Shown here: positions 1 through 64,000 of the stretch, in pieces
Numbering within the stretch: the first letter of the stretch is position 1
How the letters are laid out: the number at the start of each line of letters is the position of its first letter
Assembly: GCF_001194135.2 (NCBI RefSeq)
Contig: NC_068987.1
Span: 10,063,566-10,127,565, forward strand
Source: Octopus bimaculoides
Lineage: Eukaryota
DNA length: 64,000 nt
Direction of reading: 5' to 3'
Notes under the pieces: generated by a model
What the model saw: the letters and a program-made list of their open reading frames with translations, nothing else
The model's database searches: none
Told to the model about the DNA's origin: nothing
Translations under genes and position numbers: made by a program

Positions 1-445
1 CGAGTTCGCCTTGCTTCGGATGGTCCGTTTAAGTACTAATTAGTTCTTCCATTCTTCTCATCTCTCTTTTGATTTCTCTCATTTGTACTGCTTCGTCTTC
101 CGTTTCATCTTGTCGCCTTCGTTCTTAGATATTCTCTCCTCACTGTTGCTTTCTCTTGTTTCATCTTCGCGTTTTTGTGCTACTCTCTCTTTCTTTGGAT
201 ATCTCTCCTTTGTGCAATTAGATGCTCCTTTTGGATATCTCTCCCTTGTGCAATTAGGTGCTCTTTTTCATATTGACGTCTTCGAGCCCGTCTTCTGGCG
301 CCTTGTGCTCGTCTCTCTTGTCTCACTTCTTGTGATTGATTTAATAACCTTAATGAATTATTTAATCTTCTTGCGTCCAGTTCTTCCTGAGTGAGACTGG
401 CTGTTCTTCGCCTTTGTCTCTCTCTCTCCGGCTAACCATCGCCTT
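1..445 (-). mobile_element. Decayed Arg/Glu/Gln-rich repeat coding remnant, possibly the N-terminal region of a Helitron protein
   Basis: Minus-strand translation gives RTASLTQEELDARRLNNSLRLLNQSQEVRQERRAQGARRRARRRQYEKEHLIAQ, then after a frameshift and stops VAQKREDETREKQ..RRRQDETEDEAVQMRE. Internal 36-bp direct repeat at about 194-263. A perfect hairpin lies next to it at 471-499. Confidence 0.35.
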
Positions 446-470
446 CTGTCTAATTCATTCTACATGGCAG

Positions 471-499
471 GTGGATGAGTATAAAATATACTCATCCAC
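471..499. repeat. Perfect 13-bp inverted repeat (hairpin, 3-nt loop)
   Basis: gtggatgagtata-aaa-tatactcatccac. Confidence 0.9.
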
Positions 500-1783
500 A
501 ACGAAACACAGACTTGAAAATAAATGAGTATATTTGTGTGTGTGTGTGTGTGTGTGTAGTTTGTTNNNNNNNNNNNNNNNNNNNNNNNNNNNNNNNNNNN
601 NNNNNNNNNNNNNNNNNNNNNNNNNNNNNNNNNNNNNNNNNNNNNNNNNNNNNNNNNNNNNNNNNNNNNNNNNNNNNNNNNNNNNNNNNNNNNNNNNNNN
701 NNNNNNNNNNNNNNNNNNNNNNNNNNNNNNNNNNNNNNNNNNNNNNNNNNNNNNNNNNNNNNNNNNNNNNNNNNNNNNNNNNNNNNNNNNNNNNNNNNNN
801 NNNNNNNNNNNNNNNNNNNNNNNNNNNNNNNNNNNNNNNNNNNNNNNNNNNNNNNNNNNNNNNNNNNNNNNNNNNNNNNNNNNNNNNNNNNNNNNNNNNN
901 NNNNNNNNNNNNNNNNNNNNNNNNNNNNNNNNNNNNNNNNNNNNNNNNNNNNNNNNNNNNNNNNNNNNNNNNNNNNNNNNNNNNNNNNNNNNNNNNNNNN
1001 NNNNNNNNNNNNNNNNNNNNNNNNNNNNNNNNNNNNNNNNNNNNNNNNNNNNNNNNNNNNNNNNNNNNNNNNNNNNNNNNNNNNNNNNNNNNNNNNNNNN
1101 NNNNNNNNNNNNNNNNNNNNNNNNNNNNNNNNNNNNNNNNNNNNNNNNNNNNNNNNNNNNNNNNNNNNNNNNNNNNNNNNNNNNNNNNNNNNNNNNNNNN
1201 NNNNNNNNNNNNNNNNNNNNNNNNNNNNNNNNNNNNNNNNNNNNNNNNNNNNNNNNNNNNNNNNNNNNNNNNNNNNNNNNNNNNNNNNNNNNNNNNNNNN
1301 NNNNNNNNNNNNNNNNNNNNNNNNNNNNNNNNNNNNNNNNNNNNNNNNNNNNNNNNNNNNNNNNNNNNNNNNNNNNNNNNNNNNNNNNNNNNNNNNNNNN
1401 NNNNNNNNNNNNNNNNNNNNNNNNNNNNNNNNNNNNNNNNNNNNNNNNNNNNNNNNNNNNNNNNNNNNNNNNNNNNNNNNNNNNNNNNNNNNNNNNNNNN
1501 NNNNNNNNNNNNNNNNNNNNNNNNNNNNNNNNNNNNNNNNNNNNNNNNNNNNNNNNNNNNNNNAGAGAGTAAGAGAAAGAGAGTGAGGCAGCGTTCATCA
1601 ATAAAGTGAAATGGTTTTTCTTGAGACAGAAAGCGAGAGGCGCTGTTTGATACCACTCCCTCTCTCATTGTTATTGTCGTGTTGTCTCTTCTCTTTTTTT
1701 ACTCTTCCTTATTCTGCTACTCCCTTATTGCATGATTTTGGACAAACTTACAAACAAGCTCATTATTATAATAGATTACCCAA

Positions 1784-1985
1784 GGAGTTCAGTTGGAAGA
1801 ATCGTTAGCACGCCGGATGAAATGCTTAGCAATATTTCGTCTGCCGCTACGTTCTGGGTTCAAATTCCACCGAGGTAGACTTTCGGGATCGATAAATTAA
1901 GTACCAATTGAACACTGGGGTAGATGTAATCGAATAATACCCACGTCCCCCAGATTGCCCGTGTGGCTAAAATTTGAAATAATTA
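1784..1985 (+). mobile_element. SINE family B copy
   Basis: Matches the in-window consensus ggcgagctggcagaa.cgttagcacgccg...gttctgagttcaaattcc.ccgaggtcgacttt; the B-box-like motif is GTTCAAATTCC. Confidence 0.8.
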
Positions 1986-2102
1986 TATTATCCAAGGCTG
2001 ATTAGAGATTGAGAGGACGATTAAATCATATGATTGATTATGAAGCACATTAATCTTTCCTGCGATAGACACAAGGGTTTGAATATTCTGGAGAGGAGGG
2101 TT

Positions 2103-2242
2103 CGTCGATTGTACCGTCACCAGTACTCAAGTGGTACTTATTTTATCGAAAGCCAAAAGCGACTTCGGCAGAATTTGAACTCAGAACGTAAAGACGCTAA
2201 GTATTTTGTCCAGTACAGTAAAAATTCTGCCAGCTCGCCACA
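2103..2242 (-). mobile_element. SINE family B copy
   Basis: Reverse complement of the family B consensus (agtggtacttattttatcga...gaatttgaactcagaacgtaa). Confidence 0.75.
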
Positions 2243-2892
2243 TTTTGTGAAACACATTAATAAAGTGTGTGCAATACAAAAGCGAAGGAAGCCAAAATAG
2301 TTTTTTAAAAAAATCAATAAGTTATTGTCGTAAAATATATTCACCGCTGGATTCAGCCGCTGTAGTGATAATTTTTAAATTTGCAAAGAACAAAAAGTAC
2401 ATTTGAGTGGCCAGCATGTAGCAGCCATAACTGTTATGAAATTTATGTCTATGAAAACTTAAAATTTATTGACTTCCCAACAATGATATCTGATACATAA
2501 ACATTTGGAGAAAGAGTCTTGTTGCCTAATGGAATAATGGAGTTGAAAATGAAGAGGTTGACGAAGAAGATCATTTGCCTTCTTGAAAAAGATGTAGAAT
2601 TGTGTCGGAGTCCTCACCTTCTTGTCTTCATATATTTCTTGATAACAGCGTATTCATTGCTTAATATTTCTTTCGACCATGGCGAATTCTTCGACCTTCG
2701 ACTTTAATATTTTCAAATGGGCAACACCATTAATACAATGCTAAAACATCATATCTACCAACTTCTTTGCAGTGAGAGAATTCCTTGACTCTTCTTTCCC
2801 TATTTGTCTTTATTCTTCCCCTATAAACCTTTTTCTTTCTTACTGAAAGAGATCCTCTTAGGACAGTTCTTTAAGATTCCAGACCAAATACC

Positions 2893-3122
2893 TATTTCTT
2901 TACTGCCCACAAGGGGCTACACACAGAGGGGCAATCAAGGACAGACAAACGGATTAAGTCGATTATATCGACTCCAGTGCGTAACTGGTACTTAATTTAT
3001 CGACCCCGAAAGGATGAAAGGCAAAGTCGACCTCGGCGGAATTTGAACTCAGAACGCAGTGGCAGACGAAATACCGCTAAGCATTTCGCCCGACGTGCTA
3101 CCGTTTCTGCCAGCTCGCTGCC
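2893..3122 (-). mobile_element. SINE family B copy with the alternative 3' tail (type ii)
   Basis: Family B body plus tail ttaatccgtttgtctgtccttg...agccccttgtgggcagtaaagaaatagg on the minus strand. Confidence 0.85.
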
Positions 3123-3382
3123 TCCATGTATTTGTATTACTATCATCATGCCTGAACAGGAAGACGATCTGAGTGCTCAGCAATGACATCATAGGCACCA
3201 TACTCTTATCCTGAGTCGCCACCTATCTGTCGAAACTGAAAATGCATTTGACACCTTCCGTAGATTCAGTAAAGTACCAGTAATATGCTTAGGGAGAATC
3301 GGTTTACTGTATCTATTTCATACCTTTTGGTATCTTTAAACCGCAAGGAAGCAATTATTACTTAAAACAATTCCATGTGTCA

Positions 3383-3414
<32 letters not shown>

Positions 3415-4221
3415 CGTGCGTGCGTGTGTAACGCTTTCTAACGATTTTTTTTTCTTGCTTCTTTCGCTTTTGATGCTTTATCTCATTATATTTATTTAAA
3501 ACTTAATAACGAGGTCAGTTTTTAACATAGTTCATCTTCATTTAGCANNNNNNNNNNTCTCACGCTTTCTCATGTCTACACACATATCCATCCATATATA
3601 TATACAAGCACAGTCTCTTTATTTTCCATGTGTTTCTCTTGTCTTCTCCCACCACTACTACAAACACGCGTTTTTACATTTACAAGTTTCAAATGTTGTG
3701 TTTGTTTTTTGTTTTTTAATGTATTTCTTATACAATGAATTTCTTCCTAATCTGTCATCGGCTGACATTTCATTTACTTGTATTTTCTCAATCAATTATC
3801 ATAACACTGCATGCAAGTACATGGTTGTATGTGCTTGAACGTGTGTGTGTGTTTGTGTGCCTGAAACTGCCTCTCTCTCTCTCCATCTCTCTCTCTGTAT
3901 GCAACATCAGCTCCCACTCGTTCATGTTTTTAGCCAAAACAGTTGCATAAATAAACAGTTTCCTCGCATCGTTTCCTTTTCTTGCCACCGTTGAATGATT
4001 CTTCCTTATCACTTTAAATTCTTTCTTGTAGCTTTAATATATATTTTGATATAAGTTACGAGTTTCATTTTCAAATAATTAAACATTTAAAAAATCGGAT
4101 TTCACTTATCTATCTTTCAATTAAAGCTTCGAATTTTCTCATTTGAAGCATCGTCAAAGCTGTATAACAAGCAATCAATGAATCTACATGAAAATAGACA
4201 CACCGATTATTAAGAAAATCA

Positions 4222-4261
<40 letters not shown>

Positions 4262-4299
4262 GTAATAACAACAGCAACAACAAACATTACAATAATAAT

Positions 4300-4520
4300 C
4301 TTTCCTACCAATGGCACAAGCCCTGGAATTTTAGGGTGAGGCAGCTAGTCGGTTACATCGACCCAGTGCTCAACTGGTACTTATTTCATTGACCCCCTAG
4401 AGGATGAAAGACAAAGTTGACCTCGGCGGAATTCAAACTCAAAACGTAAAAAAAAAAAACGGAAAAACGCAGCTAGGCATATTGTCCGGTTTGATAAAGA
4501 TTCTGCCAGCTCACTGCCTT
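4300..4520 (-). mobile_element. SINE family B copy
   Basis: Reverse complement of the consensus, directly after an (AAT)n/(AAC)n tract at 4221-4290. Confidence 0.8.
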
Positions 4521-4632
4521 ATACTAATAATGATAACCTTTTATACTATAGGCACGAGGCCAGGAATTTCACTCTTACTTCCTGTTTGTGTTGTTCCTGT
4601 AATTCAAAGGGCCGTCAGCCTTGTCACACTGT

Positions 4633-4677
<45 letters not shown>

Positions 4678-5639
4678 AAATATCAAGGCCCCCCTGCTAT
4701 GGGTTGATTAGTTAGCATATCACGGGTCACTTACCTATATGCACGTGAAAACTGGATCCAGTAGACTCTGCAGAAGAAACCTTCAGGGTTCAACGGAGTG
4801 GAATGCGGCTGCGGCAACGCATTGTGGGGTTCAGAGAACAAGATAAAGCAAATAAAACAACTGGGCCATCCTCTGCATCTGTCTCCGTCCTTAGTCGTCT
4901 TGGTCTGGTCTTGTCACTGGATTGAAGACGATCCCAAGATAGAGTGAGTTAGGCTGGCAGTGCGCATCTCTTCGCTTTATAAGCAGTCACGGTACAAGTC
5001 AGTCATTGTATTTCTAAAGAAATGATTAGATGGCACTTACCGCTCCGACGGACTCGTATTCAACTGAGATTTTATCACTCTCGCAGATATCGTAAAGGTA
5101 ATGAACACGTCGGCATTTGAAATTGGGTCCCCGGGTAATTGAAATTATTTCAAGTCCAGGCAGAACACCACAGAAGTGAAGGGAAGACTAATGAAGGGAA
5201 GACTAATGAAGGGAAGACTGGTGGGCTGTGTTATCGAAATTTTCAATAAAAAAACATTAAGTCGCGTGAAAAGTAATAACTTTATTTCAAGTTTCATATC
5301 TTTCTAAAATAGTAGACTGCCTTACTGTTCCGAGTTTGAATTTATCTGGTGTTGATTTCTGTCCTAATTGTTTCTCCGTTGTCACCAATATCAGTTTCAT
5401 TTAGTAGACCATATTTCCAAAAATATATCTTCCTTTTAATATATTGTTGCAGTAAGGTAATATCTGGTAACTGTGCCTTGTGTGGTTTCTGGTTGGAACC
5501 TCCAGGTTTTCTGTACTGAAAGAGCCTGGTTAAGAGCCTATACGGTTACGTAACACAGCCCGCACACCTTGCAACTATGTTATAAAACCAACCAGCATGT
5601 TGCAGAGGGTGCTTGAAGACTCAAAGGTTCATAAAACCG

Positions 5640-7400
5640 ACCTGTCTATACCTACACCTATGCCTACACCTGTCTCTATACCTACACCTATGCCTACCGC
5701 TATATTTGCCTCTATATGCCTAACACTATTACCTCCCCCTATATGCCTACCACTATGTTTGTCTCTACATGCCTACCGCTATGTTTGTCTCTACATGCCT
5801 ACCACTATGTTTGTCTCTATCTGCCTAACACTATGTTTGTCTCTATCTGCCTAACACTATGTTTGTCTCTACATGCCTACCTCTATGTTTGTCTCTATCT
5901 GCCTACCACTATGTTTGTTTCTACATGCCTACCACTATGTTTGTCTCTATCTGCCTAACACTATTACCTCTATATGCCTACCACTATGTTTGTCTCTACA
6001 TGCCTACCACTATGTTTGTCTCTATCTGCCTACCACTATGTTTGTCTCTATCTGCCTACCACTATGTTTGTCTCTATCTGCCTACCACTATGTTTGTCTC
6101 TACATGCCTACCACTATGTTTGTCTCTACATGCCTACCACTATGTTTGTCTCTACATGCCTACCACTATGTTTGTCTCTACATGCCTACNNNNNNNNNNN
6201 NNNNNNNNNNNNNNNNNNNNNNNNNNNNNNNNNNNNNNNNNNNNNNNNNNNNNNNNNNNNNNNNNNNNNNNNNNNNNNNNNNNNNNNNNNNNNNNNNNNN
6301 NNNNNNNNNNNNNNNNNNNNNNNNNNNNNNNNNNNNNNNNNNNNNNNNNNNNNNNNNNNNNNNNNNNNNNNNNNNNNNNNNNNNNNNNNNNNNNNNNNNN
6401 NNNNNNNNNNNNNNNNNNNNNNNNNNNNNNNNNNNNNNNNNNNNNNNNNNNNNNNNNNNNNNNNNNNNNNNNNNNNNNNNNNNNNNNNNNNNNNNNNNNN
6501 NNNNNNNNNNNNNNNNNNNNNNNNNNNNNNNNNNNNNNNNNNNNNNNNNNNNNNNNNNNNNNNNNNNNNNNNNNNNNNNNNNNNNNNNNNNNNNNNNNNN
6601 NNNNNNNNNNNNNNNNNNNNNNNNNNNNNNNNNNNNNNNNNNNNNNNNNNNNNNNNNNNNNNNNNNNNNNNNNNNNNNNNNNNNNNNNNNNNNNNNNNNN
6701 NNNNNNNNNNNNNNNNNNNNNNNNNNNNNNNNNNNNNNNNNNNNNNNNNNNNNNNNNNNNNNNNNNNNNNNNNNNNNNNNNNNNNNNNNNNNNNNNNNNN
6801 NNNNNNNNNNNNNNNNNNNNNNNNNNNNNNNNNNNNNNNNNNNNNNNNNNNNNNNNNNNNNNNNNNNNNNNNNNNNNNNNNNNNNNNNNNNNNNNNNNNN
6901 NNNNNNNNNNNNNNNNNNNNNNNNNNNNNNNNNNNNNNNNNNNNNNNNNNNNNNNNNNNNNNNNNNNNNNNNNNACATGCCTACCACTATAGTATGTCTC
7001 TACATGCCTACCACTATAGTATGTCTCTACATGCCTACCACTATAGTATGTCTCTACATGCCTACCACTATAGTATGTCTCTACATGCCTACCACTATAG
7101 TATGTCTCTATATGCCTACCACTATAGTATGTCTCTATATGCCTACCACTATAGTATGTCTCTATATGCCTACCACTATAGTATGTCTCTATATGCCTAC
7201 CACTATTGTTTGTCTCTATATGCCTACCACTATTCCTCTGTGCCTACCTCTATGTTTGTCTCTATATGCCTACCACTATGTTTGTCTCTATATGCCTACC
7301 ACTATTACCTCCCCCTATATGCCTACCACTATTACCTCTATGTGCCTACCTCTATGTTTTGTCTCTATATGCCTACCACTATGTTTGTCTCGAAACCTCT
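5640..7400. repeat. Minisatellite with a 26-bp unit left of the gap and a 27-bp unit right of it
   Basis: Units are atgcctaccactatgtttgtctctac (26 nt) and catgcctaccactatagtatgtctcta (27 nt). The array spans an N gap (6190-6974) and fades into (TCTA)-like sequence at both ends. Confidence 0.95.
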
Positions 7401-8257
7401 ATATGTCTATGTATGTCTATCTCTATACACCTCTACACCTCCCTATCTACCTCTACACCTATCTACCTCCCTAATCTCTATACCTATCTGTCTGTGTATA
7501 TCTATACCTATACCTATATCTGTCTCTTTTTGTCTGTCTATATCTATACCTATATCTATCTGTCTATCTTACCTGTGGCTAGTCAGCAAAATAGCCAACT
7601 AATACCGGTTGGTGAACTATCGCAGGTCTGAAAGAATTGAAAACAATGCTGAGTTTTTATAGGCAAAAATCGGAAGTGACATCACAATTTGGAATATTCC
7701 AAACAAAATAAAACATCAGATTTAAAACTTTTTCGTTCATTTTAATTTACGATGAATGAAAAATGCATCGTGGTGACGTCATAATAAAACACAAGCTTTT
7801 CTTTAAGATACGGAAGTTTTCGGCTCCTAAATATAATGCTGTAAGGCAAATTTCGTATTGCAAAACGTATTTCCTATTTTACTTCTGTATAACATGGAAA
7901 TGAACGACCATTATGAAAGTCGCGCCCCAAATGATGTAAGACATTTAACTGCTTGGTTGGGGGTCAAAATAGCTTAAGGGCACTTTCGGAAGAAGTTGTA
8001 TTAAAAAGCAGAAGCGGTAAAGGGCTGGGGTCTCAGAGTACTACCTAAATCGAGCTCCTTTATTTGTCTGCGGTGAGGTTTGTTGCTATTTGTTTTGTTT
8101 CTTTTCATGTTTAATCCTTTTACTTGTTTCCGTCAAAATGGAAATAGAGTAATTCCATTTAGAAGTCTTTTACGTCTAACCATTCAAACGCATCTAATTT
8201 CACATCCTTGAAAATCTGCTACATCAGTATATTTTCATAAGTGAAGTATTTTCTCTA

Positions 8258-8755
8258 GGTGGCTGTGTGGTAAGTAGCTTGCCTACCAACCACATGGTTC
8301 CGGGTTCATTCCCACTGCGTGGCACCTTGGGCAAGTGTCTTCTACTATAGCCTCGGACCGACCAAAACCTTGTGAGTGGATTTGGTAGACGGAACCTGAA
8401 AGAAGCCCGTCGTATGTATATATATATATATATATATATNNNNNNNNNNNNNNNNNNNNNNNNNNNNNNNNNNNNNNNNNNNNNNNNNNNNNNNNNNNNN
8501 NNNNNNNNNNNNNNNTATATGTGTGTGTGTGTGTGTGTTTGTGTGTCTGTGTTTGTCCCCCCAGCATCACTTGACAACCGATGGTGGTGTGTTTACGTCC
8601 CCGTAACTTAGCGGTTCGGCAAAAGTGTAAATAGAATAAGTACTAGGCTTACAAAGAATAAATCCTGGGGTCGATTTGCTCGACTAAAAGGCGGTGCTCC
8701 AGCATGGCCGCAGTCAAATGACGGAAACAAGTATAAGAGAAAAGAGAAAGAGAAA
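8258..8755 (+). mobile_element. SINE family A, near full length
   Basis: tRNA-like head (ggctgtgtggtaag...ggttccgggttcattccc), central ggcaccttgggcaagtgtctt block, internal (TA)n(TG)n and a (aaagag)n tail. Confidence 0.9.
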
Positions 8756-8799
8756 ACTCTATAATACACAAATCTACAAGACAACTACTCGGTCATGGC

Positions 8800-9475
8800 C
8801 CTAAGAATTCTTATGAACTACTTTGCGTGTTGTTTAAGACTTTTACAGTTGGTTTCTTCGAGATATTTGTTCGCCTTTGGGAGGTGCTTGAAACTTTTGT
8901 ATTCTAAATCACGTTGAAATGCCACGTCGTTTACTCTCGAAACTCGATCAAACTAAACATCACGTCAATATATTTTCTCAAAACATTGAAGTTTAAAATA
9001 ATTCTCATTGAGATACAATGAAAAGTCCGTGTAAAATGTAAAAATATAGAGATAAGTAAATTCATTCTACTGAGAAATATCATACTCCAGATTTTTCGAA
9101 TCTAAAAGTAGACTAATTTCACATAAACAATCAGCGAGCCGTTCAACCGCCGTGTATTGTTGTACGTAATGAAACTAATGTAAAATATCTAATTTCATTT
9201 TAAAGTAAATTAAATTCCCGTGTATGCCAACATCATTGAAATCTTTAAAATCTAATTGGGGAAAATATTTCCTGTTGTATAATACAATTGAATCAAGAGT
9301 GACTAATAGTTTTGTAATTTTCTTTGTAATAGTTTTGTAATTTGTGCCGACCAAATTATGGGTGCCATCAGTTAGAATCGTTGATATTCTTGACAAATTT
9401 ATTTGTCTTTCACGTAATATTCTAACAACGAAGTTCATTATATCCTTTCTTGATGCGATAAACTCTTCAACTAAA
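8800..9475 (-). mobile_element. Decayed hAT transposase fragment (SPIN / GTF2IRD2-like)
   Basis: Translation contains EEFIASRKDIMNFVVRILRERQINLSRISTILTDGTHNLVG (compare hAT TRGEDI...KIVSITTDGAPSMVG). After frameshifts it reads FYTDFSLYLNE..KLQCFEK..VMF...FESK...FQRDL..KSFKHLP (compare FTD...HLNELN.KLQG...F..KL..F...YFP). Comparison was from memory of the family. Confidence 0.65.
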
Positions 9476-9480
9476 CCATA

Positions 9481-10067
9481 GGTACAGACATAGTTATATG
9501 GTTAACAAGCTCACTTTTCAACCACGCGGTTTCGAGTTTAGTCCCACCGCGTGACACCTAGAGGTATTGTGTAAAAAATATAGTGTCTTCTACTATAGTC
9601 CCGGGCTGACCAATGCCTTGTGAGTGAATTTCGTAGACGGAAATCGTATGGAGGACCCATCGATTTTGCTATATAAGACGTGCCAACACAGAACAATACC
9701 AGCTTCTGTTGACCTTGTTTCATTTTATTATGAAAGTCATCAATAAAAAATGTACATGTGTAGGCGCAGGAGTGGCTATGTGGTAGGTAGCTTGCTTACC
9801 AACCACATGGTTTCAGGTTCAGTCCCACTGCGTGGCACCTTGGGCCAGTGTCTTCTACTATAGTCCCGGGCTGACCAATGCCTTGTGAGTGAATTTCGTA
9901 GACGGAAATCGTATGGAGGACCCATCGATTTTGCTATATAAGACGTGCCAACACAGAACAATACCAGCTTCTGTTGACCTTGTTTCATTTTATTATGAAA
10001 GTCATCAATAAAAAATGTACATGTGTAGGCGCAGGAGTGGCTATGTGGTAGGTAGCTTGCTTACCAA
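9481..10067 (+). mobile_element. Tandem SINE family A heads with an exact duplication of about 220 bp (period 265)
   Basis: 9582-9801 is repeated at 9847-10067, which ends at an N gap. Confidence 0.8.
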
Positions 10068-12126
10068 NNNNNNNNNNNNNNNNNNNNNNNNNNNNNNNNN
10101 NNNNNNNNNNNNNNNNNNNNNNNNNNNNNNNNNNNNNNNNNNNNNNNNNNNNNNNNNNNNNNNNNNNNNNNNNNNNNNNNNNNNNNNNNNNAAGTTTCTT
10201 TAATGAACTCGTTAACAAATAGTGATTTTTAATGAAGTGTATCATGCTTTATACGATAAGTTAGTAAATGGAGAAGTGCTGCAAATAATTGTAATAAGTT
10301 CACTGGTTGAGTGTTTTCCAATTTAGTTTTTGCGTGTTGTGATATACAAGTATACGTCAACTAAAAACGTTTTCAGTTACAACTTTTTAACCTTGTTTGT
10401 ATTTTTAAGAAGTAAAAACGTCAGCTTCCGTCGATTTATGCTATTGTCGGTCTCAGAGAACACATTTAAGGCGTAAAAATTTTTAAATTCCCTGATAGCC
10501 AATACTGATGTGGAAAAATCAAATAAAATACACGTGAAAGTGTATACATACAACTTATTAAAACATGGTCTAATGCATCTATTTTTAATGATTTTTCGTG
10601 TTACGTCGTTTTTTTTTTTTTAGTTAAGTTACATGTCTGGAACCAGTTACGGGTGTAAGGTGAGGTATGCCGGTATATTCTTTGTGGGTTTTCAAAAGGT
10701 TTTTTAAAAGTGATTGGTGTTTAGTGCCAAAAAATCACGTTCAACTCTCATGTAGCTCTTCTAACATTACACGAAGAATTGCATCACAGTTACTCAATTA
10801 TCAACAACGCCATATTGTTTAGTCCACCAGCCTCGGAATATTGTCTGCTTCTATTTTGTGTTAATTTAGTGTGATTTTTAAAAAAATATTTATGAATAAT
10901 TGATGACTTTACGACTGTGTTCAGAAGATTAGTACGAAAGAATTAAAGACAAAAAGTCATAAACCATACATTAGCTATATTATGTTTTAACCTGCACGAT
11001 CGGCTAATAAAGGTTTGCTCACTGGCTAATTTCTACGCGACACTTTATTAATGACTTGTAACACAATCTGCTCCATTATGGGTTATCATTGATAAATACA
11101 ACATTTTTGGATAAAAACGTTAAATCTTTAAAATGTTTTTGTCACACTTAACCAAATTTTTATAGCATGATATCTCTGAGCTCTATTCCATTGACTCCCC
11201 CACTTCTCGCATTCTGAAAAATCATTAAAAACCTTGCATTATTAAATATATATAACAATACTGAATATATGTAATATTTCGTACGTTAACATACGTTTTT
11301 CTATATTCCCCAAATATGTCGATACTACATCTTATCTGTTATTCAATGCTATCCAAATATGTTCATATTTTTCTATGTATTGTAGAAAAATATTTATGGT
11401 TAAATATTACTAATGTTTGTTTTTCCGACAGTTCAAAAACCAAAATAAAACAAGTCATCACACACACATTTCAAATAAATAATTTCAGATAAATCTCACC
11501 ATATATTTTACTGTGTATGAACTCGTGTATATGATGTTATACATCAAAGAATCTTGTTTAAGTTTATAAACATTTATATTCTTGTAAAGTCTATGATTTC
11601 TACATTTCTCTGTCGATATATTTTCTCTATGGTTATTCCTAAATAATTGTTTTATCCTTCTTTAACTACATTTATTTGATATCCTTGTCTGTATATATGT
11701 GAGAGTGTTTGAGCTTGTATATGTGTCAAATATATGAACGATAAAATCTGAACGCTTTATTCAGTATTTGCCTCTGCCGAAGAGTTTTGTCCACAACCAT
11801 AAAGAATGAGGATTTATATATAAAAATAATGGAGATAAGTTAAGTCGTTTCATTTTGAAACCAATTGCTTGAAATAACCTGCATTCTAATACGAATATCC
11901 ATGAAAGATGTAGCATGATTTGTTTGAAATGATACTCAGGCAAACATTCAATGTGTAAGTATGTACGTATTTGCATCTGTACATATTTACACACACACAT
12001 AATACATTTGTATGAACATATACACAAATACGTGTATGTTTATATATTACACACTCACACACACACATGATACATTTGTATGAACATATTACACAAATGT
12101 GTATGTTTATATATTACACACACGCG

Positions 12127-12335
12127 TTTCTGTTGTGCCTGTATTTCAAAGGGCCAGACTTGACACACTGTGTCACGCTGAATATACGCGAGAACTACGT
12201 TAAGGGGTACACGTGTCTGTGGAGTGCTCAGCCACTTGCACGTTAATTTCACGAGCAGGCTGTTCCGTTGATCGGATCAACTGGAACCCTCGACGTCGTA
12301 AGCGACGGAGTGCCAACATCAACAACAACAACAAC
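12127..12335 (+). mobile_element. SINE family C, 5'-truncated, (CAA)n tail
   Basis: Nearly identical to 60597-60795 (gaactacgttaagggtacacgtgtctgtggagtgctcagccacttgcacg...cgtaagcgacggagtgccaaca). Confidence 0.9.
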
Positions 12336-27134: not shown

Positions 27135-27834
27135 TCTTTTTTACTCTTTTACTTGTTTCAGTCATTTGACAGCGGCCATGCTGGAACACTGCCTTTAGTC
27201 GATCTAGATTTATTCTTTGTAAGCCTAGTACTCCATTTATCGGTTTTTCTTGCTGAACCGCTAAGTTACGAGGACGTAAACATACCAACATCAATTGTCA
27301 AGCGATGGTGTGTTGACAAACACAGACACACAAATACAAAGCCGAACACTCTTAAAACGTGTTCACGTTTTGAAGTCTAAGAGAGGTTTGAAAAGCTGAT
27401 TACAGAGCTAAAGAAGCTCATTTTGCAACCATGTTGCTTCGGTTCCAGTCCCATTGCACAGAACCACTGCAAAGTGTCTTCTACTATGGCCCCGAGCCGA
27501 CCAATGCCTTGTGAGTAAATTTGGTAAATGGAAACCGTATGGAAATTAATCGTTTATATATATNNNNNNNNNNNNNNNNNNNNNNNNNNNNNNNNNNNNN
27601 NNNNNNNNNNNNNNNNNNNNNNNNNNNNNNNNNNNNNNNNNNNNNNNNNNNNNNNNNNNNNNNNNNNNNNNNNNNNNNNNNNNNNNNNNNNNNNNNNNNN
27701 NNNNNNNNNNNNNNNNNNNNNNNNNNNNNNNNNNNNNNNNNNNNNNNNNNNNNNNNNNNNNNNNNNNNNNNNNNNNNNNNNNNNNNNNNNNNNNNNNNNN
27801 NNNNNNNNNNNNNNNNNNNNNNNNNNNNNNNNNN

Positions 27835-27888
<54 letters not shown>

Positions 27889-28090
27889 GTAGAGAGAGAG
27901 ACGTGTGACGTGTCTTTGTTTTTGCCCCAGTAACCGCCGATATTAGTTTGTTTACCTCCCCAAAACTAGCAGTGCAGCAAAATTGAACTATAGAATAAGT
28001 AGCAGATTTACGAAATAAGTATTAGGGTCAGAATGTTTGGCTAAATCCTTCAAAACGGTGTTCCGGAGTAGTCAGAGTCCTATGAGTGAA
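27135..28090. mobile_element. Two SINE family A copies in opposite orientation
   Basis: Minus-strand tail half at 27135-27340; plus-strand diverged copy at 27420-28090, interrupted by a gap. Confidence 0.7.
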
Positions 28091-28145
28091 ACAAGTAAAA
28101 AATAAAAACAGATGAAGGACATTTGCATGATGTTCATTTCAAATT

Positions 28146-28350
28146 TAGGCACAAAGCCAGGAATTTCGGGGCTGGAGGCGTAAGTCGATTAAATCAATCC
28201 CCAGTGTTCAACTGGTACTTATTTTATTAACTGTGAAAGGATGAAGAACAAAGTCAACCTCAGCGGAATTTGAACTCAGAACGTAAGGAATGACAAAATA
28301 CCGCTAAGCATTTTGACCGATGTGCAAACGATTCTGCCAGCTCTCCGCCT
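28146..28350 (-). mobile_element. SINE family B copy
   Basis: Reverse complement of the consensus (ggcacaaagccagg...cagcggaatttgaactcagaacgtaa...ccagctctccgcc). Confidence 0.8.
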
Positions 28351-29012
28351 AAGATATTTGTATCTCATTAGCGCAGTTTTAACCGATCACTATATGCCGC
28401 TTTTCCACACATACTTAATTTTCTTTAGATTCGATCACACTAATTGGCAGGCATTTTGCAGCTAACAGTGTTGACAGTTTTATATTTCTAAGCAAAAACA
28501 AAAGCCACGATAGAAAAAAACAGCAATAAACACTTTCTGTCACGGATATGAAAATCTACCGAATCAAAATACTTTAAAACGTATCATGTGATTATATTTG
28601 AGACCAAATGTGATATCATTCATATTTACTATAATTTTAATGAGCTTCAATAACAATATAAAACTGTCCATTTTAAGACGCAATGTCGTAAACACTTTTT
28701 CTCTCCTAATATATTTACGAGTAAATTGCTGTGGAATGTTTATAGCGTTTAACTTATCACCTGACAAGCGAAATAATTGTTTTGCTAGTCGATCATGCCG
28801 AATAAACATCTTGTTGGTGTTCTTGGTGGATTTAGTTAAGCGGAAATAGTTACTAAAACAGCAAGGGGGAACAATTCCTAATTATATAAAATACGGGGTG
28901 ATTATGTCGACCGACATGCATCAAGATAGCTGCATGTATCTAAAAACAATGAGCCACTGCATTCACAGCGCCGGCTGTAACGTTATTTGGGTATACATAC
29001 ATACGTACATAC

Positions 29013-29098
<86 letters not shown>

Positions 29099-29439
29099 GT
29101 ATATATATATATATATACGTATATATATATATACGTATATATACATATATACATATATATGCATGTATAATTATATATATATATATATATATACATATAT
29201 ACGAATATATACATATATATACATATATATATATATACATATATATATACGTGCATATATATATACGTACATACATGGATATGTACAATTACATTAGGGA
29301 CTTCTTTTAGGTTTAATGTCTCATTTAAGAGAGCACGTTGGATGTAAATTTTAAAAAGCTTGGCAGCCAATCTCTTAGCATACACTGTCATCCGAAACTA
29401 TAAACGGAAAAAATAAAAAGGCGGAAATTTGGGATTTAA

Positions 29440-30350
29440 AGACAAGTGCCGGATAGAGCGATTATTTGATAAAGCGTTATGATTTAATACTTTGGTTAGA
29501 AACGAACATTCCACAAAACTCTGTCCGCTTGTCTTGATGTTAGCATTTCACCAATCTGTTATCAGAAATTGGCAGAATGAGAGCTTTTCAGAGAAGGATG
29601 AAACAGCTTTTAATCTTGACATGACAGAAAAACTAACTGCCAAACACGTAGGAGAGAAAACACCACTGGTTAAAAATGCTGGACATAACAAATGCCAGTT
29701 AAATTTACTGTTTTGGGGGGATTTTTTTGTACAGCAGATGGTATCAAGTTTAATCTGATGACTGATTTTTACGATAAAAACAAGGGCAAAAGAGAAATTT
29801 CAAAAGTGAATTATTATGCCAGTGTATCACAAGCCGTGATGAATGTCGATGTAATACAATGGATAAAGGAAGTTTGGAATTTACAGCCTGGTGGACTGCG
29901 TAAGGAAAAAATGTTTGCTTGCCTCGGATCACACACGAGATGAAGAATGTTGTGGATAATATTCGATCAAAAATCTCATACACAGTGGTAATTGATGGAT
30001 TTATAAATGTTTCATAACCATTATATGTCAGAATCAATAAGCATTTCATGATATAATGAAGAAAATAAGTCAGTAAAGCATTATGAAGGACATTCAAACA
30101 AGATGGGAGCCAGCACACGGGTTCCATCACTGACTTGCTGGTTTTCGAAAGGATTATTAAATTATGAAAGGAAATATAAGCTGACATCATTAACAAATCA
30201 TTGGAGAATGGAGGTATTACGAAAATATTTGACGTCTCAGAAGATTCATATCTGTTACAGTATGACGATGACGCAATAGACAATTTATATATATTTACAA
30301 ACAGCGATAACGAATACGATGACATCAGGAAGGTTGAGTTAAAACTGAAG
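29440..30350 (+). mobile_element. Decayed pogo-like (Tc1/mariner, DDE_1) transposase
   Basis: Collinear motifs across frameshifts: DETAFNLDM (compare DET/DQT), KNAGHNK (KTTGHEK), CTADGIK (CTADGTKL), WIKEVWNLQPGGLRKE, *PLYVRINKHF (QPLDVSINKPF), GGITKIFDVSED plus an acidic tail (CGISN.LDGSED). The second and third catalytic Asp are lost. Confidence 0.8.
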
Positions 30351-30869
30351 AGAAACAGCAATGTAATATGGCAGAATTTTAATAAATATTTCCTCATAAA
30401 GTTGAAGATTTTACTATGTATTACAATGTTACATGTATTAAAATGATATTAACGTTGGTCTACGGCTTTGTAAGCATAAACAAAGTTTGGAATTAATTTT
30501 CATTCATCGTCTTTATCGCTTTTTCGAATATTCAAAATTGTTAACTATGCTGAATACCGTAATTAGAAATGAAAAATATAGCTATGTTATTCTGCATTGT
30601 TAAAGTGTGATTATAATGAGTATTACTAAAACGGTAAGTGTGAATATCTATGTTCTAACAGGACCAGATTTGTCTCTTAGAGACTTGATTGAACCGAAGA
30701 TAATCATTTGTTTTTATATTAGTGCGATTATCAGTATGTAAACGGATGCTATCTTGCTCTTTCTCTATATCTATCTATCTATCTATCTATCTATCTAGCT
30801 GTCTGTCTGTCTGTCTGTCTGTCTAGCTATCTGTTTGTCTGTCCAGCTATCTGTCTGTTTATCTATCTG

Positions 30870-30930
<61 letters not shown>

Positions 30931-30937
30931 ATCTATG

Positions 30938-30973
<36 letters not shown>

Positions 30974-31094
30974 TTGTATGTATATAATATTGCATTAAAT
31001 ATTAATGATATATTTTGTTGTCATATTTCATATATACCAACAATGCAATGTGTACATATTCACTGTATATACATATATGTATATAACATGTACG

Positions 31095-31131
<37 letters not shown>

Positions 31132-31519
31132 GAGACAGAAACAGAGAGAGAGCTAGTAAAGTAGATAAACAGGTAATTTGAGAAATATATGTACACGAAA
31201 CGCATAAAACAGATTATAGAATAAAAAGAGAATTGTGTAAATTCTTATCTCGACACTTGTTTCAAGATAGCCAGAACTACGTAATAATTATATTTGTAGA
31301 AAATGTGCACGACATCAATGAGGCAAAGAATGAATTTCATGTCAGACAATAAAAAATTATGATTTTACATAATGAACAAATGTCTTGTACAATTTATGTC
31401 TTCAAGTAAAGATTATGCCATAAAATTGATTGAGTGAAGAGGTCTCGTTTTGGCGTAGTTTAGCGAAATTACTCCCGACAACATGAAGACGAGTTTAGGT
31501 ATAGAATTAACTTGAAGGG

Positions 31520-32890
31520 AAACCGTAACATATAACGTTAAGGTTTTCTACCTATAGAGGCATGAGGACCATGGATGAGATTGTGTTGGTTAGCCGGAGG
31601 CCACCGAAATGTATTTCGCTCAAGGGTTGGCCAGATTACGGGTGGGTCTAGTAAATAAGATGTCGTTCACCGAAGAAGTGTACTGGAGAGTGCTAGCGGG
31701 ACGAAGGGTCGGGGTAAGTTTGAAGGGTTGTTTCTCGCTGCAAGAAGTTAAAAGTTCGAGTTTGGCTTGTAATTTAGTATTGGGGCTATAGGCAAGCTTC
31801 TCAGGGAAACTGCCACTGCGGAAGGCCTGGTTATCGTTTGTAGCATGATTATCAAAGTTGTAGTCATTGGTGGACAAGTTAGAAATCCTAATAGAAATTC
31901 CTTTAACCATACTATTTAAAACATATTTAGAATGATTGGAATGGATGTTAATGTGTTGTGACGATTGGCTGGGATTATGATAAGAGCAGTAGAGGTTAGA
32001 TTCTAAATCGAAATTAAAGTCCAAGAAGTAAGCTACTTTGGTTTTATTTTCAATTAAGATAAAAAGATTATAGTTTTTTAAGAACTTGTGGATGGCTTTT
32101 CAGATACACTCAATGGACGGCCTCGATGACCTCATGGTTGTAAGAAGTGCGACATCCCGTCATAGACTTCCAGAGGGGTCGGGGAAGTGCTTATTAATTT
32201 GTGATAGTAGAACAAGACCCACTAAGTCGAAAATCGGTGCAGGGTCGGAGGAGTCCATGGTCATATCAGAGTAGCTGATGGTCGAACTCCGAGACCAGTA
32301 TTTGTTATTCAAAAAACGAGTGCTTTTTCGGGCCGTTAAGACAATGTTTATGTCCAACCCAGAAAGGGTGCGAATTTCCTAGCGAAAATTAAGACCTTAT
32401 TTACTAGAAGACGGAATGTGGAGGCGTAATAATCAGAAATATCGAATGTGAGGAAGTATTCGATTTGTTAGAGAGAGTGTGAAACCAGGTGATGATGTCG
32501 CCAGTATTATTCCCAGGGGCAATTCTATCTTCAAATTTTACTACGGGAATAATCCTGTTTCTAATGCATTTACTTACGAGTTCGATATCAGATTTTGTGG
32601 AGTAAATAAGTCTAATGCAAGGTTTATTACAAACATTTGGATTATGGTCTTTCAGGGTGAGATAGGGAGCGTCAAAAGTTGTAAGGTTTAGCTCGATTAT
32701 GTAATCCAGGGCCTCCAGGGCCTCATCTTACAATGCTTTTAATTCCTACTTAATTCTTTAGTTATGAAGCTGGTGTACATATTCATCGGGAGAGTATACA
32801 AGTACCCGATTTAGTCAGAAATACGTGCAAACGCAGGGATTTTGGGGTCCTGGAAATAATCATGGATAGATCCTTTTCGAAAGAGTTGTA
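31520..32890 (-). mobile_element. Decayed Penelope-like retroelement reverse transcriptase
   Basis: Collinear motifs: YLTLKDHNPN..KPCIRLIYSTKSDIELVSK (compare FITLKDHK..CRLINPSKSELG.VSK), FLTFDISDYYAS (FD...FYPS), IVLTARKS, DMTMDSSDPAPIFDLVGL (DVTMGS.DGAE.CELVGL), GSL*RDV (GLYRDD), YHNPSQSSQHINIHSNHS..MVKGISIRISNLS (Y.KP...YI...SNHP...SI..RIS.LS). Confidence 0.8.
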
Positions 32891-33182
32891 CTATTTCGTA
32901 TATGCGTGTGTATGTGTGTGGTGTGTTTGTCCTTGAAGTGTGGCTTACTGCAGATATTCTGACTCATATACGTCTTTCAGTAGTGTAAACCAAGAGTGAA
33001 TTCTAAACACGTCACTACAAATCTTAAACACGCTTCCTTTATGCAGTTCTATTACAGTCAAGTTGCTAGCTTTTAATGTGATGGAACCCCACTGTATACT
33101 GATGTTCTTTAAATACATAACAATCACATTTAAAAATAATTCGCAGAAATCGATGTGAATTATCGGTGTATCTCGTTAAGTA

Positions 33183-33224
33183 TTTGACATTGTCAAGCAG
33201 TTTGACATTGTCAAGCAGTTTGAC
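33183..33224. repeat. 18-bp tandem repeat containing the palindrome TTGACA-T-TGTCAA
   Basis: (tttgacattgtcaagcag)x2 followed by tttgac. Confidence 0.9.
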
Positions 33225-33391
33225 TGAGTTTAGTTTGATTTCTTGTTCACAATAATTGAGTTCAAAGAATGACTATAAGACACATGTAAGGTAGATATCA
33301 AACTATACAAAAACAATAACCGCGCCGAATTCCTTCTTCCAATCACAATGATCAAATAACGTATATTTGTGTGCGTATGTGTGTGTATCTA

Positions 33392-33438
<47 letters not shown>

Positions 33439-33967
33439 ATACATATAAATATATACGTACATATACATGTATATTCTATATATATATATACACAGACACA
33501 TATATACATACATACATATATACACACATACAGATATATTTATGCGTATATATTTATATGTACAAATACACACACGCATTCAGATATATTTATACACACA
33601 CATACACATACATGCACATATATACACATATATATACATTCCCAAATACACACATATATTCTTTCTAATTGAATTATTGTTGCAACTATACATTGAATCG
33701 TTATATAATTAATTCTTTATTTTCACTATTTTTCTTTTTTCTAAACGTATTTTTGTGCTGTTTTTTTTTCTTTTAATTCAATATCATAATTAATGAGATT
33801 AACATTGGCGTACAGAATAATGTCTTAACACATTAATTACTGATTCAACAAGTATTTTAAATGAATTATACATAATAAAAATCGTTTTATATTTTTTCAA
33901 TGCGATGTTGACTTAATTATTCAAATTTGCATTTAAAATTTACAAATTGTTTTTTATATTAATATCA

Positions 33968-33991
33968 CTTTTTTGTTTTGTTTTTTTGCAG
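33968..33991 (+). promoter_or_regulatory. 3' splice acceptor of a 5'-UTR intron, 12 nt upstream of the neuropeptide ATG
   Basis: cttttttgttttgtttttttgcAG|gaatatttcaagATG: long U tract followed by CAG|G. Confidence 0.8.
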
Positions 33992-34003
33992 GAATATTTC
34001 AAG

Positions 34004-34690
34004 ATGGCGACCTTCCTAAACTTTTTGCTATTCGTAACTGTTTTAGCGCTCACGAAATTCTCTACTCTTTCTGCTGAATTAAATGAACTATCAAACAAAC
34101 AGTCTGCTATCAAAGTAGCTCGTAGTATGATGCCTGCAAAATTTCTGGAATCGGATCTTGAAGCTTGGGACGAGAAAATCGGAGATCAGAGAAATTGGGA
34201 AGATCGCCTAAATATGAAACGAAACTGGGATGAACTCAGTAGTTGGGGCAAGCGAAGCGCATTTGACAATAACGCTATCGATAACGAATTCGGAAACAGT
34301 CTTAGGCGGGCTTTAAATAGCCATAATTTAAAATTGTCGTCGTTATTGAACGGCGCCGAATTGCAGAAAAGGTGGGATAGTTTACAAGCTTGGGGGAAAA
34401 GAAACGCAAACGGAAATGAGGCAGCATATGGCAAAAATGTTAAAAGAGATCATATGGTGAAAGCAAGTGATGGTACTTGGAAAAAGGTAGGTAGCGCTGA
34501 CGGGGATAAACGTGGTAACGGCTGGGATGAAATGAATGGATGGGGTAAAAGAAACGCCGTTCAACATAAAATCAGATCCAGAAATTGGGATTCCCTTCAG
34601 GCTTGGGGCAAAAGAGAAAGTCCATCTGATGATTCCGCTTTGTATGAAAACAACCAACGGCAAAAAAGAAGTACTGGAAAGATTTTGTAA
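34004..34690 (+). CDS. Wamide-family neuropeptide precursor (allatostatin-B / myoinhibitory peptide / PTSP-like / WWamide type), 228 aa, single coding exon
   Basis: Open frame begins MATFLNFLLFVTVLALTKFSTLSA, a hydrophobic signal peptide of about 24 aa. Four W-X5-W-G-K-R units follow basic sites: KR-NWDELSSW-GKR (34223-34255), KR-WDSLQAW-GKR (34373-34402), KR-GNGWDEMNGW-GKR (34514-34552) and RSR-NWDSLQAW-GKR (34583-34615). Gly plus a dibasic site is the standard amidation/convertase signal. The track's TTG start at 33947 lies in the intron; the ATG is at 34004 (aagATGg). Confidence 0.93.
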   Translation: MATFLNFLLFVTVLALTKFSTLSAELNELSNKQSAIKVARSMMPAKFLESDLEAWDEKIGDQRNWEDRLNMKRNWDELSSWGKRSAFDNNAIDNEFGNSLRRALNSHNLKLSSLLNGAELQKRWDSLQAWGKRNANGNEAAYGKNVKRDHMVKASDGTWKKVGSADGDKRGNGWDEMNGWGKRNAVQHKIRSRNWDSLQAWGKRESPSDDSALYENNQRQKRSTGKIL

Positions 34691-34932
34691 GAAGAATGAT
34701 TACAAATATATATATATATATATATATATAGTTGGTAAGTAGATTTTGTACTATATTGTTTCTTTGAAGAAATTTGTGTTTTCTTACGTTAGATTTACAC
34801 AATACAACACATTTATGGAGCTGTGTATTATGTAATTATTTTAGCAATTAGAGAGTGATGAAAATCATGAACGAGACCTGAGTTCAAGTTCATGACTAAA
34901 TACTCTAAAATATTTTCCCTGTCCTTCATGTA

Positions 34933-34938
34933 AATAAA
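34933..34938 (+). terminator. Candidate polyadenylation signal of the neuropeptide mRNA
   Basis: First AATAAA seen after the stop codon (about 240 nt downstream), with a U-rich tract near 34995; it precedes the repeat-rich block that starts near 35100. Confidence 0.4.
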
Positions 34939-35276
34939 TGTCCTATGATATTTAGCTATATCCTATTATATTTTCACTTCAAATCCAAACGGGCTCTTTT
35001 TTTTAAGCACTTGAAGGATGTCAAGTATCGATGAAGAACACTTGTAATATACTGGTGTATATAATCATTTGCTTTTCATATCTACATTTCTTACAAAACC
35101 CCAAAGAATTCCTCTCAACACATGGCTATGATGCTCCCCCACTACTTCTGCTTGTGATCAGAGATACACATATCGTCAGCCACCAAGGGACATGCTCAAC
35201 AGGTTAAGGTCAAACAACTGACAACCAAATCTGTGGTATTGAGCATATTATTATTACTATTATTATTATCATTATC

Positions 35277-35508
35277 GAGGCGGCGAGTTAGCGGAATCGT
35301 TAGCACGCCCAGTAAAATTCTTAGCGGCATTTCGTCCGTCTTTACGCTCTTTTTTCAAATTCCGCTGCGGTCCACTTTGCCTTTTATACTTTTGGGATCA
35401 ATAAATCAAGTACCAGTTGAGCACTGGAGCCAATGTAATCGACTAACACTTTCACCTGAAATTGCTGGGCTTGTGCCAAAATTTGAAACCATTATTATTA
35501 TTATTATT

Positions 35509-35574
<66 letters not shown>

Positions 35575-35765
35575 ATTAATGCGGTGAGCTGGCACAATCG
35601 TTAGTACGATGGACGAAATGCTTAGCAGTATTTGGTCCGTCGCTACGTTCTGAGTTCAAATTCCACCGAGGTCGACTTTGCCTTTCCTCGTTTCAGAGTC
35701 GATAAATTAAGTTCCAGTGAAACACTGGCGTCGATGAAATCGACTTATCCCCTCCCCCAAATTTG
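35277..35765 (+). mobile_element. Two tandem SINE family B copies separated by (ATT)n(GTT)n
   Basis: Consensus matches at 35277-35492 and 35580-35765. Confidence 0.85.
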
Positions 35766-35805
35766 CTCCCTCAATTATTATTATTATCATTATTATTATT
35801 ATTAC

Positions 35806-35838
<33 letters not shown>

Positions 35839-36649
35839 CTGGTGACTCGTTCACACATTTAAAAATTTTGCTCCGAAAATTCTTAATACTTTTGAAGGGT
35901 AAATTGAATAATTAACTTTCATTTTCGATATGATTTTTTTAAAGACTTTAAACTGTCTGCTCCGAAACGAGATTCGATAACAGTCAGTCAGTTTTAAAAA
36001 GTATTCCCCATCTTATTTCACCGACTTTCTGGAAGTCAAAAATGGCTTCTTGATGTCCATAATCCGCCACTAAAAGAAAGCATATTAAACAAAGTAAAAC
36101 AGCAACCATATGAAAAAAACATATAATGACATATTGAGAAAACAAACATGGTACGACAGACGTTTTTGACAACAGCAGCAAGAACAACAGCAGCAGTCTA
36201 CATGTATGGATTGTATTAAAAGAAATTATGGTGAGCATTTAACAAAACGCCATCATTCGCAGGAGTTCTTTCAGATAAAAAAATAACTGCCTATATATGG
36301 CGTATTTTGCTGAAAGAACTAAAGCTTGGCAGCATTTCTTTCTACAAGGAGTCAGTCTACTTTAATCCACCACTTAGGTGCATGAGAGGAGGATGGCAAA
36401 GTGTTTATGTTTTGCCAAAACCGCGGTTGCTTTTCTTGTTACATTCAAAACAGAGTTGGAAACGGCCTTGTTATAGATGTGAAATCTATTTTTATTGGTA
36501 GACATAGGGTGTATGGTACTATATGTTTCATTCAGCCCAAATTGTACGTGAAACACAAGGATCGCTGTCAAGATAATCTATGATAATGACAGCCTCTGGC
36601 TAGAAGTCATCTTCATGGCACAATATGAACGCACGTGGTTAATCAGTAT

Positions 36650-37640
36650 GCAGCTGTAACTTTCCACGATATGTGATCGTGTGTGGCTGCCATTGACATG
36701 GAAGCTTCGAAAATACTGGAGTTCTCCTCTGTAGAGAATGCAAAGAGGAATGCCTTAAAACCCAGTATCCTTATCAGAAGGTTCTGCTATCACGCTTAAG
36801 AGAGTAAAAGCCATATAAAGGCTTAACAGGATAAAAAGCGACAACATCAATAAATCATAGAAGATGCTGATTCTGGCGGCATTGAGAACAAAACTGAAAT
36901 CATGAAAAAAGAAAATCGGCCCTTACTTTGTCTGAACACTAAACAAGGGACTTAAGAATGCCCTCTCCCATCCTCAACCAGCGCAAAAAAAATGAGCTCA
37001 GTCCAAAACAATAGTAACAACGGTGAGAATTAAATCAACAGAAATTCACACATCATGGCAGTTTCATCCATGTGCTGATGATATTGCAGAACCACAGAAG
37101 ACCGGTAGACTTGTTATTTAAAGAAAAAACGAATAAATGCCGAAATAAGAGTCATAAAAGTCAATAAAAAGTGTAAGAAGTGGTACAGCTGTTGAGAAAA
37201 GGAGACAATCTTCAATGAAAAATACATCTACTTTGGAAGAGATCTTACTTGGCGTAAAGAGGAGTACCTCTCTGGTCAGGAGGAGTTCGCTTCCTGCAAA
37301 AGCGAGCTCAAGAGAAGAGAAATACATATCGTCTCGGTTAAAATTAATCTCCAAAGCCATTCGAAAAGCCAACAAAATACTCGTATATGAAATGCTGTAG
37401 AATGGGCAGAAGTAAACGAAACCGCCATTGTCTTTATGCGACTGGAGTCAAGGGCAAACGACGAAACAGGACACTGAGATACTGAGGCTTCTCCTTTTCC
37501 AGCACGCAAGCAGCTTGAGGTTACGGGCATCCGTACCACCTCATCGCCTTACATCATGACAGAGATGGAAGGAGACAGAGGGTAAGGAAAGCCCTCAGAT
37601 ACCGTAAAAAAACAACAAGAAGACACAACAAGCAAAAGAC
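36650..37640 (+). mobile_element. Decayed non-LTR retrotransposon RT (RTE-like LINE)
   Basis: Collinear remnants: IDMEASK (compare F.D..KAFD), QG..CPLP (QGCPLSP) at 36944-36970, CADDIA (YADD) at 37071-37088, EKYIYFGRD (F.YLGS) near 37218-37247, and a later G.R.R..P-like motif. Many stops. Confidence 0.6.
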
Positions 37641-37652
37641 GAGTAATACATA

Positions 37653-37700
37653 GGTGTTCCTTTTAGGAACTGATGAAGAGTTACAGTTCTTCGAAATACC
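37653..37700 (+). ncRNA. Candidate degenerate type III hammerhead ribozyme
   Basis: ggtgt-t-cc-tttta-ggaa-CTGATGA-a-gag-ttacagttc-ttc-GAAA-tacc. Both core segments are present and stem III (ggtgt/atacc) pairs; stem I is out of register and stem II is weak. Confidence 0.3.
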
Positions 37701-38099
37701 AACGATAAACTGATTTCTAGAATGGCCCGAAAGAAACCAACAGAGGTTTTCTGTTGATTGACGAATAGTTATGGTCTGACTTTATAAACATCATAACTAT
37801 AAACAAATATATATTTGTGTGTATGTGTGTGTATCTGTATTTGTTCCTCCGCCATCACTTGACGACCAATGCTGATGTCTTTATGTCCATGTATCTAGCA
37901 GTTCGGTAAAAGAAACCGATAGAATAAGTACTGGGCTTACAAAGAATAAGTCCCGCGTTCGATTTCTTCGACTAAAACTCCTCAAAGCGCATCTGACTGC
38001 GCTTTGAAGAGTTTTCTTACTTTCGATTAAATGTAGCTGTTTATTTCTGAAACAACCTTTTGAACCTGGAATATAAGGAAATTTAGGAACACTTGATAT

Positions 38100-38820
38100 T
38101 GGTTTCAAATTTTGGCACAAGGCCAGCAAGTTCGTGGGAGTCAGGTAAGTCGATTACATCGACCCTACTGTTTAACTGGCACTTATTTTAACGACCTCGA
38201 AAGGATGAAATGCAAAGTCGACCTCGGCGGAATTTGAACTCAGAATGTAAAGATAGACGAGATGCCGCTAAGCATTTTGAACTGTTACACTTGATATTAA
38301 CTGCAGCCAATGCAACCCTCTGTGATAGGTGACTGTCTTTTATTGCTCTAGTAAATGAAGACCGTCAGATTTCTAAAAATCTTTGTGTAAACCAGGAGAT
38401 AACTGAATTCATGTTTGCAGAGAACTAGAATGATATACCTGACGAGCGTTTGTATTGTTTAGGGATGCCATATAGGTAAGCTTGATCCAAAATCCATTGA
38501 GACCTTATATATTTCGAAATATCAGAGCCATTGCTTGCATACAAGACTGTATCAATATAATCATGCTCAGATCAACAGATCGATTTTACCTCAAGGCTTT
38601 ATAAAGCAGTGAGCTGGCAGAAACGCTAGCACGCCGGGCGAAATGCTTGGCGGTATTTCGTCCGTCTTTACGTTCTGAGTTCAAATTCCGCCGAGGTCGA
38701 CTTTACTCTTCATCTTTTCAGGGTTGATAAATTTAATACCAGTTGCGTACTGAGGTCGATCTAATCGACTGGCACCCTCCCCCAAAATTTCGAGCCTTGT
38801 GCCTAGAGTAGTAAAGAATA
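38100..38820. mobile_element. Divergent pair of SINE family B copies
   Basis: Minus copy at 38100-38280 and plus copy at 38603-38820. Confidence 0.85.
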
Positions 38821-39289
38821 TAAAAAGCTTTATATAGATAGTCAGAAGTTTAAGACAGATGAATACAAATCTAATTTTTTTCTAGACAACACTTTTACAC
38901 TAAGATTTGGTTATTCAACGCTAAATACATTAACTGTCAGCCAATAAATCCTTATCTATGCGAATAGATTTTGGGATTAACAAAGAAAAGGTTGAAGTAC
39001 AAAGACATAACCGAATGTAAGTAGTACCTGGAAATTCAGAAAATGCTTCTAAAGATTTATTGGCTTCATAAAATACCAAGATCTGAATGCTTAAAAGGGC
39101 AACACTACCAAAGAATCTTAATCCTTTTATGCCAGCCATAAACGATATTTGTGCAAGTGGACCTCGTGTAAAAATACTGTAGATTACAAATACGAAACAA
39201 ATATTAAAGAAAGAGGGATTTAAGCTTCAGAGGTGTGATGTAGCAACAAAATGGCAATATTTTATTAGCGTTCCATCTCTTATCTTTTA

Positions 39290-40140
39290 TTATTTCAATC
39301 ACTTGAAGCAGCGAGCTGGCAGAATTGTTAGCACGCTTGACAAATTGCTTAGCGGCATTTTTTTCCGTCTTCACGTTCTGAATTCAAATTGCGCCAAGGT
39401 TGACTTTGCCTTTTATCCTTTCGAGATCGATAAAATAAGTACCAGCTGAGTACGGGGGTCCATGTAATTTACTTTACTCATCCCACAAAATTGCTGGCTT
39501 TGTACCAAAATTTGAAACCTTTATTTCAGTCATTGAAAGATCGTGAACTGGCAGAATCGTTGGCACGCCGTATAAAATGTTTAGCGGCGTTTCGTCTGTT
39601 TTTACGTTGAGTAAATATTTTTAGTGAATTAAAAATGTCATCCTTTCGGATTCAGTCGTTAAAATAAGAAGTCGTTAAAATTAAATCTGGGGGTTAATGT
39701 AATCAACTTAATCCTTCCCCAAAAATGTCAGGCCCTGTGCTTATTGTAGAAAGGATCGTTTCAGTCATTGGATTGCGACCATTTTGAGATACCACCTTGA
39801 AAGGTTTAGTTGAACAAACCAAGCACAGTAATACTTTAAAATTTTAAATTCTAGTACTTATTTTACGAGTGTCTTTCGCAGGATTGTTATGTTACGGTGA
39901 CGTAAATAAACCAACACAAGTTGTCAACTGGTAGAATACAAACACAAAGACACAAATCCCTGTTGACATGATAAATGAAGGAATTCCACACGGTCTCCGT
40001 CTGACAAATACATCCACAAAACATTGGATGGCCCGGACTATAACGGAAGACGTTGTCCTAGGTGCCATACACTAGGATTGAACCCGAAACAACGTGATTG
40101 CAAACCGATTTTCATAAAAGCACAGCCATGCGTACGCCGA
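39290..40140. mobile_element. Two SINE B copies (+) nested in the tail of a diverged SINE A (-)
   Basis: B copies at 39307-39520 and 39538-39755. A tttca(g/a)tca motif recurs near 39293, 39523 and 39759, and the A body continues to about 40140. Confidence 0.65.
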
Positions 40141-40458
40141 GAGTAATGTTTGTAATTTATGATAAAATCTGTGTGTGAATGATCCGATATTTATAGTATT
40201 GTCTTTAAGTATTAAGAAAACCTATTGTGATTTTCTTGAAATGAATAAAATATTATTGTATAATATTGAAAGATATGTATTATATATATATATATATGTA
40301 TATACGTGTGTGTGTGTAACGTAAAAATGCAATATTAATATATTTTTCTGTTCACTTTCAGAATTAATCAACGGAGCCAGTTTATTTCTTCCCATACAAG
40401 ATGATACCAGTGCACTCTTTAGTTGAGATATATGTATGTATATATATGTACATATATT

Positions 40459-40502
<44 letters not shown>

Positions 40503-41664
40503 NNNNNNNNNNNNNNNNNNNNNNNNNNNNNNNNNNNNNNNNNNNNNNNNNNNNNNNNNNNNNNNNNNNNNNNNNNNNNNNNNNNNNNNNNNNNNNNNNN
40601 NNNNNNNNNNNNNNNNNNNNNNNNNNNNNNNNNNNNNNNNNNNNNNNNNNNNNNNNNNNNNNNNNNNNNNNNNNNNNNNNNNNNNNNNNNNNNNNNNNNN
40701 NNNNNNNNNNNNNNNNNNNNNNNNNNNNNNNNNNNNNNNNNNNNNNNNNNNNNNNNNNNNNNNNNNNNNNNNNNNNNNNNNNNNNNNNNNNNNNNNNNNN
40801 NNNNNNNNNNNNNNNNNNNNNNNNNNNNNNNNNNNNNNNNNNNNNNNNNNNNNNNNNNNNNNNNNNNNNNNNNNNNNNNNNNNNNNNNNNNNNNNNNNNN
40901 NNNNNNNNNNNNNNNNNNNNNNNNNNNNNNNNNNNNNNNNNNNNNNNNNNNNNNNNNNNNNNNNNNNNNNNNNNNNNNNNNNNNNNNNNNNNNNNNNNNN
41001 NNNNNNNNNNNNNNNNNNNNNNNNNNNNNNNNNNNNNTGGAAGAAAAGAAAACAACTTTTATAAAAATATTAACAAGATAGAGGAATATACCAAATATAT
41101 ATGTTGTAGGGATTCATATGTTTTTAAAAGTGTCATGATTTCTTAAGCTAAAATCGAGTTATGAGATTGAAACGGAAGGGAAAAATATTAAATTGAAATT
41201 TGGAAAGTATTTTTAAAGAACTAGGTTTGAGCGATAACATTTTGGAAGACATTTTCTTGCTAATTTTTTTCTATTTTTATTTATTATTTTCCACTTTATT
41301 TTGATTGTAATTCAAATTCCAAATGTTAAGATAGTTTTTTTTTTTTTTTGTGGCCTCAATTTTTCTTTCACTTTAATTTCAGTTTATATATATATTTTCT
41401 ACTTTTATGAATTCCATATTTCAAAGTGAAGAACTGTCACTGAAAAAATGAAATTAAGCCCGGATTCTTTTAAATATATTAGTTTCTTCCGATTAGAGAG
41501 ATTTTACAGAGATAAGGGCAATTTGATTTGCTGAGGCCTTTCCACCTACATTAAAACTATATCTGAAAGAATTGCTTTCAAATGATGATTGAAACCGCTA
41601 CTAAGAGCTTACTGTATGCTTTAAAGATTTGCCAATATTATTCAAACAATATTCCTATATATAC

Positions 41665-41879
41665 AAGGCGGCGAGCTGGCAGAAATGTTAGCACGCCGGG
41701 CGAAATGCTAAGCAGTATTTCATCTGTCTTTACGTTGAGTTCAAATTCCGTTGAGGTCGACTTTGCCTTTCACCATTTCGAGGTCTATAAATTAAGTATC
41801 AGTTGCGTACTGGATTCGATCTAATCGACTGGCATCCTCCCCAAAAATTACGGGCCTTGTCCCTAGAATAGAAACAAAT
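41665..41879 (+). mobile_element. SINE family B with a 14-bp TSD
   Basis: atattcctatatat at 41649-41662 and 41880-41893. Confidence 0.9.
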
Positions 41880-42003
41880 ATATTCCTATATATGCATTCG
41901 TTACATATTTCTCGGCTATCGGCTTTTCTTTCCTTGATGTGGTACTCTATTCTCGCTTTTCATCCTTCAGTCTTTCTCCCTTCCCTCTCTCCAACACAAT
42001 ATT

Positions 42004-42424
42004 CTTTTCTACTCTATGCGCAAGGCCCGAAATATTTGGGGAGGAAGCCAGTAGATGACGTCGACCACAGTATGCAACTGGTACTTAATTTATCGACCCA
42101 GAAAGGACGAGAGGCAAGGTCGATCTCAGCGGAATTTGAACTCAGAACATAAAGACAGATGTAATACCGCTAAGCATTTCGCTCGGCGTTCTAACGTTTC
42201 TTATTTCTTTATTGCCCACAGGGGGCTAAACATAGAGGAGACAGACAAAGGGATTAAGTCGATTACATCGACCTCAGTGCGTAACTGGTACTTAATTTAT
42301 CGACCTCGAAAGGATGAAAGGCAAAGTCGACCTCGGCGGAATTTGAACTTAGAACGTAACGGTAGACGAAATACCGCTAGGCATTTCGCCCGGCGTGCTA
42401 CCGTTTCTGCCATCTCACCGCCTT
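42004..42424 (-). mobile_element. Dimeric SINE B (type ii monomer fused to type i monomer) with a 16-bp TSD
   Basis: tctccaacacaatatt at 41988-42003 and 42425-42440 flanks both monomers together. Confidence 0.9.
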
Positions 42425-44029
42425 TCTCCAACACAATATTTCAACATCATTCTTTCCTCTCGCACAATCCCACATTTTTCGACGTTGCATGTATACCTAC
42501 AGACGCACAGACATTTATGTAAGTATGTACACACACACACACACACACACACATTACATTATCGACCAGACCATTAGGTGCTGTTATACGTTGTTATACA
42601 CCGCTGGTCAGAATGCGCTTCCAAAAGCAAAAGCAGACACAAAGACACACACACATATATAGGTACAGTATAGGAGTGGCTTCCCAATCACATGGTTCCA
42701 GGTTCAGTCCCAAAAGCCTTGTGAGGAGATTTGGCAGATGGAAACTAAGAGAAGTCCGTCGTATATATATATATATATATTTTCTCATAAAGGAGAACCG
42801 GAGAGATTATGTCTGGGTGGAGAATTATAAGAGGTATAGTACTATACAGAATACGGAAAGGATCTTCACCTCTTACATCACACCTTTCTTCCTACTTCAA
42901 CGCCGAGGTGGTATAATTTCCTGGGAGAGAAATAATTTTGCGGCTGAGGATAGCTTTACATTGTAAATTATACACATATTATATTATACCCATATAAAGC
43001 TTGAAACACGTGTACCGCGGAATCCTTTGTAGTTTTGTTGTTATTTTTTGGATTTACTATATATATTTATATATATATATATATATATATGAATATATAT
43101 TATATACATATATGTATTTGTGTGTCTGTGTTTGAACCCCCACCATAGCTTGACAACCGATGTTGGTGGACCTGGAACCATATGGTTGAGAAGCAAGTGT
43201 GTTACCACACAGCCACGCCTGCATCTATGACTATTTATTGTAATATGTTAGAGATAAGTGAAACTTATTAGTAGTACTTTGTCACACAACACTTGTTGAT
43301 AAAAATATTTATGAGAAAATATATCAAAGCTTATTGGTGAAAGTGAAACGATAGCATATTGTAAAAAAGAAGTATAGTGAAACTTTGATAAAGAAACAAA
43401 AATTCACTTTAAGCTTAAAGCTATTAATAAAGGACGGAAATTAGTTTTCACTGTAGGTGAGATGAAGTTAAGAATTAAAGGCTGGAATGGAACTGGGGAC
43501 AATATAGATTCATTTAGCAATCGTAAGAAATCAATAATCTAGAGATTTCGATGAAAATACGGCAATATTTTTTTATAATATAATGAAAGATTTGGTTGAA
43601 TTATAAATATAATTAATATAAATATGCTATAAGGGGGGAATTTTTTCGGAAATGTGTAGAAATGCAAGGAAATAACAAGGAAATTACTTGGAAAAAATAC
43701 AAGGAATATAATGGAAAATATTTGTAGCAGTACATAATTAAGGATGAAAAATGTGTGACATGTACATGAAAACTACGGAACATAAAGAAAAATATAGGGA
43801 AAATTCACGAACAAGTACATGAAAACTACAAGAAAATATGCAAGGAAAAATGTAAGAGTGGACTAAAGGAATGTGGTTGTTATGTCGAGTAGAGGTAAGT
43901 AGTAGTTTAATGAGTTGAAGGCTGAGGTTAACAACGATGAAGAAATTCTGAATGAAAGTCAACGTAGACCATCGTTTGCAAAATAGCAGGTAAGAGATGA
44001 AGGATTTCAAGGGATTCTATACATGTTTT

Positions 44030-44465
44030 GCAGCATGCCGGGAAGGAATCGTTAGAAGGTCGGACAAAATGTTAAGCGGTATTTCATCCTTTTTTTTTTT
44101 TTTTTCTTACGTTCTGAGTTCAATTTCCGCCCTGGTCGACTTTGCGTTTTATCTTTTTCAGAGTCGATAAAATAAGTACAGTTGTGTACTGGGGTCGATG
44201 TAATCGATTTATCCTCTTCCTCGAAATTGCTGTCTTTGTACCAAAATTTGGAACCAATATCATCTCGGTGTGTAAGGCAGTGACCTGGTAGAATCATCAG
44301 CACGCCGGCATTTCGGCCGTTCTGAGTTCAAATTACGTTGATGTCGACTTTGTCTTTTATCCTTTAGGGGTCGATAAAATTAGTATCAGTATATCATTAG
44401 AATCGATCTAACCGACTTCTCCACTCTCCTGAAATTGACGACCTTCTACACAAACTGTGAGACCA
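44030..44465 (+). mobile_element. Two tandem SINE family B copies
   Basis: The second copy is flanked by an imperfect 25-bp duplication, accaatat(ca/tc)tctcgg(t/c)gtgtaagg, at 44253-44277 and 44462-44486. Confidence 0.8.
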
Positions 44466-45282
44466 ATATTCTCTCGGCGTGTAAGGGATGTTTAATAACT
44501 TTTTATAAGGGCTGTTTAATAACTTTTATTAAGGGTTGTTTGCCACTCCTGCAAGAATGTTAGGTAAGGAAAGTTTCCCTTTTAGTGCAGTTTTATACAC
44601 GATAAGTTATTCCTCTACGAGAAGGAGTGAATACACCGACTGGTATTTCAGACACCGATTATGAATGTATTGTGTGAAAACATCGCTTCGGGTGAATACA
44701 CAAATATATTTCTGACACTGAAAATATTCTGCTATACGGAAAAGAAAGTTTTTAAGATGCACCTTATGTACGAAAGCATGAAATTCTGTCCAGTGTTTCT
44801 GTGCTTGGTGCCATAACAATGCAATGTTATAATTTTTGCCTGCTTGTCCATTAAATACTGGCTGAGAGATGAATGCTTAAATTTTGTACTGAGTAATAGA
44901 ACAGTGAAAGGCATTTGACTAAAGTAAAAAATGTGCTCAAAGCAACAGCTGGACAAGACTCTACGTGACAATGTCTTCTTCAATAGCACCGACCTTCCTG
45001 ATCTCTGGTAAGCAAATTAGACATCAGCTACTACGAAGAAAGAAGAACAACGATTTGCTACGACACAGAGAGCCAAATTAGATTCATATTAGAAATACTG
45101 TTGCTGAAAAATATATGAAGCAAAGAAATTTGAGAATAGATTGAAATGAACGATGTGATCGAGGAATACGGATATTCCGGTGCGCCGGACAATATCCCAG
45201 GGTTCACAGACATGAAGTGAACTGGGACAGGTGTCAACTAGTATCCAAGAAGTCGGAAAAGAGCATTGCTTGAGACACAGGG

Positions 45283-45455
45283 GCAACCGGTGTTGGTGTG
45301 CTTACGTCCCTGTAACTTAGCGGTTCGGCAAAGTGATCGATAGAATAAGTACCATGCTTAAAAAAGTACCAGGGTCGATACATTCGACTAAAAGCTCTTC
45401 AAGGTGGTGCCCCAGCATGGCCGCAATCTGACTGAAACAAGTAAAAAATAAAAGT
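45283..45455 (+). mobile_element. SINE family A, 3' half
   Basis: caaccggtgttggtgtgcttacgtccctgtaacttagcggttcggcaaa...cagcatggccgcaatctgactgaaacaagtaaaa. Confidence 0.85.
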
Positions 45456-46674
45456 TGAAAGTTTCGAAGCTTAGTAAGTAAAACGCTGAGAATCAGTAAT
45501 CTCATGTCGTAATTACAGTGTCATGTTATGTAACGAAGTGCAATTCATTTATTACAATTTAAATTACGAAAACTTTATATGAAAAGTATAAACTAAACGA
45601 CAACCAGATATAATGTAATGTTTTAGTTCAGAAGTGATTAAAAGAAGTCATATATGCTTAATTAAATGGAATTCTGAATTTAAGTATATGGTTATTGGGA
45701 AATAGAATATCAGTAAGTAATTTAGTCTTATCAGCTAATTTTCAGATTAGAAAAAAAATTAATATTATTATCAATTGTAATGTATTTAATGTAAGTTCAG
45801 TAATTAGAAAGAAGCTACTGCAGTATATAAAAAATATGCTATCAGCACAGAGTTTGTTTATTGCACATGTATATTTTATGTGTTTTACGATTACAAGACG
45901 TAATACTTTCCGAGTTTCTATTAATATCGAGTGCTTCCACAGCACATAAACTGCATATATAGTGTTAATTTACCAGATTTGTCCTTAGGAAAAAGGGAAA
46001 AAATAGTATTTGTTGACTGGTGGCATTAATGTCCTTAAGCTTCCAAATACAGTTGGATATCTATGCTGCATTTCTCTTTCTGAGTTTCGGAAAGTATTGA
46101 GTGGCATGTAAAATAAAACTCAAATGTGCTTTTGTTTGCGGACACAATTGACTGAAGAAGATAGGAACATGAACTGAACAGAGAGTGTTGACAATGATAA
46201 TTGTTATAACGATAGGTGCTGGAAAGAAAAATTATCGAGATCAAAACACTGCTTTGAGTTTAAATGATGGAGTTTCAGTCGCGCATACGCTCAAACGTAT
46301 ACACGCGTGCACACCAATATACATTGACAGTCGTCTTTGAAAAGAAAAATATATATTTTCAAACAAAGAATTACAATAGTTTAACGATCTCTTGCTTTAA
46401 GTTCACATTTCGAGACCACGCTGGTAGGTAGCTAAAGTTAAGTGACAAAACAGCTTCAAAAATAGTTCTTTTATTTTCATTTCGCTAAGTGTTCATTTTA
46501 AATGTTAGTAATGTGATTAAATGGAAAGAGTCAACGAAAATCAATCAGTTTGGAAACACTTTGACGGTCGTATTAGGAAAAAAGACTGTTTCAATCAAAC
46601 AAGAAACAATATTTTATTCATTCATATAAAAGAATATATATATAGATATATGCACACACATACATATCTATCTA

Positions 46675-46735
<61 letters not shown>

Positions 46736-46984
46736 NNNNNNNNNNNNNNNNNNNNNNNNNNNNNNNNNNNNNNNNNNNNNNNNNNNNNNNNNNNNNNNNN
46801 NNNNNNNNNNNNNNNNNNNNNNNNNNNNNNNNNNNNNNNNNNNNNNNNNNNNNNNNNNNNNNNNNNNNNNNNNNNNNNNNNNNNNNNNNNNNNNNNNNNN
46901 NNNNNNNNNNNNNNNNNNNNNNNNNNNNNNNNNNNNNNNNNNNNNNNNNNNNNNNNNNNNNNNNNNNNNNNNNNNNNNNNNNNN

Positions 46985-47045
<61 letters not shown>

Positions 47046-47504
47046 ATGTGTTTGCATACGTCTGCGAAGGTGCCTTTGTGCGTGTGGGTTTGCATACGTC
47101 TGCGAAGGTGCCTTTGTGCGTGTGTGTGTGTGTGTGGTGTGTGTGTGTGCATGTTTGAATTAAATAAAATTGTTACATAAAACTTTCGTACGCCTAAAAA
47201 CTACATCTGATTATTACTTTCACATAATACATCTGATAAAAACGGTATCAATACTCGAGAAAAGAATATTAACTAGAGAAAAAAGAGAGTGTCGACGGAC
47301 CTAATTTGAGTGCAGAACAATTAGAAGCTAAAAGGAAGCAGATCTATTTTCCAATGCAACATATAGAGGCAAATATGTAGGCATATAAGCACACGTGTGT
47401 TGTGTTGTGTGTGTGTTTGGAAAGTTGAACCAAAAGCTCTTGCACAAAATACTCTGTACGAAAACTTTCGCAAACGTTTACAAATATTTATTTAAAAAAA
47501 TATT

Positions 47505-48308
47505 CTTACCTTTTTATTCGCTGCACTCATTTGGCTGCGGCCATGCTGGAGCACCGCCCTAAAGGGTGTTTTAGTCGAAGTAATCGACTTACTCTTTGAA
47601 AGCCTAGTACTTTTATATCATGTAATTTTTGCCGAACCGCTAGGTTGCTGGTTAGTAAACACATCAACATCGGTTGTCAAGCGATGATGGGGGAAGGGAC
47701 AAACATAGACACAAAACACACACATAAAATTACACACACACACATATATATTTACGACAAGATTCTTTTAAGTTTCCATCTACCAAGTCCACTCACATGG
47801 CTTTGGTCAGCCCGAGGCTATAACAGAAGTCATTCGCCCAAAGTAACGCGTAGTGGAACGGAACCCGGAACCATGTGTCCGTGCTGCGTGTGTGTGTATG
47901 TGTGACTAACAATCAATTTTGGTTTGTTTACATCACTGTAAAAAAAACAAACAAACAGAAAAACGATAGCCTAAGTACTGGGATTGATCTGTTTGACGAA
48001 AACCTCTTCACGGCGATGCACAACCATGGCTGCAGTCCAGAGACTGAAACAAGTAAAATATAAATGATTCACACACACACAAAGTCCTACACACACTTCC
48101 TATTATAGGCACGAGGCCTGAAATTTGGAGGAGGGGGATAATCGGTTAGATCGACCCCAGTACTCAACCGGTACTTAATTTATGGATCCCAAAAGGATAA
48201 AAGGTAAAGTCGACCTCGGCGGAATTTGAACTCAGAACGTAACGACGGGCGAAATACCGCTAAAAATTTTCGTCTACCGTGCTAACAATTCTACCAGCTC
48301 GCCGCCTT
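47505..48308. mobile_element. SINE cluster: A(-), A tail(+), B(-)
   Basis: A minus at 47505-47880, A plus tail at 47880-48060, B minus at 48103-48308. Confidence 0.75.
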
Positions 48309-48735
48309 CTCATATATGCACACATTCACATATATGTGTATGTATATTCATATAAAATATCTGGTTGTTCATGGTTTTTCTTTTCTGTACTTTAATATCT
48401 ACTCTGTTTCCCTCTTTTATGAAAGTTAAATGAAGTTAATTGAAATACATCACAATCTTTACATATTCATTAAATTACATTTTTGTTTTTTTCTTTTTCT
48501 CGTTTCACCCATAAATTCCTCACTTTGACTGAATCTCTTCAGCACGTGGTAATTAGGTGTCGATTTATTACATTATTTGCATTACAAAAGAAAACATTTT
48601 GGAAAAGAGAAAAGTGGGAGTCAACAGCTGCCTGTAGAATATAATTGGTTGAAGTACTTGGCCAAGAAAAAGTCGTTTTAGTTCTGAGTTCATTAGCTGT
48701 GTAGAAAGAGAGGTAATTTGAAATATAAACTGGTT

Positions 48736-48868
48736 GGTTGGCACTCCGTCGGTTACGACGACGAGGGTTCCAGTTAAGGCGATCAACGGAACAGCCTGCT
48801 CGTGAAATTAACGTACACAGACGTGTGTACCCTTAACGTAGTTCTCGGGGGAGATTCAACGTGACACA
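48736..48868 (-). mobile_element. SINE family C, 3' fragment
   Basis: Reverse complement of the 12190-12320 and 60655-60790 sequence. Confidence 0.85.
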
Positions 48869-49624
48869 TTTGTAGCATCTGCAGCAAACTGTTGCTGTGC
48901 TGTATCGAAACTATCAGATTTTCGAATTTCCTCGCAACTTCGATATGAGAGAAAGTGAGCAACTCTCGATGTCGTTAAATTGTTATTGTTTCTTATCGCA
49001 CACTCTCCACTTCTTATTATCTCGGAGAGAGGGAAAAACCAGAAGGAAATAGATAAGAAGTGGGATACTCAAGAAATAAAAAACGCATTTAGATAACTCA
49101 CATGTTCGATCTCTGAATAACCGGAAGTGCAGCTCATATATATATATATATATATATGTATTAATCAGGAGAAAATATTCAGGAGTGAATAGATATTAAT
49201 ATTGCTATTATTATCGACGGCAATATAAATAGTTGATAATAACACCAACATTAATATAGGTGGTTGCAGGCCTGAAATAACATTATGTGGCTATATGTAG
49301 CTACTGTTAATTCTGTTATTATTTTCAGTCTTATTTTGGGTGGATTGAATGAGGATTCTACCTCTTATTTCTAGCAGGTAGATGCATTCGTGTATCCTTA
49401 TGATTGATATAATATATATATATATCATTATTGGGACGCGGTGATGAAATTTCAGTTTTCAGACCGAATTCTTTTTCATGCAATTAATGTAAGTGTTTTA
49501 CAGGCACGTAACTTTTGATGCAATCTTTAGAACGAATTTTAATAGCATGATACAATTCAAGAAGGCTGGCTCGTTTCGAATTATTTGTATATTCCTGAAA
49601 AGTAGATACAGAAGAAATCTCCTC

Positions 49625-49828
49625 AAATGCTGGAATTTTATTAATCGACCTTCGAGAGAATAAAAGGACAAATTAGGTCTCGGTGGATTTTGAACTCTGA
49701 GAGCGGAATGCCAGTAAGAAGACCGCAAGGTATTTTCAACGACATTCTAACGTTCCTGCCAATTCGCCATTCTCATAAACTTCTACAAATCATGCACACA
49801 CACACACACACACACACTCGTGTGTGTA

Positions 49829-49899
<71 letters not shown>

Positions 49900-52047
49900 C
49901 GCACGTCATGTAGTTGACGGGAACCGCTCGATATTGTTCAGTAATTATTATATGTTCATACGAAAGCCAATTCCTCTATTGAACGCAATAACATCGATAG
50001 ATTTTCCTAAAGCCTGAATAGGACAACATTTTCCTGGAAATGTTACACACCTGAATAGAAATATGAACGTGAATGTTGGTCATCAATAATAAAAGTGGGA
50101 GAATTGTATTTCCACCTGATTATGAAACCAGAATGACCAATTGTAGACAAGGCGCCTGCTTGGCGTGTACTAACGAGAGCTGCTTTTCTACATCAAGTGC
50201 AGTTCCGTAATACTTTTGTTTATTTATTTATTATAGAAAAAAATCCCTGCTTTTTTATTTCATGCACGTTTTTTTCGTCAGAAAATACCGTTACCTGTAG
50301 CATTGACATATTCTAGAGTTTAAACTACAATAAAACATTGGCTTGCCAATTGTTTTCATTTTTTTAATATTGTGTGGGAGTTTTTTTGCGTTGGGTTGGG
50401 CGAAGGCATTTCGAATTCCTTTCGTTGTGTTATTTTAGAGACAGTATAACTGATGAACGATACAAAGCTTGCTTGCAAAACGTGGAGGTCACGACATTGT
50501 GTATACGTCGTGCAATTTCAAATTTAAAAATCTGTGAATATGATAACACACGTCAGGCAGCGAGCTGGCAAAATCGTTAGCTCGCCAGACCAAATGCTTC
50601 GTAGCATTTCGTCTATTCCTGAGTTCAAATTCCGCCTAGGTCGACTTTGTCTTTTATCCTTTCACGGTCGATAAAATAAGTACCAGTTGAGCCCCGGGAT
50701 CGAAGTAATCGATTGGCCTCTTCCCCAAAAAGTTCTGGCCTTGTTCCAAAGTTATAACGAAAGTTCTCGTTACCAGTTGAGGAATGGATCAGTAGAACAG
50801 ATTGCTTGTGTCATCTTTTCAGTCACTCTAAAATATAATTTTTTTTTTCTAGTATAAGTACAAGGTTTGAAATTTGGGGGCAGGGGAATAGTTGATTACA
50901 TCAACTCCAGTGTTCAACTGGTATTTATTTTATCGACCCTGAAAAAGTGAAAGACAAAGTTGACCACGGCGGAATCTGAACCCAAAATTCGCCTCGCTAA
51001 AATATATAATCCTTTCAACTATCGGCACAAGGCCTGAAATTTTGGGGGAGGGAACCATTCGATTACATTGACCGCAGTGTTTCACTGGTACTTATTTTAC
51101 CGACTCCGAAAGGATGAAAGTCCACCTCGGTAGAATTTGAACTCAGAACCTAGTGACGTGCTAACCATACTGCCAGCTCGCCGCCATTGCTGAAATATAT
51201 AATGGCAGATAATGTGGTTGAATGACGTCACATGATGTTCCCAGTTAAATAACAGCAAAAAGTGATTTCGCATCAGAATAGAATCGGAAATTGCTCGTAG
51301 TTTCAACTCTTCAAAATCTAATCTTTTGGTTTTAGTCGTCAGCTGTATGACCCTGTCCAATTGATGAATATCTCCTTAATTTTCAAATCTGTCATGCCAA
51401 CAACTAAAAGATGACACCATGATATCTTGATAAAATTGCAGTTTTGCTCACAGTCGTTTGAATCGACTCAGTACTTGACTGGTGCTATATTTCATTGACC
51501 GCCAAAGCTAAAAGACAACGTCGACTACGACAGAATTTAAACTCAGAATGTAAAGAGTCAGAAGAACTGTTCCGAAGCACTTTTTTTTTCAGATGCTCTA
51601 ACGATTCTGCCAGCTCACCGCCTTTACGGTAATCCCGCACAATATCGCGGTTTATTATTTAATCTTATGTCAAGGCAGTGAGCCTGCAGAAACGTTAGCA
51701 CGCCAGGCGAAATGTTTAGCGGTGTTTCGTCTGCCTTTACGTTCTGAGTTCAAATTCAGCCGAGATCGACTTTGCCTTTCATCTTTTCGGGGTCGATACA
51801 CACACACACACACTACTAACACTTGCCATTTTGGGGTCAGATCTTGGAACAAGGCCAGAAATTTCGGAGTAGATGGTTAAGTCGATTACATCAACCCCAG
51901 TATGCAACTAATACTTATTTTATCGATCCCGAAAGGATGAACGGTGAAGTCGAGCTGTGTGGAATTTGAGCCCAGGACATAAAGACGGACGAAATATCAC
52001 TAAGCATTTTATCCGGCTTTCTAACGATTCTGCCATCTCACCGCTTT
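49625..52047. mobile_element. Dense cluster of seven SINE B copies in mixed orientation
   Basis: 49625-49770(-), 50556-50755(+), 50850-50985(-), 51008-51187(-), 51465-51625(-), 51673-51797(+), 51850-52047(-). Confidence 0.8.
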
Positions 52048-52890
52048 GCCAGTCGATAAAAGTTTCAGAAATTTCATCAACACTTCAACCAGTGCACCGC
52101 CCTTGATGTTAGTAAATATTAATGATGTTTTCTCATGGTTAATTAGATAAATAATCGTTCCCTTTCTAAAATATGGAAATTATTTTATATCAAAATTAAT
52201 TGCCATGAAACGTAAATTAACCGTGTTGTTTATACATTGTTTCTTAAAGAATCTGACATCATTGAAAAAAGTGGTAATTTATTCGCTTCCAGTCGTTTCA
52301 TCTCTTCTATGAAAATACTATGTTACCACATGTTAGTATCAATTTTCTTTTATCTAGAAGAACTTACCTCTTTCATTATCATTCCATAAAGTAAATGGAC
52401 ACACTAATTACCTGCATCATTTAATTAAAGAAATAGTATTTCACTTTTAATATGATAAATAATTCCTTACTTCTTTTTATTACCAGACGTGTTCTTTTTG
52501 AGGCGGTAGTTTTATTTTTAAATATATTACGGTTATAAATTTTCTATTTCTTTACATTCTTAGTTCAAATCTTGTCGTTACCAATTTTGTCTTTAGTCCT
52601 CCGGAGCTATGAAATGAATATCAGTCAGGTACCGACATCGACTTTTGGGCCCTTCTTTAAATTCTGTGGCTTTTGTACCAAGTCTAGAACTCATTTTAAT
52701 AATTTGCACTTGCTACAAATAGCACTGAAAGTTACATTCGAATTTTGTTGAAAACACGTAAATAAATATGGAATTACGTAAATGTCGTATTTGATGTCAT
52801 ATATAAGACACGCTTTTATTTCCTCAAAAAACGGGTTCTGTACGCATAAGCTTCGTTTGACCCTAATGCTCACAACTAGTACTACCACTG

Positions 52891-52921
<31 letters not shown>

Positions 52922-52926
52922 TAGTT

Positions 52927-52964
<38 letters not shown>

Positions 52965-53574
52965 CATTCCCAACATTTTTGGTTATCTCCCTTACACCGG
53001 AAAAAATCTTTGATCACCTTCCCCTGTCTGGAATTCCATATTTCACAACATAGCGAAGACATGACACGATATAGGTAAAGAAATTTGAGAAATTTGAAAA
53101 GAAAATACGAAACCGGTTATTTCTCCAATAACAATGTTACTATATCCAAAATTTTATAACATTTTAACATTTTTCTAACATAACGATTTAAATATATTCT
53201 TTAACCATATAACACAAGCCTTCTGTAGTTTTTTCACTCTTTTTTTTTGTCTTTTATATATCCAACCACGTGCTTTCACATACCATCTCTCTCAACTATA
53301 TATNNNNNNNNNNNNNNNNNNNNNNNNNNNNNNNNNNNNNNNNNNNNNNNNNNNNNNNNNNNNNNNNNNNNNNNNNNNNNNNNNNNNNNNNNNNNNNNNN
53401 NNNNNNNNNNNNNNNNNNNNNNNNNNNNNNNNNNNNNNNNNNNNNNNNNNNNNNNNNNNNNNNNNNNNNNNNNNNTATATATATATATATATATATTTAT
53501 ATACATACATATATATATATGTATGTATGTACACACATACACACATACTTTATATTTGCATTATATATGTGTGT

Positions 53575-53710
53575 GTATACGGTGGGCTTCTTTCTGTTTC
53601 CATCTACAAAATCCAATCACGAGGAGCTACAATAGAAGATTCTTGTCACGCAAAGGAACTGAAGCCGGAACATTGTGATTGGTAAACAAACTTCTTACCA
53701 CACAGCCACG
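53575..53710 (-). mobile_element. SINE family A, head half
   Basis: gggcttctttctgtttccatctacaaaatcc...cttaccacacagccac. Confidence 0.75.
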
Positions 53711-53785
53711 GTTAAATATATATGCATATTATAGATAGATAGATAGATAGATAGATGTATTTATATATATATATATTTATATATA

Positions 53786-53876
<91 letters not shown>

Positions 53877-54811
53877 NNNNNNNNNNNNNNNNNNNNNNNN
53901 NNNNNNNNNNNNNNNNNNNNNNNNNNNNNNNNNNNNNNNNNNNNNNNNNNNNNNNNNNNNNNNNNNNNNNNNNNNNNNNATATACACATACATACATATA
54001 TATATATACGTATATATACAATACATAAATACACACACACACATGTATACACACACATACACACACACACACACACATTATGCCACGCATTTGTTAGTTA
54101 AAGGTTTCCAACGGGGCAATCACTGGCTCACTGAAAGGATGATAATAAGTGGTAATGGTTTGCAGTTATTGATCTGAGCTGATTTAGATGTTGTTCTTTC
54201 GTCTCACTCGAACCATAATCAAGTAAAGCAACAGATCGAATTGGTCCCAACCGTGACTAGTTAATCAATTTTTTATCTATTTATTTATTTTTTATGTATC
54301 AGATGAAGGTTGTCTACAATCGTACTATCTAACATTTATTTCCTTTTATTTAAGAAAGTAACATGTGATTTGATTCTGATTTGACCGATATTCACAACAG
54401 ACTGAGCAACAGTGTAAAATCTCGTCCGTTCACGCCGAGTCGATCTAAATGGCAGTTGAAACAAGTATCAAATATGGTCTCGACTCTGTCATCTTCAGTC
54501 TTATGATAGCTAAATGCTGTTATAGTATATTATATAGAAACTGTGTAATGAAAGACCTATCCTTATTTATTTTTCCCCGCCTAAAAGTCGATTTAAAACT
54601 AAACTGAGTGGGGAGAGGAGATAAGTAGATATATGTAGCATGCTAGACGTACGTACGTGTCTATGTGTATATATATATACATGTGGGGGTGTATGTATGT
54701 ATGTACGTATGTATGTATGTATATGTATGACAGACAGAGAAAGAGACATATACACACGTATGTACCAAATTATACATGTACCCTGTTACATAGATATTAA
54801 ATATATACATA

Positions 54812-54843
<32 letters not shown>

Positions 54844-54915
54844 NNNNNNNNNNNNNNNNNNNNNNNNNNNNNNNNNNNNNNNNNNNNNNNNNNNNNNNNN
54901 NNNNNNNNNNNNNNN

Positions 54916-54981
<66 letters not shown>

Positions 54982-55088
54982 CGAGAGAGAGAGAGAGAGA
55001 CAGATAGACAGACAGTCATATAGATAGGTAGGTCGGTAGGTAGGTAGGTAGGTACGTGCGTACGTACTTACGTAGACAGACAGACAGG

Positions 55089-55153
<65 letters not shown>

Positions 55154-55554
55154 CAAGTATATTGATTGGATAATTGATTTATGGATTGCTGCATCTGTTA
55201 ACAGGCCTCAGGGATTCTCCTTGCATCTCTAACCTAAACAGATTCCATTCCTGATTTATGGCAAACTAGAATTTTTATTCCCGCCTACTGTGTCATCCAA
55301 CTATACTCTATAGATTAGAGAACATTATTACACTTTCAGTGTTGGAGAGCATCAACTGAAGAATGTTTTAAGTTGATAGACAAAATATTTTAATCAAAAT
55401 AGAACAAAGGTCATGGTTGATGTATTTCTTTGCAGTAGGTCTTCTTGAATTTTCTCTCTTCCTTTTATTTTTACTCGGTTCATGCATTGCATGGTACTTA
55501 TGCTGAGGTACCACTCAAACCGCAACCTTGTGTCAAAATTTGAAACAATATATA

Positions 55555-55998
55555 GGCAGAAACGTTAGCACACCGGGCGAAAAGCTTAACGGTATTTCGC
55601 CTGCCGTTACGTTCTCAGTTCAAATTCCGCCGAGGTCGACTTTGCTTTTCATCCTTTCGGGGTCGATAAATTAAGTACCAGTTACGCACTGTAATCGACT
55701 TAATCCTCTTNNNNNNNNNNGTCGATAAATTAAGTACCAGTTACGCACTGTAATCGACTTAATCCTCTTGTCTGTCCTTGTTTGTCCCCTCTATGTTTAG
55801 CTCCTTGTGGGCAATAAAGAAATAAGAAGCATTAGCACGCTGGGCGAAATGTTTAGCGGTCTTTCGTCTGTCTTTATGTTCTGAGTTCAAATTCCGCCGA
55901 GGTCGACTTTGTCTTTCATCCTTTCGGGGTTGATGAATTAAGAACCAGTTACGTATGGGAGTCGATCTAATCGACTGAGCTCCTTCCTCCAAAATTTC
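55555..55998 (+). mobile_element. Dimeric SINE B (second copy)
   Basis: Same monomer-ii tail to monomer-i junction as 42004-42424 (gtgggcaataaagaaataagaa.c.ttag.acgc). Interrupted by a 10-N gap with a 49-bp overlap duplication. Confidence 0.85.
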
Positions 55999-56061
55999 GG
56001 ATCTATATATTTAGGTATACATAGCCATATATGAATTGAATATCTTGATAACAAACACAAG

Positions 56062-56141
56062 GTAGTAGCGGCGGTTAGGCTCGAACGCGCGAACTTCTCA
56101 ATCAGTTATTGGCTGCTCGACATCCAATCGTATATCTACGC
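56062..56141 (-). pseudogene. Decayed tRNA-like sequence (tRNA pseudogene or orphan SINE head)
   Basis: Minus strand reads gcgtagatatacgattgg...gccaataac...aagttcgcgcgttcgagcc: A-box-like, a tRNA-Ile(AAT)-like loop and B-box GTTCGAGCC. No intact cloverleaf. Confidence 0.3.
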
Positions 56142-58129
56142 TTTCTATAGTAGAAATATGGTTTATTTCCTTGTTTAGTCAATCATTTCTGGTGTAATCA
56201 GCGAAAAGTTGTTTTCACATTCGGATATTTCAATATGGCATTGTTCCGAAGAGAAACAAAAGTTATCTAAATCCGGAGTATACAATAACATTGTGTTCCA
56301 CAGCAATGTTGCATTTAATTGCGAACATTAATGCGGCGAGTCGAGGAATGAAATTGGTATTAATATAAGATCACTTATTCGTGAAAATCAAGAATCGAAC
56401 AATTCATTTCCTGAAGACTTCTGCAATATTAATAAGGATCTTATGAAATGAGATAACTGAATGGAGATATTTATTAAAGAATCGGGCTGTTACAAGATAT
56501 AAGACAAGTATAATGTTACAAACAATGCTACTTGACAAGGCTTTCTGTTATATATTTCAATATGTCGTGGAAATAGCCTCACGTCTTTGAAATAGAAATT
56601 CTGAAAGACCGATATTTCTGAAATTCATCCTGTTTTGGTCATCAGTTCCTGACTACAAAACATTCTTATAAAACAAATGGCGAATAAGAACCACCAACAT
56701 ATTTCCAACATATTATGGTCTCTTATTTACTGTTTGTCTGGTGAGCTGTGCTACAGCTAATAAAATAAAACAATTTCTTTGTCTGTTTCGACGTACGTTA
56801 TTCATGCTAAGCTTCGGGTATGTGCACAAAATAGCCTAACATACATAGTTTCAAAGGGAGACTATTAAAGAGTTTAATAAATGATATGATACCATTCAGA
56901 AAATAAAAATATACAAGAAAAACATCATTGCATTCAAACTACTCAAAATAACTTTCTCACTTTCTCCTTATGATGCAGTTATAAATTAAGTGTACAGAGG
57001 GAAATCACAGGAAGTAGAAATAAAATTCATGCATGGAATCCCAAATTGAAATTGAATATAAATAATAGCTATCACTTTCATTCGACGGTGCACCAGTGTT
57101 ATATTCACCTGCTAGGTTGTATGATTAACTGTAGGAAGTAAAGATAAATATAATTTTCTCTAACTGGTATGTACTTAGCATTTTCTTTCGTGAATTCGTG
57201 CTCACAGGCTACAGATACTGAACAATAAACTTAATATTAATAAAATATTTAGTATCTATAAGATAATTTGTTCATCCATCCAATAATAAGCTCAGAGTGA
57301 TACGAAATATGCAGAAGAGAAATTTGACTTGTGGCCAATTAAACACACACAAATACACTGGGTGTAGTAATAATATCAAAGTTAGGGCCGAGAATCTCTT
57401 GGAAACAATGACTTCAGGGGTAGATTTCAAACATATCTAAAACAACCAAGAGGAAACCGAATAACGCTAACTTTGATGGGAATTATTAAATACCTACTCG
57501 AATTCGCTAAATTGGGTTTATGGCGAGGAAAGGGTATTTGTTGCAAATGTAATGAAAATGGAACTCAAACCAGAGAGAGAGATGAAATGTAACCACAAGA
57601 GTCTCCGTTCCCAACACATTAGCTACAACCCCAGACATTCACATAGAGATCAGTGCATACATAGTTACTTCATATGTTAAACAATGGTATTGATGACATA
57701 TCATTTAGCATTGATCAGGGTCATTTATCAAGATCTTGATTTGCTAAAACCAACTTATAAATCACAGTTCAATCAGGAAAAAAGATGGAAAGACGACAGA
57801 CCATCATGAACATCAAAAAGCCCTTTAACATAAACGAAAAACTGAAAAAAGGTACAAAATGCTGATCGTTAGCTGTGTCCTAACTGTTCACTGAAATATT
57901 AAAATTGATGATAAGATTTAGTTTCGTATTTTTTATATATTATCTGTCGATGCACCCAATCTGAGGCCGACAAACGTGTGCTGCCTCACTCTGCATCTTA
58001 CACAGGTACTGGAATGATCTCTGCTCATTGTAGAGTTCAGATTTTGTTTCCCCTACGCTCAAACCTACCTGATGCACGCGTATATGATCCTTGCGTTATC
58101 CTTAGTGTGTCCACCTCTTATACGCACTG

Positions 58130-58350
58130 TGTGTGTGTGTATTTGTGTTTCATGTTTGTCCCCCACCATCTCTAGACGACCGATGTTGGTGTGTTTACGT
58201 CCCCGTAACTTAACGTCTCGGCATAAGAGAACCGATAGAATAAGTACTAGGCTTACAAAGAATAAGTCCTACGATCGATTTGTTCGAGTAAAGGCGGTGC
58301 TCCATCATGGCCGCAGTCTAATAACTGAAGCTAGTAAAAGAATAAAAGAA
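58130..58350 (+). mobile_element. SINE family A, 3' half
   Basis: tgtccccc...ccgatgttggtgtgtttacgtccccgtaact...catggccgcagtc...taaaagaataaaag. Confidence 0.85.
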
Positions 58351-58489
58351 TATATACATATATCTATACCATTGTCTCCACCAAATGTACTGGATGCTAT
58401 TATACATCGCTGCTCACAATGCACTTTCTTCGCATTGTTGTAACTTTCGAATAATGTCACTAGAGAAAGGCTGGCAAATCTAACTTTCC

Positions 58490-58642
58490 AGTCGTCGCAG
58501 GGTGACCTATCGACAGCTTAGTGGACGGGAACAACGTGAAATAAAATGTTTTGCTCAAGATCCCAACGCACCGCCGATCTGCGAATCGAGACTAGAATCT
58601 TGCAGTCGCGAGTGAAACACCCTCACCACCCAGTCGCATGCC
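58490..58642 (-). mobile_element. tRNA-headed SINE fragment with a CORE-like block
   Basis: Minus strand reads ggcatgcgactgggtggtgagggtg...ctcgattcgcagatcggcggtgcgttgggatcttgagcaaaacattttatttcac. Confidence 0.5.
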
Positions 58643-58767
58643 TTAAATGCATACACACATACATTCACACACATACACATACGCGCGCGCGCGCAACACA
58701 CACACACACGCACAAACATATATTCATATATATATATATGTTAATGCATGTATGTATGTATGTATGT

Positions 58768-58804
<37 letters not shown>

Positions 58805-58931
58805 GTGATGTAGACAAGATATGTTTATAATTCCAATTATTACATCTACATGTAGCAGCTCTACAACTATAAGTGCTATATACATACAATATATTCATGA
58901 ATGTATGTATGTATATCTATCTATCTATCTA

Positions 58932-58964
<33 letters not shown>

Positions 58965-60449
58965 NNNNNNNNNNNNNNNNNNNNNNNNNNNNNNNNNNNN
59001 NNNNNNNNNNNNNNNNNNNNNNNNNNNNNNNNNNNNNNNNNNNNNNNNNNNNNNNNNNNNNNNNNNNNNNNNNNNNNNNNNNNNNNNNNNNNNNNNNNNN
59101 NNNNNNNNNNNNNNNNNNNNNNNNNNNNNNNNNNNNNNNNNNNNNNNNNNNNNNNNNNNNNNNNNNNNNNNNNNNNNNNNNNNNNNNNNNNNNNNNNNNN
59201 NNNNNNNNNNNNNNNNNNNNNNNNNNNNNNNNNNNNNNNNNNNNNNNNNNNNNNNNNNNNNNNNNNNNNNNNNNNNNNNNNNNNNNNNNNNNNNNNNNNN
59301 NNNNNNNNNNNNNNNNNNNNNNNNNNNNNNNNNNNNNNNNNNNNNNNNNNNNNNNNNNNNNNNNNNNNNNNNNNNNNNNNNNNNNNNNNNNNNNNNNNNN
59401 NNNNNNNNNNNNNNNNNNNNNNNNNNNNNNNNNNNNNNNNNNNNNNNNNNNNNNNNNNNNNNNNNNNNNNNNNNNNNNNNNNNNNNNNNNNNNNNNNNNN
59501 NNNNNNNNNNNNNNNNNNNNNNNNNNNNNNNNNNNNNNNNNNNNNNNNNNNNNNNNNNNNNNNNNNNNNNNNNNNNNNNNNNNNNNNNNNNNNNNNNNNN
59601 NNNNNNNNNNNNNNNNNNNNNNNNNNNNNNNNNNNNNNNNNNNNNNNNNNNNNNNNNNNNNNNNNNNNNNNNNNNNNNNNNNNNNATGTATGTATGTATA
59701 TATATATACATACATACATATACAATACATTGTGTGTGTAGGCGTCCGTCTGTTTGTGTGTGAATGCATGTGTGTGTGTTTTTTTTTGCTTGTGTGAGTG
59801 TGTGTGTGTATCTTGAAGTGAAATAGCTTCTGGTCTTTTGTTTTCTATCCATTAAATGAACTTCGTTTCGATATGTCTTCCTTACTGATTTCATTGTTTC
59901 CTCTTATCAGAATTAAATGATGGTTGCCACATAATAAACGGTGGGGTAAAAAACTAAACTATATTCTCGATATCTAGGTTTCGTCGTGAAGTAAAATATA
60001 CTAACGGCTGACACATTTGTTCCAACATATATAGTCTCTCACTTCCATGTATGTTTTCTATACTTTCTTGTCATGTTTTGTATTTAATACATTTCTCATC
60101 CTACATTTTACTCCAAATCCCTCCTGGTCCTTTTTATTTCAACTATATATAGATTGGATGTCAATCAAGACACAAGAAAATTGCATATCGAGACTACTTA
60201 CTTGAAATTTCCTCAGGGGCCCAATATTGAAAATAGCACAGAAGTACGTTTGTCAAAACTTTCTTAATTATGATGAGTTTATTCATTTATTTATATGCTT
60301 ATTTATTTGTATTTGAAGCATGGCCGTATCTTCTTTGTTAACTCTTAATTTCGGAAAGAACTTATTTCATTCTTGCAATATATAATTCTTAACTCACCAG
60401 CGCTGATTTCTACAAACACCTACATTTGGGATATGTGTACTATAGAATA

Positions 60450-60795
60450 GGAGGCGCAATGACCCAGTGGTTATGGCAGCGGACTCGCGGTCATAGGATC
60501 GCGGTTTCGATTCCCACACCGGGCGTCGTGAGTGTTTATTGAGCGAAAACACCTAAAGCTCCACTCTTTCACCAAACTTTCTCTCACTCTTACTTCCTGT
60601 TTCTGTTGTGCCTGTAATTCAAAGGGTCAGACTTGCCACACTGTGTCACACTGGATATCCCCGAGAACTACGTTAAGGGTACACGTGTCTGTGGAGTGCT
60701 CAGCCACTTGCACGTTAATTTCACGAGCAGGTTGTTCCGTTGATCGGATCAACTGGAACCCTCGACGTCGTAAGCGACGGAGTGCTAACAACAAC
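60450..60795 (+). mobile_element. SINE family C, full length
   Basis: Head ggaggcgcaatgacccagtggtta (A box)...cggtttcgattccc (B box), body shared with 12127, 48736 and 4564, and an (ACA)n tail. Confidence 0.9.
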
Positions 60796-61477
60796 TATAG
60801 AATATATGCATGTATTATATCTACAAATATTTATAGTCTGCGCATGCGTATGTTTGTAGGAATATCTATTCATATATAAGTTATATATATGCATTATATG
60901 CATGTATATGATTTAAATGTATGTATGTATACACAAATGGGAGAAAATGGAGTAAACGACACTCTTTAAGTAAAGAATGTCTATAACTCCATATCCAGTA
61001 GCAAGATGACACCAGGTAGCAAACAACTGTGTGTCGGGCTTTGCAAGGCATTCTACAATATTACTTAGCTATATATGCATGCATGTTTGTATGTATACGT
61101 ACGAAAGTATGTGTATATATATATANNNNNNNNNNNNNNNNNNNNNNNNNNNNNNNNNNNNNNNNNNNNNNNNNNNNNNNNNNNNNNNNNNNNNNNNNNN
61201 NNNNNNNNNNNNNNNNNNNNNNNNNNNNNNNNNNNNNNNNNNNNNNNNNNNNNNNNNNNNNNNNNNNNNNNNNNNNNNNNNNNNNNNNNNNNNNNNNNNN
61301 NNNNNNNNNNNNNNNNNNNNNNNNNNNNNNNNNNNNNNNNNNNNNNNNNNNNNNNNNNNNNNNNNNNNNNNNNNNNNNNNNNNNNNNNNNNNNNNNNNNN
61401 NNNNNNNNNNNNNNNNNNNNNNNNNNNNNNNNNNNNNNNNNNNNNNNNNNNNNNNNNNNNNNNNNNNNNNNNNNNNN

Positions 61478-61523
<46 letters not shown>

Positions 61524-61544
61524 TATGTTTCCAAACTGTTTCCG

Positions 61545-61690
61545 CCTAATGAATTCACTCACAAGGTATCAGTCCAACTGAGACCGTGGCAGAAGGCACT
61601 TGCTCAAAGTGCCGAGTGGTAGAATTGAACCCGAAACCAAACGGACACGGATCGAACTTGCTAATCACAGAGCCAAGCTTGCACCAATGT
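61545..61690 (-). mobile_element. Diverged SINE family A head
   Basis: aattcactcacaagg...gcacttgctcaaagtgcc...aattgaacccgaaacc. Confidence 0.65.
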
Positions 61691-62686
61691 TTACTTCAGT
61701 TTTCAAAAGATAATTCAGTATTATCAGATGAAAACACGGATGCAAATCCTAACACATTTTTCTACCAATTCGAGACTCCCCTCTGGCTCAAAAAACCACG
61801 TAATTCTCCAAGGATTACAAGTGCCATACTAACATTCACTATCCTTTTCCTTTTAGCTTCCCTTTCTTATTTTATTATATATTTCTTTCGAGAAATATCC
61901 GCTTCGCAGATTACACAAGTAATACATACAAAAATGGGAAACAAGCAGAATCATTCGATAGCAAAATGAAAAATGCAGTTGCATGATTTAATCTGTTTTA
62001 AGAAAATATCAGATATGTTAGAAGATCAATTTTTCTGGAATACATGAAAGTATATTGCCAGGAAACCACAGCGCGTGGTACAATATGTGTATATTGTATC
62101 TATATATCCACTTGGCAGGCCAAAATAAACAACAGAAGAAAAAAACATATGCTTTAGGAGATCAGTAGGCTACAAATCAAAAGAATGAGTGAGAAAAGTT
62201 ATATTTCTCAGGCAATTATTATAGATNNNNNNNNNNNNNNNNNNNNNNNNNNNNNNNNNNNNNNNNNNNNNNNNNNNNNNNNNNNNNNNNNNNNNNNNNN
62301 NNNNNNNNNNNNNNNNNNNNNNNNNNNNNNNNNNNNNNNNNNNNNNNNNNNNNNNNNNNNNNNNNNNNNNNNNNNNNNNNNNNNNNNNNNNNNNNNNNNN
62401 NNNNNNNNNNNNNNNNNNNNNNNNNNNNNNNNNNNNNNNNNNNNNNNNNNNNNNNNNNNNNNNNNNNNNNNNNNNNNNNNNNNNNNNNNNNNNNNNNNNN
62501 NNNNNNNNNNNNNNNNNNNNNNNNNNNNNNNNNNNNNNNNNNNNNNNNNNNNNNNNNNNNNNNTCATATATATATATATATTGTATCATGCTATATCGTA
62601 TATGTGAATATGCGTGAGTGTCTGTGTGTATGTGTGGACAGAGAGAGAGGGCGAGACTGAGAGTGATAGATAGATACATGCATATA

Positions 62687-62740
<54 letters not shown>

Positions 62741-63039
62741 CGTGTGTCACGAGCGCGTACATTATCTGTGCAAAGGCGATATAGACTTAAGATAGGTTAC
62801 TTATATTTTCGCGCATATATATATATATATATATATACTGATATTATATGTGTGTTTGAGCGTGTGTGTATGCGCGCGCGCGCGCGCGTGTGTGTGTATG
62901 CTAGTGCGAACATTATCTGTATAAAGACGACATCGACTTAAGCCATGTTTGTTATATTTTCGTGCAAAATCTATGTTTCAGCGAATAATTCAAAAAGCAA
63001 ATCTAGAAGCCAGAGACAGATCTTCTAAAATATGCACAA

Positions 63040-63075
<36 letters not shown>

Positions 63076-63721
63076 TCCCATACACTCACGGACTGAAGCA
63101 TTAACATTAACACATATACTGACGACTCGAAAGCTGGCATGAACAAAGCGTGTCTGTAGACTTGTCATATTTTCCACACAACAAATAATACAGCTATATA
63201 GCATCTTCCTTCTGTCTTTGCGACATTGTTCGTCTTCAGTTACTTACTTCTTACCAAACTTGCCATTCTAGTGATATGTTGGATGTCTTTTCTAGTTTGA
63301 TTCCATCCTGTTTGGATCTCATAGTATTTTTTGCTTTATCGTTGTTTCTCAAAGGTTATTTTTTTTTCTTTTTGCACGTCAATACAAAATCATGATATGA
63401 TAAAGTAGTTAAGCATGCCGATCAGCTGCAGGTCACACATACATACATACATACATATAAGTATGTGTATGTTTGTGAATGTTTATATATACATACATAC
63501 GCTTGTGCATATGTTTGTGAGCGTTCTAATTATTAATATGCATTTATTTCAGCATTCTATATTCAATCAACAAGCACTCACACACATAGACATACACACA
63601 CACAAACATACATATATACATACATTCATTCATATATATATATATATATATATATATAAGTATGTACATGTAATTACATATATGCTCATATCATAGATAG
63701 ATAGATAGATAGATAGATAGC

Positions 63722-63760
<39 letters not shown>

Positions 63761-64000
63761 AATTTACTTGGAAAAGGATGCGTGGCGTTCGATCATATAA
63801 TAATATAAATAATATATAAATATATGCATATATCCATACATATGTACATACCTACATATATATGTATATATACATGCATATATGGGTACAGGACATAAAA
63901 AAAACGTTGAACACACTGAGAAACGAAAACATAAAAACAAAAACATAGAAAACGAACTTTTTTTCGAACAACGAAAAAAACAAACAGAGAAACGAGACAT

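What the first reader, a model, noticed from the sequence alone, without database searches (positions are those of the whole stretch)
34004..34690. Wamide (AstB/MIP/WWamide-type) precursor releasing four acidic W-D-x-L/M-x-x-W-amide peptides
Seen: signal peptide plus four W-X5-W-GKR units, each with Asp right after the first Trp. Known: Wamides are an ancient family (insect AstB/MIP W-X6-Wa, annelid MIP, Achatina WWamides such as WKEMSVWa) acting on MIP/sex-peptide-receptor-type GPCRs; Platynereis MIP promotes larval settlement. Inference: this is a cephalopod Wamide with the molluscan X5 spacing but an acidic N-terminus, where Achatina WWamides are basic. That could mean a separate paralog or shifted receptor preference. 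The family itself is not new; these mature sequences and their function in an octopus may be uncharacterised.
Basis: partly seen in the sequence, partly recalled or inferred. Interest (0 to 1): 0.75.

Follow-up and report, generated by a model that had tools for sequence, protein, structure and literature searches.

The report
Octopus myoinhibitory (Wamide) neuropeptide precursor gene
This is the real, expressed Octopus bimaculoides gene for the myoinhibitory-peptide (Wamide/allatostatin-B) neuropeptide precursor with four acidic peptides, but the identical protein was already published as such in 2021, so it is an ordinary, correctly read gene.

Summary
Window 34004-34690 (+) is one 228-codon ORF with a hydrophobic N-terminal leader and four W-X5-W-G-K-R units, all with Asp after the first Trp. 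These are the only four such motifs in the six-frame translation of the 64 kb window; none appeared in 200 simulated windows.

The window is Octopus bimaculoides chromosome CM046607.1. A spliced cDNA-like contig covers the exon. The gene is conserved in three other octopus species or assemblies with dN/dS about 0.23. HMMER searches find only mollusc, annelid and arthropod MIP/PTSP/allatostatin-B precursors as relatives.

The Wamide call is therefore supported, but it is not new. The identical protein (XP_014775853.1) is listed as the O. bimaculoides MIP precursor encoding "only 4" peptides in Li et al. 2021 (PMC8514136).

The acidic W-D signature is real. It is shared by squid and cuttlefish precursors (11 of 12 units), so it marks the coleoid ortholog, not a separate paralog. 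No second octopus Wamide precursor was found.

Peptide processing, amidation, receptor pairing and function in octopus are inferred and remain untested. Interest is low.

The parts
33970..33991 (+). Polypyrimidine tract and splice acceptor (AG at 33990-33991) of the coding exon
   Evidence: The sequence tttttgttttgtttttttgcag|GAATATTT is read directly. The cDNA-like contig L002 matches the window at 100% from 33990 onward, and its first 267 nt are absent from the window.
33992..34003 (+). Last 12 nt of the 5'UTR inside the coding exon (GAATATTTCAAG)
   Evidence: Present in the spliced contig L002 directly upstream of the ATG.
34004..34690 (+). Complete single-exon CDS of the MIP/Wamide preprohormone (228 aa plus stop)
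   Evidence: It is 100% identical to the NCBI/eukprot O. bimaculoides protein on CM046607.1. dN/dS is about 0.23 against two other octopus species.
34004..34075 (+). Predicted signal peptide (aa 1-24, cleavage after S23 or A24)
   Evidence: Hydrophobicity and (-3,-1) heuristic. The leader aligns with that of the decapodiform ortholog, MASIFSHFLVVVMLALTQTETLTAEE.
34217..34255 (+). Unit 1: KR-NWDELSSW-G-KR, predicted product NWDELSSW-amide
   Evidence: Invariant in all octopus orthologs.
34367..34402 (+). Unit 2: KR-WDSLQAW-G-KR, predicted product WDSLQAW-amide
   Evidence: The peptide is identical to unit 4, yet 7 of 30 nt differ and all are synonymous.
34508..34552 (+). Unit 3: KR-GNGWDEMNGW-G-KR, predicted product GNGWDEMNGW-amide
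34574..34615 (+). Unit 4: R-S-R-NWDSLQAW-G-KR, predicted product NWDSLQAW-amide, or an N-extended form if the single Arg is not cleaved
   Evidence: It closely matches decapodiform DWDSLQSW and DWDSLAAW.
34691..34938 (+). 3'UTR (transcript evidence reaches 34730, inside a TA microsatellite) and the first candidate poly(A) signal, AATAAA at 34933-34938
   Evidence: The L002 alignment ends at 34730. AATAAA position. The true transcript end is not established.

Best explanation
The region is the single coding exon of the Octopus bimaculoides myoinhibitory-peptide (MIP; also called Wamide, allatostatin-B, PTSP-like or WWamide) preprohormone gene. It is the coleoid ortholog of the one MIP gene found in most molluscs.

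Shown here:
- A conserved, expressed and spliced ORF under purifying selection.
- An N-terminal hydrophobic leader.
- Four W-D-x-[LM]-x-x-W-G-K-R units.
- Homology to established MIP precursors.

Inferred from established neuropeptide biochemistry:
1. The leader directs the protein into the secretory pathway and is removed after S23 or A24.
2. Prohormone convertases cut at the KR, RR and KK sites.
3. A carboxypeptidase removes the basic residues.
4. Peptidylglycine alpha-amidating monooxygenase converts the exposed Gly into a C-terminal amide.
5. The products are NWDELSSW-NH2, WDSLQAW-NH2, GNGWDEMNGW-NH2 and NWDSLQAW-NH2, plus non-amidated spacer peptides.

Inferred from other protostomes:
- The peptides act as neuromodulators or hormones on the single cephalopod ortholog of the MIP/sex-peptide receptor, a rhodopsin-beta GPCR. 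Li et al. list XP_014770415.1 in the O. bimaculoides row of their table.
- Both Trp residues and the amide serve as the key receptor determinants.
- The peptides modulate visceral or reproductive muscle and feeding-related circuits.
For: The ORF and motifs are read directly. The motif count is far above chance.

The window equals GCA_001194135.2 CM046607.1. A cDNA-like Logan contig from SRR32601320 is spliced exactly at the AG acceptor.

Orthologs: O. sinensis 94% identity, O. vulgaris 89%, and a third species 87%, with the peptide cores nearly invariant. dN/dS is 0.23 overall and 0.06-0.2 in the units. Units 2 and 4 encode the same peptide with 7 synonymous differences.

phmmer against 1.84 billion proteins finds seven hits: the octopus ortholog, a decapodiform MIP precursor (2.5e-9), four gastropod or bivalve MIP precursors, and one apparently unrelated weak hit. 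The decapodiform ortholog is collinear from the leader to the C-terminal KRS(S/T)GK.

A profile search gives 82 hits. Most of those that carry names are called PTSP-like, MIP or allatostatins MIP.

The identical protein is published as the O. bimaculoides MIP precursor with 4 peptides (PMC8514136).

Family definition and receptor knowledge come from PMC7270403. The X4-5 spacing in molluscs and mass-spectrometric confirmation of a scallop WWamide come from PMC5996578.
Against: - No peptide-level evidence (mass spectrometry, amidation) for octopus was found in the searchable literature.
- No receptor assay exists for any cephalopod.
- SignalP and NeuroPred could not be run, so the leader call rests on a heuristic.
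- The fourth peptide lacks a canonical dibasic N-terminal site.
- Pfam's WWamide model PF08258 does not match. It also misses the decapodiform and two bivalve precursors tested and matches the three gastropod WK/R-type precursors tested.
- The tissue and library type of SRR32601320 are unknown to me. cDNA origin is inferred from the splice junction alone.
Confidence: 0.9

Rival explanations
1. It is a lineage-specific paralog of the canonical Wamide gene, with acidic peptides tuned to a different receptor, while a conventional basic or neutral WWamide gene exists elsewhere in the octopus genome.
For: All four peptides are net acidic (mean core charge -1.5). Other mollusc precursors retrieved average about 0 to +0.8, and Asp at position 2 is only sporadic outside coleoids.
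Against: - The squid/cuttlefish precursor P0006 is collinear and has W-D in 11 of 12 units. Sepia pharaonis and Architeuthis dux show the same pattern. The signature therefore belongs to the coleoid ortholog.
- The profile search over 5.8 billion proteins returned only this octopus cluster and its 87% ortholog. That search scored only the 8000 candidates sharing the most words.
- Li et al. found a single MIP precursor and a single MIP receptor in cephalopod genomes.
Confidence: 0.04
2. The peptides signal mainly through a peptide-gated DEG/ENaC channel (a Wamide-gated sodium channel, as in annelids) rather than, or in addition to, the MIP GPCR.
For: Platynereis, Capitella and Malacoceros have Wamide-gated channels inside the FaNaC family. 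Octopus bimaculoides has a functional FaNaC (PMC9234716).
Against: In that study the mollusc FaNaCs, including the octopus one, were activated only by RFamides, and the Wamide-gated clade is annelid-specific. I found no sign that octopus Wamides were tested.
Confidence: 0.05
3. It belongs to another family of peptides ending in W-amide (APGWamide, AKH/GnRH-like, luqin), or is a chance or pseudogenic ORF.
For: APGWamide-related precursors appear as weak tail hits of the profile search (E about 1e-4) because they also repeat WGKR.
Against: - Every unit has the second, N-terminal Trp at X5 spacing, which those families lack.
- The best hits are all MIP/PTSP precursors.
- The ORF is intact in four octopus genomes or assemblies with dN/dS of 0.23, and it is spliced into a transcript.
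Confidence: 0.01

Closest known systems
Octopus bimaculoides MIP precursor XP_014775853.1 (Li, Cardoso, Peng, Inacio and Power 2021, Front Endocrinol, PMC8514136, Supplementary Figure 1B)
   Same: It is the same protein. The printed sequence matches the window's translation apart from machine-reading errors, and the same four peptides are marked. [quoted passage not shown]
   Different: Nothing at the sequence level. The passages I read do not comment on the acidic W-D signature. No expression, peptidomic or receptor data for octopus turned up in them.
Decapodiform cephalopod MIP / 'PTSP-like' precursors (Sepia pharaonis, Architeuthis dux, P0006; the PTSP-like peptide family of the Sepia officinalis neuropeptidome, Zatylny-Gaudin et al. 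2016, as cited in PMC9410093)
   Same: Homologous leader, the same W-D-S-[ML]-x-x-W-GKR core, X5 spacing, and a C-terminal KRS(S/T)GK tail. Octopus NWDSLQAW differs from Sepia DWDSLQSW at two positions.
   Different: They carry 12-13 units against 4 in octopus. Most decapodiform peptides are N-extended (xxxTWDSMSAW). The long N-terminal spacer differs. I found no statistically supported relic copies in the octopus spacers.
Gastropod WWamides / Aplysia and Elysia MIP precursors (WKEMSVW-amide, WKQMSVW-amide; Pfam PF08258)
   Same: Multi-copy W-X5-W-GKR precursor with the same family and spacing, found as homologs.
   Different: Position 2 is Lys or Arg (basic) rather than Asp. They have 8-16 or more copies. 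They match Pfam PF08258, whereas the octopus and decapodiform precursors do not.
Arthropod MIP / allatostatin-B / prothoracicostatic peptides and annelid MIPs (Platynereis, Capitella)
   Same: Two conserved Trp, a C-terminal Trp-amide, a repetitive precursor, and action on the MIP/sex-peptide receptor GPCR (PMC7270403). They are recovered at the tail of the profile search.
   Different: Spacing is X6 in the arthropod hits and mostly X6-X7 in the hits I take to be annelid or brachiopod (only Lingula is named), against X5 here. Their functions (ecdysis, juvenile hormone, larval settlement, feeding) are not shown for any cephalopod.

Membership tests
Wamide superfamily (MIP / AST-B / PTSP / WWamide) | Secreted preprohormone with an N-terminal signal peptide | tested here: met
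   A hydrophobic core F4-L16 (KD 2.7) is followed by (-3,-1)-compatible sites after S23 or A24. It aligns with the leader of the decapodiform ortholog. This is a heuristic only; SignalP was not available.
Wamide superfamily (MIP / AST-B / PTSP / WWamide) | Several short peptide copies flanked by basic cleavage sites | tested here: met
   There are four units. Three are flanked by KR on both sides. The fourth has R-S-R upstream and KR downstream.
Wamide superfamily (MIP / AST-B / PTSP / WWamide) | C-terminal Trp followed by a Gly amidation donor and basic residues (W-G-K/R-K/R) | tested here: met
   WGKR occurs in 4 of 4 units. These are the only WGKR motifs in the window's six frames.
Wamide superfamily (MIP / AST-B / PTSP / WWamide) | Second conserved Trp near the N-terminus; spacing X4-5 in molluscs and X6-7 in arthropods | tested here: met
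   W-X5-W occurs in 4 of 4 units. Most retrieved precursors with mollusc names or mollusc-like units use X5, and the arthropod ones use X6. Spacing rule from PMC5996578 and PMC8514136.
Wamide superfamily (MIP / AST-B / PTSP / WWamide) | Detectable homology to established MIP precursors | tested here: met
   phmmer: P0006 2.5e-9 and gastropod or bivalve precursors 6.5e-6 to 8e-4. Profile search: 82 hits, the named ones mostly PTSP-like, MIP or allatostatins MIP.
Wamide superfamily (MIP / AST-B / PTSP / WWamide) | Mature amidated peptides present in nervous or endocrine tissue | not testable with these tools
   No octopus peptidomic data were found. Needs LC-MS/MS.
Wamide superfamily (MIP / AST-B / PTSP / WWamide) | Peptides activate the MIP/sex-peptide-receptor ortholog | not testable with these tools
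   Li et al. list an O. bimaculoides accession (XP_014770415.1) that by its position in their table appears to be the receptor ortholog. I did not examine the receptor, and no assay exists.
Pfam PF08258 'WWamide peptide' (Achatina-type heptapeptide) | Match to the 7-residue profile at or above the gathering score | tested here: not met
   No hit even at E <= 10. The model hits the three gastropod precursors tested (E 1e-7 to 2.5e-5) and misses the decapodiform and two bivalve precursors tested. The failure therefore reflects a narrow model and the Asp/Lys difference.
APGWamide and other non-MIP W-amide families | Tetrapeptide APGW-GKR repeats (or AKH/luqin-type cores) without an N-terminal second Trp | tested here: not met
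   No APGW is present, and every unit has the N-terminal Trp. APGWamide precursors appear only at E about 1e-4 in the profile search.

The most novel reading that the evidence does not exclude
After the split from nautiloids, coleoid cephalopods fixed an acidic Asp directly after the first Trp of essentially all their Wamides, and octopods then cut the copy number from about 12-13 to 4. This could mark a lineage-specific change in ligand-receptor recognition at the single cephalopod MIP receptor, through co-evolved basic residues in the binding pocket, or recruitment of an additional target. In that case octopus Wamides and gastropod or bivalve Wamides would not be interchangeable at each other's receptors.
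Probability: 0.2. Interest if true: 0.4.

Novelty: already known. Interest (0 to 1): 0.15.

Why it matters
It gives a clean, evidence-backed annotation for a gene that NCBI and UniProt still label 'uncharacterized protein' in O. sinensis and 'hypothetical' in O. vulgaris. The O. vulgaris model also appears to lose the fourth peptide.

MIP/Wamide signalling controls gut and reproductive muscle, feeding and life-cycle transitions in other protostomes. Related 'PTSP-like' peptides are suspected regulators of egg laying in cuttlefish (PMC9410093). The four octopus peptides are therefore ready-made reagents for octopus neuroendocrinology.

The only unremarked feature is the coleoid-wide acidic W-D signature. 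It is a modest lead for studying ligand-receptor co-evolution, not a discovery of a new system.

Tried and rejected
1. Relic (decayed) peptide copies in the octopus spacers, suggested by the alignment with the 12-unit decapodiform precursor. A unit HMM found only the four intact units. An ungapped PSSM scan gave best spacer scores of 10.8 or less, which 43% or more of residue shuffles reach. Not supported.
2. Pfam annotation of the protein: nothing relevant, and PF08258 does not match. Explained.
3. DNA-level internal repeats in the CDS: none. The units have diverged at synonymous sites.
4. Rfam scan of the window: no hits.
5. Opposite-strand and neighbouring ORFs (29753-30397, 31623-32024, 22315-22728, 42055-42519): no Pfam hits. 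Most other long 'ORFs' are artefacts of N runs and microsatellites.
6. Search for the upstream 5'UTR exon of the transcript within the window: only chance 13-14 nt matches. It lies more than 34 kb upstream or inside an assembly gap.
7. Full-text search for the peptide strings: no paper.
8. Supplement of the FaNaC/WaNaC paper: neither peptide string searched for occurs in it.
9. The Logan contigs L003-L005 turned out to be genomic, because they contain the intron and acceptor. They give ortholog sequence but no transcript evidence.

Full report
**1. What is in the sequence**

Window 34004-34690 (+) is an uninterrupted 228-codon ORF ending in TAA. Its translation begins MATFLNFLLFVTVLALTKFSTLSA|ELNE.

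The stretch F4-L16 is by far the most hydrophobic in the protein, with an 11-residue Kyte-Doolittle mean of 2.7 against at most 0.67 elsewhere. Sites compatible with the (-3,-1) rule lie after S23 and A24.

Four units follow:
- KR-NWDELSSW-GKR (34217-34255)
- KR-WDSLQAW-GKR (34367-34402)
- KR-GNGWDEMNGW-GKR (34508-34552)
- RSR-NWDSLQAW-GKR (34574-34615)

In the six-frame translation of the whole 64 kb window there are exactly four W-X5-W-GKR motifs and exactly four WGKR, all in this ORF. Two hundred second-order Markov simulations of the window gave zero W-X5-W-GKR and 0.11 WGKR on average.

**2. Is it a real, expressed gene?**

The window is Octopus bimaculoides assembly GCA_001194135.2, chromosome CM046607.1, at about 10.1 Mb.

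A 1008-nt Logan contig from run SRR32601320 encodes the identical protein. It matches the window at 100% from 33990 to 34730. Its first 267 nt are absent from the window. The break coincides with a polypyrimidine tract and AG acceptor at 33990-33991.

The contig is therefore a spliced cDNA. The whole CDS lies in one exon starting at 33992. At least one 5'UTR exon lies more than 34 kb upstream or in one of the window's 20 assembly gaps.

The N-terminal extension of the O. vulgaris gene model (…IQKEYFK-MATF…) reads through the same junction.

Orthologs exist in three other sources:
- O. sinensis: 94% identity
- O. vulgaris: 89% identity
- A third octopus represented by three genomic Logan contigs: 87% identity

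Nei-Gojobori dN/dS is 0.23 for the whole CDS in both comparisons with O. bimaculoides. It is 0.06-0.2 in the peptide units and 0.21-0.26 in the spacers, although the counts are small.

Units 2 and 4 encode the same decapeptide, WDSLQAWGKR, with 7 of 30 nucleotides different and all of them synonymous (AGT/TCC Ser, TTA/CTT Leu, and so on). That is direct evidence of selection on the peptide sequence.

**3. What family is it?**

Pfam gives nothing.

phmmer against 1.84 billion representative proteins finds seven proteins at E <= 1e-3:
- The 87% octopus ortholog
- P0006, a 339-aa decapodiform precursor with 12 units (TWDSM[AS]AW, DWDSLQSW, DWDSLAAW; E = 2.5e-9)
- Gastropod and bivalve multi-copy W-X5-W-GKR precursors
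- One hit that looks spurious

P0006 is collinear with the octopus protein from the leader (MASIFSHFLVVVMLALTQTETLTAEE) to the C-terminal KRS(S/T)GK.

A profile built from these precursors retrieves 82 proteins. The names that sources give them are mostly:
- 'prothoracicostatic peptide(s)-like' (Mya, Mizuhopecten, Pecten, Ylistrum, Liolophura, Hyalella, insects)
- 'Myoinhibitory peptide' (Haliotis)
- 'allatostatins MIP' (mosquito)

All defining sequence features of the Wamide/MIP/AST-B family are met. As set out in PMC7270403, PMC5996578 and PMC8514136, these are a repetitive secreted precursor, a C-terminal W-G-basic-basic, and a second Trp four to seven residues upstream, with X4-5 typical of molluscs.

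**4. Already published**

Li et al. [quoted passage not shown] Their Supplementary Figure 1B prints XP_014775853.1. Apart from machine-reading errors this is the window's protein with the same four peptides marked.

Their table also lists a further O. bimaculoides accession (XP_014770415.1), which by its position in the row appears to be the MIP receptor. They report a single MIP precursor in most molluscs and a single MIP receptor in cephalopods.

In cuttlefish, 'PTSP-like peptides' are one of the 38 families of the Sepia officinalis neuropeptidome and are suspected to take part in egg-laying control (Zatylny-Gaudin et al. 2016, as cited in PMC9410093).

The gene identification is therefore not new. 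NCBI and UniProt nevertheless still call the O. sinensis and O. vulgaris orthologs 'uncharacterized' or 'hypothetical'.

**5. The acidic signature and the paralog idea**

- Asp follows the first Trp in 4 of 4 octopus units and 11 of 12 decapodiform units.
- Other mollusc precursors have S, A, N, Q, T or (in the gastropod-type precursors) K or R there, with Asp only sporadically.
- Mean net charge of the core is -1.5 in octopus and -0.9 in the decapodiform. In other molluscs it is about 0 to +0.8.

In the sequences printed by Li et al., Sepia pharaonis and Architeuthis dux share the W-D-S-M/L core, whereas Nautilus has it in only one of six peptides.

It is, however, a coleoid-wide property of the ortholog, not a mark of a separate paralog.

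The profile search found no second octopus precursor. That search scored only the 8000 candidates sharing most words, so absence is not absolute.

Whether the Asp changes receptor preference is untested.

Pfam's 7-residue WWamide model PF08258 matches the three gastropod precursors tested and misses the cephalopod and two bivalve precursors tested. This is one formal difference from the Achatina-type peptides.

**6. Mechanism**

Shown: a conserved, spliced, selectively constrained preprohormone gene with four amidation-competent Wamide units.

Inferred from general neuropeptide biochemistry:
1. Signal-peptide removal.
2. Prohormone-convertase cleavage at the eleven dibasic sites.
3. Carboxypeptidase trimming.
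4. Glycine-directed amidation, giving NWDELSSW-NH2, WDSLQAW-NH2, GNGWDEMNGW-NH2 and NWDSLQAW-NH2.

The last peptide needs cleavage at a single Arg in K-I-R-S-R, which does not fit the usual monobasic rule (basic residue at P4, P6 or P8; the rule is from my own knowledge). An N-extended 21-mer is therefore possible.

Inferred from other protostomes (PMC7270403): action on the MIP/sex-peptide-receptor GPCR, with both Trp residues and the amide essential, and modulation of visceral or reproductive muscle and feeding.

A Wamide-gated DEG/ENaC channel is known only in annelids. The mollusc FaNaCs tested, including the octopus one, respond only to RFamides (PMC9234716).

**7. Dead ends**

The alignment with the decapodiform precursor suggested decayed copies in the octopus spacers (for example AAYGKNVKR, GTWKK, SADGDKR). 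Neither a unit HMM nor a PSSM with shuffle control supports this.

There are no internal DNA repeats in the CDS, no Rfam hits, and no Pfam hits for neighbouring ORFs. No paper in the library contains the peptide strings, and neither peptide string I searched for occurs in the FaNaC paper's supplement.

**8. Verdict**

The item is the already-published O. bimaculoides MIP/Wamide precursor gene.

What remains open is peptide detection, expression, the receptor assay, and the meaning of the coleoid W-D signature. That is ordinary follow-up work rather than a surprise. Interest is 0.15.

Noticed in passing
window 35272-35840 (two adjacent copies), with further copies at e.g. 2955-3116, 26067-26254, 28174-28348, 38602-38789, 42249-42424, 48121-48308, 55832-55996: A SINE-like interspersed repeat of about 180 nt. 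The core begins AATGCGGTGAGCTGGCA…GTTCAAATTCC, which looks as if it could be tRNA-derived. It has 26 BLAST hits at 69-85% identity within the 64 kb window, on both strands, often ending in trinucleotide microsatellites (TTG/ATT).
   Followed up: partly
window 40503-41081: The O. vulgaris gene model CAI9725280 replaces the fourth Wamide unit and C-terminus with '…LFAIDMEEKKTTFIKILAR'. The matching sequence (EEKKTTFIKILTR*) lies about 6.4 kb downstream of the MIP exon in this window, directly after an assembly gap. No GT donor exists at the corresponding point of the O. bimaculoides exon, so this looks like a mis-modelled 3' end rather than a real isoform. It was not tested with reads.
   Followed up: partly
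P0009 residues 372-404; similar C-terminal tails in P0010, P0011, P0019 and P0022 (…LLHFFDNNGDGALDIDEL…): Bivalve MIP precursors end in an EF-hand-like motif, with weak Pfam EF-hand hits at E 0.002-0.004, below the gathering score. The sequences printed for Lottia, Nautilus and Alviniconcha seem to show a similar tail. The coleoid precursors, including this octopus gene, lack it.
   Followed up: no
window, 20 runs of N totalling 6014 nt (e.g. 566-1563, 6190-6974, 17376-17849, 40503-41037, 58965-59685): Assembly gaps sit almost always inside TA/CA/TATG-type microsatellites. Most 'long ORFs' in the window are artefacts that read through these gaps.
   Followed up: yes
window 5689-6189 and 6977-7391: A 26-27 nt minisatellite (TATGCCTACCACTATGTTTGTCTCTA; about 19 and 16 copies) is interrupted by an assembly gap. 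It produces long repetitive pseudo-ORFs in several frames.
   Followed up: no
window 9582-10067: A 265-nt unit is present as 1.8 perfectly identical tandem copies ending at an assembly gap (10068-10191). This may be an assembly artefact rather than a real duplication.
   Followed up: no
P0048 (Lingula anatina) and P0059 (Cordylochernes scorpioides): Public names look wrong for Wamide precursors. The Lingula MIP precursor is named 'protein RNA-directed DNA methylation 3'. A pseudoscorpion precursor with 12 W-X6-W units is fused in its model to Mos1 transposase domains.
   Followed up: no
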